From contig JAHDYR010000015.1 in NCBI GenBank assembly GCA_019828565.1, positions 63,223-127,222 on the forward strand: DNA of 64,000 nucleotides, written 5' to 3'. Under the pieces are notes generated by a model. The model ran no database searches and was not told the origin of the DNA. It saw only the letters and a list, made by a program, of their open reading frames with translations. Position 1 is the first letter of the stretch, and the number at the start of each line of letters is the position of its first letter. Positions 1 to 64,000 of the stretch are shown here, in pieces. Origin of the DNA: Carpediemonas membranifera BICM (lineage: Eukaryota > Protista > Fornicata). The position numbers were made by a program, and so were the translations under genes.

Positions 1-16
1 AGTACGCACCCTTGCT

Positions 17-304
17 TCACCCCCTGTTTGTCCTTTCCCATGACTTAGCCCCTTTCACTGATATCCATGTCTCTTGTAGTGTGCTCTGGATTGCTCTGAT
101 AAGGTGGGCCTCCACTCCCATTCCCTGGAGTTTGTCCATCAGGGTGTCTCTTGGCACTGTGTCGTATGCCTTCTCTATGTCTAGGAACACTGAGGTCGTC
201 TCCCCCCCTTCCTGGTGTCTCTGCACTATATACTGGATCTGCTGCACTACGCGCCGGGAGACCTCAGCTCTGATGTCGCGGGGAAGATTCATAGATGCCG
301 TCAC
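17..304 (-). mobile_element. Non-LTR retrotransposon reverse transcriptase fragment (truncated)
   Basis: SVFLDIEKAYDTVPRDTLMDKLQGMGV is the LINE RT motif LDxxKAYD followed by the usual helix; the upstream QxGF motif and downstream YADD region are absent. Confidence 0.8.
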
Positions 305-2037
305 GGGTCGAGTAACACGCTCTGCGGCTTGTACACGGTGCCTGGATGAGTGGTTGATTGATATTTGTTACTTACAGGTTACCGGAGGCCAAGCGCTTGC
401 GCTGAGTACGTGTTTGAGCACGAAGAGAACGACAGACGGCGGAATGAGCGGAAACAAGAGGCTTAGTGAGTTCCTCGTCACCAATTTCGGCGATTTTAGC
501 GCGAATAGTATCCAGAATTGCTTATACGGCGGCGTTGTCCGACATCAACTGAGTTGACGGCGACATATTCTGCACTTTTGGAACAATCGGTTTCAGGACG
601 AAACCTAGAGCAGTAATAGGACGCCAAATCAAGCTAATTCATCTATTTACTAAGCGCTGTAGCCTATTAGCTCCATCGGAAGCCGATTGATGTTGTTAAT
701 GAAGTACGAGCGCGCCAGGAAAAATGAAAGGCCCAAAACTCGCCAACGAAGGCCTTTTGGAGCCTCTTAATGCCTTTTTCGGCGTCTGCGTAAGTTTCAG
801 CGCAAATGGTACAGTACTTCTTCTTATTCTTCTAGACGCCGAGATCAACCCTCGAATTACTTAGAAGCATGCGTAACACGTAATATTTTTCGAGACACGG
901 CCATATGAGGCCGTGGAGGGGCAGGGATAAGCCTCTATGAATACGGGCGAACCCTAGCCGTCCGTTTGACTGTCATTGACGTCGGTAAGTTCGGACCCTA
1001 TATGCGGTTCATGAGGGCGGCGAAGCCCTGGTAAGACCATCTTAACACGTAACATAGCAATTGCTTACACAGTGGATCCACGTTATCATATACAGCTGTC
1101 GGGTTTTATTCCCATGTCACCGTTGGTGATACATAATTCCGTATCGGAAGACCGCGGGTCGGGCGTTGCCCACTCCACTGCCAATGGAGTAGACCGTTGC
1201 ATAGCTTGGGTGGCACCAAACTATAACACGGATGACCCTAGGCCAACCTAACCCCCGTAACTCGTTGAGTGTCATGCCTATTGCCCAGGCATGGAGGGGC
1301 AGTGTGGTGGTCATAGACCACACTAATCATTTATACAGTTTAAGCCATTTATTGGCACAAGGGTTTTCTCTTCTTCTTTCCCTGTAAAAGCATTCTCCGC
1401 ATTAGCGAGGCACAACACTGCCATGCTTCACTGGTGGGGTTTTTGAGATAGGGCGCTACGAACAAATCGGGAACTTGGAACTGCATGTCGACAGTAATTA
1501 CTGTGGCAGACCAAAAACAAGTGGAAGTGATTTAAAGAGTCAACCCTCGGTGGGGAAAAGGGCTAAAACTAAAATATCAATTAAACGCACTACAGACCTT
1601 GCGGAGGGCTTGTTCGGACTGTGGGGGTAGGGGAGGAGACGAAAAGAGAGTCATCGAGGTCTCCAGGGCCCTTTGAGACAGGCGACCGTCTAGATATGTA
1701 GTCCAGGACGGTGGCGTCATCGGCGGCTGCCATTGAGCGGAGCTTCCGGTCATCCAGGTCCTTGAGGGCTATGAGTGGCTGGAAGTGATCACCGTTGTGG
1801 CGAACAATCGTAAATTCCTCCAGCATCATGACCATAAGGACTGAAGAAGGAATTTCTACCGTTCCCCATTTCAGACATTTTTTAAACTCGACAACAAGGC
1901 TGATTAGAATCTTCTATGTGGTATACATGCACTCCTCTACCAGTAAAAAGCATGCATACCAACTTTCAAATTCCAAATCCTGCTAGAAAAAAGTAACATA
2001 GGGACAAATATTCCTTGGGAGTTCAGACTCAAAAATC

Positions 2038-2098
2038 GGGCAGGGGGGAGGAAATGGTCCATAAGTACGCCTTATGGGTCGCTTCCTCCCCTCTGCCC
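2038..2098 (+). other. Long inverted repeat / RNA hairpin followed by a T run
   Basis: 2038-2065 pairs with 2071-2098: 28 positions with 4 G-U pairs and 1 mismatch, 5-nt loop TACGC, then TTTTTT. Confidence 0.8.
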
Positions 2099-2470
2099 TT
2101 TTTTATTGACTTCTGATTTGCCAGATTTGACACATGTTCGAGGTGAGTCTTAGATTACTCAATATGGCCTCCTGATTCAGTAGATAGACTCCAAAATGTC
2201 CAACTCGTACTCAAACCCAATTTCAACAGACGTCCGTTGCAAAATCTGCCAAAAACGCACTTTAAAGTCATTTTTGCAACAGACGTCTGTGGAAATGGTC
2301 TTTAAGCTCCCGATCCGAAGAACAGGCGCATCGCTGATCAGATCCGAACAATACTGCAGTAGCATGCATAAATAGTGTAGCAATGAAGGTATACCTCTTT
2401 ACTTGGATCAAAAGCTTGTCCTTTGCTTCAAAACAAAATGTGCCATTCATGAAAAAATGGCACATTGCAA

Positions 2471-3475
2471 ATGGACGAGAAATACGGAGAACTCGGCACG
2501 CGACGCATCAGTAAGGACCAAGAAGTCTTTGAATGTGTCTGTGGTAAGGTTCAGCTCAGGCGTGGACATCGCGGGATCGGTTTCAAGTCTTCTTCCTCTC
2601 ACGAGTGTCCTTTTACAACAGAGAAGTTGATTAACCGACGGGTGCTAATCACCATCGAGCCCGCTGCATGGTTTCGAGACCCCGACTCAGCCCTACCCCG
2701 TCTTCCGCGTGGAAAGTCTGCCAACTCATCTGGCTATCACTTCAAGCTCAAGACGGCTCTAGAGCTCGTTGATGATGAGTGGCTGACTGCCGTTGCCCGC
2801 ACCTTTAAGTCTACGTCCCATCTGGCCGAGGTACTTGAGGAGTTGGCGTCGCAGTTCTCTAACTTCGACACTTACTGGGTGATATCGGGTCATTCTGATA
2901 CAGAAACGTCGCGTATGATCATTGATACGTCTACGAACGAGTTTCTGTATCACCATGATCTGGTCCAGCTCATCCTCAGGTCATTCGAGAGCCCTTCCTT
3001 GGTGAGATCGACGCGTGTGCGTCTGATTTACTTTGCCACCTGCTCCGGACTCGACAGATCTGAGGAGTCTCAGCTGTGCAGTGCTATTTCGACAGCCAAG
3101 TACAAGAACACATGCATTATCCTCACTCCTGAGAAGGTTCTGGCGCATGAGCTTGTTCTCCAGGACGCCTATTGGCTCTACCGCGTGACATGCCTCGACA
3201 ATCCTCTTTTCTTTCTGACGAAGTACTTCTCTGGCTATCGTTTCGCGCCTGGCTCAGCAGGAAGACGGATTATAGCCAATGGTTCCTTGTCATTTCCCAA
3301 CGAGGCCAGGGTCATCATGTCTGAGACTAGCTATGCCCGGCCCATTCCTCTTCCTGAAATGCAAGACATCGTTTCTGATGTCAACGAGTATGACCCGTTA
3401 AGAACCGACCAGAGAAGACTTGTGAATGATCGATACATAAGCATGATGACCCGTGCGCTTGAGAGAGACGTGTAG
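2471..3475 (+). CDS. Putative CHAT/caspase-fold (clan CD) cysteine peptidase with N-terminal Cys/His cluster
   Basis: Intact ORF. YWVISGHS and VRLIYFATCSG match the CHAT HFxGHG and LVVLSAC His/Cys strands in order; N-terminal CxC...HEC cluster. Confidence 0.55.
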   Translation: MDEKYGELGTRRISKDQEVFECVCGKVQLRRGHRGIGFKSSSSHECPFTTEKLINRRVLITIEPAAWFRDPDSALPRLPRGKSANSSGYHFKLKTALELVDDEWLTAVARTFKSTSHLAEVLEELASQFSNFDTYWVISGHSDTETSRMIIDTSTNEFLYHHDLVQLILRSFESPSLVRSTRVRLIYFATCSGLDRSEESQLCSAISTAKYKNTCIILTPEKVLAHELVLQDAYWLYRVTCLDNPLFFLTKYFSGYRFAPGSAGRRIIANGSLSFPNEARVIMSETSYARPIPLPEMQDIVSDVNEYDPLRTDQRRLVNDRYISMMTRALERDV

Positions 3476-3518
3476 TAAACAGATATATATACAATTTATG
3501 ATCATCTCTCACTAAACA

Positions 3519-3903
3519 CTAAACAATCGGTCTCATGTCCTCTACTCGCTTATAGACAACCTTACATTTGCTGCAGAGGGGAACGATGTACAACTTGCCA
3601 TCAATGGTGTACTGCACTTCCTCAGAGCAATGCTCACAGTACCACCAGTGACAGCCTGGGCAGCAAAGAAGAGTAGTGTTCTTCTGCTTTCTTCGTGTTC
3701 TTGGATCTTAGGCCCTTTTTGCACGCCTGGCACTTGTTGCTAGAGCCGGTAATATAGCACGCGGGACAGTAGTCCTTCTTGCCCTTCGTCCTGACACATT
3801 GCTCGTGCAGGAAACCTTTGCAAGCACAGCATCTCCTGAACGTAGTGCCGTCTGGATTGAAGAACCACTCGGGGGTACCACACACAAGACATCCAAATAG
3901 CAT
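3519..3903 (-). pseudogene. PHD finger plus second Cys-rich finger, one frameshift near 3685-3695
   Basis: CLVC...CCACKGFLHEQC...CPAC fits the C4HC3 PHD pattern. CQAC continues in the +1 frame as CCPGCHWWYCEHC...CSKC to a TAG at 3519-3521. The indel could be real or a sequencing error. Confidence 0.65.
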
Positions 3904-3942
3904 TTTGCGCTGATGAAGGCTAAGGAAAGTCGTCTTACATGT

Positions 3943-4027
3943 TGTAGACCTTCGGGTCGATTAGTTTTATCCAATTTTGTGTCCCGGGTCAAACCCTATA
4001 AATCCACTCTCTCCTCTCATCGCTACA
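3943..4027 (+). repeat. Candidate 85-bp 5' LTR of a Ty3/gypsy element
   Basis: TGTAG...CTACA perfect 5-bp inverted termini, internal CCTATAAA, ends 22 nt before the gag ATG; no second copy in the window. Confidence 0.5.
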
Positions 4028-4049
4028 GTAATTACTGGTACCTAGTAAG

Positions 4050-5101
4050 ATGAATCAGCTCCAGTCAATTGACCTGTTTATGGCCCCCTTCCTCACCAAG
4101 ACTACTCAGAAAGAGTGGGAGGAATTCCGCGAGAACTATTACGCGTACCGTGCCAAAGGCGGTGCTATTCCTATTAAGCACTTGATTGGCCGTACGGTAT
4201 GGCAAATCTTCGCTCTCCGTGACCCCGCTCTCAAAGAATCCCTTCCTGATCCCGCTCGCAACGCCCTTGTTGCTGAGGGAGGACGATGAGAGCGACGAAG
4301 ACTTCGAAGACGCCACGGATGATGACACCGAGGACGAAGCACCTATTCCTGATCCTCTTCCCGTTTTCCCCGAGGACGCCGAATCCTCGCGCATCCTACG
4401 CCGCATCAACGTTCTCTTCCAGCCCATCGACCGCAGAGAAGCCCTTGACCGCTTCGAGCGGATTACCTGCCACTCTCGTGGTCCCCTTCAGGACAACGTT
4501 CTCCGTTACGTCCATGCATATCAGACGCAGCTTGAGAACTGCGGCGATGTTCGCCCTTCAATCAAGCAACTCGTCCGCTGTTTCGTGCAGCACATCCAGC
4601 CGGAGCGCCTCCGCGATCGCGTCTTAACCTACCAGGATCGCCGGGACCTAGACGCCACTTTCCGCGCCGCCATAGAGCAGGCTCGGCACGTGGAACAGGT
4701 CACCCGCGAGGGGGACCGCCTACGCGCCGCTGAACGCCCGGGCCCCAACGCCCACTCCGCGGCTCCGCGCCCTACGTGTTCCTTCTGCGGCAAGGTTGGC
4801 CATGACATAGACCACTGTTTCGCTAAGCGTGACAAGAAGCCCCGTAATAAACGGGCATCCTATTTTGAGCTGTTGACGATAGATCCCTTGCCTGGTCCAG
4901 AGAGAGTGACACCGCAGGCCGTATTCTCGGTGTCGACCCCAGGGATGCCCTGTGTCCGCGCGCTATTTGACACAGGCGCCACAGCGAATTTTATTAGCCG
5001 CGAGCTCCTGGAGCAGCTCAAACCAATCTCGGTACGGCCCACGACTCGCAAGGTCCAGTTTGGCAGTGGCCAAATAATGAAAGCCGCTCAGGAAGCCATA
5101 C
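4050..5101 (+). mobile_element. Ty3/gypsy gag-protease fragment (frameshift near 4280, truncated in protease)
   Basis: Gag-like N-terminus, CCHC knuckle CSFCGKVGHDIDHC, aspartic protease ALFDTGATANFIS; cut off by an oppositely oriented element at 5102. Confidence 0.9.
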
Positions 5102-6343
5102 TGTGAAGCGAACTGTTTATAGGTAAACCGTCTAAAGGTAAAAATGGTCTAAACTACCGTGACACTACCCTCTCTTTGGAAGAAAACCCCTCCTGGGGAG
5201 CAAAAGAAACCAAAGAGGGACCTTAAACGTAATTAGCAAGGTTCTTACGGGCCTTCCGAGCACGGCGCTTAACCTCTTCGACGTGGGACACAGACCTTAG
5301 GTGCTGTTCCGTGCGTTCATCATAGTTTTTCCACTTAATGGTCACCATACCGGTTTTCCAGTCGAACTTCTCGATCTTTTCGATCTCAAACTGTTCCTTA
5401 TCGGATTCGGCTAATTGCTTCATTTGAGTCTCTTCAAGATCTGTCTCAAATGGCATCAGTTTGTCGACGTGGGTAACTCTAATGTCTCCTGTGACAATAG
5501 ATTGCAGCTTCACCTTATGGTTCGGCAGTACCTCGTGAATCTTCCACGGGCCTCTGTTCTGGCAGTCGAGCTTCTTGGGGTTTTCATGTTTCCATAGGAC
5601 ATAGTCACCTACTTCTACCCCCTTCGTCTCGATCTGGCTCCTGGCGGATGTGCCTTCCCTTACGGAGTCTTCCAGTGTCCTTAGGACCTCCTGGAGAGAT
5701 TGCTTGAACTCAACAATCCTCTTGTCGCCCCACTCTGCCGCGTCCCACTCAGTGGAAAATAGGTTGTGAGGCTGACCGAATATTAATTCATGAGGGGAGA
5801 ACTGCACATGCGTGTCTTCTCTTTCTGCTTCACAAGAACGATAGGGGAAGCAAAAGGGCCCTTGGATGCGGTTACGATGCCCTGTTGCGTGAGTTCGGCG
5901 ATGATGTCCTTCGCTTTCTTTCTGTTGTCGGGCGAAAGACGGCGCGGCTTAATCTGCACTAGTGATTGATCCTTGACATGGAGGACCATCGGAGGGACCT
6001 TGGCGGGTTCCTGGCCGAGTGGCTCGAAGATGTCTGAGAACTCTCGGAGGAGGGGCTCGATGCGGGGACGAAGTTCATCCGAGGGGATCTGCACAGCTTT
6101 CCAGCCGGTGCGGTAGTCCGCAAGGGCTGAATACAGCCGAGAGTTTGAGACGCTGAAGACAGGAAGGAGGACGTCGTCATCGACGGGCGTCTGAGGAGAG
6201 AAGGCCAGGTTGATGCCATCAGGAGTGAGGACACCGAGGTCCCGGAGCGTGTCGCAGCCAATCAGGGGGCACTGGCGACCAGGCTCGCGGCCCCAATCAG
6301 AATCAAGACCCCGGGCGGTACAATCGAGGCGGACATGTGCCAC
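5102..6343 (-). mobile_element. Internally deleted chromovirus-like Ty3/gypsy element: protease C-term, RT start, integrase C-term/GPY-F, chromodomain, PPT, candidate 63-bp 3' LTR
   Basis: LIGCDTLRDLG; FASPIVLVKQKEKTRMC fused out of frame to FSPHELIFG...NRGPWKIHEV...FEIEKIEKFDWKTGMVTIKWKNY. PPT AAAGAGAGGGTAG (5165-5177) abuts TGTCA...TCACA (5164 to 5102). Confidence 0.88.
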
Positions 6344-6985
6344 GAGGTTCCTCTGAAAATGTGCAAGTCGCCGTTCACTCCGAAAGGGCTGGCGACCACA
6401 GTCTCAGCGTACGGGGTTGACTGTGATTATGACCTCCTTTTATCATACCAAACGATAGTCGAGTGGGGTATTCTTCCCAGCCTGTGCGAACCGTCACAGT
6501 CCGATACTGATGACGCCTTGGAACCATACGTGCCTGAGCCGGAACCGCTCCAGGCGTATGCGTTGTCCTCAGATCATATTCCAACTCACGACCGTATTCT
6601 CGCAGCATATGCACACTGCTTCGATGTTCGGGAAGGGTTCTCGGCCCTGGAGCCGTATGACCTCGTCCTCAAAGAGGATCGAGTCGTCGCCACAAGATCC
6701 AATTACGTCCCTTATCAGAAGCAGGGTCTGTTCGACGATCATGTCAACGAACTATTGGCGAAGAAATACATCGAGGCCAGCTTCTCGCCATACTCTTCTC
6801 CAGCATTGCTCGTCCCCAAGGGCAAGGACAAGACCAGGATGCTCGTCGACTTCCGACGGATCAATGATTTGACCGCACCGTTCGACTATCCAATCCCCGA
6901 GGTTAACACGTGCTTGACCAGGCTTGCTGGTGCCAAGGTCTTTGCTACCCTGGACCTCTCAAAAGGATATCACCCCTCTCATTAA
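6335..6985 (+). mobile_element. Ty3/gypsy protease C-term and RT N-terminal fragment
   Basis: YSSPALLVPK...RMLVDFRRIN...YPIP...AKVFATLDLSKGYH, truncated right after DLSKGYH. Confidence 0.9.
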
Positions 6986-7248
6986 ACCAGATGCGGGACA
7001 GGTTAATGAAGTCCTTGGCGGTTTCATACATACCTACCGCTGACAAAAGGTGGGCATATCTTGGGGCGAGTGGGAAGAAAGACAGCTTAGACACTAGGAA
7101 AATGAGTGACCCTGAGATCTTTACCCAGAACGGACTAAATTCTTTCTTTAAATTCTTTTTTAACAAGGACTCAATTGTCGTCCGAGACCATGCCAGTTAG
7201 GCTGGGGGTAAACTGCGCGAATACCACAATTTCCACAAAACACGAGCA

Positions 7249-8222
7249 ATGAACGTCCTGCAGAAGAATGCAGTGACACTTAGCTTTATTGCTGCCAACA
7301 CATTCAGTTCTGTGCTGATTATTGCCGTGAACAAGGTAGGTTTGTTGAGATCCAGCACTCTCACGCAGTATTCAACGCGTTCCCCTTCCCGACATTCATC
7401 ACCTTTCTCCACTTCATATTCACATTCAGTGGCCTAGCTATGTGTGCCAAAGTGGGTCTGTTCCACCCGAAGAAGCTCAGCATGCTCGCCGTCCTCCCAC
7501 TCAGCCTCGCCTTCTGCGGCTACGTGGTGCTCAACAACCTGTCGCTGCAGTACAACCAGGTGGGGTTCTACCAGACGATGAAGATCATGGTCACACCCAC
7601 CGTTGCCATCATTGAGGTCTTCATCTACAAGAAGAAGCTCACAGCCTCAATGTGGTACTGCCTCGGCGCCATATGCCTCGGCATCGGCATCTGCACCGTC
7701 GACTCTATCCAGATGAACCCGATTGGCGTCATTGCCGGACTGTCTGCCGTCGTCTCGACGTCGTTTTACCAGGTCTGGTCGGGTGTCCGCCAGAAATCCC
7801 TCCAGGCCTCCTCCTCCCAGCTCCTGCTGTACCAGGTACCCATGTCCATGTTCATCCTGCTCTTCATCTTCCCTCTGTTCGACTCACCCAAGGACATTGT
7901 CATGACCGGTCTCGACGCCACGTCGGGGTCCATGCTGCTCCTGTCCTGCTGCCTCTCGTTCGCTGTGAACATCACCATCTTCCTCATCATCGGCCGGACC
8001 AACGCTGTCACGTACAATGTCGCGTCCCACGTCAAGACCGTCCTCAACTACTGCGTCGCGTTCATCATCTTTGGCGATCCTCTCACGTGGAAGGTCGTGG
8101 TCGGCATCATGCTGACACTGGGCGGCATCTTCTCGTACAGCTACATCAAGATCAAGATGCAGCAGCAGGCTCTCTCCCCGCCTTCTGCTGCTGCTGTGTC
8201 TGCGAAGAAGGAGGATGTCTGA
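7249..8222 (+). CDS. Nucleotide-sugar/triose-phosphate transporter family protein (SLC35E3-like); intron 7340-7368
   Basis: Multi-TM protein with NLSLQYNQVGFYQTMK and TYNVASHVKT. The 29-nt GTTTGT...CTCACGCAG intron joins ...NKV to VFNAFPFPTFIT in frame. Confidence 0.88.
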
Positions 8223-8393
8223 AGGTCTGGTGCGGTTTAAATACTCGTTATTAGTCTGTATGGGTGTGTGAGCATCGTACTCATCGGGTGTAGACTGTGG
8301 ACATGAAACACACACTGTGGACGGATGTCTGTCCAGTGACTTGGTTGCCAAGTCGTGCAGAAAGGCGACGAGAATTTGAGTAAAATCTTGGCA

Positions 8394-9236
8394 ATGAAGG
8401 AGAACCAGGCCGAAACGAACGTACGAAGGAGCAGCAGATTGAAGCAAAACTCCATTCAGTCCTATTTTAAGCAGGAAAAGGCAATCCCTATCGTAGACAA
8501 GAAGAAGGCACTGAAGCCGCTCAAGGAGGCCTCGATAACTGTGAAGAACCTCAATACGCCAGAAAAGGTACTTATTGAGATCAAGCATGAGAAGGCAAAG
8601 CAGCACAAGACCGCCAAACCCACCAAGCCTGCCTCGTTCCGGCGGCTCCGTGTGAACAAGTGGACGAAAGAGGCCATGGCCCTCTGTCCCAAGCCCATCA
8701 TGGGCACCGAGGACGGCCCTGACGATGACTGCGAGGTACGCAAGGCCTGCATGGTGGAGTGTACCGACAAGAGCTGCACCGCTGGGCCATCCTGCGGTAA
8801 CCGCGGCCTGCAGCGGCAAGAGTACGCCAAGTACGAGATCAGGTCTGCTGGTGGTAAGGGTGATGGCTTCTACGCCAAGGAGGACATCAAGGCGGGCGAG
8901 CTGATCATCGAGTACGTCGGCGAGGTTCTCACCAAGGAGGCCGCCCAGGACCGCCTCAAGCACAACACCAGCCGCCACGTCTACGGCATGGGGATAGGGG
9001 ACGGCATCGTGATTGACTCCGCCGAGCGAGGCAACGACGCGAGGTTCATCAACCACTCGTGTGACCCCAACGCCGAGACGGGCAAGTGGGAGGTCAGGGG
9101 CAGACCTAGGGTAGCCGTCACTGCCCGCCGACTGATCCTGTCAGGGGAGGAGGTGACGTTCGACTACCACTTCGAGACTGAAGGGGAGAAGGTCAAGTGC
9201 ATGTGCGGGTCCAAGAAGTGTCGGGGGTACCTGTGA
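8394..9236 (+). CDS. AWS-SET-postSET histone lysine methyltransferase (Set2/ASH1/NSD-like)
   Basis: GKGDGFYA, IIEYVGEV, ARFINHSCDPN, EEVTFDY, post-SET CMCGSKKCRGYL. Confidence 0.92.
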   Translation: MKENQAETNVRRSSRLKQNSIQSYFKQEKAIPIVDKKKALKPLKEASITVKNLNTPEKVLIEIKHEKAKQHKTAKPTKPASFRRLRVNKWTKEAMALCPKPIMGTEDGPDDDCEVRKACMVECTDKSCTAGPSCGNRGLQRQEYAKYEIRSAGGKGDGFYAKEDIKAGELIIEYVGEVLTKEAAQDRLKHNTSRHVYGMGIGDGIVIDSAERGNDARFINHSCDPNAETGKWEVRGRPRVAVTARRLILSGEEVTFDYHFETEGEKVKCMCGSKKCRGYL

Positions 9237-9462
9237 GAGCGTGGGTCGGTGGTGAGAGTATTGAGTCTATTTAGCGTTCGTTTCATGGTAAAGTTTCGAC
9301 TGAATTTTCTGCTTTCCGCTCACAGATTCTCGAAAAAATTGTAATTCAATCCCAGCCTACCTCAAGAAGATTCTGGCTCCTATGCCCGCTCACTCCCACT
9401 CTATTCGCCCTTCCTGATTGAGTCTAACCAAGTCGTTTTTCTCGAAGATTCTCCAAGTAGAC

Positions 9463-10536
9463 ATGGAGAGGCTTGGAGAAGTGTGGGACGAGATTTTAGT
9501 CCTGTCATTGTCTCTCCCCGTACGAATGGCCACAACAGCCATGGCGCTCTTCATCATGTTCGGGATGTTCTTTCCCACAATCATCTTCCTAGTATGGAAG
9601 CGTAGGACGGCCGTGGCGCTGTATAAGGCCGTCAGCTTAGAAATACTTAGCATATTGGGGTTTACTTCCATCCTGATTACCCAACAGGTATACCTTTATA
9701 GTTTCGCGGCCAAGTCTGATGGTTCGCTCCTCGTGGATGTCTATCTAGCGCTTCAGTTCGGCTTCACGCAGACCACCTTCTATGTCACGGGCTACGCGCT
9801 TTCCCTAGTCCCCATCATTGTCCGCATGTGGCGTGTCTGGTGCCTATACCGAAAAACGCTCGAGTTCTCCCTCGAACGCAGCATCATTCCCCTCTCAATC
9901 CGCCGCGTCTCCCCCTTCCAGCACAAGGTGCGGGCTTCCTGGTGGATGCTCCGCCGCGTCTTGGTTCTGATGATTCCAACGATTGCTCTTGCCCCCTTCT
10001 CAGTCATCCCAGTTCCCTGGGTTGTTACGACAGTCGACATGCTGTGGACATTATACGACATGCTCGTCCTCATTGCCCTGCTCCTCATGCTCATCCTCCT
10101 CATATTTACCAGTCGCCGCATCCAGGTCCACGACTTGCTCGAGACTCGCACCTTGATTCTCCTTGCCATTGCTTGCATCGGCTACAACATTGCCGACAAC
10201 ATCATGTGGTGGGGCGTCCTCCGCTTCCATCCCGAGCTCCTCGCCTTCCATGTCTGGAGCACGATGACGTTCAACACTCTTGTCTTCCTCCTCCTGACCA
10301 CGCCGACAGTATTCGCTATCCTGCGGGGCCCGAGACACCCAGGCATCAGACGGAAGAAGAACACCCAGTACCCAGTCGAGGAGGATGACTCAGACGACTC
10401 TGGGACTATTACACCGACTGCGATGAGGAGTCTGACCCGCGGTGTGGACGGCAGGGTCGGGCCGAACCATCTGGACATGTCCTTTGGTGTGGCTGGGGAT
10501 TCAGCCATTTGTGACTCGGGGCTGGATCAAGTGTGA
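9463..10536 (+). CDS. Seven-TM membrane protein, possibly GPCR-like
   Basis: About 7 hydrophobic segments; IVRMWRVWCLY resembles the KxWRV motif of class-C-like/7TM-RGS receptors; polar C-terminal tail. Confidence 0.55.
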   Translation: MERLGEVWDEILVLSLSLPVRMATTAMALFIMFGMFFPTIIFLVWKRRTAVALYKAVSLEILSILGFTSILITQQVYLYSFAAKSDGSLLVDVYLALQFGFTQTTFYVTGYALSLVPIIVRMWRVWCLYRKTLEFSLERSIIPLSIRRVSPFQHKVRASWWMLRRVLVLMIPTIALAPFSVIPVPWVVTTVDMLWTLYDMLVLIALLLMLILLIFTSRRIQVHDLLETRTLILLAIACIGYNIADNIMWWGVLRFHPELLAFHVWSTMTFNTLVFLLLTTPTVFAILRGPRHPGIRRKKNTQYPVEEDDSDDSGTITPTAMRSLTRGVDGRVGPNHLDMSFGVAGDSAICDSGLDQV

Positions 10537-10803
10537 AGGCGGTATGGGCGTGCTTTGTGAGGCTCGCTGACTCATGCCGTGTTTGTACAATACATATAAA
10601 GTAGAGGCTTAGCGAGAGAGAGGGGTCCTCACCTTGTTCACCATCGAGGTCTGGGCTGATCTGACCTGCAGCTGCGGCAGCCGAATATTTGGCGGCCCAA
10701 TCGCAGGATCGCATGCGTATCGGGGGGAGTCGCGCGGAGTCATCAGCGCTTAGGAGCCCCGAAACGGATCCAGTTTTCTTCCGCAGGCGATTTTGTCGAT
10801 AAA

Positions 10804-12132
10804 ATGCACCCTCTGCTTGCAGGCATCATGCGAAACAACGTAACTGACGCACAGTCTCTCTTGTGCGACATTCAAGACTACTATACCGACGGGGATAACG
10901 GCCTTGTTTCTATGTCGAAGCTTCTTCGCATGAAGAACATCAACAAGCCTGACAACCGCATCCACGTGCTTCTCCTGGGCGACAGTTCATCGGGAAAGAG
11001 CAGCTTCGTCAATTTTTATTGCTCAGACCCCGATAGTGCGACTCCATACGAGCATATCCTCGAAACGGGCGTCAGAAGCACAACGCAGACGCTTACATTC
11101 GTCGAGAAGGCTGAGAAGCGGGGCACTTTGGACGCAGATTCAAGTATGCAGCACTCGCAGACAGCGCGCGATCTTGTTAATGCTGTCGGCGACCCCCGTC
11201 TGCGCCGCTACGTTGTCACGGAGCTCGTTCCGTCCAACGCCCGTTGCTTCGACAATATAATCTTCGCAGACACACCTGGCATGCTCCTAAGCAACGCAGA
11301 GCAGCCATTCGACGTCCACCGCACGCTACACTGGCTAGCCGACGAGTGGTCCGACCTCATCCTCTGCTTCCTGTCCTTCGACGCCAACAGCCACACACTA
11401 GACCTCGTTGGTGAGCTGTGCAGCACCCCAGCCGGCCAGAGCAAGACCCACTTCCTGCTCAACCGGGTCGACCAGGTCCACGACGACTATGACCACATCA
11501 GCCTAGTTGTGCAGACCACGCAGAATCTGGCCAAGGTCCTACCGCACAGATTCAACATCCTCACTACATTTGTCCCACAGCTGGCTACTAAGCCGCGGAC
11601 TCACAACTCGATGCCCCTCGTGGAGCGCATCGTCTCGGACACTGTGTCGATCCACGCCCAGCGGTGTTTGCGGAGGTTTGAGAAAGACATCGATAAGCTG
11701 AACGGCGCGGTGGATGTGGCGCTCGACTGGCACAGCCTGAGCACGATTCGCAGATCCAAGATGCGTGTTCTGTATCTATTATTCACATCCACGATCTTGG
11801 GAGTTTTGATTGTTTCAGGCCTTCTACTCGGGTCGAACCGATACCCTGGCCTCCCAACCTACCTCACGAAGACCCTGGGCGTTGTCATCGGCTTCCCCCC
11901 CGTCCGTGTGTGGGGTTCCCTCGCTTCCATCGCAACAGTCGCTCTGGCCGGGTTGATCGGGTCATATCTACTCACCCCCAAGGTTTCTAAGCACCGCGCT
12001 AGTGTATTGGAGGAGGCTGGGGCACAGCTTGACGAGCTGGCAGCCATTGCGGCGGAGATGAGGCACCAGTTCGTCACCGACAAGAAGCGGAGGGAAGCTG
12101 AGGCCCTGCTGGACAGTAGCGAGGGGATATAG
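10804..12132 (+). CDS. Dynamin-superfamily (EHD-like) P-loop NTPase with two C-terminal TM helices
   Basis: G1 GDSSSGKS, G3 DTPG, G4 LNRVD; hydrophobic hairpin near the C-terminus. Confidence 0.75.
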   Translation: MHPLLAGIMRNNVTDAQSLLCDIQDYYTDGDNGLVSMSKLLRMKNINKPDNRIHVLLLGDSSSGKSSFVNFYCSDPDSATPYEHILETGVRSTTQTLTFVEKAEKRGTLDADSSMQHSQTARDLVNAVGDPRLRRYVVTELVPSNARCFDNIIFADTPGMLLSNAEQPFDVHRTLHWLADEWSDLILCFLSFDANSHTLDLVGELCSTPAGQSKTHFLLNRVDQVHDDYDHISLVVQTTQNLAKVLPHRFNILTTFVPQLATKPRTHNSMPLVERIVSDTVSIHAQRCLRRFEKDIDKLNGAVDVALDWHSLSTIRRSKMRVLYLLFTSTILGVLIVSGLLLGSNRYPGLPTYLTKTLGVVIGFPPVRVWGSLASIATVALAGLIGSYLLTPKVSKHRASVLEEAGAQLDELAAIAAEMRHQFVTDKKRREAEALLDSSEGI

Positions 12133-12353
12133 GGGAGTAGTTTGCTGTATAAGTCACGTAAACATCCCCGTCTGCCATGGAGTAAACATGTGGGCCCATG
12201 CGACGATGGGGGTCAACTCATGAGAGACTCTCTGACTCCGCGTCTACAGAGAGCCGTCCCGGTGACGCTGAACAACTGTGCGGGCTGACACAACATGGCG
12301 TCAATGGAAGTCAAAGGATGTCACACGCTGGAAAAAAGCTAGAGCTTGAGCTG

Positions 12354-13167
12354 ATGCCCTTCCACATCAAGGCTAACCCCGAGGATATTGCCCCTATCGT
12401 CTTCCTTCCCGGTGATCCGGACAGAGCCAAGTACATCGCCGAGAACTTCTTCGAGGATGCTGTTTGTTGTTTTCACCTTTTTGTCATTTCTCCTCACACA
12501 GAAGTGCTACAACACTTACCGCCACCTCTACGGCTACACTGGTATGTACAAGGGCCACCGCGTCAGCATCCAGACCACTGGCATGGGCTGCCCCTCTGCT
12601 TCCATCGTCGTGAACGAGCTCATCCAGCTCGGCGCCAAGGTCCTCATCCGCATCGGCACCGCCGGTATCGTCTCCCGCGACGTCCTCCCCGGTGACCTCA
12701 TCATCGCCACCGGTTCCTGCCCCAACGAGGGCACCAGCACCCAGATGCTCCAGGGCGCCGCCTTCGCCCCCGTCGCCTCGTTCAACGTCGTCCAGGCCTG
12801 CAACGATGTTGCCGTGAAGAGCCCCTTCACCCGCACCAACATGGACGGCTCCACCGAGGAGGCTAAGGTCCACGTCGGCCTCATCCAGTCGGAGGACGCC
12901 TTCTACGCCACCAACAAGGGCCACGTCGCCGGCCTCGACAAGCTCGGCGTCCTTGCTGTTGAGATGGAGGCCTCCGCCCTCTTCCTCCTCGGCAACCTCC
13001 ACCGCGTCCAGAAGGGCTGCATCGTCGTTGCTTCCAACTATATCGAGGACGCCGCGGTCGTCCCCGACTTCCTGATGAAGCAGGCCGTAGACCACATGGC
13101 CACCGTGTCCCTCGACGCCGCCGTGCTCATCTACGAGCGCGGGCAAGACAAGCTTAAGACTTGCTAA
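12354..13167 (+). CDS. deoD: Purine nucleoside phosphorylase, DeoD type; intron 12462-12501
   Basis: [36 protein letters not shown]. The 40-nt GTTTGT...CTCACACAG intron restores the frame. Confidence 0.93.
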
Positions 13168-13346
13168 TCGTTTATAAAGCCGCGCGGGTCGACATGCCGC
13201 GCTAGATGTTGCCACGCGGGTAATTCCCGAGGATATGCATGGATTTTGTCTCATCCCGAGCCGGGCCCGATGCTGTCATCATTCGTCTCGACAGGATTCC
13301 CGCACTTTAACCCCTCAGACCGAGCAGTTTATCCATCTCGCCATCC

Positions 13347-14867
13347 ATGGGTCGCCATGGGAGAAATGATGGTAAGCGCCGCGACACACCATATCGGGAG
13401 AGAAATCGTCCCATTGTCAACCCGTGGAACTTCCTCCTTGATTGCAAGACACTGTGCCCCGCAGATTCACCAGTAGACTCGTCTGCTGAAGCCATTCAGT
13501 CCTCTATTGATGAAGTTGATCGCCTTATGCCCACAGTTGCCGAAGAAATCTGGCGTGCGGACATTGTTCTGAAGCTCCGCGACGAGTACGTCAAGATCTG
13601 CACGGACCAGCTCCACACCAGGCCCCGCAAGGAATCCTTCAACCGCTGGCTGTTCGAGATGGTTGCAGAGACCCCCAAGTCCTCTGCCGACCCTGTCCTG
13701 CGGTGCCCCGAGGTGCTAGTCTCCTCCTCTGTGCTCGAGACGGACCTATACGAGGCCTTCCCCATCCCCCTCACCACACTGTTCGACAACGTAGGACACC
13801 TGCGCCAGTTCGCTGCTGAGTACAAGAAGGCCGTGTCTGACTGGACTGACCATGGGAAGGCCTCGGAGGACGTGCCCGCTGCCCTCGCAGCAATGGACAA
13901 GACCCTCGAGCCGGACAGACCTGACGTCACAGCGTTCGTCGAGGCGTGTAAGACCGTCCGTGCTACCCTGAGACCCGTGTTTGACTCGGCCATGCGGTCG
14001 ATCCACTCGCACCTGATCCAGACGACCGAGGCGCAGCTCGGGACCAGGCCCCAGAGGCAGGAGGGCGACTCCACTGCTGCCGTGACTATTACTGAGGGGA
14101 GGGACGACTGTGCCGTCGACCACGGCAACAAGCGGCTCCACATTGGTAAGCTGCACCTCAGCAAGCTCAAGGAGCTGTACACGCGACACTGCACCGCCGA
14201 CGCGGACCTCGTCCACTTCAACAGAGCTGTGTTCGTCCTCCTACTCCGCTACAACACTTTCTTTGGTCCATCTCGGTTCCAGGGCCGTGCCTTCCACGCG
14301 GCCGCCCCCGAGGCCGTCTTCGAGCATCTGGTGACTGCCTTTGGTGTGGGCATGGAGCTCTTCGCTTCACCCACGAACTGCTACTTCTCCCACTACTGCT
14401 CCGCCTTCCCCGACATCGACGTCTTCTTCGGGTCCCGCGGGTCTGCCTTCGACCTTGTCATTACCAGCGGGTCGTACGAGGCCAACCCGCCCTTCACACT
14501 CGAGGTCATGGACCGCACGGCCGACCTCGTAAATGCCCAGCTCGAGCGGGCTGAGCAGGCCGGGGTGCCTCTGTCATTCGTGGTGTTCGTCCCGGTGTGG
14601 AAGGACCCGGACTTCCCGATCCCCCACTACCACCAGGCCCTGGAGACCAGCAAGTTCCTCAGGGCACAGAACGTCACCCCGGCAGGAGACTACGCGTTTA
14701 TCTCGGGCGGGCAGTTTGACTCAAGGTCGAGGTACTGGAGGTGCACCCACGCTACGGCGACATACGTGCTGCAGAACAAGCAAGGTAAGGTGTTTGGGGG
14801 GTCCGACGAGGATGTGCAGAATAAGGTCAAGGAAATCGATCAGATCCTCAGGAACCAGGTCCGGTAA
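13347..14867 (+). CDS. PCIF1: PCIF1/CAPAM-like cap-adjacent adenosine N6-methyltransferase
   Basis: ESFNRWL, LLRY, ELFASPTNCYF..YCSAFPDIDVFFGSRG, catalytic GSYEANPPF, LSFVVFVPVW. Confidence 0.88.
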   Translation: MGRHGRNDGKRRDTPYRERNRPIVNPWNFLLDCKTLCPADSPVDSSAEAIQSSIDEVDRLMPTVAEEIWRADIVLKLRDEYVKICTDQLHTRPRKESFNRWLFEMVAETPKSSADPVLRCPEVLVSSSVLETDLYEAFPIPLTTLFDNVGHLRQFAAEYKKAVSDWTDHGKASEDVPAALAAMDKTLEPDRPDVTAFVEACKTVRATLRPVFDSAMRSIHSHLIQTTEAQLGTRPQRQEGDSTAAVTITEGRDDCAVDHGNKRLHIGKLHLSKLKELYTRHCTADADLVHFNRAVFVLLLRYNTFFGPSRFQGRAFHAAAPEAVFEHLVTAFGVGMELFASPTNCYFSHYCSAFPDIDVFFGSRGSAFDLVITSGSYEANPPFTLEVMDRTADLVNAQLERAEQAGVPLSFVVFVPVWKDPDFPIPHYHQALETSKFLRAQNVTPAGDYAFISGGQFDSRSRYWRCTHATATYVLQNKQGKVFGGSDEDVQNKVKEIDQILRNQVR

Positions 14868-14950
14868 ATTACTGTAACAGGTCGACGCACGCGAGAAGGG
14901 CGGTTCCGCACTTTAAGGTTAGAAACGCCCTTTCTGAAATCCAACTCAGA

Positions 14951-16555
14951 ATGTCGCAGTCCACCGGGCGATTTCGCTTTGGACGATCCGCGAATAGCTC
15001 TGTGAACATCCTGCCGAGTAAGCGCTTCAACCTGATGAACAAACCGGTCGAAACGGACTTCCACATCGTAGAATCCTCCCAGTTTCAGATGCCCGGCGTC
15101 GTTGTCACCGCTTCCAAGCGTATTCGTGTCCCCCAAGAGCCCCGCAAGATTTTTATTAAGGGGGAGAAGACAGTGGCGAAGAAGGAGACACAACAAGGGG
15201 ATGCGACCGACGAAGTGCAGCAAGAGATCGCCTTTTCAGACGTTGTAGACGAGGATCACAACGATGCCTTCCAAAACTATCTCTCCGACGAGCTTGTGGG
15301 CCGCCTGGTCGAGGCTAGCCCGTTTAGACTCTTCGTCCTCGTGATCATCGTGCTCAACTCCATCCAGGCCGGTGTCCAAACCTCAACGATCATGGAGCAG
15401 CAGTTCGGCTCCATTCTTAGCGGCATGGACAACGTGTTCCTGACCATCTTTGTCATTGAGCTCTTGTTGAAGTGGTATGCGGGCTTCAGGGCATTCTGGA
15501 CATCATCATGGAACATCTTCGACTTCCTCGTCGTTGCCGCCAGTATAGCAGGCCAGGGCTTCACCTTCCTCGCATCCACCCGCGTAGTCCGGGTCCTCCG
15601 AGTGCTTCGTGCATTCCGGTCGCTCAGGTCGATCACGGCACTACAGGGGCTGCAGATCATCGTGCAGACCATCGTCAAGGCCATTCCCAGCATGATAAGC
15701 ATTGTACTACTGCTCTGTATCATCATGTTTATTTACTCTGTTACATGTGTCACGATATTCAGTGATTCGATGTCGTACTACTTCGGTGACATCGCGAAAG
15801 CGATGTACACGATGTTCATCTTCCTCACGCAGGATGGGTGGGCGGACGTCTTCATTGAGATGGAGGCCAACGGCTACTTCTACCTTGGTGCGCTCATCAG
15901 CATGACCTTTATTCCCCTCGGCGCGTTCATCTTCGTCAATCTCGTGACTGGTATCACCACAAACTATCTGCTACAGGCCTACAGAGACATCAAGGCGCAG
16001 AAGAGAGCCAAGAGCCGCAAGCTGAAGCAGCAGAAGCGGCGCATGGACGTTGAGGACATCCGCCTGGCCATCGCGGGGATGAAGAACCAGTATGCTGACG
16101 TGATGGAGTCGAATGACATACCGGCATCGATATACACACTGCAGAAAGCCATCGAGACGCCCATCCTGAGCGTTGGGCCGAGGTACGTCCAGAATTACCT
16201 CGCTATCTTGGGCGCCGTGGAGGATAATTTAAGAGAATTTAGGGAACTGAAGGATGAGCTGAAGAAATGCATGGAAGAGACGAAGGCAGTGAACGCCGAC
16301 ACCCGCTACAACTACGACAAGGACGTCGGCCAGTCCTCGAGCGACGAAAGCGAGAGCGACGAAGACATGACGGGCGACGCACTCAGCATGCTTCTCAGAG
16401 AGCGTGGCAAGCACATCAAGAACCAGCGGAAGCGGCGGGAGGCTTCTGAGAAGGCGTCCCTGGCCCGCAGGATGCACATGATCGAGGCGATCCAGGAGGA
16501 GCAGAGCAGGGGGGAGCGGACGCGGCTGTGGGCTGAGGGCAAGTTCCTCGTATAG
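14951..16555 (+). CDS. Single-repeat 6TM cation channel, CatSper4-like
   Basis: S4 RVVRVLRVLRAFRSLR, pore FIFLTQDGWADV, C-terminal NYLAILGAVEDNLREFRELKDEL resembling CATSPER4. Confidence 0.8.
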   Translation: MSQSTGRFRFGRSANSSVNILPSKRFNLMNKPVETDFHIVESSQFQMPGVVVTASKRIRVPQEPRKIFIKGEKTVAKKETQQGDATDEVQQEIAFSDVVDEDHNDAFQNYLSDELVGRLVEASPFRLFVLVIIVLNSIQAGVQTSTIMEQQFGSILSGMDNVFLTIFVIELLLKWYAGFRAFWTSSWNIFDFLVVAASIAGQGFTFLASTRVVRVLRVLRAFRSLRSITALQGLQIIVQTIVKAIPSMISIVLLLCIIMFIYSVTCVTIFSDSMSYYFGDIAKAMYTMFIFLTQDGWADVFIEMEANGYFYLGALISMTFIPLGAFIFVNLVTGITTNYLLQAYRDIKAQKRAKSRKLKQQKRRMDVEDIRLAIAGMKNQYADVMESNDIPASIYTLQKAIETPILSVGPRYVQNYLAILGAVEDNLREFRELKDELKKCMEETKAVNADTRYNYDKDVGQSSSDESESDEDMTGDALSMLLRERGKHIKNQRKRREASEKASLARRMHMIEAIQEEQSRGERTRLWAEGKFLV

Positions 16556-16985
16556 GGACCGTGGGACGGACTTCACATTGTCGCCGTGACTCCTGAGTCA
16601 ATAGGGCGAGCAGAGCAGTCATGCCGTGACCTTGCTCACAGACAGGCTGGTGGAGATCAGCGCGACGGAGATAGCTACGGAATAGACTCGTAAAGGGTTT
16701 GTTAACATGATTAGCATGCATGCCCAAGAATTGAGCCACAACCGGCTGCTGGATCATTCTTTGTGCCGTTTGAGACACCAGAGACACCTCATCTTGGAGT
16801 CGGTTGGATCCAGCCAGAACTTGGCAACGTCCCATCGGCCTGAGTCGGTCCATAACTACAACGCCATCGCACACCGGGACCACGCGTACTGCCTCGCCCA
16901 TGACATCCCCTCTCATGACTACTTGTTCACGCCTATGTCTCTGTCGCCACCAATCTCAACCTTTACGTGGGCAATCATAAACTGC

Positions 16986-17735
16986 ATGACGACAGAATTT
17001 GGGCCGCAAAGCCTCCAACAGCTCCAAAACCTGGCCAATGCTCTCCAACGCAGAGAGGCGATCCCAAATATGTCCGAATTTCCCGGGAAACTCAACTCCC
17101 TAACCCCAAAGGCTTTACGCGAGTACCTTCTCGACAGGGACGTATCTGACAAGACACCACAGGCGCTGAGAGATTGCTTTACACCACGTGTGCTCCTCAA
17201 GCTGCAGGATACTCACGCGATCCAGCTCAGAGACACAGAAGGCCGCCTCAAAACCTTCGACGAGATCCTACCCGATATCCGCGCCAAAGTCTTCCCGCCC
17301 GTGTCCGCCGCCGCCGCAACCATCCTGGCGCGCCCGTTTGCCGTCCAAGACACCTCTCTCCCGAATCAGTTTATCAACATCTTTAGTGGTGTTGGATACA
17401 CGAAGGAGGAGGAGGGCTGGCTCATACAGAAGGTGATCGAGAGGGTCACCCCCGATGCGGCACGCACTCAGCTAGCGTCTGAAGAGCTGGCCATCATAGC
17501 CGGTGGCTGGCGGGAGCTGGTCCGCCGCACCGCCGAGGAGGGCGAGAAGGTCCGCCAATACGGGCAGACCCAGTCCCAGCGGCAGAGGCGTGGAAGCGGG
17601 CGCGGAGTGGGCAGGGCCAGAGGTGGCCGGGGTGGAGGTCGAGGTGCAAGCCAGGGTCGGGGCAGGGGTGCCCGCACTGGCAGCTCCAAGACAAGTAAAT
17701 CCACTCAGGGCTATCTCCCCCCCATCGTTGTGTAG
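16986..17735 (+). CDS. Gag/capsid-like ORF1 with RGG-rich tail, upstream of a non-LTR RT
   Basis: Helical ORF that aligns by eye with the gypsy Gag at 4050-4720; RGSGRGVGRARGGRGGGRG tail. Confidence 0.55.
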   Translation: MTTEFGPQSLQQLQNLANALQRREAIPNMSEFPGKLNSLTPKALREYLLDRDVSDKTPQALRDCFTPRVLLKLQDTHAIQLRDTEGRLKTFDEILPDIRAKVFPPVSAAAATILARPFAVQDTSLPNQFINIFSGVGYTKEEEGWLIQKVIERVTPDAARTQLASEELAIIAGGWRELVRRTAEEGEKVRQYGQTQSQRQRRGSGRGVGRARGGRGGGRGASQGRGRGARTGSSKTSKSTQGYLPPIVV

Positions 17736-20700
17736 TTTAGAGCCTGATTTAGAGGCCCAGCCAGGAAACATCCCGAGGCTGTGGACCGTCATGGTCGCAT
17801 CCTGGGCGACGCTCGCACGAGCAGTCGCCCCTGGGACATCCCAACCGTCACCCCGTGCAGTGCACGCCTGCCACGGACCAGGTTGAGGTGACGGGGGACG
17901 GCGGAGTGTGGTCGCCCCCGGCAATGCCGGATGGACGCGGACCCGCCACCGAACCCCCCCGGCCACAGCCGAGGGATAGGGATGCGGGGCCAACAGGACG
18001 TCATGACCGACGAGCCGCCCACCTGGCCCCACTGACACTGACATACATCCTCTCCCCGGTGTCATGCGACGCGCCGCCTGCGTCAGCCCCAGAGCCACAC
18101 CGTCCGTCGGCTCCTCCGCGACCGCGCAGCAGCCGGCTGTCATCTGGAGTGAGAAGTATGTGGGCACGGGTCGGTCCCACCCCGCACCGCACACTCCGGG
18201 CCTCCCCAGCCACGTTGCCGATGGTGCAGCGACGCCGCTCATCCAGCCACAGCACCGCTGGCCGCTCAGTGAGCAGCACGGAGGAATACGTGCAGGAAGT
18301 CGGCTCAGACTGTGAGCCCGACTCCATCCAGTCTGCCCCGTCGGACCACCACGAGGACCCAACCTTCATCCTTGGCTCTGACGAAGACTACGAGTCCTTG
18401 TCGGGAGGCGGGGCAGAGGGGTCCAGCGATGACGAGCCCGACTTCACCTCCGCGACATGCCCCATACGCCTGCCGGGCGTACCAGACGCCGCGACCGGCA
18501 GGGACCTCCGACACCTGCTGGTGGCTGCGACGGCGGACCAGATTAGCAGATACTGCGGGAGCCAGGAGTTACCACGCATCTGCAGAGAATGCGGGATGGT
18601 CTTCCGCCATGGCGGCCACGCAATCTGGCGCCGGCACGTCAATGAGGATCAATGTGACGACAGCAGGCTCGCCAACCGCATCACAGCAGCGTCCATACAG
18701 CTTGAGATGGCGGCGAGGGCCGGACACCGAGCCCCACATATGGCCCAGACCCACCTGCCCCAGAGACCACGCGGCGTCGTCCCCCACAGCGAGCTCGCAC
18801 CAGCAGGCACAGCGCTGGCCGGGAGATCCCTGGGTAGAGCACGCATGCTCGGGAGCATGAACCTGTCTGCAGACAGCAGGGCAGTCATCACCTCGAAATT
18901 GAGTCAGCTCAGAGCGTTCATGGCGGGACACCCACAGGAGGGCGTCGACCGCGCGATGGAGACGGTCGCAGTGCTCATCAGGTGCCTGCCACACAGCGGG
19001 AAGTTCGCTGCGGTCGGCTTCCGAAATGCCATCAGACGGGTAATCCGCAACATCCCTGCCACCCCCCCGCACCGCCGCATCCCGGCAGAGGAGACAGGTT
19101 GAGAAGGCAGTGGACTCTTTCATGCTTGGACAGGTCGGAAAATCACGGAAGCTTCTGGCACCACGCCATGAGTCGGCATGGTCGGAGGACCAAATAGTGG
19201 CGGAGGTCCACAGGCTCTTCCCGGCAGACCGTGCTGATGAGATCGTACCCCTCCCACGCACAGCGGTGGCCCGAGCGGAGTCCCTGAAATGGGCCAGCCC
19301 ACCGCCCACACTACCGAGGGACCTGCCGACCCGAGAATGCGAGGAGATCATGACCGGCCTGGACGGCACCAAAGCGGCGGGACTGTCAGGATGGTCGAAC
19401 AAACACATCTTACAGCTCCTGGGCCGGCATCTCGCCACCGACACGACACGGAGGAACGCCCGACGTCTGAGGCCAGCCGACTCCAACAAATCGGTAGTCA
19501 GCGCGATGACTGAGATTGTCTCCCGCATCGTGAGGGGTGAGTCGTCCTGCAGACCGTTGACGCAGGCATACCTCTCGATGCTGCCAAAGCCGAACGGTAG
19601 CCTGAGGCCAATAGGGGTGAACGAACCGTTCTACGTGATCGCAGGCAAATACCTCGCTAAGCTTGCTCTCGGGCACCTGAAGCCAGACGACAGCGGGGAC
19701 GACCCGGCCGGGGCACTGCCAGACTGGCTGCCGGAACAATATGGCCTGGGCGGCCGGAGCGACGTGGAGAAACTGATCGACCGTGTTGACAAGGCATACC
19801 GGGCTGGGAAGTATATCGTCATAGCGGACTTCACGAACGCCTTCAACGAAGCGAACCGTCACACGATGAAGGCCATGGTTCATGAGTACGCGCCGGCCCT
19901 TACTGACTTTGTCGACCAGTTCTACGACGACCCGCGCCTCTACTACGAGACATATGGCGCGGCTGGCACGACCGCACGGTGGGTGGACGTCAAACGCGGG
20001 ACCATCCAGGGAGACGCTCTTGGCCCGCTGCTGTTCTCCTTTGTCATGCGCTGCATACTCGACGAGCTCACCGAGGCGGCTCCAAATGAGCGCTTTGCGT
20101 ACCTGGATGATGTCGCCAGTATCCACAGCACGGCTGGCGACGCCACGGCTGAGATCGCCACGCTCACGCGCATCGCGGCGAAGTATGGTCTCCGCCTGAA
20201 CATGGCGAAGACGGTGATCCTCGCCCACCCGGACGTACACGACGCAGGACACCCATTCGTACATGCGTGGGAATACCTCGGGGTGACCATCGGCCCGACC
20301 ACGAGCCGCGTTACAGCGGTGCAGGTTACGGCTGAGAAGGTTATTGACGAGCTCAGCCGGCTGTGTGGAATTATCGAGCAGTCGACGGGGCACGCGAAGA
20401 ACCAGGTGTCCTGGATGTGTCTGCACATCATCCGCAAATGCATCAGCGCGGACCTGAATTTCATGTTCAGGACGAACGCACCGAATGTAGCCATCGCTGA
20501 GAGGTTAGAAGCCAGCCTCATCGAGGTGGCGAGGGTCATAGCGAACTCCCCAGCCGGCTGGGAGAGCGCGAGGTTAGATGCACTGTGGCAGAAGCCGAGT
20601 GTTCAGGCACCCACTCGACCACTGGGTGGCAGCATACCTTGGCGCCAGGAGTGATCTCATACGCATGGGCGGCCCTGGATACACCCCTGTCTGCGACACA

Positions 20701-21775
20701 GTCCCGCCCATCCCCCACATGGCAGGCTCGGACCCGGAACTCATGATGCCTAAGGCGGACCGGCCGCAGTGCGTTTTCTCCGAGCACATATACCGCGCCC
20801 GTCACAGGACGTCGAGGATTCCGTACGGCGAACTGCTGGCGGCCTGCCTCAACACGGCGGTAGACGACCAGTACGCGACAGCACGACCGGTGATAGCAGC
20901 CTATAGGGCGGTCCTCGGGGTTGGCATGATCTCGGGGCTCCCCAGCCCAGTGGCACGGCGCCTCCAGGACGGGAACACGGCACTCTTCTGCCCCTTCTGC
21001 GGCAAAGGTGTAACCAGAGGCACGTGGGAAGACCATGCCATGCTCTGTAGCGCGAAGCGCTGGTTCCCTCAGCGGAAGAGGAACCTTTTGCACCGCCACG
21101 ACTTGGTGAAACACGGAATCGTACGGCTGCTTAGCACGACCTCGACAGAGGTCTCCATGAGAACCCCTTGATGATGGGCTCCTAAAGGACGAGAAGTACC
21201 GAGCGAAGGTTGCATACGACGAAATGGAACGCCTGCAGAAAGCAAACAGGCCTATCCCGCAAGCAATCGCTGATCAGGCAAGTAAGATCACGCAGGCACG
21301 CGCAGATATCCTGATTAATGAGCCTCTGCTCCGGAACGGCCGTCCTCTAGTGATTGAGGTCACAGTCGGCAAGTCTGACTCGGACTCATTCATCCAGGAG
21401 AAGAAGGACCAGTACGCCGACTACAATGTTGACGTCATCGTCGTCGCACTCACTCCAACCGGCAGCCACATCGAGTCAGCCGCCAGGAGTCTGGTTGAAA
21501 TCGGACAGGAAATCTGCACGATCACCGGCGCTTTACTGACCGCCGAGCTCGGCCGGTTCTCGCGATCGCACTGATGGGCTGGCTACTGAAGAAGTTATTC
21601 GAGCTCCGCAAGGCACACCGCCTGCTCCACCTGGCCACGTCCGGGATCAATCCTCCACATCTCCCCCCACCCCCTCCCACCGCCGCCATCCAGCGGAGTC
21701 AGCGTGGAGGCGCTTCGGCGCCCCGCAATGGCTGAATAATGGTATGTACATGTTTACATACAATCGAGTAAATTC
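16986..21775 (+). mobile_element. CRE-like non-LTR retrotransposon (C2H2 finger, RT, CCHC, restriction-like endonuclease) with several frameshifts
   Basis: CRECGMVFRHGGHAIWRRH; LPKPNGSLRPIGVNE, QYGLG, ADFTNAFN, GTIQGDALGPLLF, AYLDD, YLGVTI; CPFC...HAMLC; RHD; RADI...IEVTV...EKKDQY. The C-terminus in a shifted frame ends at TAA 21737-21739. The 5' boundary and any TSD were not identified. Confidence 0.9.
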
Positions 21776-21805
21776 ATAAATGAAAAAGTCACTTCAGTGA
21801 GGACG

Positions 21806-22330
21806 ATGATGCTGAAGGAGGAGTTTCTGGAGGCGTTGGAAGAACTAAGAGCTGCATATGTATGTTGAATCGCGCTAATATCTCTTATACAGGATAGTAT
21901 TCGTGAGTATCACTCTGAAGCAGTGTACGGAGCTGACGATGGTGTTATCGAGGAGCCTGAGAATAGAAGCGAAGACAAGCAATCAAACGGGTCTTCCATC
22001 GTATCCAAGGACATCCTTCGCCTGGCAAAGTCCACCAAACGGGCGAGGATAGCCAAGGACGAGCCCTCCACCGACCTTGCCCAGCGTTTCGAGGAGCACC
22101 AGCGCATTACAGCGAGCTCTGGCGGCTCATTCATCCCGTCCAAAGAGGCCGTGGTCCGAGCAGCCAACAGTGTGACCGCGCGACCGTCAGAGACCAAGAC
22201 GAAGAGCAGCGCCAGGCCAGACGTAGTAGGGGTCAACGCGTCGAACAAGCGCTTCAATGCCCGGCTTATGAGCTGTCGGAGTAGGTACCTGGACCAGATC
22301 AGCGAGAGCTTGGGCCGGGGGTCTGCTTGA
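21806..22330 (+). CDS. SYF2: Divergent SYF2 pre-mRNA splicing factor; intron 21860-21892
   Basis: C-terminus VNASNKRFNARL...YLDQISESLGRGSA matches SYF2 INERNxxFNKK...LERGTA; stop-containing 33-nt GTATGT...TTATACAG intron. Confidence 0.7.
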
Positions 22331-22497
22331 ATCACTCATTTACTATACCACTCTATCAGCCAATTTGAAGCTTAGTATAAGAGATGATGAGGTCGGAATG
22401 ATCAGTTGATGAGTTCTGTGGACACGGAAGACGGCATTCAAGTCTCATTTATGTATACATAAACGGAGTCGCATAACTCCGCAACTGGCATACCATC

Positions 22498-25400
22498 ATG
22501 GCCGGCGAAAATATCCGTGTTATCGCGCGTTTCAGGCCAATTAACAAGCGTGAGATGAAGGAGAGTGAGGAAGGAAACATCAAGGACATCAACGTTGTTT
22601 CCTTCCCCTCTAACCAGACCGTTACGGTCACCGATGAGATCATGGGACCGAAGCCCTTCAACTTCGACTATGTTTTCCAGCCTGACTGCAAGCAGACCGA
22701 TGTATACGACCAGATCGGTCGTCCTGCCGTCGAGAACATCCTCAAGGGCTACAACTCCACCGTCTTCGCCTACGGCCAGACCGGAGCAGGTCCGTAACCC
22801 CCACAGCGCTCACACAGGCAAGTCCTGGTCCATGTTCGGCGACATCAAGAACATCGAGACCCAGGGTATCATCCCCCGCGCGGCTGGGCACATTTTCAAA
22901 CACATTGAGATGGACGAACGTAATACCGAGTATTCCATCAAGTGCTCATTCGCTGAGATCTACATGGAGAAGATCCGAGACCTGCTTGCCCCCGAGAACG
23001 ACAACCTGCCCGTTCGCGAGTCCCCAGACAAGGGCATCTACGTCGAGGGCCTTACTGAGGAGTATGTCGGCAACGAGATGGACATCATGACCGTGCTCGA
23101 GGAGGGCGAGAAGAGCAGGTCCGTGGCATTCACCGAGATGAACGCGACGTCGTCCCGCTCACACTCTGTGTTCATCGTCAAGGTCGACCAGAAGTCCGAA
23201 GAGGGCTCGTCCATCGCAGGTAAGCTCAACCTCGTCGATCTGGCGGGTAGCGAGAAGGTCTCCAAGACCGGTGCGAAGGGCCAGACGTTCGAGGAGGCCA
23301 AGCGCATCAACGGCTCGCTGTCAGCCCTGGGCAACTGCATCAAGGCCCTCGTCGTGGGCGCCAAGCACATCCCCTACCGTGACAGCAAGCTGACCCGCAT
23401 CCTGCAGGAGTCCCTCGGCGGGAACACCAAGACGACGCTCATCATCGCCTGCTCGCCCCATAAGTTCAACCGAGAGGAGACGATCAACACGCTCAAGTTT
23501 GGTGAGCGCGCCAAGACCATCAAGAACGTCGCCAAGTGCAACGCCCAGAAGAGCGCGGCCGAGCTGCTCAAGATCATCAAGCAGCTAAACATCCAGATCG
23601 CCAAGCTCAAGCTCTACGCCAAGGACCTCGAGACCGAGGTCGAGTTCTACAAGAACAAGGCCGAGACGGGCGAGGACGCCGCACCCCCCGCCACGCTGGG
23701 CCGACGCATGGACGTCAGCCTCAACGACGACGAGAAGGAGGCCGTGCAGGGCGAGGTCGAGCGGGCCAAGGAGGAGGCCCGGGCCGCGGCTGCTGCCAAG
23801 GGAGAAGAGGTCGACGAGGCCAAGATCGAGGCCGAGGCCGCCGCTGCATCCGGCATTGCTGACCCAGCCGCTGCCACTGCAGCCGCAGGAGACAACGACG
23901 AACCGACGTCGACCCAGGCGCCCTACAGCACCCAGGGCCAGATCTTCGAGAGCAACAGCGTTGGGACGGCCGAGCTCAACGCCCGCATCGCTGACTTGCA
24001 GGCTAAGGTCAAGATCGCCGAGGAGGAGCTGTCGTGCCGGGAGAAGGAGATGCAGGCCGAGATCGACGAGCTGCAGGCCGCCCTCAAGGAAGCTGCCAAC
24101 AGCGCCGACGCCGAGGAGATGCGCCGCAAGGAGGTCGAGTTCGAGGCAGCTCTCGAGGAGGCCGAGGCCCGCGCCCAGGCGGACCTGGACGAGAAGGACC
24201 GGCAGCTCGAGGGCCTCCAGAGCGACCTGGCACTCGCCAAGGAGCAGTACTCCCGCCTAGAGGAGAGCAAGAACGAGGAGATCGCCGCCCTCGAGGAGGA
24301 GCTCGAGGCTAAGCTCACTGAGGCCGAGGAGACGGAGGAGAAGCTCGAGGAGCTCAAGGAGACGATCGCCGAAAAGGTGGCCGAGCTGGAGGAGCTCGAG
24401 GTGGCCAAGGAAGAGGAGCTTAAGGAGGAGCTGGAGGCGATGGAGGAGGAGCTCAACGACATGCAGGAGCAGGTTGCAGAGCTCGAGGAGTCCAAGGCCG
24501 CGCTCGAAGAGGAGCTGGAGGAGGCCAAGGAGGCCTCCGCGGGCGCATCCGAGGAAGAGCTTGAGGAGCTCCGGCAGCAGCACGCCGACGCCGTCGCCTC
24601 GCTCGAGTCCAAGGTCAAGTTTGCTGAGCAGGAGCTCGCCGCGAATAAGGCCTACCTCGACGAGCGCGAGAAGGCCGTCAACGAGGCCCGCAAGGAGCTC
24701 GGTGTTGCCCAGGAGACGATCTCCGCGAACAACGAGGAGATCATGGATCTGACGAACGCCCTCTCGTCGCTGGAGGAGCTCGTAGGCGGTCTGGAGCGGG
24801 AGAAGGACGCTCTCAAGGCAGACATCGTGCAACTCACGCAGGAGCGCGACCAGCGCATCGCCGAGGAGCGAGATGAGACACAGGTGGCGATGGCCGCGCA
24901 GCTGGACACGATCCGCGAGCTCAAGAGCCAGGTAGCCGCGGCCGAGGACGTCCTGGCGAAGTACCAAGAGCTCCAGGTCGAGCACGAGGACCTGCAGGAC
25001 ACCAACGCCCTGCTGACGAGCGAGCAGGACAAGCTCGCGGCCCTCAAGCGCCGCCTCGAGCAGGAGAACGCAGACCTGGCCGCCGAGCGGGAGAAGTACC
25101 TGCAGGGCGAGCTGATGCAGCGGGAGCGGGCCGAGCAGCTCGCCAACACCGCTGCACAGCTGCAGGGCCGGCTGGAGAAGCAGACGGCGCTCCTCAGCGA
25201 GCTCCGGGCGGGCCGCCGGGCACCTGTGGTCAAGCATGGCGAGGGCGACACCGCGGGCGGGGACGGGGAGAGCAGCGAGGAGGTCGCCGCGCTCACTGTC
25301 ATCGAGAAGAAGGACGAGGTCATCAAGAAGCAGACGGGGACGATCGAGAAGATCGAGGCCGACCTCGAGCGGACCCGGGAGAAGCTCAAGGAGATGAAGG

Positions 25401-26002
25401 AGGAGCTCAAGGCGCTGAAGGAGGCGCAGCGCGAGGCCAACAGCGCCAAGGGAGCGGAGCTGAAGACGCTCAAGACCGAGCTCACCGCAGAGTTCAAGGA
25501 GGCCGAGAAGACCCTCAAGGAGGAGCTCAAGGCCGCGCAGAAGGAGGCCACCGAGGCCCGCAAGGAGGCGAAGGACGCCAAGGCCCAGGCGACCACGGCG
25601 ACGGAGACGGCTGAACACGCCGGGGCCAAGCTCGAGAAGGCCGAGGAGGAGCTGCGCGTCAAGACCGCGGCGGTCACTGAGGCAGCGGAGAAGAACCGGA
25701 TCATGCAGCGGCGCATGGACGAGGCTGTCGCTGAGCGGGACGCCCTCCAGGCGAACATGACGGAGCAGCTGAAGGAGAAGACGAAGGAGCTGTCCGTCGA
25801 GATCCGGGAGACCCAGGCCAAGCGCCACGCCCGTGTGTGGAAGCCTCTGACCAGGGAGTCGATGGCGAAGGAGAAGAACTCGAAGCTGCTGAACGACGCG
25901 ATGCGAGAGACGGTCGACTTCTCGACTATCAGGCTCAAGAAAACCGGGAACAACCGCTTCCTTGAGGAAGCCCGCAGGGAGGCCGAGCGCGTCAAGAACT
26001 AA
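22498..26002 (+). CDS. Kinesin heavy chain (kinesin-1-like) with long acidic coiled coil; intron 22790-22817
   Basis: The 28-nt intron splits the P-loop GQTGAGKS; SSRSH, DLAGSE, HIPYRDSKLTRILQESLGGN. Confidence 0.95.
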
Positions 26003-26565
26003 GCCCGGCACTGTATTCATTATTCATCGATGCGACGTTATTGTCGTTGGAATTGTTTTTTTTCATGTTAAAAAGGGTTAGAAGGTATAATAGTATTCTC
26101 GCCAAGGTCTGCCACCTCAGCCTGGCCGAGGGTCGCGTGTTCAACCCCAAATCAAAACCGACTCGCCAGCATGGGTATGATAAACCTCGCGCAAGCCAAC
26201 CCGTGTCATCATCATAACCTCTACGACAAGAAGGGTGTGCTGCGGGCGCCGGCATCTCCACACGGAGCACAGCCCACGGCTACTCTCAGTGCAGACGCAC
26301 GGGTCGATATCAATTACTCCGTGTTCGAGGGCAAGGTGATAAACGGCTGCCCTGAGAGCATGGGGCAGCGGATGGTGCTGAATGTCAGCGAAGTGAGGCA
26401 GAGCTTGGCTGCGGGACACTCTGAGTCTGCCTCATCATATCAACGATCGAGGAGCAGTAGAAATATAAGGTGAAGGTCAGTGGAGTTGAGGGTTGGGGTG
26501 ATTTACTTTGTTACGTGAAGTATCCGTATCTCTGTCAACTGGAAACCACGAGTGGTCAGCAGAAG

Positions 26566-27361
26566 ATGAGCTGCGTGGAAGTGCAAGACCTTCTACCACT
26601 CCTATTCGAAGGAAGAGAGTCTATAACCGAGATCGAGGTCGAAGATCCCGTGATTAAGCGCTTCATGGCTATCGTTTGTCGCCTTTTTCTAGTTCTCACG
26701 CCAGATGACCAAGATCCAAAGCGTAGAGGATGATGTGAGCAAGAATAAGTCTATATTCGTCACTGGCGAGATCACCACGGAAGCGGAAGAAGCAGTACTC
26801 GAGCAGATCATCGCAAGATACTTGGCGATGGTGAAAGCACTCACAGAGGAGAGCGAGGACCTCATCCGCCTAATCAGTAACAACACGCCCAAAGACTTAA
26901 GCACAGCTCTCCAAACAACCCTGGATAGCCACGCATACCACCTCACCGCCATGCTCGAGCGGCTGCAGGCCAACCGACTCCGCCAGTCACGGGCTAGAGC
27001 GGTCTGGGCCCTCAGAGACGCTGCCCTCACCGAGCCCCTGGCCGACGTCTGGGCCGATGTTAGCCCGCAGTTTATGTCATACGAAGAGTTGCCCCAGGAG
27101 ACACTGGGTGCCAAGCGGCTGGAGAACGCGATGAGGGAGATCAGCGGGTTCAGTAGGCTGTTTGCGGCGCGGGTGGACATGCAGGCTGAGCAGATCAACC
27201 TGCTCCACGACGACGCCGTGATGACGCTGGACAGCATGCAGCGGGGCAACGTACAGCTGTGGAGGGCACATAAGCATCTTACCAGGGGCACTAAGATGAT
27301 TGTGGCGTATCTATTGGCGGCGACTGCGTGTCTATGGATGCTCCACTACATCAACGACTGA
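26566..27361 (+). CDS. Qa-SNARE, syntaxin-18/Ufe1-like; intron 26674-26704
   Basis: SNARE helix LENAMREISGFSRLFAARVDMQAEQINLL and a C-terminal TM anchor; 31-nt GTTTGT...CTCACGCCAG intron. Confidence 0.75.
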
Positions 27362-27637
27362 CGGGCGAGATGGAATGGAATATGGTGTGCTTGGTGTCGG
27401 CTCTACAGCATATTCTGGCCATGGCGATGCCATGAGATGGTGATGGCGCGATGAATTCAGAGCCAACCCTGCCATCAATCTAGATACGAAATGGATCCAA
27501 AAATAAAAATATGAGCAGCTATAGGCACGTAATGGGCGGTTCTAGAGTCGCGGAGGTCGTCCAAACCTCGGGGGTTGGGTTGCAGAAAAAAGTTAGATGG
27601 GCGGGAAAAAATCGGACAAAGGACAAAGGAGGCTCGA

Positions 27638-28339
27638 ATGCTCTCGTCCTCGTACAGTTATGGATCATTTTCCGAGATGCCATGTTTGTTTCCTCTTATT
27701 ATGCTATTACGCAGGGTTCGTTTCACATCAGCCTTCTCTTTACCCAGGGTTACTTCCTTCTTATCCGAAAGAGGCAACGATTTGCTTTGCGAAGTGCCAG
27801 TAGAGTTTATTGAGGACTCTTTCAACCTTACCGGGCTTGATCAGCAGGTTCCGTACTATGATGACGCCCTGGACATTATTCTGGATGAGAGCACTGTTGA
27901 TAGCGATGTTCTCCAGGAATCCGCGCGCCTCCTTTATGCCCTCATTCATCAGCGCTACGTTATCACTCCCTACGGGCTCGGAGACATGAAGCGGAAGTAC
28001 AAGAGAGGGGAGTTCGGCAAGTGCCCCCGGGTCTTGTGTAACCACCAGCCAAGCGTACCAGTAGCCGTCACCCAGAAGCCAGGAAAGGACTGCGTTCGGT
28101 TCTTCTGCCCGCGGTGCAAGAATATCTACTTCCCCAAGTCTCGGTACCACGAGGGCGTCGACGGGGTGTTCTTTGGGACAACATTCGCCCACCTCTTCTT
28201 CATGACTTATAGTGACCTCATCCCACAAGAACCGCCACACGAATACGTCCCTAGGATCTTTGGGTTCCGCATTTTCGACGAGGAGGCCTATAAGCGGCGG
28301 CATGAAGCGAAAGCCATCAAGATGAAGGAAGAAGACTGA
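27638..28339 (+). CDS. CSNK2B: Casein kinase II regulatory (beta) subunit; predicted introns 27684-27714 and 27716-27747 flank a 1-nt exon
   Basis: RGNDLLCEV..EFIEDSFNLTGL, FGKCPRVLC, FCPRC, DGVFFGTTF, YVPRIFGF. Confidence 0.95.
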   Translation: MLSSSYSYGSFSEMPCLFPLIMLLRRVRFTSAFSLPRVTSFLSERGNDLLCEVPVEFIEDSFNLTGLDQQVPYYDDALDIILDESTVDSDVLQESARLLYALIHQRYVITPYGLGDMKRKYKRGEFGKCPRVLCNHQPSVPVAVTQKPGKDCVRFFCPRCKNIYFPKSRYHEGVDGVFFGTTFAHLFFMTYSDLIPQEPPHEYVPRIFGFRIFDEEAYKRRHEAKAIKMKEED

Positions 28340-28573
28340 TTGTACTCATTTGAACATAAATATTGCGCGATTGCCATGATCCGGAGACTGTGGGGGTGCT
28401 GACGACTTGGTACTCTGGTTGACTATCGAGCGAGGCGATTGAAGTCATCGGGATCATATTAGGCATAAGACCAGTATGCTAAGCATCTCTGGACGTGCCA
28501 ATGAATGACAGCAGAATTTTTTTCGCAGGTTAAGACCAGAAACTGGCATTTTGCCGAGATCTCGTCGTAGAGA

Positions 28574-28999
28574 ATGTGTAAGCATATCCTTAACGCTCAA
28601 GTTGCGATTCGTGCCCCTTGCTGCCGGAGGTGGTTCGATTGCCCCCAGTGCCACGCTGAATCCCAGGATCACGAACTCGAGCAGAGCTACGAACTCACTC
28701 TTGCTTGCAAGAAGTGCAAGAAGGTCTTCCGAATTGACTTGCGCGAAGGCGAGCGCGATGAGGCCGATGAGTTCTGCCCCCACTGCGACAACCACTACGT
28801 CCTGGAGGCCGTCACTCCCGAGGACAAGGCCGAGCTCCGCATTGAGGCCGAGGAGGGCAAGGAGTCTGAGATGATCCGCGATACCCGTGACCATAACAAG
28901 GAGCGTAGGCGCCAGCATGCCATGGAAGATGCTGACTTCCTCACCCAGCACATCAAGAAGATGGCCGCCCAGAGCGACTTCAACGGCATGTACCAGTAA
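28574..28999 (+). CDS. CHY zinc-finger protein
   Basis: MCKHILNAQVAIRAPCCRRWFDCPQCH...CKKCKK...CPHCDNHY. Confidence 0.85.
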   Translation: MCKHILNAQVAIRAPCCRRWFDCPQCHAESQDHELEQSYELTLACKKCKKVFRIDLREGERDEADEFCPHCDNHYVLEAVTPEDKAELRIEAEEGKESEMIRDTRDHNKERRRQHAMEDADFLTQHIKKMAAQSDFNGMYQ

Positions 29000-29381
29000 G
29001 GAGAGCCGGGTGCCGTGTAGGCGCTGGCTATCGCTGAACAATAGATTGTGTTAAAATGCGATTGTTTGACTGCAAGATTGCGAGATGATCAAACAAACAT
29101 GAGGGAACATCGATAATGCGAAGCATCTAGCCTATTCCAGTCATGTGCTATACCGGTACGCTATGTATTCCTTACTATATCGCGTCAACCCGGCGTTTTC
29201 CACTGTTTCAACCGGACATAAACATCACTCAACCCTGCACATGTGTGGCGGATCAATAAAAAGCGTTTACTCTATATGAAGAAGGCCCAGTGCCCTCTGA
29301 TACGATACATGATTTTAGTCCACGACGGCCTGATCTTGAACAGTGATCTGGAAAACTTTTTGTCCGTTTCGAGACGACATC

Positions 29382-32300
29382 ATGTCAACAGGTTCTGAGA
29401 GCGAGGTATCTGAGGCCTCTTCTCCCGACATCGGGGAAATAGAAGCTCAGAGCCACGGTCTTTCGCTTCATTCGATGAGTGAAAGCGAATCCACGGCCAG
29501 TGATGGCGATATGCCTCTCCCTGACGAGGATAACTTCGCTATGAGCTTTGTTCCACGCAGGGATGGCGAGCATGATCATGCAGTGGACAATGATATTCGT
29601 GCAGCCATCGCACGGCTCGCACATCAGGAGGCCGAGCAACCAAACTCCCCATACACCATGAAGCTCTACAGCCAGCACGAACAGTCGGGAAAGCGGCTCA
29701 ACCACGCCGACGAGACCATTCCAGAGGAGCATGAGGGCCCTTCTTCGCTCAAAGCGAGACTCACATCCCTGTCTCCCTTCGGAAAGAAGAAGAAGGCTCA
29801 GGCAGGCAAAGCCAAGGGCCTCGGTACCATCTTCGGAGTGATCGTGCCCACGTGCCAGAACATCCTCGGCGTCATCCTCTTCCTCCGGCTCTCCTGGATC
29901 ACTGGCGAGGCCGGGCTCCTCGGCACGCTCGGCATCATCGCCGTGTGCACCCTCTCCACAATCCTCACGGCCATCAGCGTTTCCGCGGTCTCCACAAACG
30001 GCCCGATCAAGGGCGGCGGCACGTACGGCCTCATCTCCCGGTCACTGGGCCCGGAGATGGGTGCAGCCATCGGTATCCTCTTCTATATGGCGCTGACCGC
30101 TGAGTGTGCCATGTACATCATCGGTGCGGCTGAGCTAGTCCAGAGCATGTTCGAATTCATCCCCCAGGGCGCTCTGGGCGTCCGCATCCTCTCGCCCATC
30201 TTCCTCGTCGGCGTGCTCGCCGTTGTCTTCGGTGGCATGAAGTTCATCTCTCTCATGGCCCCGATCTTCTTCCTCGTCACCCTGGTCTCCATCGGCGGCA
30301 TCTACGTCGGCCTCCTCTCCCTCCCCCGGGACCTCAACCGTGGCATGTACCCCGGCCTCATCAGCACTCAGCCGCTGGACGCAATCAAGAGCAACCTCAT
30401 GCCGGCCGCCGCATTCGGTGCCGTCTCTGAGCTGTTCTCCGTGTTCTACCCCTCCGTCACGGGCATCATGGCCGGCCCCAACAGGGCTGCCTCTCTCAAG
30501 GCCCCCGGCAAGGCTATTCCTCTCGGGACGACATCCGCAATTGGGCTCACGACGTTTATCTACGTCTCCATCGTCGTGCTCTTCTGCTTTACGATCGATA
30601 ATGATACTCTACGTAACACGTATCAAATGATTGACGGCAAGCGCTTCTTCCCCGTCTCCGAGGTCTCCTGGCCCACCCGGTACATCGTAGACGCCGGCAT
30701 CTTCTCCTCAACCATCGGCGCTGCTCTGCAGACAGCCACTGGCGCCCCACGCCTCCTCCAGGCAATCGCCAGCGACAACGTCCTACCAATCCTGAAGCCC
30801 CTGCGGCACCGGGTGCTCGGCAACCCGGTCCCCGCTACGGTGTTTACTGCGGTCCTCGTGTTCTTCATCCTGATGATGGGCGAGCTGAACGCGATCACAC
30901 CCATCACCACGATGTGCTTCATCATGTGCTACCTCTCTGTCAACTTCTCATGCGCCCTCCAGGGCATGATCCGGTCGCCCTCATTCAGACCCAAGTTCAA
31001 GTTCTGGTCGTGGAAGGTGTCGATGTTTGCCGTCTTCCTCTGCATCATCATCATGTTCCTCATATCATGGTACTACGCCCTCATCGCCATCGGCCTGTCC
31101 GTCGGCATTTATAAGTATGTCCAGTGGACCGGCGCCAAGCAGAACTGGGGCGACGGCATCCGTGGCTGGAGGATGCAGCAGGTCCGGTCGGGCCTCCATT
31201 CCCTCGATGAGATCGCCAAGGACGTCCACCCCAACAACTGGCGGCCACAGCTGCTTGTGCTCCTCACACTCGCCACGCCCGAACGGGTGTTGACTCACTA
31301 CAAGAACATCGACGCCCTCGCCGCCTTTGGTCGCCACACTGTCATGGCCGGCCTCGCCAAACGCGCCCCAGCTGGGGGTGACCCGAACAAGACAATCCAC
31401 ACCGCCCAGGAGGCCGCCCTGCCCGAGTTCAACCGCGAGCGGGAGGACCTGTGCTGCGAGTGTGACGAGGACTGCCCGCCGCTCGTCCCCCTCCACCCGG
31501 GCCTGTTGTCCCTCGCCGCACAGCTCCGGAAGAGCAAGGGGCTCACCGTTGTCGGTGCTGTCGTCGAGGGCTACCCCAGAGAGACGCTGGCCGTCAGACG
31601 GGCCGTGAAACACCACATTGAGCGGATCATGATGCCCTCCAAGCTCAAGGCATTCGTCAGCGTCATTAGCTACCACACGAGCGACAGGAGCGAGTGCGAA
31701 CTCCTTGGGGCAGCCAATCTCGTCGAGAGCAGCGGGCTCGGTGAGATGAGACCGAACTGCGTACTGGCGCACTGGCCTGACGAGTGGCGCAACCCCGCCT
31801 CGAGCAAGAGTGCGTACAAGTTCTTCCGGTTCATCAGCACGTGCGAGGCGGAGAAGATGGCTGTCATTTTGGCCCGGAATCTCACTGACTCACCCGCCCC
31901 CAAGGACAGGGCGAGCGGCACAATAGACATATTCTGGTTCCTTCACGACGGCGGGTTGCTCCTGCTCCTTCCGTACCTCCTGAAGAAGCACAAGACATGG
32001 CGTCACTGCGGGATGAGGCTTTTCACAGTCGCTGAGCCAGGCGACGACACGGCCCGACTCCAGAAGAAGATCGAGGACCTCCTCGCCTCTGCCCGCATCG
32101 AAGTCGAGTCTATCACGGTCCTGGAGCTCGACGCGGAGGTCAAGGAATACGCCTACCAGCGCACGGTGCTGCTTGACCAGCGTCGGGAACTCCTGATGCA
32201 GCTCAACGGCAGTTTCGACGCTGACATGCTCGTGGATGAGATCTCGCACCATCGCGAGACACCGAAGGAGCCTGATCACGACCGCGTGCTCATCATCGAC

Positions 32301-32507
32301 AACGCCATGAAGATCAATCAAATGATTAAGGCCCGGCAGGAGGAGCATAAGGTCGCCCTCACGATCCTTAACATGCCCCCGCTCCGTGCCCTCAACGAGA
32401 GGAACGCCATGGACGAGATGGGATATCTGGACATCCTGACGGAGGACATCGGGCCGACGCTTCTCATCAAGGGCAGCGGCAGCGAGGTCATCTCGGGGTA
32501 CGAGTAG
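29382..32507 (+). CDS. SLC12 cation-chloride cotransporter (KCC-like)
   Basis: LGTIFGV..PTCQNILGVILFLRL, ISRSLGPE.G, YPSVTGIMAG, GAPRLLQAIA, NWRPQLL, HDGGLLLLLPYLL. Confidence 0.95.
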   Translation: MSTGSESEVSEASSPDIGEIEAQSHGLSLHSMSESESTASDGDMPLPDEDNFAMSFVPRRDGEHDHAVDNDIRAAIARLAHQEAEQPNSPYTMKLYSQHEQSGKRLNHADETIPEEHEGPSSLKARLTSLSPFGKKKKAQAGKAKGLGTIFGVIVPTCQNILGVILFLRLSWITGEAGLLGTLGIIAVCTLSTILTAISVSAVSTNGPIKGGGTYGLISRSLGPEMGAAIGILFYMALTAECAMYIIGAAELVQSMFEFIPQGALGVRILSPIFLVGVLAVVFGGMKFISLMAPIFFLVTLVSIGGIYVGLLSLPRDLNRGMYPGLISTQPLDAIKSNLMPAAAFGAVSELFSVFYPSVTGIMAGPNRAASLKAPGKAIPLGTTSAIGLTTFIYVSIVVLFCFTIDNDTLRNTYQMIDGKRFFPVSEVSWPTRYIVDAGIFSSTIGAALQTATGAPRLLQAIASDNVLPILKPLRHRVLGNPVPATVFTAVLVFFILMMGELNAITPITTMCFIMCYLSVNFSCALQGMIRSPSFRPKFKFWSWKVSMFAVFLCIIIMFLISWYYALIAIGLSVGIYKYVQWTGAKQNWGDGIRGWRMQQVRSGLHSLDEIAKDVHPNNWRPQLLVLLTLATPERVLTHYKNIDALAAFGRHTVMAGLAKRAPAGGDPNKTIHTAQEAALPEFNREREDLCCECDEDCPPLVPLHPGLLSLAAQLRKSKGLTVVGAVVEGYPRETLAVRRAVKHHIERIMMPSKLKAFVSVISYHTSDRSECELLGAANLVESSGLGEMRPNCVLAHWPDEWRNPASSKSAYKFFRFISTCEAEKMAVILARNLTDSPAPKDRASGTIDIFWFLHDGGLLLLLPYLLKKHKTWRHCGMRLFTVAEPGDDTARLQKKIEDLLASARIEVESITVLELDAEVKEYAYQRTVLLDQRRELLMQLNGSFDADMLVDEISHHRETPKEPDHDRVLIIDNAMKINQMIKARQEEHKVALTILNMPPLRALNERNAMDEMGYLDILTEDIGPTLLIKGSGSEVISGYE

Positions 32508-33187
32508 TGTAAAGTTTCGGTAATGCTGTGTGCATCACGCAAGAGGCATCCAAGTCATTTGCCTCATCATTTTTTGATTTGACAGATTTGCCGTTATAAA
32601 CCAGCAGCGGCCCGAGCCCCGCTACCCTGCCCACCGAGAGATCCGCTTTCCCAATACGCAATACACTCGATTATGACACGTAGCTTGCCTCACATCTCAC
32701 CAGGCTAGACCCCCAACCGGAAGCAGACACTTTGTGTCACCTTGTCACTCTGCACATATTTAACGAGATTTTGCAAGAGCAACTCCTATGAATCGATGAG
32801 GATCAATAGTATCCATGTTCTTCTCTTCGAGGTAGAAACACAGTTGACACACAGTTAGTGCATTCCAGCAGAGGACACACAACAATACTCCCATATCCCC
32901 CAACTCCGCCTAGCTGTAGCCACTGAACAGTGCCACTGGCGATGCCGAGACTTACTGAACGAGAGCTGACCCCCAACCTTCTCAACCCTCTCCAATGGGT
33001 GATGAGATTTTCGATCCCGGCGCGCGACTCCGGCAAAGTTTGAAGACAGCAGACATGTACAGTGTTACAACTCCCTGTAGAGGAGCCTTCCAACATTGGA
33101 CTCGCCAGCTAAACATAAACCAGGCTAATTCCGTGGTGCTATTTTCGAACAAACCGAAAAAAGAGAACAACAATTCGTCATCACCAA

Positions 33188-35299
33188 ATGCCTCTTGAAT
33201 TGAAGTACAAGGTTCGTAGCTTACACTAATGGTGTTGTTAAGCATCGCTAACACAGGAGGATCTGGGAAAACCGAAACAATTCAACCCCAACTTCTCTGG
33301 CCCCATCTCTAAGCGTAGACCCCGCGATATTTGCTGTCTGTTGCTCTTCATCATCTTCTGGGTCATTGTATTTGCAATCTTCGGCTTTAGGGTCGTGAAC
33401 CCCAGCACTCGCGGCGATCCCCGTCGCGTGTTCCAGCCCATGGACTCATACGGCAGGTTCTGCGGCTTCGACGCCAGCCAGCAGGTGGAGACTGCCATCA
33501 CATGGGAGCAGATCACCAAGATCCGCAACCTCGCCGACACTACTGGCGCGGACACCGACTTTCCCACGAAGTATGCCAGCTACACTGTCGACATGGACAA
33601 CGCCATCCTCGACATGACCGACTTCGACAGCCTCTGGTTCCCCGCCACCACACTCAGCCTCGACGACTGCGTGTGCGTCCGGTCGTGCCCCGATTTCTCG
33701 ATGCCCAACGGGCTGGACGAGATTGACCTCACCGACCTCTCCCTCTTCGGGTGCGTCTGCCACCCCGACTTCGAGTATCTCACCAACCAGACGACTTCGT
33801 CCTTCGCCCACGGCGACTGCGGCTCCCTCGGCTCAGGGTCGTACGGCGATCTTTACGACAAGCTGTGCTACCATGTCGTCTACGACTCCGTATCCTCCAT
33901 CGTCCTCGCCAACCGCTGCTGGCCGTCCGACATAACTTCCATCAAGTCCGAGGAGATCAAGAACACCATCTACGAGCTCTTCGACGACTCGTCCATCTCG
34001 TCGCTCTTCATGGACCTACCCAACTCTTGGTACTTTATCCTCATCGGTCTGGGCATCGCTGTCGCCCTCTCCTTCGTCTGGCTCGTCGTCATGCGTTTCT
34101 TCGCCAAGCTTCTCATCTGGGCCACCATCTGGGCCCTCTTCCTTATCCTGATCGTGTTCGCTGCCTTCGCGACGTACCAGGCGTACAACACGTACACCGT
34201 CTACTCTGACCTCTCCAACCCGCCCTCAGCTGCCACCCGCCGCCTGGTGATTGCCATTGCTCTCGCTGCGGTGCCGTGGGTCGCCATGCTGGTCTTTATC
34301 GCCCTGCTGTGCTTCTTCTCGCCCCGTATCAACCTCGCCCTCGCCATCATCGTCGAGGCATCCAAGGCCATCGCGTCCATGCCGACCATTGTCTTCTATC
34401 CATTCATCTTCCTCGGCCTCGCCGTCATCTGCCTTGCCTTTGTCGGAGTCACCATCCTGTACGCGCTCTCAGCCGTCGAGATGACCTCCTTCAGCGGCCA
34501 CCGGGACTGGAACCTCAACTACTACGACTACGCCATCCTCGGTCTGCTGACGTTCTTCTTCTACTGGGTGTCGTTCTTCATCATGGGTGTCTGCCAGACT
34601 GTCATTGCTGGCGCCATTGCCCAGTTCTACTGGCGCCGTGACAAGAACAAGATCTACTGGCTTGACATACCGCGTGCCGTCGTGCGTACGATCCTCTTCC
34701 ACCTAGGGTCCATCGCATTTGGCTCCTTCCTCATTGCTACGATTGCATGGGCTCGCTTCGTCCTCAACTACGTCAAGAAGCGCGTGAAGGCCATGAACAC
34801 ACCTCCGGCCAAGACCCTGATGCGTGTCATCAACTGTCTCATGTACATCTTTGAGCGCATCCTTAAGTACATCACCCGCATGGCCTATATCGAAATCGCA
34901 GTTTACGGCTACTCTTTCTGCACCGCCGCCAAGAGGGCCGTGCAGCAGCTGCTCCGGAACGTCGCTCGTGTCGCTGCCATCAACGTCATCGGCGACTCGC
35001 TTCTCATCCTCGGCAAGGTGTTTGTGGCTGTGACGTCCGGCCTGGTCGTCGCGATTCTTGTCTACTTCATCTCCCCGACGGGCTCGAGCGGCGGCTTCAT
35101 CGCCCCAATGCTCATCACCGGTGTCGTGGGCTATTTGTTTAGTCATTTATTCATGGTCGTGTACGAAATGGCGATCGACACCACGTTCATGTGTTTCGTC
35201 GAGGATGTGGAAAAAAATAATGGCACACCGGCCAGACCATACTGGTGCGGCAACAATCTCAGGGCCCACATCACGAAGTCCGACCGTGCGGGCATCTAA
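33188..35299 (+). CDS. Choline transporter-like protein (SLC44/CTL); intron 33212-33256
   Basis: FSGPISKRRPRDICC, DSYGRFCG, CVRSCP, HLGSIAFGS, AYIEIAVYGYSFCTAA, IDTTFMCFVED; stop-containing 45-nt GTTCGT...CTAACACAG intron. Confidence 0.93.
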
Positions 35300-35345
35300 C
35301 ACTGCTAATCACTATGTAAATACGGTAATACCATTTATCTCATCG

Positions 35346-35379
35346 TTTGGACTCAGCAATTCTAATCCTGCGCGGCACA
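35346..35379 (+). repeat. 34-bp dispersed repeat, copy A (32/34 identical to the reverse complement of 62935-62968)
   Basis: TTTGGACTCAGCAATTCTAATCCTGCGCGGCACA vs TTTGGACTCAACAATTCTAATCCTGCGCAGCACA. Confidence 0.9.
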
Positions 35380-35850
35380 GAGAATGTTCGACGCTCAGGT
35401 TATCATCGCCAAACCTCACCTTACCGCTTATCATCGAGCAGCACACATGCATGATCAACAGCACGTGGGCGGGCGTTATCACCGATTTGGGCATAAATAA
35501 AGGGGAGCTCGGATTATGAAGAGTCAAAGAGTTTTTGTCAAATTGTCAGATCGGTTCCCCAGTGTCAAGGATGTGGACGATTGGCTGGCCCGCTGTATGC
35601 AGACGTGTGCGTGCTACTCACTAGACCAAGTTGGGGCACTGGCTGGTGTCGTCCGGCGTCGAGGTCGGGGCTCCAGACATCACTCACCTGCCGTGCCCGT
35701 GTGAAGCGTACACAAGCACCATCTCTTCTGGGCACCTGGTGTACCTAAACACATCCGGCTATTATTATCTGGCCCCCGTCACCGTGGCACGGCTGAGGAA
35801 AATCTCCCAACTTTTTTTCTTGCAAGCTTTTCTCAGCACGCTTTCTTTTC

Positions 35851-35881
35851 GTTCGTTCTCGCCTCACCTTAACTTATCCAG
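35851..35881 (+). other. Predicted 5'-UTR intron of Rab1
   Basis: 31 nt, GTTCGT...TTATCCAG, same size and motifs as the coding introns, ends 14 nt before the ATG. Confidence 0.65.
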
Positions 35882-35895
35882 CGTCCCAAGCCAAT

Positions 35896-36504
35896 ATGAA
35901 CACGGAATACGACTATCTTTTCAAGCTCCTTCTTATCGGCGACAGTGGTGTCGGCAAGAGCTGCCTTCTTCTTCGTTTTGCGGAAGACACTTATACCGAG
36001 AGCTACATCTCCACCATTGGTGTTGATTTCAAGATCCGTACTGTAGAGATCGACAATTCCACTATCAAGCTTCAGATTTGGGATACTGCCGGCCAGGAGC
36101 GTTTCAAGACAATCACTGCCGCCTACTACCGTGGCGCTCACGGTATCATCGTCGTTTATGACGTCACTGATGTAGAGACCTTCAACAACGTCCGTGTGTG
36201 GCTTGAGGAGATCAACCGCTATGCGTCTGAGGATGTCTGCAAGCTCCTCGTTGGCAACAAGTGCGATCTTGAGGACCGCAAGGCCGTTGAGTACCAGACC
36301 GCCAAGACTTTCGCTGAGTCCCTCGACATTTCTTTCATCGAGACCTCTGCCAAGGATGCCATGCGTGTTGACGACGCCTTCACCATCATCTCCAAAACTC
36401 TTCTCGAGCGCGAGGCCAAGATGGGCGGTCCCGCCAATGGCAGGCCCGGCACGATCCAGCCCGGCGCGACCCAGTCCGTTTCTTCTGGCGGCGGCTGCTG
36501 CTAA
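35896..36504 (+). CDS. RAB1: Rab1 small GTPase
   Basis: [45 protein letters not shown]-terminal GGCC. Confidence 0.97.
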
Positions 36505-36801
36505 TTGATTGACATAAACGACATAGTGTGGCGGGGGTGTCGGCGATGTTTATATTCGAGGGTAGTGATGGCCTTGTTGGACAGCGGAGTTGAGGTATGG
36601 CGCTCATGGTGGTACAGCAAGTCTCATCTTCGGGGTCACAATGGCTCTTGTTGAGGGCAACTTGGCCGGCTACCAGAGGGCGAACAGACGGACCCTGTCC
36701 TCAGGGTCAGCCTCCCACTGACCTGGCCTTCCCCGGCAACTGGCTTGACCGATGGCTGCAACCCCCTCGGGCCGGGGGTCCAGGGTCAAATGGAGTTAGA
36801 G

Positions 36802-37152
36802 ATGAGCGGGAAACGAACGTCAGCTGTGAAGCGGAAGGCGCCTAATGAGACGCACATCATCCAAGAGATACTGAAAGACATCACCATCTCTGTCCATTCC
36901 GACTGTGCCTGCATCACCGAGGAGGACGATCATTCTTTTGCTCTCGTGCCATGTGGGCATATCCTTTGCCGCGAATGCGGGCCTAGCGCGTTTGCACGGA
37001 CTAGAAGATGCCCTGTGTGTGGCCGGAAGTACGATTGCTTCATTCTTTTGATCAATGGCTCCCAGCGAATGGTCCTGTCTCACGATGCTGCCCCGAAGCC
37101 AGCCTCGGCAGCATGCAAGAGACTCCCGGGCGGCTTCAGTTACGGTATATGA
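36802..37152 (+). CDS. Small RING-finger protein (possibly a fragment)
   Basis: LVPCGHILCREC...CPVC; the first Cys pair is atypical. Confidence 0.55.
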   Translation: MSGKRTSAVKRKAPNETHIIQEILKDITISVHSDCACITEEDDHSFALVPCGHILCRECGPSAFARTRRCPVCGRKYDCFILLINGSQRMVLSHDAAPKPASAACKRLPGGFSYGI

Positions 37153-37637
37153 CCAGTAGAGCTTCTTAGCGGACGAAGCACTGGTCCACTGGGCTGTGTT
37201 CATCATCCGGGAGTGGAGCAGGACTGAAGACGGCCTCACTGAGACGATACAGTCGCTGTGGCCTAGCATGTTATCACCGATCCGTATACAAGCCCGAGTC
37301 AGGTTTGAATTGATTGAATTGATTGGATGAGCACCAAGCCTCACTCATTCTTCATGTTGCAACGTCTCAGCGAGTAGAAAGCCATCCGACCAACGACAAT
37401 CTCGGTCGGATGGATGGAGGCATGACATGAGGAGACATGCCGTGACTGGCTGGTTCTTCTACCGCTGTTGGCTGTCCGAGACGTTTCTCTCTCACCAGAG
37501 CGGCATAGCACAACAAACGTTTGCCGGTGACAGCGATGTGTAAATATAACCGTGTTTGTTCGATGCACAGCCTAGGCGATGGCGAGCGTCCGGTTGGGAC
37601 AATTCCGCAGTCTATGTCGCGACGGGTGTAGCGGAAA

Positions 37638-38309
37638 ATGGATGATCAAACGAAACGAGATGTGAAGGAGGGCGCAAATGACTGGATCAATATACAGGAA
37701 ATCATACGCGAGTCGTTTATAACGTTGAACGGGATCGTTGAGGCCCAGCAGGGGAAAATGGATGATTTGAGGCGAGATATTGCTCGCCTGGAGCAGGAAA
37801 CAAGGGCAAAGACCAACGAGAAGGCCAAATTAGAGGAAAAGCAACAGATATTCCGGGATCGGCAAGCTGTACTGGAGAACTCGGTCATCGAGATGCAAAA
37901 CGCCGCGGATGCCGCCTTGTCGGCCAACTCGGCCTATAACGTCGACTCCATCGTAGAGTCGCTTATGCAGCGCCTTTACATGAATCCAACGAGCACAGCA
38001 ACTACCGACAGGCTTCGGCGGATCGAGACTAAGCTGACGCTGCTCGAAGAGGCAGCTGAGCCGCTTCTCTCCTCTGATAGCACGGCCGAGTTGAATACCC
38101 GCATGACGGACATCGAGCAGACTATCAGCGGGGTGAGCGACCTCCTGAAGCAGCAAGCGAAGTCTATCGACCCCGTTAAGGTGCACCAGGCACTGATGCG
38201 CAAGGTCGACGTCACCACGCTCGAGCGGCAGCTGGACGAGCTGCGGCGGGCCATTGGGCGGAAGGTGGACCGGGCGGAGTTCCAGGCCCGGGTCGAGAAC
38301 CTCGGGTGA
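37638..38309 (+). CDS. Coiled-coil protein of unknown function
   Basis: ATG-initiated 223-aa ORF with heptad pattern and host-like codon usage. Confidence 0.7.
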   Translation: MDDQTKRDVKEGANDWINIQEIIRESFITLNGIVEAQQGKMDDLRRDIARLEQETRAKTNEKAKLEEKQQIFRDRQAVLENSVIEMQNAADAALSANSAYNVDSIVESLMQRLYMNPTSTATTDRLRRIETKLTLLEEAAEPLLSSDSTAELNTRMTDIEQTISGVSDLLKQQAKSIDPVKVHQALMRKVDVTTLERQLDELRRAIGRKVDRAEFQARVENLG

Positions 38310-38608
38310 GGGGCTGTAGCATAAACGGCAGGGCATGTAGGGAGACATTGTGACTGGCTAGGAGAGGTATCGTGGTGTTCGACTCGTCTCGACTCTGGGT
38401 TGTTGACAGAGACGGGATGAATTACGACACCATGAAGGCTGTGGCAAGCGTTTGTACGCACATTTACAAACTTATCTAGCTGAAACACGAGCTCACAGCC
38501 ATATTTTCCCACGCATTTGAGGAGGACTACATAGTTGCCGCCGTTCGAGGCACCCCGAGTCCACAAGCAGTATTCTCGGGCAAAAAGATCTTTCTTGCAG
38601 CTATATCC

Positions 38609-39292
38609 ATGCATATGGCCATGAATAACATCAGAAAGGAGAAGCTACCGCCGCGCTGGCTGACGACAGTGGAGAACGCCCTCTCCAAGGTCCTCGCCCC
38701 GAAGTATCCGCACTGTGCCGAGCTCAATGACGCCTTCTTCAGCTTCCTGTACTACCATGGCCTCAGCGCCTGCTCGTTACAGCAACCATTCAAACTCGCC
38801 GGTGAATGCCTCAAGCTAGTCGGCAGCAACAAAGAGAGTTCCGCGTTCGGCGGCCCAGCCCAGCCGGCAGAGACCAGGGTGCTACATATGGCCAGAGCCT
38901 ACGGGCAGGCTGAGCCGACCAGGCGGCATCCGCCCCCGCTCCCCGCAGCAGACGGCCCACCTCCGTCCGGCCTCGAGTACTTGCCCTCGATGAACTACAG
39001 GGGCATCCTGGTCCAGCATGCTTTGAAGGAGGGCAACTCCCCGCCCAGTTATGAGACTGTGGAGGTCGACCCGCCATATGGCGAACCTGGGCAGGGCCGA
39101 AATTGGTTCAAAGCCAAATTGACTGTTACGATCGGCGGAAAGCAGGTTGTGATGGAGAATGAGGCCAAGAGCAAGAAGGAGGCCATGAGCCTGGTATCCT
39201 TTGACGTCGTCACCCGATACCTGGCCCGCACCGACATGGCCCACTGGGACGTCCCCAAGTCGGGTGAACCCGAGCGGAACTCCGGTAAGTGA
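38609..39292 (+). CDS. Protein with C-terminal double-stranded RNA-binding domain
   Basis: NYRGILVQHALK...PSYE...FKAKLTV...AKSKKEA fits the dsRBD consensus. Confidence 0.75.
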   Translation: MHMAMNNIRKEKLPPRWLTTVENALSKVLAPKYPHCAELNDAFFSFLYYHGLSACSLQQPFKLAGECLKLVGSNKESSAFGGPAQPAETRVLHMARAYGQAEPTRRHPPPLPAADGPPPSGLEYLPSMNYRGILVQHALKEGNSPPSYETVEVDPPYGEPGQGRNWFKAKLTVTIGGKQVVMENEAKSKKEAMSLVSFDVVTRYLARTDMAHWDVPKSGEPERNSGK

Positions 39293-39517
39293 GGCGTGGT
39301 GGTGTGCCGTGTTTTATCATTGTAGTTAAACTATTGCCGCAGATAGGTTGGCTTGCGGGTCATCCACATATAGTGTGTCCTTGGCTTGAGGCCCTCGCTG
39401 TAACAACTGAGCAGATAGGATGACTGCCCTATGCAGGAGAAAACCACAGCTTGAGCAGGACGTAGAGTATTTATGTGTTATGGTGCGATGTTTGGTCGAA
39501 AGTTAAGCCAACCAAAC

Positions 39518-39895
39518 ATGCCCAAACCAGCAAAACCCATCATCCACCCAATCCTAGGGATGATCCTCGCCATCCCATTCCCTGGAATCGGAATGATCCT
39601 GCATGGACAGGTCAGAAAAGGCCTTTCATGCCTCCTTTCCATCCTTGTGTGCTGGATTCTGTTGTTCTTCCTCTGTGCTGTGCTGATTGGCATCCCATTA
39701 CTCCCTATCTTCTTCATCTACATTGTTTTGAACATTATAGACGTTGAGCTCATAGGTTTCCGTTACCTGAAGGGCAAGTCCGTCCACACACACCAGTACG
39801 CCCTGCCCTTCCTCAACTACATCCTCCTACCGCCCATTATGCACGGCCGGCCATTGTCCGAGGAGGACCAGGACGCTTCAACCGTGATTGTATAG
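39518..39895 (+). CDS. Small TM2-like membrane protein
   Basis: ILAIPFPGIGMILHGQVRKGL followed by two hydrophobic helices. Confidence 0.6.
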   Translation: MPKPAKPIIHPILGMILAIPFPGIGMILHGQVRKGLSCLLSILVCWILLFFLCAVLIGIPLLPIFFIYIVLNIIDVELIGFRYLKGKSVHTHQYALPFLNYILLPPIMHGRPLSEEDQDASTVIV

Positions 39896-40372
39896 CCAAC
39901 TCAGTCGCACAGCTAAATTATTCACAACCCGCCATGTGCGGCATTGTTTGGGTCTTAGATGGCGATGGAGTCGATGCTAACACGGGTCGGGTGTTTGGCC
40001 AAGTGAGCGAACGAATCGTCACGCTTCTTGCGGAGATGTACAAGGTCGAATACCACGCCCAAGACGTCACTCCACACCAAGGCCCTCAACCAGACCTGGG
40101 CCATCGCCCGTACCACCCGCAGCTGCATCCCCCAAGACGGGCCGCTACCTCCTGATCAACACGCCCTCTGCCCTCACCCCATCCTCGCCATCTGCTCTGC
40201 CTCCAAGGCCTACATCAGCGCCCTACTGAGTACCCCAACCTCGACGTAAAGGCCTTCACACACGTTTACGTCCCTTCCCCATGACCCTCGCCAGCCAGAG
40301 ACCCTCTGGTCGGCACTGTGATGGTCCAACAGACGAAGGGTATCGCTCCCCAGCGGAGGGGGAGAAGCCGGG

Positions 40373-40423
40373 GTAAACGCACCATGTATGTCTACTATTC
40401 ATCTCCAGAGCTCGGCTGGAATC
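40373..40423 (+). repeat. 51-bp dispersed repeat, copy A (49/51 identical to 47712-47762)
   Basis: GTAAACGCACCATGTATGTCTACTATTCA(T/C)CT(C/T)CAGAGCTCGGCTGGAATC. Confidence 0.9.
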
Positions 40424-40654
40424 ACTCAGGAGCACGTAGGGTGTCCTGCCCACCGGTGCTGGGGCCGGCACTGTTCGTCATCCTCGGACCTACCCGGGCA
40501 GAGTTGAGATGCCGGTCATATTTGCCGTGAGGCAGCTCGAGGGCACACCTTCTTGATTTACATTTGGACCGCAACTTGATACGTTTGTCATGTACCGCTG
40601 GTAACGCGACACTCGAACAGTTCTCTACCGCAAGGCTCGGCCATTGTCTATCTT

Positions 40655-41621
40655 ATGCAGCAGAAAGATCTTCATAAGGTTCATTTTTTGCATCAACAGC
40701 TCTTTTACCCAGATACAAGCTGAACTGAGCAAGCTATTCGGTTTCGAATGGAAATTTGCGGTTGTTGAAGAGCTCTTGGCCTATTCAGACGAAGAAACTG
40801 TTGAATCAGGCAGGTTACTCTTCAATTCCGCATTATCTGTGCTTGCGATTGAACATAAGGTCAACATGGCCAATGTGCTTGCCGACCACGGGTTGGACCG
40901 AATGAAGGGCATTGCTGCCGTGTACAAGGCTCTCAGTGCACCTGACGTGCTCAAACTGACGACAGAACAGCTCCAGACCCGTTTTCCTAAGGTCTTTTAC
41001 TATCTTGTCCGGGAAGACGGTTGCTGCTTAAGCCGCCTCTTGGCCGTCATCGCCGACCTGGACATCATCCCGCTGTTCAGAGCTCAGACGACCACCGAGA
41101 GTGTGCTCAAGAACGAGGATGAGGATGCGATTGAAGAGCCTGGCCACAACCAAGTGATCAACCCGCCACCGGGCCCGGATAACGTCCAGCTGCTCCCGCC
41201 CAGCGAAACATACGACGCCTTCTGGGACGACAAGGCCGGGCCAGACTCGGACACCGGACTGGATGGGATGAGTTCAGTGAGCCATTCCGGCCGCATGCCT
41301 GGTCCGTCACTGCCGAGACATATTCAAATTCCACAGAACCCAGCGAATTCATTCCAGTACACCGAGGGGATCAACTATAAGGGCGTCTTGAACGAGTTCA
41401 GCCAGAAGATGGGCATCCAGTTCCCGACTTATGAGACTCGGCGCCGGGTCGACCGGGGGCAGTGCGGGGGGAACTTCGTGTGCGCTATTAGAATGACGAT
41501 GCCTGATGGGGAGGAGGTTTGTCTGAATGCTGTTGGGATCACGAAGAAGGATGCTGAGTTCCGGGCAGCTTGCAGGCTTATATTTCTCAAGCTGGCGGAT
41601 GACCTAGTGTTACCCCACTGA
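40655..41621 (+). CDS. Protein with C-terminal dsRBD; predicted intron 40679-40712
   Basis: NYKGVLNEFSQK...PTYE...FVCAIRM...GITKKDAEFRAA. A 34-nt GTTCAT...TTTACCCAG intron links ATG 40655 in frame. Confidence 0.78.
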
Positions 41622-41949
41622 GTTTCCACTTCACAGCATGAAAGAGATAAAGTAGACGCATTAGGCATAGTAGACGGAGGTCTGGTCACGACAGCAACTG
41701 GAATGGCACGGGTGGGTGTCTGCACAGGGACTCGGGGTCACATTACAATGGTTAAGTGAGTTAAGAAAGTTTGAGCACCGACAGTCGAGTGGCGATTGAT
41801 CGATGACAGAGTCAACCCGAACCCGAGTGTCACAAGAGCCAGCTTGGGGGATTGGAGCTGGGTTGAACGTCCACCCGGAGAAGTAAAGCTACCTAAGCAT
41901 CGATGCCTTTACTTAAACCAAGTGTAAACCATGTCTACTCCCCCACCGC

Positions 41950-43239
41950 TCACACACACTCCAGCAGCTCATCCACCAGCTTCTCCTCACCATGCATGCG
42001 CCCCCACTCCCGCGCCGCGTCCTTCAGGTGAGCGAGCGATCGCCCAGCCCTCTCAGTGAACCCCTCCTCGACTGCATCATGCAGGGTAGGGCTGGCCCAG
42101 GCATTGATGAGGATGAACGCCACATCAAGCAGGGCGGCCAGGCCCGCGTCAAGCTTCATGGCGTACGTCTCCTCGTCGGTCGGGCCGGTGACTGTGGCCA
42201 GAGTCGCGGTCAGCCGGCCATAGCCCTCCAGCAGCCGCATCAGCAGAGTGTGTTCGTGGTGCGCGGCCATCATCACAACTCGGCCGTACGTATCCCCTGA
42301 CGCGTACCGGAGGAGACCAGCCATGAGTCCCAGCGCATGAACGCCCAGACCGGCCTTACTGGCGATCGCCCAGGGCAGCAGGGGCAGGGCGGGACAGAGG
42401 GTGGGGGCGAGGGCCGGGTCGATGGTCAGGGCCGTCTCCAGGCAGCGGGCGAGCTCGTCAGCGTCCACCATTCGGCACAGGGCGGGGCGGTGGGCGAGCA
42501 GTTTAGCGACGACTGCTCGAGCGGGGGGACTGACGGAGCCCTGGAGGGCAATGGCCCGGGTGGTGACCGACAGCAGGCATGCCACGGCCTCGCACGCCTC
42601 CTCGTCACCGTCACTGGCCTCATCGACAGCCCGGTCGAACACGGCCTCGACCATGCCCAGGACGGCGTCGAGGAGGGTCACGTCGGTGTCAGGGGCGGTC
42701 AGCACGGCGTCGAGACAGCTCGCGGCGTCTGGGAGGAGGGTTGTATCCAGCAGCCCGGCGAGAGTCTCCACGCCGTCAGCCATGTGAAGCTTCAACCCCC
42801 GGCCGGCCATGGACTCGAGCGCGCTAAGACTGACAGCCCCCTCGTCCCCGCCAAGAACACAGGCAGTGTGTAGGAGGACGGCTTGTACTCCCGCGGCACA
42901 TAGCTCGGCTATGAACGAGGAGAACGCCTCTTCGGCTGTGTCGTCGGTGAGGAGGCTGTCGAGTGAAGTGGCTGAGGCGGTCACGGCGGTGGGGACGGAT
43001 GAAAGGAGGACCTCGGCGATGGATGCTGCGTATTTGTGCTCCATCTTATGTTCATAGAGGCTGTCGAGCTCTACATTGCCAGCAATGTCGCTTAGAGCAA
43101 GAATGACGTCGGGAAGCGACGGATAGCGCACATCATCGGGAAGGCCTTCAGCTCCAACAGGTTTGAGCAGTTCCTCGCGAAATTGTGCCACAGAACGCGT
43201 TAGTTCATGAATAGGCTGCATCGCAACGTTCTGCTCCAT
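41950..43239 (-). CDS. CTNNBL1: Divergent beta-catenin-like 1 (ARM-repeat spliceosomal protein)
   Basis: DEETYAMKLDAGLAALLDVAFIL resembles the CTNNBL1 motif EEEFYLRRLDAGLFxLQ; helical-repeat character throughout; start uncertain. Confidence 0.6.
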   Translation of the reverse strand: MEQNVAMQPIHELTRSVAQFREELLKPVGAEGLPDDVRYPSLPDVILALSDIAGNVELDSLYEHKMEHKYAASIAEVLLSSVPTAVTASATSLDSLLTDDTAEEAFSSFIAELCAAGVQAVLLHTACVLGGDEGAVSLSALESMAGRGLKLHMADGVETLAGLLDTTLLPDAASCLDAVLTAPDTDVTLLDAVLGMVEAVFDRAVDEASDGDEEACEAVACLLSVTTRAIALQGSVSPPARAVVAKLLAHRPALCRMVDADELARCLETALTIDPALAPTLCPALPLLPWAIASKAGLGVHALGLMAGLLRYASGDTYGRVVMMAAHHEHTLLMRLLEGYGRLTATLATVTGPTDEETYAMKLDAGLAALLDVAFILINAWASPTLHDAVEEGFTERAGRSLAHLKDAAREWGRMHGEEKLVDELLECV

Positions 43240-43292
43240 ATATGGCCGACCATAAACGCCGTAAACAGTCATCCCACGATCCCCAGTGACAC

Positions 43293-44054
43293 TCACTCCA
43301 CACTGACGATTGCCCCGCCCCTGATCTCGACCGAAGAGCTCCGCAGCCCCCTGGGCCGCCCAGACTCCCGCCGCCCCTCGCTCCGGATCCGATCGGACAC
43401 ATGCCGCGACCGGACCACGGGGGTGACTATGTCTATCTGCTCCGGGGCAGGTGCGCTGGGCCCGGGTCGCGGGGACTGGCTGTGTCGAGGCGGTGTTTGC
43501 GTCCTCTGCGGAGGGCCGGTCGGTACGGGGGCCGAGGTCTGCGTGTACTCGTCCTCTGCCTCGGGGGCTACCTCGGGGGCTATAGCCATGACCCCCGTCT
43601 CCCGCACCGGTCGGGTTGGAGTCTGCTGCATGATGCTGGACATGACGGGGCGGCGGCACTGGGCCTCGAGTACGGCGATTTTGTCCGTCTGGAGTGCAAT
43701 TACGGACTCGAGCTTGGCCTTGCTGCGCTTGAGGACGTCTGTGAGTCGGGTGAGGCGCTCGACATCGACCTGGAGGACCTCGTTCTTGGCTTCGAGCTCG
43801 GCCATTCTGTCGACACGGCCACATGGCGACTGTGGAGCAGAGAACACATCCAATTCTGATGCATGGGACGTAATTGTGTCTTCAAGCGGCGTATTGGGGG
43901 TTGCTTCGTCTTCTTTGCCGTCATAGTTTGGTATTTCTTGCAGTTTCCGCAAAAGATCCGCAAGAGCGTCCGAACTGGACATTTCAGACTGTATATTAGC
44001 TGCTGGTGAGACCGGGAGCTTCTCCCGGACACCATTCCACAGTTTCCCAAACAT
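43293..44054 (-). CDS. Hypothetical protein with central coiled coil and Pro/Ser-rich tail
   Basis: ATG-initiated 253-aa ORF; RMAELEAKNEVLQVDVERLTRL heptads. Confidence 0.6.
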   Translation of the reverse strand: MFGKLWNGVREKLPVSPAANIQSEMSSSDALADLLRKLQEIPNYDGKEDEATPNTPLEDTITSHASELDVFSAPQSPCGRVDRMAELEAKNEVLQVDVERLTRLTDVLKRSKAKLESVIALQTDKIAVLEAQCRRPVMSSIMQQTPTRPVRETGVMAIAPEVAPEAEDEYTQTSAPVPTGPPQRTQTPPRHSQSPRPGPSAPAPEQIDIVTPVVRSRHVSDRIRSEGRRESGRPRGLRSSSVEIRGGAIVSVE

Positions 44055-44498
44055 CTTGCAGAAATTCTGGAAGACCGCAGTGCCACGAATCGGATCAGAT
44101 CGACAATGTATATGTGGGGTTGATAGAGCCGCTCTCAGACACATTGCATGGGTCAGGCCAGCTGTCGGGGTGGGTTGAGATAGTGAGTATGGTCAACCCT
44201 TTCCTGTCGAGTCGAGCTTGCCGTCTCGGAAGACGGATCTGAAGAAGCCCCATCCATTTATTCCTCACGCTGCCACAGTCGTCGCGAGTATGCGTCATCC
44301 ATTAGAGTGACCGTCCCTGGCATCACGGGTCACAGCTGTGGCAGCCCAAAGCACCCAGGACTCCGCCATACCAGGTGTGTCACTCAGTGGCGACGAGGAT
44401 GATCTAAACCCATGAATTCATCGCCATCTTTGCACAGGATAAAATGCACTTCGCCTCATCCACCTTTCAGGCGTAAGAGCGAGCAGTACTCCCTGACA

Positions 44499-46319
44499 AT
44501 GCTGCTCAGCTATGCTAATCTTGCACTTTTACCGGTACTTCTGGTAGCTGCGTTGTTTGTACCGCTTTATTACGGCGAACGACGCACGGTCCCGAAATAT
44601 GTCCTTGCCTACTGCGGTATAGCCCTTTTCATCTTCAGTTTCGTCCTAGTGTCAGTGCCGCTTGACCTCTCGCTGTCCTATGAGGGGAATAATCCCCAGT
44701 TCACAATCTTTTCGATCTTTTGGCGCCTCTTCTACACCCTCGTCCTCGGCTACACCTACGTGCTCGGCCCGTTCTACATCCAGTACGCCAGGTCCCTCGC
44801 CCCCACCTACTGGGAGCGAATCAAGTACTCCTTGATAGCGAACGCCATGTTCTTTGGGTCGATGGGGGCCCTGTTCGTCGTCATCCTCGTCTTCCTGCTC
44901 TACGGCGGCATCATCTCATTTGGCAACATATACAACCTCTTCATCGTCACTGCCAACACCTGGGGCCTCTTCTGTGTCGTGGTCATGCTCGGCCACGGCC
45001 TCATCGCCCTGCCCCGCGCCATTTGGTCCTGGGCGTCCTTCAGAGTCTCCCTGCAGCGGGCATACGCCGAGCTCGGCCCGGTCCACGCCGCCTTTGAGAA
45101 GGCAGAGGCCAAGCTGCGGGCCCAGATGGGCAAGGCCGAGGAGCTGCTGTCCCGGGAGTCCTCGGACACCGCCGAGGGTGCGAGGAAGAGGCTCGCCCAC
45201 ATGCTGGCCAAGGCACCCGACCTGTCGCTGCTGGAGGCTAGCAGCGGCGACTCCCGGCTGCTGAAGGAACTGGGCAGCACCGTCAACCGGGTCCGGTCCA
45301 GGGTCCTCCCCCAGCGGGCCGACGCCCTGCTCAACTCAATCCTGGCCCCGCATAACGACGAACACGGCACCCGCAAGGCCCGCAGTGGCATCACGGGTCG
45401 ACTGGTGGACGGCATCGAGGGCCTCATCCCGGGCATCGGGCGGGCTGAGGCTGTCGACGTCTCCACACCCGCCCGGCGACTCACCACCCGCTCCCGCAAG
45501 CTCAGGGCGGCCATAGAGGAGTACACGCGGTGCCGCCAGAAGAGGACCCGCCTGCTCCGCCACATCGTGTCCCTCGAGCGCCGCGTGGGGCCCGGTGCGG
45601 CGTACCGCGCCCCGCCACTACTCGGGTGGGTCCCAGTCGTCATCATGCGGCCGTGCGAGGTCGTCGTCCTGCCCTGGCTGGCCCGTGCTGTCGCTGTGGC
45701 CGCCGGGGTCCTGTCTGCGCTAGTCGTGCTGGGGGAGCTGCTTCTGGTGCTGCCCGCCCGGACCCCCTTCGTCTACGTCACCCCGTGGTACTGGTACCTG
45801 CGCGTGCTGTCCTGGAACGAGCTGCTGATGCAGGTGGGTGTGTTCCTCGCCCTGCTGTACGTCGTCACGGCCGCCTGCTACACCGTCCTGCACCTCCGGA
45901 TCTGGATGTTCATCACGATCACCCCCCACGGCACCGGGTCGGACTCCCTCATGCGCATGGCCATGTATCTGCCCCGATTCACACCCGTGCTCGCCCTCAA
46001 CTTCCTCAGAGTCAACATGGCGTCCAGGAACACGGCGTTCAGCGCAGTGCTCGACCCAGCGGGCAGCGTGCCATTCTTCAGCACGTGGTTCGCCATGCTG
46101 ACGCCGCTCCTCATCCTTGTCATCGGCGTGTCGTCCGCCTTTAAGCTCTGGTCCCGCATCCCGAAGATTCTCAAGCTAGATATCGCGATTTTCTCAGATG
46201 AGGCTGAGCGTGATGCAGCTAAGCAGGAGCGGGGGATGGTCATTGCGGAGGAGGCCGGCATCGACGTCTACCGCAGGCAGACGACTGTCGACGAGTCCGT
46301 TTTTATGGGTCTAGCTTAG
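44499..46319 (+). CDS. LMBR1-family multi-pass membrane protein (LMBRD2-like)
   Basis: VPLDL, FWRLFY, ANTWGLFCVVVMLGHGLIALPRAIW, 5+4 TM layout. Confidence 0.8.
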   Translation: MLLSYANLALLPVLLVAALFVPLYYGERRTVPKYVLAYCGIALFIFSFVLVSVPLDLSLSYEGNNPQFTIFSIFWRLFYTLVLGYTYVLGPFYIQYARSLAPTYWERIKYSLIANAMFFGSMGALFVVILVFLLYGGIISFGNIYNLFIVTANTWGLFCVVVMLGHGLIALPRAIWSWASFRVSLQRAYAELGPVHAAFEKAEAKLRAQMGKAEELLSRESSDTAEGARKRLAHMLAKAPDLSLLEASSGDSRLLKELGSTVNRVRSRVLPQRADALLNSILAPHNDEHGTRKARSGITGRLVDGIEGLIPGIGRAEAVDVSTPARRLTTRSRKLRAAIEEYTRCRQKRTRLLRHIVSLERRVGPGAAYRAPPLLGWVPVVIMRPCEVVVLPWLARAVAVAAGVLSALVVLGELLLVLPARTPFVYVTPWYWYLRVLSWNELLMQVGVFLALLYVVTAACYTVLHLRIWMFITITPHGTGSDSLMRMAMYLPRFTPVLALNFLRVNMASRNTAFSAVLDPAGSVPFFSTWFAMLTPLLILVIGVSSAFKLWSRIPKILKLDIAIFSDEAERDAAKQERGMVIAEEAGIDVYRRQTTVDESVFMGLA

Positions 46320-46381
46320 TTATATCTTAAGATACGGCACCTATTTCCGTTAAAAGTCTAGGGAATGATCAATCCGCCTGC

Positions 46382-46461
46382 TCAGGTTCAGTCGTCACCA
46401 GTCGTGGCACGGGCAGGAGTCGGTCGACCTAGCCCCAAGGCATGGGGACAGACTGCGATTC
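46382..46461 (+). repeat. ~80-bp dispersed repeat, copy A (homologous to 60264-60339)
   Basis: Shared CCAGTC(G/T)TGGCACGGGCA(G/T)GAGTCGG(T/G)CGACC(T/G)AGCCCCAAGGCATGGGGA...CTGCGATTC with one 4-nt indel. Confidence 0.9.
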
Positions 46462-46729
46462 GCGGGACGTGAGATAGATTTTGCGCGTCTAGCGAGTTTC
46501 GCACTTCTTCTCTCACGTTATTACCCAGGGCAAGAGTCACAATCATGGGGTCAAGTTTTTTTCTGAGTGCGCAGAATATTTTGGAGACGCGAAATGGGAA
46601 ACACCGTCAAAGACGCACCATAGAGACACTATTACACGGCCATTCGTGGCTGCTAACCCCTCAACTCGTCAGAGTATTTTTGCCGAATGAGGTTTGACCC
46701 TCAAAAGCGAGTTGCGTGTTTGAGAGAAT

Positions 46730-46795
46730 GTATGCCCCACAGGCCGTCTATGCGATTCTAGAGGATCCGAGGCCGTATTATAACGCTTTATACAG
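46730..46795 (+). other. Predicted 66-nt 5'-UTR intron of RPL10 ending immediately before the ATG
   Basis: GTATGC...TTTATACAG|ATG with A at -6 as in the other introns. Confidence 0.6.
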
Positions 46796-47422
46796 ATGGG
46801 CCGCCGTCCTGCTCGTTGCTACCGTTACTGCAAGAACAAGCCGTTCCCCAAGTCCCGTTTCAACCGTGGTGTCCCCGATGGCAAGCTCCGCATCTACGAT
46901 CTTGGCCGCAAGTCCGCTCACGTCGATGACTTCCCCTGCTGCGTCCACATGATCTCCCGTGAGAAGGAGCAGATCTCCTCTGAGGCTCTTGAGGCTTCCC
47001 GTATCTCCTGCAACAAGTACCTCGTTACTAACTGCGGCAAGGAGGCCTTCCACATGCGTATCCGCATCCACCCCTTCCACGTTCTCCGCATCAACAAGAT
47101 GCTTACCTGCGCTGGCGCTGATCGTCTCCAGACCGGTATGCGTCACGCCTGGGGCAAGCCCCAGGGCCTCGTTGCTCGCGTGAACATCGGCCAGCCCCTC
47201 ATGTCTGTCCGTTGCGGTGAGAAGACTGTCCCCTTCGTCCAGGAGGCTTTCCGCCGTGCCAAGTACAAGTTCCCCGGCTACCAGGAGATCGTCATCTCTG
47301 ACAAGTGGGGCTTCACCAAGTACAAGAAGGAGGAGTACACCACGCTCCGTGAGGAGGGTAAGATCATCCCCGACGGCTGCCACGCCATCGCTGTCTCTAC
47401 CCACGGCCCTCTTGGCTTCTAA
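46796..47422 (+). CDS. RPL10: 60S ribosomal protein L10 (uL16)
   Basis: [47 protein letters not shown]. Confidence 0.98.
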
Positions 47423-47711
47423 TTCCGATCATAAATCATCTGACGGATCTGGACAGGCTCTTCTCCCAGCCGAAGCAGCACAGAGGGTGCTGGTCGCTCG
47501 GTTCGAGTACGGCAGGAAGCTGCTTGGTGCGATCGAGAGCACAGAGAAGACTAATCAATTGATTGCTGTAGGCGGCATGAGTCTGCTCATCGTGGGGTTC
47601 GTCATCGTCATGTGGCTGCTACATTGAGGGTCTGACCTGAGATCATCTCTATCTTGTCCCTTACCCTAAGGTTACCGTGTGGGCGACATCGAAGAACGCA
47701 GCACACTGTCA

Positions 47712-47762
47712 GTAAACGCACCATGTATGTCTACTATTCACCTTCAGAGCTCGGCTGGAATC
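47712..47762 (+). repeat. 51-bp dispersed repeat, copy B
   Basis: 49/51 identical to 40373-40423. Confidence 0.9.
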
Positions 47763-48067
47763 GCCTGCTCTGTCGCATTCAGACGAGGGTCGAGTTGGGT
47801 CGACCGAGCATCGGGGCGGGGCGGAGGGCGCCGGACCGCGCACCGAAATACGAAGAGTGTTTCGCTCTGTGTGTTCTCTTGCGGGTTACTACTCCTCGTT
47901 TGCTGCCCACCACCCCCGTCACAGTGGCTTTGATGCAGAAAAAGTGACAGTTTTTTTTCATGCAAACTATCATCTCGGTGGCTGTGAAACAACGGCACCG
48001 TGACCATTAATCGATATTACCTCACAGTGAAGAACTTATTTTGAACAATGAACACGATGAAACGACG

Positions 48068-50125
48068 ATGTGGGATCTCTTAGACGGAAGCCAAAGCCTG
48101 TCCGTGATTACGAATAAGCTCCTCCCCCAGATCGATAATATCCTCAATGACGACCAGAACATTCCCCAATACATTGCGCTACGCATAGAGACCCTCAACA
48201 ACCTCCCTACCCTCGCCAGGATCCTCCACGAGAATCACGGCACCGCGGGCTATCGCACTATCGTGAAACGCGTGCTCCCTGTCGCAGCCCAGCCCTTCCT
48301 GTCTGTCGACCGCAATGTTGTGAACAACGCCATCCATGCCATTGTCCGCATCTGCCCCTTCCTGGAGCACGCTGACCTGCTCCGCTACATGCTCTGCTCC
48401 GTGATCCCCAGGGCTGTGGAGGCCGGCTTGTCCACCTCATCGGACGCACCACTCGCCGGGAAGCTGAACGACCAGGCGATGCAGTCCTTGGCTGTGGCGG
48501 GGCTGTCGCTCTCGGCCTACCTCGCCCCACTTCTCTCACCCGACGAGGTCTACCGCTATTCGTTCCTGCTTATCAAGAAGGTGATCCAGGACATGCCCCA
48601 GGTCTGCTTCGACATCAAGCGGGTCGGTGTCGCGTGTCTTGCATCCGTGACCCCCTTTTTGTCACAGCATATGGTCGACACGGAGGTCATGGCCACGTTC
48701 AACACCCTCACACACGACCCGCAGTGGCTCATCCGCCGTATAGCTATCGCTGCTCTCCCCACCATCGCCCAGGCTGTCTCAGACGACGTTGTGCAGGACC
48801 TGGCGTCGTCCTTCCTCGCCCTGTGCGGCGACGACTCAGAGTGGGTCCGTAAGTCGACTCTCATAGCCACCCCGCCGTTCCTACGGGCCTTCCTGCCCGA
48901 CCAGGAGTATCACGACTCCTCGGCCGTCCTGGGGGGCACCCCGCGGCGATCCCGGGTCGGCCTGACTTCCGCTCTGACACCGCCCGACATATTCGTCGAC
49001 ATCGTCTCTGTGCTGCCGTGGGGGAAGACCCACCTCATCTACGACCAGAGCGGGGTGGTGGTCGACGTGCTCCCCCCGCCCCAGCCCGACGACGAGCTCG
49101 ACACGCTGTCCCACTCCCCGCCGCCGGACAGCGACGCCTCCCTGACAGACTATGACTCGGACACCGACTCTGAATACGACGAGACCGACCTCTACCTGCT
49201 GACACCAAGGAACAACGATGGCGAAGCGACGGACAACAACTGCTACCCCGGACACCGCGCCCCCGCGTGCACCAAGGCCGCCATGGACCCCGAGCTGACG
49301 CTGGTGTCGGGCGAGGCCGCCTGGCTCATCCTCCAGCTGTTCGGCCCAAGCGCGTGGCCCAAGCTCCAGCCAATGGTCACGGCCATCGCACACCACCCGA
49401 CCAACTGGGCCGTCCGCATTGGCGTGGCGCGGCACCTGCATGAGCTGGCGACCCTGTTGATGGACCAGACGGGCCCGGCTTACTGGTGGAACCTGTTTGA
49501 GCTGTTTATCACGGATGTGGACGAGCTGCGCCAGACTACCCTCACCCACGCCGTCGCCTTCTTCAGGGCATTCAAGCCCGGCGCCTCTGTGGCCGGCTTC
49601 CCCGTGCACACCCTGATCCCCCAGGTCCTCAGCGCCGTCATCAGCGACGGGGACGCCTGGAGGTGTCGCACCGCGGCCATCAGGATCGTCACGGATCTCT
49701 GCGGCGTCTTCCCCGACCTGACTGACAGTCTAGACATGGCCAGCACCCTCGTGGCCGCGTGTGAGGACCCCATATTCTCCGTCCGCCAGGCAGCAGCAGA
49801 AACTATCGCCCAACTCGCACCCCAGACCGGTGAGCCGCAGATTATCCTGCAGTACGACATGCTGATCCAGTCTTTACTCCGGGGTGGGGCCGCGGACTTC
49901 TACACGGGCCTCGAGGTGCTCCGGGCGATGGACTGGGACCACGAGGCGTTCTCTCGGTACGCGGAGATGGTCTATGACAGGTGTATGGACGCCGACGTCG
50001 GTATCAGGGTCAAGGTGGCCGGGTTCGTCGGCTTTGTGCTCGAGCGGGGCGGTGCTGTTGCGGACGAGGTGACGGAGGGACTCAGAGCAGAGGGCAGCGC
50101 CTCGATCAGGAGGTTCCTGGGCTAG
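48068..50125 (+). CDS. HEAT-repeat phosphatase scaffold (PP4R1/PP2A-A-like)
   Basis: HEAT signatures HDPQWLIRR, DDSEWVRK, NWAVRI, AWRCR, EDPIFSVRQAAA, with an acidic insert. Confidence 0.75.
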   Translation: MWDLLDGSQSLSVITNKLLPQIDNILNDDQNIPQYIALRIETLNNLPTLARILHENHGTAGYRTIVKRVLPVAAQPFLSVDRNVVNNAIHAIVRICPFLEHADLLRYMLCSVIPRAVEAGLSTSSDAPLAGKLNDQAMQSLAVAGLSLSAYLAPLLSPDEVYRYSFLLIKKVIQDMPQVCFDIKRVGVACLASVTPFLSQHMVDTEVMATFNTLTHDPQWLIRRIAIAALPTIAQAVSDDVVQDLASSFLALCGDDSEWVRKSTLIATPPFLRAFLPDQEYHDSSAVLGGTPRRSRVGLTSALTPPDIFVDIVSVLPWGKTHLIYDQSGVVVDVLPPPQPDDELDTLSHSPPPDSDASLTDYDSDTDSEYDETDLYLLTPRNNDGEATDNNCYPGHRAPACTKAAMDPELTLVSGEAAWLILQLFGPSAWPKLQPMVTAIAHHPTNWAVRIGVARHLHELATLLMDQTGPAYWWNLFELFITDVDELRQTTLTHAVAFFRAFKPGASVAGFPVHTLIPQVLSAVISDGDAWRCRTAAIRIVTDLCGVFPDLTDSLDMASTLVAACEDPIFSVRQAAAETIAQLAPQTGEPQIILQYDMLIQSLLRGGAADFYTGLEVLRAMDWDHEAFSRYAEMVYDRCMDADVGIRVKVAGFVGFVLERGGAVADEVTEGLRAEGSASIRRFLG

Positions 50126-50555
50126 GCGAATTTATTTATATGGATTGAGGTAAATCGATCGCGAGGACTTACGATATTTTGTTTCTTAGTTCATGGCCAC
50201 AGGCAGTGAGGACGGTGACAGGTCATGCGCGTCGACGACGTGAAGAGCTCGCTGAAGGTGGCTTTTGAGGCGCCCCACCCGAGGCCAGGTAATCATGTTG
50301 CTGAACTCAACGTCACGTGGCTCGGCCGGCTCGAGCCAAGTGTGGCAGTGAGTGAAGCAAGCGAAAGCTGATCAGTCTCGACCCACGCCTCGTCGCCGAA
50401 TATGAGCGCTACCACCATGCTCCACTGTGGCATTCCGGGGCTGTCATGCTGTCGCCACTTGTCAGCATTCGACTTGGATGACTTTGTCGAGTTATCGAGG
50501 CAAGCGATGGAGCGACGATGCCCAAGGTTCGCGGTTTCCAGCAATTCTCACATAG

Positions 50556-51889
50556 ATGATGTGTAGCAACAGCAGAAACACCACTACATCGCGATTCCCT
50601 AATATAGCACGCCTGACGCGTTTGATGCGATACTTCCATGATTACACAGCCAGTGGTACGCCGATCACCGTCCAGGACCTCGAGCAGGCCATCCAGTACC
50701 TTCTCAGCAGGAGCATAGAACCCAAAAAGTTGACGATGGAGCTCACTGAGCCCGCCGTTACACTCACGATGGTGCGTAGCAGACTCGAAGCCGACCGGAT
50801 GACCTCGAGAAGGCTAACGCCACGCGCGCTGAGATGAACGCCGTCCTGGCCCGCCGCACGCCGCAGCTCGTCCGGCTCTGCCCCGAGCTGGAGGCTCTCA
50901 CCGCACCGTCGGCCAGTCTCTTCACCGAGCTGCGTGAGATGGGGCTGGCCCACCTCATGGACCTCCCCGAGATGCGTGCCGGCCTGCCGCTATCTGACTT
51001 TACTGTCGAGTCGACCGTCAGCGAGAACAGAGCGCTGTGCCAGATTGTGACCCGCGACGGTCAGATCTACTTCGCCAAGACATTCAAGCTCGACACCGAG
51101 CACCAGCGCAAGCTCTGCGATCGTGAGGCTGGCATCCTGTCGCGCACATCGCACAGCCCCGCCGTGCCCAGGCTGCACTTCGTCCTCGTCGACAGAGCCG
51201 CACTGACCTGCACGACAGCCAGGGTGTGCAGGACGCCCTCCGCGCCGTGCTCGAGGACGACGAGACACGCCGCCGCTTTGCCTTCCACATGTTCGGCGGC
51301 CAGCTCCCCCAGCCCGGCTCCGTCGGCGTGACCCTCCACGACCACCACCGCGTGTACGCCGACTGCGAGGGCAGCGCCCACCTCCCTCGTCTGGATGACG
51401 CCGGCCAGATGCGCCAGACGGTGCTCGACTCGGCCCCAGCCGCAGCAGGCGCGGCAGCCGAGTTCTACGTCATCCCGCGGCGCCAGCAGGCATACTCACG
51501 CGCCGAGATCAGGACGCTCGTCGAGCAGAACGACATCCTGCAGACGTGCCGCCTGGTCACGCTTGGCAGAGGCGCCGCTGTGGACGTCCCTGTCATCCCC
51601 CGCTGCCCCACATGCGGACCTGGACAGCTGCAAGATGTCGTACTGTCGGTGCGGCCAGGACTTCTGACACAAGTGCCTGCTCCGCGTGGCCAACCAGGAA
51701 GAGCACATGGCCCACTTCGGCGGCGAGTGCGAGATGGCACCGCGCCAGACAGTCGACCTGCCCGATGGCGTCGCGAGGCAGCGCACCGTCACGTGCCCCC
51801 ACTGCCATCGATCAGCCACGGTCAGCGTGAACCGGAGGCAGGTCACGTGCCGCGGGTGCAGCCGGACCATTGACGCGGGAGCATTATAA
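50556..51889 (+). pseudogene. Fragmented kinase N-lobe plus IBR/RBR-type zinc-finger gene
   Basis: YFAKTF...CDREAGIL...AVPRLHFV kinase N-lobe; CPTC, CRCGQDF*HKC, CPHC...CRGC spread over several frames with a stop at 51665-51667. Confidence 0.6.
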
Positions 51890-52586
51890 AGTAGTTCATT
51901 CTTCCCGGCCACGTCCACCTCGACGAGCACCCTCCGCTCGTCAAGGCTCGACTGGCACAAAACCGGTCTGACCGATCTGGCCGATACGGTAACGCACATG
52001 GTGCTCCCGCATCGGAATGGTGTCAGGGTGGACTGTGGTCCAGAGCGTCAGATCCTCATGGATACTGACCAGATCGAACAGATCGCAGATGATCATTACG
52101 TCGGTCGTTAGACGCAGGGTCGCCATCATCGGACGTCGGGTTGCCGCCTCGTGCTCGAAGTGAGGTGACGCAGGGAGCGCTGGCAGGGTCTGGGTCGTAC
52201 CAACTGACATGCATCCATCCGGGTCTAACTATATGTCCTCACCTCAGTTATCATATGGACGTGGCCGCGTGGGTCACCCCATGGCGGACCTCAACTATGC
52301 CGCCATGTGCCATCGCTTTTCTACGGTCGCGAAAGTCTCGCGGACAGTAAATATCCTTTCCCCATTGGCTTTTTACAGCGGATGAGAGTGGGAATGAGTG
52401 GGACCAAGTTGAAAGGAAGGAAGTATGACAGCTCTTGGTGCCGATGAACCTCCGCGGCGGTTAGCAGCTTCTCAATGCACAGTTGAGGTACAGAGCATGG
52501 CACGCGCCTGGTTGCCACCATCCCGCAGTCATGGGCGGACACCATCCCATCATCAATTGATCATGACATGAAGACGGAACCGAATA

Positions 52587-53349
52587 ATGTTCCTGACGAG
52601 AAACGAACATGATAAGGGCAACACATTCTCCCCAGAGGGCAGAATATTTCAGGTAGAATACGCAATTGAGGCTGTTAAGGTCCGTTTTGCTTGTTTCTTC
52701 ATTTACTCAGCTTGGCTCCACAGTTGTGGGCATTCAGACAAAGAATGCAGTGATTATCGCATGTGAAAGGCGCAGTACCTCTCCTCTTCTCATTTCCTCA
52801 GCTGAGAAGCTCGTTGAAGTCGATGACCATGTCCTCGTGGCCATGTCCGGCCTCACCGCCGACGCACGCACTCTCATCGAGCACGCCCGTGCTGAGGCGC
52901 AGAACTTCCGATTCAACTACAACGAGCCGATCACCGTGGGGCACCTGACCCAGTCTGTCTGCGACCTCTCCCTCCGCTTCGGCCACGACGAGGAGGACAT
53001 CATGTCGAGGCCCTTTGGTGTCGCCCTCCTCATCGGCGGCATAGACCCCCGTGAGGGACCCGTCCTATACCACACGGACCCTTCGGGCACGTTTGCCAAG
53101 TGCAAGGGCAAGGCTATCGGGGCGGGCTGTGATGGCGCCCAGCAGGGTCTCAACCGGGAGTACAAGGACGACATGACTGTCGAGGAGAGCGAGAAGTGCG
53201 TCGTCGGCCTGCTGAAGCAGGTGATGGAGGAGAAGCTGACGACGGAGAATGTGCAGGTCGTCCGGCTGTCGACTGACGGCATCCAGCACTATAACAGTGA
53301 GCAGATGCAGGGCATCATCGACAGCTTGCCGGCGCCAGAGCTGGAATAA
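52587..53349 (+). CDS. PSMA5: Proteasome subunit alpha type-5; intron 52680-52710
   Basis: [31 protein letters not shown]|[18 protein letters not shown]; 31-nt GTCCGT...TTACTCAG intron. Confidence 0.96.
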
Positions 53350-53526
53350 ATTTTTATTCGGGTTCCGTAGCTGAGACAAGGCCTCAGAAGCAGATTTGTT
53401 CACGAGCTGATCTGGGTGTAAGGCCTTTGGCCGGTCATAGCCGCGGCTGTGACTTTTTTTATGCAACGACAACTTTTTTCGCCGGAAAGACGGCGGAATT
53501 TCGCGTTCAGCCCAACCAAAGTCGAT

Positions 53527-54288
53527 ATGGTTATCGTGAGCTACACAGCGAAAGATGAGTCCGAAAAAAAACTCCAGGACCTTGCCGCGTACGCGGTCTG
53601 GAACCTTATCGAGAGATACGACAGTTTCGCGTCTCTACCCGACGTCACGGCAATCCTGCCACAAGAATCCCTGGACAGGTTTACACCAGAGTGTTGTACT
53701 GTCGTTCTCCAGACTAGCGAGCTGTTCTGCCGGCTCATTTACATCTTGCAGGACTTGATGCGCCACAACTTCAAGCCCAACATCTTCTACGTCCTCACGG
53801 TGAACACAGAGATCCTCGTCTACCTCTGGCTCAAGAATGCTATTACCGCGCACGAGGCGATACCCGCCGACGTGCTGAAGGAGCATGTGGAGGGCTGCCT
53901 TTCCGAGTACGTGGCATTCGTCGAGACCTGCCTCCACCTCAACTTCCAGGTACAGACGATCACTAATGAGTCGACTAAGGCCTTCCTCAACCAGTACCTT
54001 CCCGGTTATCGCCAGACTAACATGATGAAAATCAATGAAATCCCGGACCTCCCGCCCACGCTCAAATCGGTGCTCGACAGCTTCATCACCAGGTTTCGTG
54101 ACACACTGACGGGGTTCAAGGGCATTAGGGAGTTTGTGTCGCCCGAGGATTGCCCCACGTTGCAGCAGATCGCTGAAATGTTCTTCCGACTGTCGACAAG
54201 GCTCAGGAAGTTCGCGGGGGAGCATACAAATGCTAGGAGTAGCATCATGAACATGATGGAAGGGGTTAAGAAGGAGGGTGGTGTATGA
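53527..54288 (+). CDS. Hypothetical helical protein
   Basis: Long ORF with host-like codon usage; no recognised motif. Confidence 0.65.
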   Translation: MVIVSYTAKDESEKKLQDLAAYAVWNLIERYDSFASLPDVTAILPQESLDRFTPECCTVVLQTSELFCRLIYILQDLMRHNFKPNIFYVLTVNTEILVYLWLKNAITAHEAIPADVLKEHVEGCLSEYVAFVETCLHLNFQVQTITNESTKAFLNQYLPGYRQTNMMKINEIPDLPPTLKSVLDSFITRFRDTLTGFKGIREFVSPEDCPTLQQIAEMFFRLSTRLRKFAGEHTNARSSIMNMMEGVKKEGGV

Positions 54289-54588
54289 TATCGTAAAGCA
54301 TGGTGCTCTGTTTGGGTCGGCACCTGGTTTCCTCACATCGGCGGTGACCGTCTGCTGGCAAGTGGATGCACGTCTATCGAAATCACATTCCCCTGGATAC
54401 ATGCGCGGTGTGATGTACCGCACGGAGCTATGAAGGTTGCCTCAAACTGCTCCCCCCTAACACAGATCGGAGGGAAAATCAATTTGTTCGAGTCAGTCAT
54501 GTCCAACCACTGTGCTCACGGAGTTTCAAGCGAATTACGTATCCTCATGTACTGCCGTAAATCGTTTCCAAAAATCACAGCGAAGGGG

Positions 54589-55218
54589 ATGTCCGACCTT
54601 TACTGCGTGGAGCAGATCACAATCCCTTCAGACCTACCCGACATATTGAAACAATGGGTCAAGGCCGTCATTAGCAAGAAGCCTGATGATATCTTCGACT
54701 TTTCGGCGAAATACTTTGCTAAGCTCGCGGGGACAGTTCCCGAGGAGGATACGGATACGCGGATGGACATGACAACAATCAAGCAGATCAAGACCGCGCT
54801 CACTGCGCTGGACGAGGAATATCACAACGACGCTGTGCCGCGCGAGGCCATTCTTGATGTAGTACAGGCGCATGAGTTCAGCAAGACTCTTGCGGACCGG
54901 ATCCTGAAGCTGATTGAGCTGAACGACGGCGTGCTCACCGGCCGCGTCTTCTTTATCCTCCTGCTCGCACTCGCCTCGCCCGACCTCCTCGCCGCCGTTG
55001 AGCTGTCGTTCGCCGCTTTCTCACAGAGCAACGATGTGTATAAGCCGATCATTAGTGCGGATGACCTCGAGACGCTGTTCTCCGAGCTCCACTGCTACGA
55101 CTACCGCGTGACGCCCCTGGTCCTGGGAGAGGTCAGGGCCCTCATCGAGGACAACGACAGGAAGCCCATCTCATTCGGGGAGTTCCTCTCCAGCAACCTG
55201 GCCGACATGTTGCGATAA
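54589..55218 (+). CDS. ROPN1L: Ropporin-1-like / radial spoke protein 11 (RIIa dimerisation-docking domain)
   Basis: YCVEQITIPSDLPDILKQWVKAVISKKPDDIFDFSAKYF followed by degenerate EF-hands. Confidence 0.8.
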   Translation: MSDLYCVEQITIPSDLPDILKQWVKAVISKKPDDIFDFSAKYFAKLAGTVPEEDTDTRMDMTTIKQIKTALTALDEEYHNDAVPREAILDVVQAHEFSKTLADRILKLIELNDGVLTGRVFFILLLALASPDLLAAVELSFAAFSQSNDVYKPIISADDLETLFSELHCYDYRVTPLVLGEVRALIEDNDRKPISFGEFLSSNLADMLR

Positions 55219-55412
55219 TGCTTGTAAAGTTTGTTTATAGAGGGAGCTTGTGAGCTAGTATTGGGGGTTCACCCACCGAGATTGAACTGTGCCCGCCAGA
55301 GCAAGAGAGGGGAGGGCCATCATGGTGCTGATACTAGCGGTAGAGCCCTGCTTCGCTGTTTAGGCCGTTTATGTGAGTTACGTGCTCATCCATTAACGCT
55401 CGAAGCAAGTCC

Positions 55413-56456
55413 ATGGGAACGAAGAAGGCAAGTTACAAGGACTTCAAGCAGGGCAAATTCAAGGTTGGGAAGAAGATTAAGAAGTCTACGACGACTACAG
55501 ACATCAACGTGCAGTCTGTGAGGCTCAACGTCCTCGATCAGCATCTTGACGACGAAATCACGGACCCCGTTACCATTCGTGGCATCGGGCTCTCAACACT
55601 GTGCAAAAGAAGCCGTTTCACGACTCATTACAAGCAGCGCAAGGACGCGCTTTCCCTGATCAACGAGCTTGTTTCTTCCCGGCCGGCCGACCTCGATTCC
55701 CGCTGGGCAGAGGTCCTCGAGGCCGGCGCCACGGCCCTCGCTGATGCAAACCACGTTGTTCGAGAACAGGCGTCGATAACAACCCAGGCCGCGCTTCGCG
55801 CCTGCCCCTCATCTGTCCTCTCTGCCTCTAGCTTCCTCCTCGATGCCCAGCTCCATGCCGGCCTCACCCATGTCAATAGACGCGTGCAGCTGGTAGTACT
55901 GGACGTTGTCGACGTTCTTCTGAAGACTCACCCGTCTGAGCGTCTCAAGCTTGCCCGCCTCGTTGCCCCACTCGTCTCGTTGGCCATGCTCGTCGACCCA
56001 CCGGAACCGCGGGCCATCGAGCTCCTCAGCCACCTGTGCACCGGCCGCGAGGAGAATGGCGTGGCAGGGCCCATGTGGCGCCAGGACCGACCCGACCTGC
56101 CCGAGCTCAGCCTCGAGGACATCCGGACGGACCGGACAGTCACACCCGCGACAGCGCTGTTTGATGCACTCAAGATGGACGCGTTGCTGAGCCATGCCCG
56201 CATTGCCATGGCAGACGGCAAGTCCGCCCGGGTTGACCAGCTCGTATCCCTCGGGGCCAGGGCAATCGGGGCCAAGCTGTCCGCCGCAGTGGCGGCACAG
56301 GCCGTGTGTGCGATTACCGGTCAGTCGTGCGACCGGCCCAGTGTGGCTGAAGCGGACACGTTCCTTGGGGCGATGACGGGGGTGGGGGACCTCGGACGGC
56401 AGGCGCGGCAGGCAGTGGACACTGTTCGGCGACTCAGGGCTAAGATCAATGTGTAA
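55413..56456 (+). CDS. IPI1: Ipi1/TEX10-like pre-rRNA processing protein
   Basis: KDFKQGKFKVGKK...TDINVQSVRLNVLDQ, HYKQRKDAL, AGLTHVNRRVQ. Confidence 0.8.
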   Translation: MGTKKASYKDFKQGKFKVGKKIKKSTTTTDINVQSVRLNVLDQHLDDEITDPVTIRGIGLSTLCKRSRFTTHYKQRKDALSLINELVSSRPADLDSRWAEVLEAGATALADANHVVREQASITTQAALRACPSSVLSASSFLLDAQLHAGLTHVNRRVQLVVLDVVDVLLKTHPSERLKLARLVAPLVSLAMLVDPPEPRAIELLSHLCTGREENGVAGPMWRQDRPDLPELSLEDIRTDRTVTPATALFDALKMDALLSHARIAMADGKSARVDQLVSLGARAIGAKLSAAVAAQAVCAITGQSCDRPSVAEADTFLGAMTGVGDLGRQARQAVDTVRRLRAKINV

Positions 56457-56691
56457 ATACTTGCGGTTAGGGTGGTGTGTGTGGAAAGGAGTGTTATGTG
56501 GGACTCAAGAAACGGACGGATGGGACATGGACCACCGACCACGAGCAAAAGGATACTTCGGTCTCAGACAACGAGTAGATATGTATACCTACCAGCAGCT
56601 GCCACAATCGGCCTGTTGCGCAGTATAAACACATTGTTTGACCCTTCAATAGCACATGGCCAAACCGCTTAAACTGCACCGCAATTCAGAC

Positions 56692-57375
56692 ATGGGGCTT
56701 TCCAAGAAGACTGGGGCTATCACGAAGAAAAAGAGAAACAGCACCCGTAAGACAAAGAATGCACGTGAAATATCGAGGAAAGAGGTCGATCTCAGCGAAG
56801 TCCTTGGGCGCGCCCGTGCACAGCTGCAAGCTGTGAAAAATCTGATGGCAAATAGCGACAATGCAGAGGGGATTGAGAATGAATTGCACGAATTAGAAGC
56901 TGACAAGGTAGCACTAGCGTCAGAACTTCAGAAGTCCAACAAGGAGCTCAAAGCTCTCGAAAAGGAGATCCGCGCAGCACAATCAGAGACTAATGACCTC
57001 GAGAAAGCGAACAAGAACCGTGCCAAGCAAGAGCGCGACCAAGAAGCGAAGCTACAGCTCTCTCTGGACCAGGTCGACGCCAAGGCGCGCATCCTCGCCG
57101 AGCTGATCACCGGGCACCCCATGGAAGGCCAGGCCCAGGATACTGGGCCCATGGCGCTGCGGCTGGAGTACGAGGGCAACAGCGGGACCATGGCCATCAT
57201 CCCGGGCAAGGACGGGGCGGTGCTCCTGCAGATCGAGAGCGACACTGTTGAGCTCCCAGAGGAAGTCGAGGTGCAGGCCGGCAGCATGCGGAGTGTGTTT
57301 GCGTACGTGGCGAGTGTGATGACGGGGACGGTCGAGGAGGGGGCTGTGGGGTCAGATGACGGGGGGGACCCATGA
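56692..57375 (+). CDS. Coiled-coil protein with small C-terminal globular domain (possibly Csm1/RWD-like)
   Basis: Basic N-terminus, about 100-aa coiled coil, then ELITG...EGNSGTM...LPEEVEV..SMRSVFAYVASVM. Confidence 0.6.
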   Translation: MGLSKKTGAITKKKRNSTRKTKNAREISRKEVDLSEVLGRARAQLQAVKNLMANSDNAEGIENELHELEADKVALASELQKSNKELKALEKEIRAAQSETNDLEKANKNRAKQERDQEAKLQLSLDQVDAKARILAELITGHPMEGQAQDTGPMALRLEYEGNSGTMAIIPGKDGAVLLQIESDTVELPEEVEVQAGSMRSVFAYVASVMTGTVEEGAVGSDDGGDP

Positions 57376-57811
57376 GGATGGGGTGAGGACGAGAACAGTG
57401 GGCAGAGAGCACTTAGCACAGGCGTGTAGTGGAGACAGCATTAGTTTATTCTGTCAGTGGAGGCTGGGCGCGTGTCTGCCCATAGGACAGAATCCGTTTT
57501 CAACACGAGTCACTCCAAATCCAATTCGACTTAAATCAAGTCTGGTACGGTCATATTGCTGCAATCGAAGTGATGAATGTATTATGACATTGAATGCACC
57601 TTTTTCGATCAATCTTTGAGCACCATTTTTTTGGCAGATTTTTGAGTCAATCAAAAATTCTACAAAAAAGGAAAAGGGGTCAGACTAGTAGTGTGCGCCC
57701 ATGCCCCGTATTGGGCGGCCTTATGTTCGGGTCCTCATGTTTTCTTTTTCTCGCTTTCCTTTTCTGGCAAAACGACAAAAAGCGCGCAAACGCTAGATAC
57801 CTCCAGGTCGC

Positions 57812-58339
57812 ATGTCCACGCCTAGAATCAAGCTGATCAACCCTATCGAAGAGTGGAGTGAAGGTGACGTCTGCAGCTGGCTTAACGGCATCAAGATGCG
57901 CCACCACGCTGAAGTTTTCCGCAAGAACGGCATCAACGGCCGCGCTCTTCTTCGCCTTACTGAAGAGGATCTTCTTAATTCTCTTAACGTAACCAAACTC
58001 GGTGAGCGCCGCTCGATTCGCTATGAGATTGATAACCTCGAGAACTGGATGGGCTGGCTCTGGCGTGAGGAGGTCAACGGCACCACCATCGAGGCCCTTC
58101 TGACCCTCTCCGCCAACAAGATGATCGCCCTCACCTGTGTCCGCCTCGAGCCCGTTCACGAGCCCGTCCAGGGCACTTGGACTTTCACCAAGCTCAACGA
58201 CACTGGCGACGTCACCCAGGTCGTCAAGTTCACCACCGACGTCAACTACGAGGGCGAGAAGTCCCGCAACATCATCAGGCTGCCCTGCCCCGTGTCCGAT
58301 GTCGAGGCCACCTTCCAGGCCGCTGAGCCGCAGGAGTAA
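57812..58339 (+). CDS. SAM-domain protein
   Basis: WSEGDVCSWLNGIKMRHHAEVFRKNGINGRALLRLTEEDL..LNVTKLGERRSI. Confidence 0.9.
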   Translation: MSTPRIKLINPIEEWSEGDVCSWLNGIKMRHHAEVFRKNGINGRALLRLTEEDLLNSLNVTKLGERRSIRYEIDNLENWMGWLWREEVNGTTIEALLTLSANKMIALTCVRLEPVHEPVQGTWTFTKLNDTGDVTQVVKFTTDVNYEGEKSRNIIRLPCPVSDVEATFQAAEPQE

Positions 58340-58604
58340 CCCCGTTGTAAAATCATTTCGTTCTTGTTGGAGCCTGTTGAGAGGATGGAGGCAAGTGAAG
58401 CAGAAGATGGTGGGTGATTTGTCGGAAGCCGATGAATCAACGGAATCATTACAATTTTCGAGTCCAGAAGAGTCGTTCGGAAACTCATCAGTCTCCTGTC
58501 TTGGCGCCTCTATACCCCCTGGCATGCTGATTTGGAGTCGGGATGACTTACTTTTCGATCGTGACATAACCTGCACTGCAGGCAACCCTGTCTCACCTGA
58601 AACC

Positions 58605-60203
58605 ATGTCTTCAACCGTTGGCGCCATTTTCGCCGCCTTCTTTACTGTCACAGGCATTGTGGCATCATTATCCTTCAGTTTATGGTATCTTATCGCGTTC
58701 CAACACCCGGAAGACAAGTTTCGTGCTTGGATTCCGAAGTCTGTCATCGTCACGAGCATGTTCATGGCCCTTTTCACTATTTTCCTACTCCCAATCGACA
58801 TATCCTTTGCTGATTTCGACCTCTTCCCCTTCCTCTTCGTGTGGGTGGCAGTCGCTGCAGTCGACGTCATCCTGCTGCTCTTCGTCCTCCCCTTCGCCAT
58901 CATCTACTACGAGTCACTCGACACGAAGCCCAACATCATCAAGCAGCTTCTCAAGTCCGTCCTCGCGGCAACCGTTGTACTTGCCATCTTTGCCGCAGTC
59001 ACCGTCGTCACGTGGCTCGTCTTCGGCGAGGCCCACATCCCCGTGCAGACGTACTCCTCGGACCTCGTCGCCTACTCGACCTTCACCGCCGCAGACCTGA
59101 CCACGCTGACCCTCAACCACTCCGTGTCAGACGCCACCGTCCGTCTCAACCTCCTGCTTCACCTCCACGTCATAGCCTTCGCCTCGGTCGTCGGCATGGT
59201 CCTCTTCATCATCTTCGCCTCAGTGGGGGCCGTGGCAATCCCCATGGACCTCATCAGCGAGTGGAGGTACCGGCCCCGCCCCTTCTCGAACGACAGAGTC
59301 GCGCAGTTTAGGATCGTATTCAGGAGTAGGGCGATGATGCTCAAGGAGATAGCCCAGAAGCACTCGGACGACATGAGGGAGCGGCGCGAGGAAACTGTCA
59401 ACGGTAACAAGAAGCGCAAGCTCACCAGGGCTGAACGAAAGCTCCCGGTCAGAGTGCAGGAGGCCTCCCGCCAGCTCGAGAAGGAGTACGAATACGTCCA
59501 GATCTCTACGGGCGCCAAGAGATACCTCCCCCTCCTCTACTGGGGCAAGCTCGCCCTCGCCGTCGTCCTCCTCTGCCTCAGCGTCGTGTGGATGGTCCAC
59601 CTGGTGCTCTTCATGCTGCCCGCCGACCCCCTCCACCCAGGATTGAATCTGATTTTTAGATCCACAGAAGATTTCCTGCCATTCCTCGGCACGGCCCTTT
59701 ACAGCGTCTTCGGGGTCTACCTCCTGGCCTGCACGGTGAAGGGCGTCACTCGCCTGGGCACCCGCATCCTGCTGTTCGCCAACATCCATCCCCTCGAGAA
59801 GCACCAATCCTATTGTAACACGCTGATGTTCAACGCCATGGTCATGCTCCTCATCAGCCTCGCCCTCGTCCGCTTCCTGTGTACGTCGTTCAGTGTTTAT
59901 ACAAGGGCGACCAGCGCAAATGTTTTATTTAACGGGATCTTCGACAATATCTCATACGTGAGACACGCCTTCCCCTGGGCATACTTCGCTATGCCGTTCA
60001 TCTCGGTCGTCTCAGTCATTCTCCTGCTGATTTTCCCCCATAAGAACGAGCTGGTCGATCGTCTGCTGCAACGGGACCTGACCAAGGCGATCGGCACCGC
60101 CACCAAGGGCAGGAAGGGAGAGAGGTTCATTGACTCCATCAAGGACGTGCGGAAGCTGAGATTGGGCAAGCCGAGGCAGCGGGGGGCCGATGATAATGTG
60201 TAA
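58605..60203 (+). CDS. LMBR1-family (LIMR-like) membrane protein
   Basis: FQHPEDKFRAWIPK, LLPIDI, LPFAIIYYE, AIPMDLI..WRYRP. Confidence 0.85.
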   Translation: MSSTVGAIFAAFFTVTGIVASLSFSLWYLIAFQHPEDKFRAWIPKSVIVTSMFMALFTIFLLPIDISFADFDLFPFLFVWVAVAAVDVILLLFVLPFAIIYYESLDTKPNIIKQLLKSVLAATVVLAIFAAVTVVTWLVFGEAHIPVQTYSSDLVAYSTFTAADLTTLTLNHSVSDATVRLNLLLHLHVIAFASVVGMVLFIIFASVGAVAIPMDLISEWRYRPRPFSNDRVAQFRIVFRSRAMMLKEIAQKHSDDMRERREETVNGNKKRKLTRAERKLPVRVQEASRQLEKEYEYVQISTGAKRYLPLLYWGKLALAVVLLCLSVVWMVHLVLFMLPADPLHPGLNLIFRSTEDFLPFLGTALYSVFGVYLLACTVKGVTRLGTRILLFANIHPLEKHQSYCNTLMFNAMVMLLISLALVRFLCTSFSVYTRATSANVLFNGIFDNISYVRHAFPWAYFAMPFISVVSVILLLIFPHKNELVDRLLQRDLTKAIGTATKGRKGERFIDSIKDVRKLRLGKPRQRGADDNV

Positions 60204-60263
60204 CTCTGAGTGGTCAATTTTGCCACGTCTTCCTCATTAAAAATGATTTTCCCCACACACCAG

Positions 60264-60339
60264 TCAGGCCCAGACGTCGCCAGTCTTGGCACGGGCATGA
60301 GTCGGGCGACCGAGCCCCAAGGCATGGGGACTGCGATTC
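60264..60339 (+). repeat. ~76-bp dispersed repeat, copy B
   Basis: Homologous to 46382-46461. Confidence 0.9.
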
Positions 60340-61700
60340 AAGGATGGTTGAGTCAAGCACTGGAGCAACGCGACGTGAGTCTCACCCCAGCCCGGTCACT
60401 CCCGGGTGGGCGTGGTCCGGGTGTGCCAAGAATACAGTCACAGCACAGTGAGGATTCGCCCTGGATCTCCCGCGGCATGGGTGGTTCCGCACTTGTGACT
60501 CGAGCAGTCCAATAAGAAATGTGGTTGGCAAGTTCATTCCAGAAGAAGCTCAAGAAGGGCCGATACCCGTCATTAAACATTATGTTACCATTTCTATTTG
60601 GCCTGTTTGGCTTGTGCTCAGGGCGAACACACAGTGTCAAATGGGTCGGCTCCCACCACATGATCAGGGCCAGTTTCGGCCACGAATTTGTCCGGCGATA
60701 CGATTCTGGGTCAGGCTTGGAGTCTTTGTTGTTTGTCATCGACTCGAGACCCATGCTTAGCTGTAACTGTGTCACCATTTTTTTCTGAAAAAGAATACAA
60801 CTAACCAACTGAGCATTCATCGCTGTGGTTCGTGTACGGCAGTGATTGAAGACGCAGATGCTCTCAAATGATGTCTTCACTTCGCCTTGATTCTCCATTC
60901 CGTCTCTGGATCGGCCTCTTCTTGGTGCCGAGCTAAACAACATCAATCAGGTGCACCGACGGGACCCTGGAGCGGCAACAAGGTAAGTCCGCCACCATCT
61001 AATGATGTCACATCCTAGCTGTGCGCTACGGCGTCTTCGGACTCGTGGTATTGCATTGGCCTCTGGCCCTTGCTGCACACCGGGACATCCGCGCCACCTT
61101 ACACGGCGCGGAACCCGGCTTCTAGCTAGGAGCGCGCGGGCGGTGTGTGACTGCCGCGCGGACATCAGATGGACCTAGGACAGTGAGCCTAGATGATACA
61201 CTTGGACGACCCAGCAGCTGCTGGCGGTTGGTGAGTGTATGCGGGAGGGCAAACCCGCGGCGTGGAGCCCCCATCGGAGTCATACCCATGGGGGGTCATT
61301 TTCGTCCGAAAATTCCATTTGCCAGAATTGCCATCATGTGATGCGAGTCCGCTCTTGCCGCACAGCTGCGCATTATTCATCGCTCAACTATCCAAGCGTT
61401 GACTTGGCTGCAAGGCGCTTATCGGACCGTTCTTACTTATCGTTTTCTAACAATGTCACCGTTTATTGTCTGCACTATTGCTGCCCTCCAGGCAAAGCAA
61501 CACGAACAGCTTTATGATCATTACCACCACTGTGTGGGCTGCCTGCTTCCAGACGCCCCGACTCAGACGTCCGGCCGCAGACGTCCAACTGGGTGCGGCT
61601 CAGGCGGACAACGGTGACACATGCGAGGATGGCAGACGAAGGAGAGGGCAAGTCGCCTGTTACTTACCCATCGTTTGTTGCATAAACGGTGATATCCTGA

Positions 61701-62867
61701 ATGTCTCCAAATCTGGCGATATGTGTTCGACTTTTCGCAGATTATGTGACGAGTGCTTTCTTGAGTGTTCACTCCATGCTTGACAATTTGCTCACCGCTG
61801 ACGCGAATGTCGCAAGTTTGGTTGCTACGATGCTAATGGTTGCTCTAGTTGTGGGCTCTGTGCTCGTTATTGCCCTATTTGCTCTTGTTTTGGGCGTCGC
61901 TGGCGCCCTTTTTGTCATCGTCATTCTGCTCTATTTCATTGTGGACCAGTTCACTGAGATATTCCGTAGACACGGCCCTTCTAGGAACGAGAACGTTATG
62001 GTTCCGAACAATCCATGCAGGACCCAGCTTGTGCACTATGCAGAGAAGCAAGTGAAGGTCCGGCAACGCATATGCATTGCTGAGTACCCGCGGAAGGGTT
62101 TGGACTATGCGCCGTTCGAGGACGGCGAGATATACACCGGAAAGGTGAAGCCGCTGAAGAGGATGAGCCGCGTGCTCTGCAGCAAGCTCAACACCCCGGA
62201 GCACCAGAGTAGCGCTGCGGCAAGGCTGGCCGCTGCTCATGCCCAGCATATGGCCAACATTATTGGCATCAGTCGCATTTACGGGTTCAGTGATTCCAAG
62301 AAGGAGAAGGCTCAGTTCATCTTCAAGGAGGAGGCTACCTGCAACCTCGAGGCCAGATTACCAAGCACCAGGTCGTTCCCCTGGGAGACCCGGCTTCAGA
62401 TGGCCCGGGATGTAGCGACAACGATGGCCCAGGCGCACGCCCAGGGGTTGACCCACGGCAACCTCTGCGGGACCACAATTCTTGTATTTAACGACCACGC
62501 CAAGATCGACGACTTCGGAATCGACCCAAAACCTGGCATCAAGGACCTTCGCGCCCACGACGTCGAGCAGTTCGGCCGTGTGTTCTGGCGTGTGGTCTAT
62601 CGCAAGCCCATCCCGTACAGCCCTGCCGACATGGTGCTGCCCCCGCCCGAGGGTTGCCCAGAGGTTCTCCACCGCGCAGTCATGGCATGCGTCTCACCCG
62701 AGAAGCCCGACTTCACCACAGTCTGCCGGATTCTCGGCGCTGCCACTCTCAGGTCGGCCCCACCAGCGCAGGTCGGCCCATACCAGACAGCTCCGCCCCA
62801 GCCGATGAACCCGTATGGGTCGCCGTACAGCGGGCAGCCGGGGCCCAACAGCCAATGCCGCGTGTAA
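61701..62867 (+). CDS. Membrane-anchored TKL-like pseudokinase
   Basis: N-terminal hydrophobic segment; WETRLQMARDVA, HGNL in place of HRDL, DFG, HDVEQFG, PPPEGCP. Confidence 0.7.
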   Translation: MSPNLAICVRLFADYVTSAFLSVHSMLDNLLTADANVASLVATMLMVALVVGSVLVIALFALVLGVAGALFVIVILLYFIVDQFTEIFRRHGPSRNENVMVPNNPCRTQLVHYAEKQVKVRQRICIAEYPRKGLDYAPFEDGEIYTGKVKPLKRMSRVLCSKLNTPEHQSSAAARLAAAHAQHMANIIGISRIYGFSDSKKEKAQFIFKEEATCNLEARLPSTRSFPWETRLQMARDVATTMAQAHAQGLTHGNLCGTTILVFNDHAKIDDFGIDPKPGIKDLRAHDVEQFGRVFWRVVYRKPIPYSPADMVLPPPEGCPEVLHRAVMACVSPEKPDFTTVCRILGAATLRSAPPAQVGPYQTAPPQPMNPYGSPYSGQPGPNSQCRV

Positions 62868-62934
62868 AAGCAGGAACCATTGAAGGCAATGAGGCGTGTG
62901 CTTCGGACTAGTGTCTCCAAGCCGATACGAGGGT

Positions 62935-62968
62935 TGTGCTGCGCAGGATTAGAATTGTTGAGTCCAAA
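62935..62968 (-). repeat. 34-bp dispersed repeat, copy B, downstream of the Fanzor-like ORF
   Basis: 32/34 identical to 35346-35379. Confidence 0.9.
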
Positions 62969-63070
62969 ACTCACAGTGATCCGAGCAGCATCAGGATCGC
63001 AGTGTGGTTCATCATACTCTATCAATCGTGCGCTGCATATCACGCGCGCTGCAGCGCGTGCTTGCTCAAC

Positions 63071-64000
63071 TTAGCAAGTTAATGATAGCGAGGAAGCACC
63101 TCTCTGGGAGTCGTAGTGGAAAGGAGATTGCTCTATCTGATCTGAAGTTGCATCGTAGGTGCACCAAAGGATGTTCTCGCTGGCGCTCTTATCTCGGTGA
63201 GAGAGATTGAGAAGTATGTCTCTCTGCTCGGGATGCCGACGTAGCCGTTCAACGCGCCATGGAGCTCCCTCGCACGCGGGATTCTGGCAGAGCATGGTGC
63301 GGTGTGTGTGCACCACACGTCTGAAGTGTGCTTTGCAGTATGGGCACACGATTGAAGTGCGGAATTCCGAGACCATCGTGACACTCACGACGACGTTGTG
63401 CCGGAGCATGATGCCAGGGAGAGCTCGAGCAAAGTGGCGGTACGGAGCACAGGAGGGAGTGCCGGCGGAACCGAACAGTGCAGCCACATACGCGACTTCG
63501 ATGTGAATGGGCTCCGGGGGGCGCCCGCCGAGATCATCCAGGAGTTGACGTCCAGCCCGGGCGAAGTGCTTCAGGCGCAGACAGTGATTGGCAAAACTCG
63601 CACGGCGGAAACACTTTCTCGTCCCCTCGTTGATGATCTGAACGATGTTCTCATGGAGCGGACGCACCCGTTCTAACCCAGCACGAAGACGGGTCAGGTA
63701 CCCGGGTGACGCGCGCGAGAGCCAGACCCGGGTGGCTGTGGAGTACTCACCCAACCAGCAGTGCTGCAATTCCAACGTAGGCTTCCCTGAAGTCCTGGAC
63801 GAGTGGGGTTATGTCAGGGTCCCTCCACATCGCCAGGTCGCCAATCCACCTGCACCGATCCGCTGCCTTTGCCTTCGACACCTTTTGCTGAGCAATGCTG
63901 ACGATCTGCGCGAGGACCTCCTGGTCGAACAGGTTGACTGTCCTCGGTGGGGTCAACGCGTGCGCAGATGCAAAGACGCACGCAAGCAGGCAAGTGAATG
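63071..64000 (-). mobile_element. Fanzor1/TnpB-like RuvC protein, degraded (frame break near 63750-63775; runs off the window)
   Basis: VAYVAALF.S.GTPSCAP...VTMVSEFRTSIVCPYC (RuvC-II E plus Zn finger), CQNPAC, HRDKSASENI (RuvC-III D). The RuvC-I GxDPG motif is not seen. Confidence 0.78.

Follow-up and report, generated by a model that had tools for sequence, protein, structure and literature searches.

The casein kinase 2 beta (CK2-beta) gene of Carpediemonas membranifera, a free-living protist, contains an exon of a single nucleotide, which we hold with high confidence to be constitutive and to be joined to its neighbors through two separate canonical GT-AG splicing reactions. The mature mRNA is made up of exon 1, one G and exon 3, and encodes a normal CK2-beta of 212 amino acids; each segment flanking the G is a complete intron of the type used in this genome, and a second species shares the arrangement. 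The gene lies in the window, by which we mean the whole 64,000-nt stretch of contig JAHDYR010000015.1 that was analyzed, and coordinates given without a locus name are positions within it. The assembled genome comprises 24.2 Mb on 69 contigs, with 57.1% GC (PMC8516963).

Architecture of the CK2-beta gene and its transcript

The features of the gene were as follows:

27618 to 27683, + strand: exon 1, with a 20-nt 5′ UTR, the ATG at 27638, codons 1–15 and the T of Trp16
27684 to 27714, + strand: intron 1, 31 nt, phase 1, donor GTTTGT, 3′ end ...TTACGCAG
27709, + strand: putative branch A of intron 1, 6 nt from its 3′ end
27715 to 27715, + strand: exon 2, a single G, the middle base of TGG (Trp16)
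27716 to 27747, + strand: intron 2, 32 nt, phase 2, donor GTTCGT, 3′ end ...TTACCCAG
27742, + strand: putative branch A of intron 2
27748 to 28372, + strand: exon 3, with the last G of Trp16, the CK2-beta domain (PF01214) and the stop at 28337–28339
28367 to 28372, + strand: poly(A) addition at the end of exon 3, placed by the poly(A) loose ends of cDNA contigs

On re-inspection, the coordinates and motifs that an initial annotation had assigned to the 31-nt intron, G27715 and the 32-nt intron proved exact. The G is preceded by AG and followed by GT, and each of these dinucleotides is part of a complete intron; the whole intron-exon-intron unit measures 64 nt, with both introns near the minimum size for the genome. 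Exon 1 was delimited by cDNA contigs that start at 27618 behind library adaptor, and the N-terminus it encodes matches that of GenBank KAG9394297.1. With both introns removed, the frame from the ATG at 27638 gave 212 amino acids, including MPWVTSF with Trp16 present, and this product was identical to KAG9394297.1 (C. membranifera, 212 amino acids); the correct CK2-beta protein is already public, and the product is an ordinary CK2-beta. Skipping of G27715, using a single 64-nt intron, shifted the frame as had been predicted and left a 33-amino acid product with a stop at codon 34, while removal of intron 1 alone or intron 2 alone gave 44 and 47 amino acids, respectively. The unspliced form read through as 233 amino acids, its 63 nt being in frame and free of stops, and it lacked the Trp, in keeping with the earlier claim that retention of both introns loses this residue. 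P-W-V was restored by none of the in-frame single GT/GC-AG introns listed for the CK2-beta 5′ end.

Transcript evidence came from the cDNA contigs of four runs (X1–X4), all from one 2017 sample in one study, aligned to 26200–29400. The contigs behaved as cDNA, covering genes only, ending in poly(A) and starting with a non-genomic tail. X2, X3 and X4 each provided one full-length contig that matched 27618–27683 and then 27747–28367/72, while in X1 the junction was outside contig coverage. The joint 27683>27747 amounts to a net skip of 63 nt, with 66 nt on its short side, which is the skip predicted from removing both introns and keeping one G, and the cDNA contigs displayed no other letters or gaps over the gene. 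The doubly spliced junction that the initial annotation had foreseen is present in these three libraries of one sample, whose mature mRNA has exactly one base between the neighboring exons. The GT..CA label that the aligner gives to this joint comes from its choice of G27747 over G27715, which is the same letter, and the cDNA alone fits two introns or one non-canonical 63-nt intron equally. Neither the 64-nt skip nor a retained or half-spliced form was found among the assembled contigs, which drop rare forms, and the contigs of this single sample included no lariat or singly spliced intermediate. The RNA check proposed earlier was thus borne out for the doubly spliced junction and not for the intermediates, and the outcomes that had been named as contrary to the exon (transcripts that are only unspliced, that skip the G or that use other splice sites) were absent from the contigs.

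We also considered the 24-nt 5′ tail of the cDNA as a spliced leader and rejected it, as the tail is absent from the genome and present in five unrelated RNA-sequencing papers; it is taken as library adaptor. In the segments 28356–28372 and 29051–29069, both mapped poly(A) sites are 8–18 nt downstream of TAAA with GCGATT nearby, a possible polyadenylation signal. Another contig carries a near-identical copy (P0123) of the CHY zinc-finger gene at 28574–28999, and this copy probably accounts for variant cDNA contigs. On the other side of the CK2-beta gene, an intron-like 31-nt segment (26674–26704), outside cDNA contig coverage, ends just before the ATG at 26705 of an upstream ORF that is membrane-anchored and has no Pfam match.

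The gene is CK2 beta, with a full-domain match to PF01214 well above threshold (E 4e-64, 216 bits versus a curated cut-off of 27, model positions 4–182 of 182). The C. membranifera protein resembles other CK2 regulatory subunits in its full domain, in conservation of Trp16 and the RGN motif, and in its visible CxxxxC...CxxC zinc ligands, but differs from them at the second Trp of WIxWF, which is Ser in C. membranifera and Ala in its relative, and at the N-terminus, which reads YSYGSFSEMP and is without the usual acidic stretch. The column of Trp16 was Trp in 113 of the 114 aligned homologues that have a residue there, and G27715 is needed both for the frame and for this conserved residue. Database searches for homologues used exon 3 as the query; the matches listed named no CK2-beta from Kipferlia or Aduncisulcus, and a metagenome scan revealed no third Carpediemonas-like CK2-beta gene. 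A second, divergent CK2-beta of 243 amino acids (L002 1453–2184 and L102) has Phe at the Trp position and no intron at the equivalent site. In the relative's copy of this divergent paralogue, an intron seems to be present further downstream.

Conservation in a second Carpediemonas species and competing explanations

The nearest homologue (P0001, 88% identical) is from assembly GCA_002919055.1, run SRR4018424, which probably represents C. frisia. The corresponding region of this relative was laid out as follows:

L005 4909–4942: intron 1, 34 nt, position as in C. membranifera
L005 4943: single-G exon
L005 4944–4977: intron 2, 34 nt, position as in C. membranifera
L005 4978–5016: 8-nt exon and a third intron of 31 nt, both without counterpart in C. 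membranifera

As read from its genomic DNA, the relative's full frame of 217 amino acids (MPWVTAF) was obtained only with all three introns removed, and the ORF-called protein P0001 begins at an ATG inside intron 3. The two species are well separated, with differences at 43/65 fourfold (66%) and 24/74 twofold sites of exon 3. The intron cores have diverged as well, while the splice signals and the internal AG-G-GT persist. The proposal that a one-base exon restores the Trp is thereby backed by the cDNA, by KAG9394297.1 and by a layout kept in the orthologue. In contrast to the diverged exon 3, the coding end of exon 1 (27653–27682, encoding YSYGSFSEMP) was identical at 29/30 positions between the species, for which P is about 0.02 against the exon-3 synonymous rates, near-saturated elsewhere, in a post hoc comparison; this offers a weak hint of an exonic signal.

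The reading that the cDNA leaves on an equal footing, in which a single non-canonical 63-nt intron (GT..CA at 27684–27746 or TT..AG at 27685–27747) is removed in one step, is highly improbable once the relative is considered. The aligner's label agrees with it, and odd boundaries are known in the lineage, as in a Giardia intron described as having a CT 5′ end (PMC1201135). The main argument against it is that its ends would differ between species, since in the relative they would have to be GT..AA or TA..AG for an intron of 68 nt, and the internal acceptor-G-donor, for which such a model has no use, is conserved with full motifs. Another reading supposes a single 64-nt GT-AG intron, with the G added by RNA editing or its genomic counterpart an assembly artefact. 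Pairing of donor 1 with acceptor 2 is conceivable, as both sites are strong, but a templated G between full splice signals is also present in the independent assembly and run of the other species (L005, L006), and the absence of other letters or gaps in the cDNA of the gene likewise leaves this explanation next to no likelihood. The same negligible probability applies to a stwintron, in which one intron interrupts the other's splice signal and forces the order of removal. Two introns do abut here, and stwintrons explain 1-nt intron shifts in fungi (PMC5587772); however, in the unspliced RNA the donor and the acceptor of each CK2-beta intron are intact, and no splice site or branch point is interrupted by an internal intron. 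[quoted passage not shown] Nor does an AG run directly into a GT, as in a recursive zero-length exon, since one G is between them and is kept in the mRNA.

A further possibility, compatible with two reactions, is that the cassette is also a regulated switch, through a functional double retention (233 amino acids, no Trp16) or through skipping that lowers CK2-beta. The in-frame, stop-free 63 nt would permit this, and plant VPS55 has isoforms with and without its 1-nt exon that arise by intron retention (PMC8831610). We consider such a switch unlikely, given that no retained or skipped contig was found (contigs drop rare variants) and that no stable RNA structure was predicted over the cassette (z +0.8 and +2.0). 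The retention frame is also not kept in the relative, where retention of two introns (68 nt) frameshifts and full retention stops at codon 41, which removes the support for the in-frame retention isoform suggested in the initial annotation.

In a survey of intron positions in ten outgroup CK2-beta genes, the phase-1 Trp intron was found in 0/10, and a phase-2 intron in the equivalent Trp codon was found in Pneumocystis carinii (L098, 41 nt) and was absent from Neolecta and eight other outgroups. Gonapodya CK2-beta has an intron at residue 19, phase 0, one base off the relative's third intron. Intron 2 may be old, or may be a parallel gain at a G|G site, the match being in 1/10 outgroups and across paralogues. 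Intron 1 looks lineage-specific, and there is a faint suggestion that it was gained, one base upstream of intron 2, before the divergence of the two Carpediemonas species. Tandem duplication was rejected as the origin of the pair, as introns 1 and 2 match each other at 20/32 positions, versus 16–21 of 32–34 for matches to non-orthologous introns.

Short introns and tiny exons across the genome

Introns of the type seen here have a GTWYGT donor and a YTHACVCAG end and are mostly 28–36 nt long. Scored with a matrix built from 23 motif-picked introns, intron 1 reached 9.9/9.9 bits (donor/acceptor) and intron 2 reached 9.6/11.8, with medians of 9.5/13.1, and both score as typical for the genome. 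An A at −6 was invariant in this set, whose frequencies are partly circular as it was chosen by motif, and the consensus suggests that this A is probably the branch point. Across the genome, GTWYGT...YTHACVCAG gave 703 matches at 25–41 nt (control 40) and 85 at 60–76 nt (control 28), the longer set including tandem pairs and one repeated family. Candidate introns of ~64 nt do exist, then, and length alone does not bar skipping of the G.

When the window was put through 60 first-order shuffles, tandem pairs spaced by 1 nt never appeared. In the genome-wide scan for tandem introns that had been proposed, back-to-back complete introns with a 3-nt spacer gave 27 matches (control 1), so that abutting introns are routine in C. 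membranifera; a 1-nt spacer gave 3 matches (control 3), of which CK2-beta alone survived inspection. As the 1-nt matches are at control level, the genome-wide count alone does not single out CK2-beta; the cDNA and the relative do. Spacers of 0 nt (1 match, control 2) and 2 nt (1 match, control 1, not credible) were no more frequent. Among the candidates rejected were L058 and L059 as 1-nt exons, which are start exons with an ATG just upstream and no upstream intron; L086, which is antisense inside a 1019-codon open frame and has weak donors; the 2-nt candidates L039–L041, L066, L077 and L088, which miss one flanking intron or are at control level; and L020 as a 0-nt exon, where an exon begins with GTTCGT by chance.

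Other loci displayed tiny exons in their DNA layout. L012 1481–2503 (G000:C4:171586-172089) has 15 introns of 28–36 nt separating exons of 3 nt (ten), 6 nt (three) and 9 nt, all multiples of three, and its predicted splicing yields a frame of 190 amino acids whose N-terminus is rich in Cys and His; in the public database, P0124 (144 amino acids) corresponds to the last exon only. At L038 1470–1527 (G000:C34:44869-44926), just past the start of an SPFH/Band 7 gene, a 30-nt and a 28-nt intron abut around a candidate zero-length exon; the first ends in an in-frame TAG, and the frame from the nearest ATG is preserved only if both of these well-scoring introns are removed. Several gene copies (L043, L067, L070, L081) contain repeated cassettes in which exons of 12 and 6 nt are set between short introns, with an additional 3-nt ATG exon at L043. 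In a family of about 20 copies (L021–L035, L047, L051 and L052, on C5, C26, C49 and C63), a 3-nt exon, CTG, is flanked by an intron of ~28 nt and a candidate intron of ~64 nt. More tandem introns, with 3-, 5- and 6-nt spacers, were present at L019, L044, L046, L008, L065, L079, L083 and G000:C13:965298-965480, including short chains at C13 and L046.

Splicing mechanism and significance of a one-base exon

For the CK2-beta cassette, it is sound to infer that the introns are recognized by intron definition and spliced sequentially. With the branch A at −6 fused to the acceptor, each intron would carry all of its own signals, and each donor would pair with the nearest acceptor without any need for the exon. 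As there is no room for two spliceosomes at a distance of one base, one intron would be removed before the other (the argument of PMC4674806); the G would then simply terminate a longer exon, and the remaining intron would be excised normally. In plants, it is the downstream intron that tends to be removed first (PMC8831610). A preference for ~30-nt introns would disfavor skipping of the G, as judged from short introns outnumbering long ones roughly ten-fold.

One-base exons are less exceptional than the initial annotation implied, as three nuclear cases have been published, in plant APC11, plant VPS55 and Fusarium CYP621A (PMC4674806, PMC8831610, PMC12940212), and this genome has many 3–6-nt exons. 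The Fusarium case, which has orthologue and RNA-read support, is alike in having a single G within AG-G-GT that forms the middle codon base in a conserved motif, but it occurs in another gene and another supergroup, its intervening region is 139 nt in F. graminearum versus 64 nt in Carpediemonas, and the Carpediemonas relative adds an 8-nt exon and a third intron (PMC12940212). APC11 and VPS55 share a conserved, frame-required 1-nt exon for which sequential intron-defined splicing was proposed (PMC4674806, PMC8831610). In Arabidopsis APC11, however, the base is 333 nt into a 422-nt region, and mutation showed it to be a true exon (PMC4674806), and plant VPS55 has retention isoforms (PMC8831610), whereas the Carpediemonas contigs show the inclusion form only. 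Recursive splicing and fungal stwintrons (PMC5587772) likewise involve abutting intron units that are excised consecutively, but these leave no exon base, whereas Carpediemonas keeps one and neither of its introns depends on the other's removal. We found no report of a 1-nt exon in metamonads, or of one with such short flanking introns, in an open-access collection of papers from which many journals are missing. What is new is the lineage (Metamonada) and the 64-nt unit; the mechanism is not.

The finding adds Metamonada to land plants and Fusarium as groups with 1-nt spliceosomal exons, and does so in an intron-poor genome in which both CK2-beta introns survive. It leaves the biology of the CK2-beta protein unchanged. 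For annotation, it means that aligners report such sites as non-canonical 63-nt introns, and the ORF call in the relative starts inside intron 3. Since skipping within the 64-nt unit would use two strong sites, the cassette offers a small and clean system in which to test nearest-site intron definition and splicing order. We lean toward the broader view that the spliceosome of this organism has no lower limit on exon length, that self-contained introns of ~30 nt are removed singly, and that exons of 0, 1, 3, 5, 6 and 9 nt are constitutive. If so, no 1-nt exon unit more compact than the 64 nt of the CK2-beta cassette would be known, and the cassette would serve as a minimal natural substrate on which to ask how two reactions one base apart are ordered without skipping.
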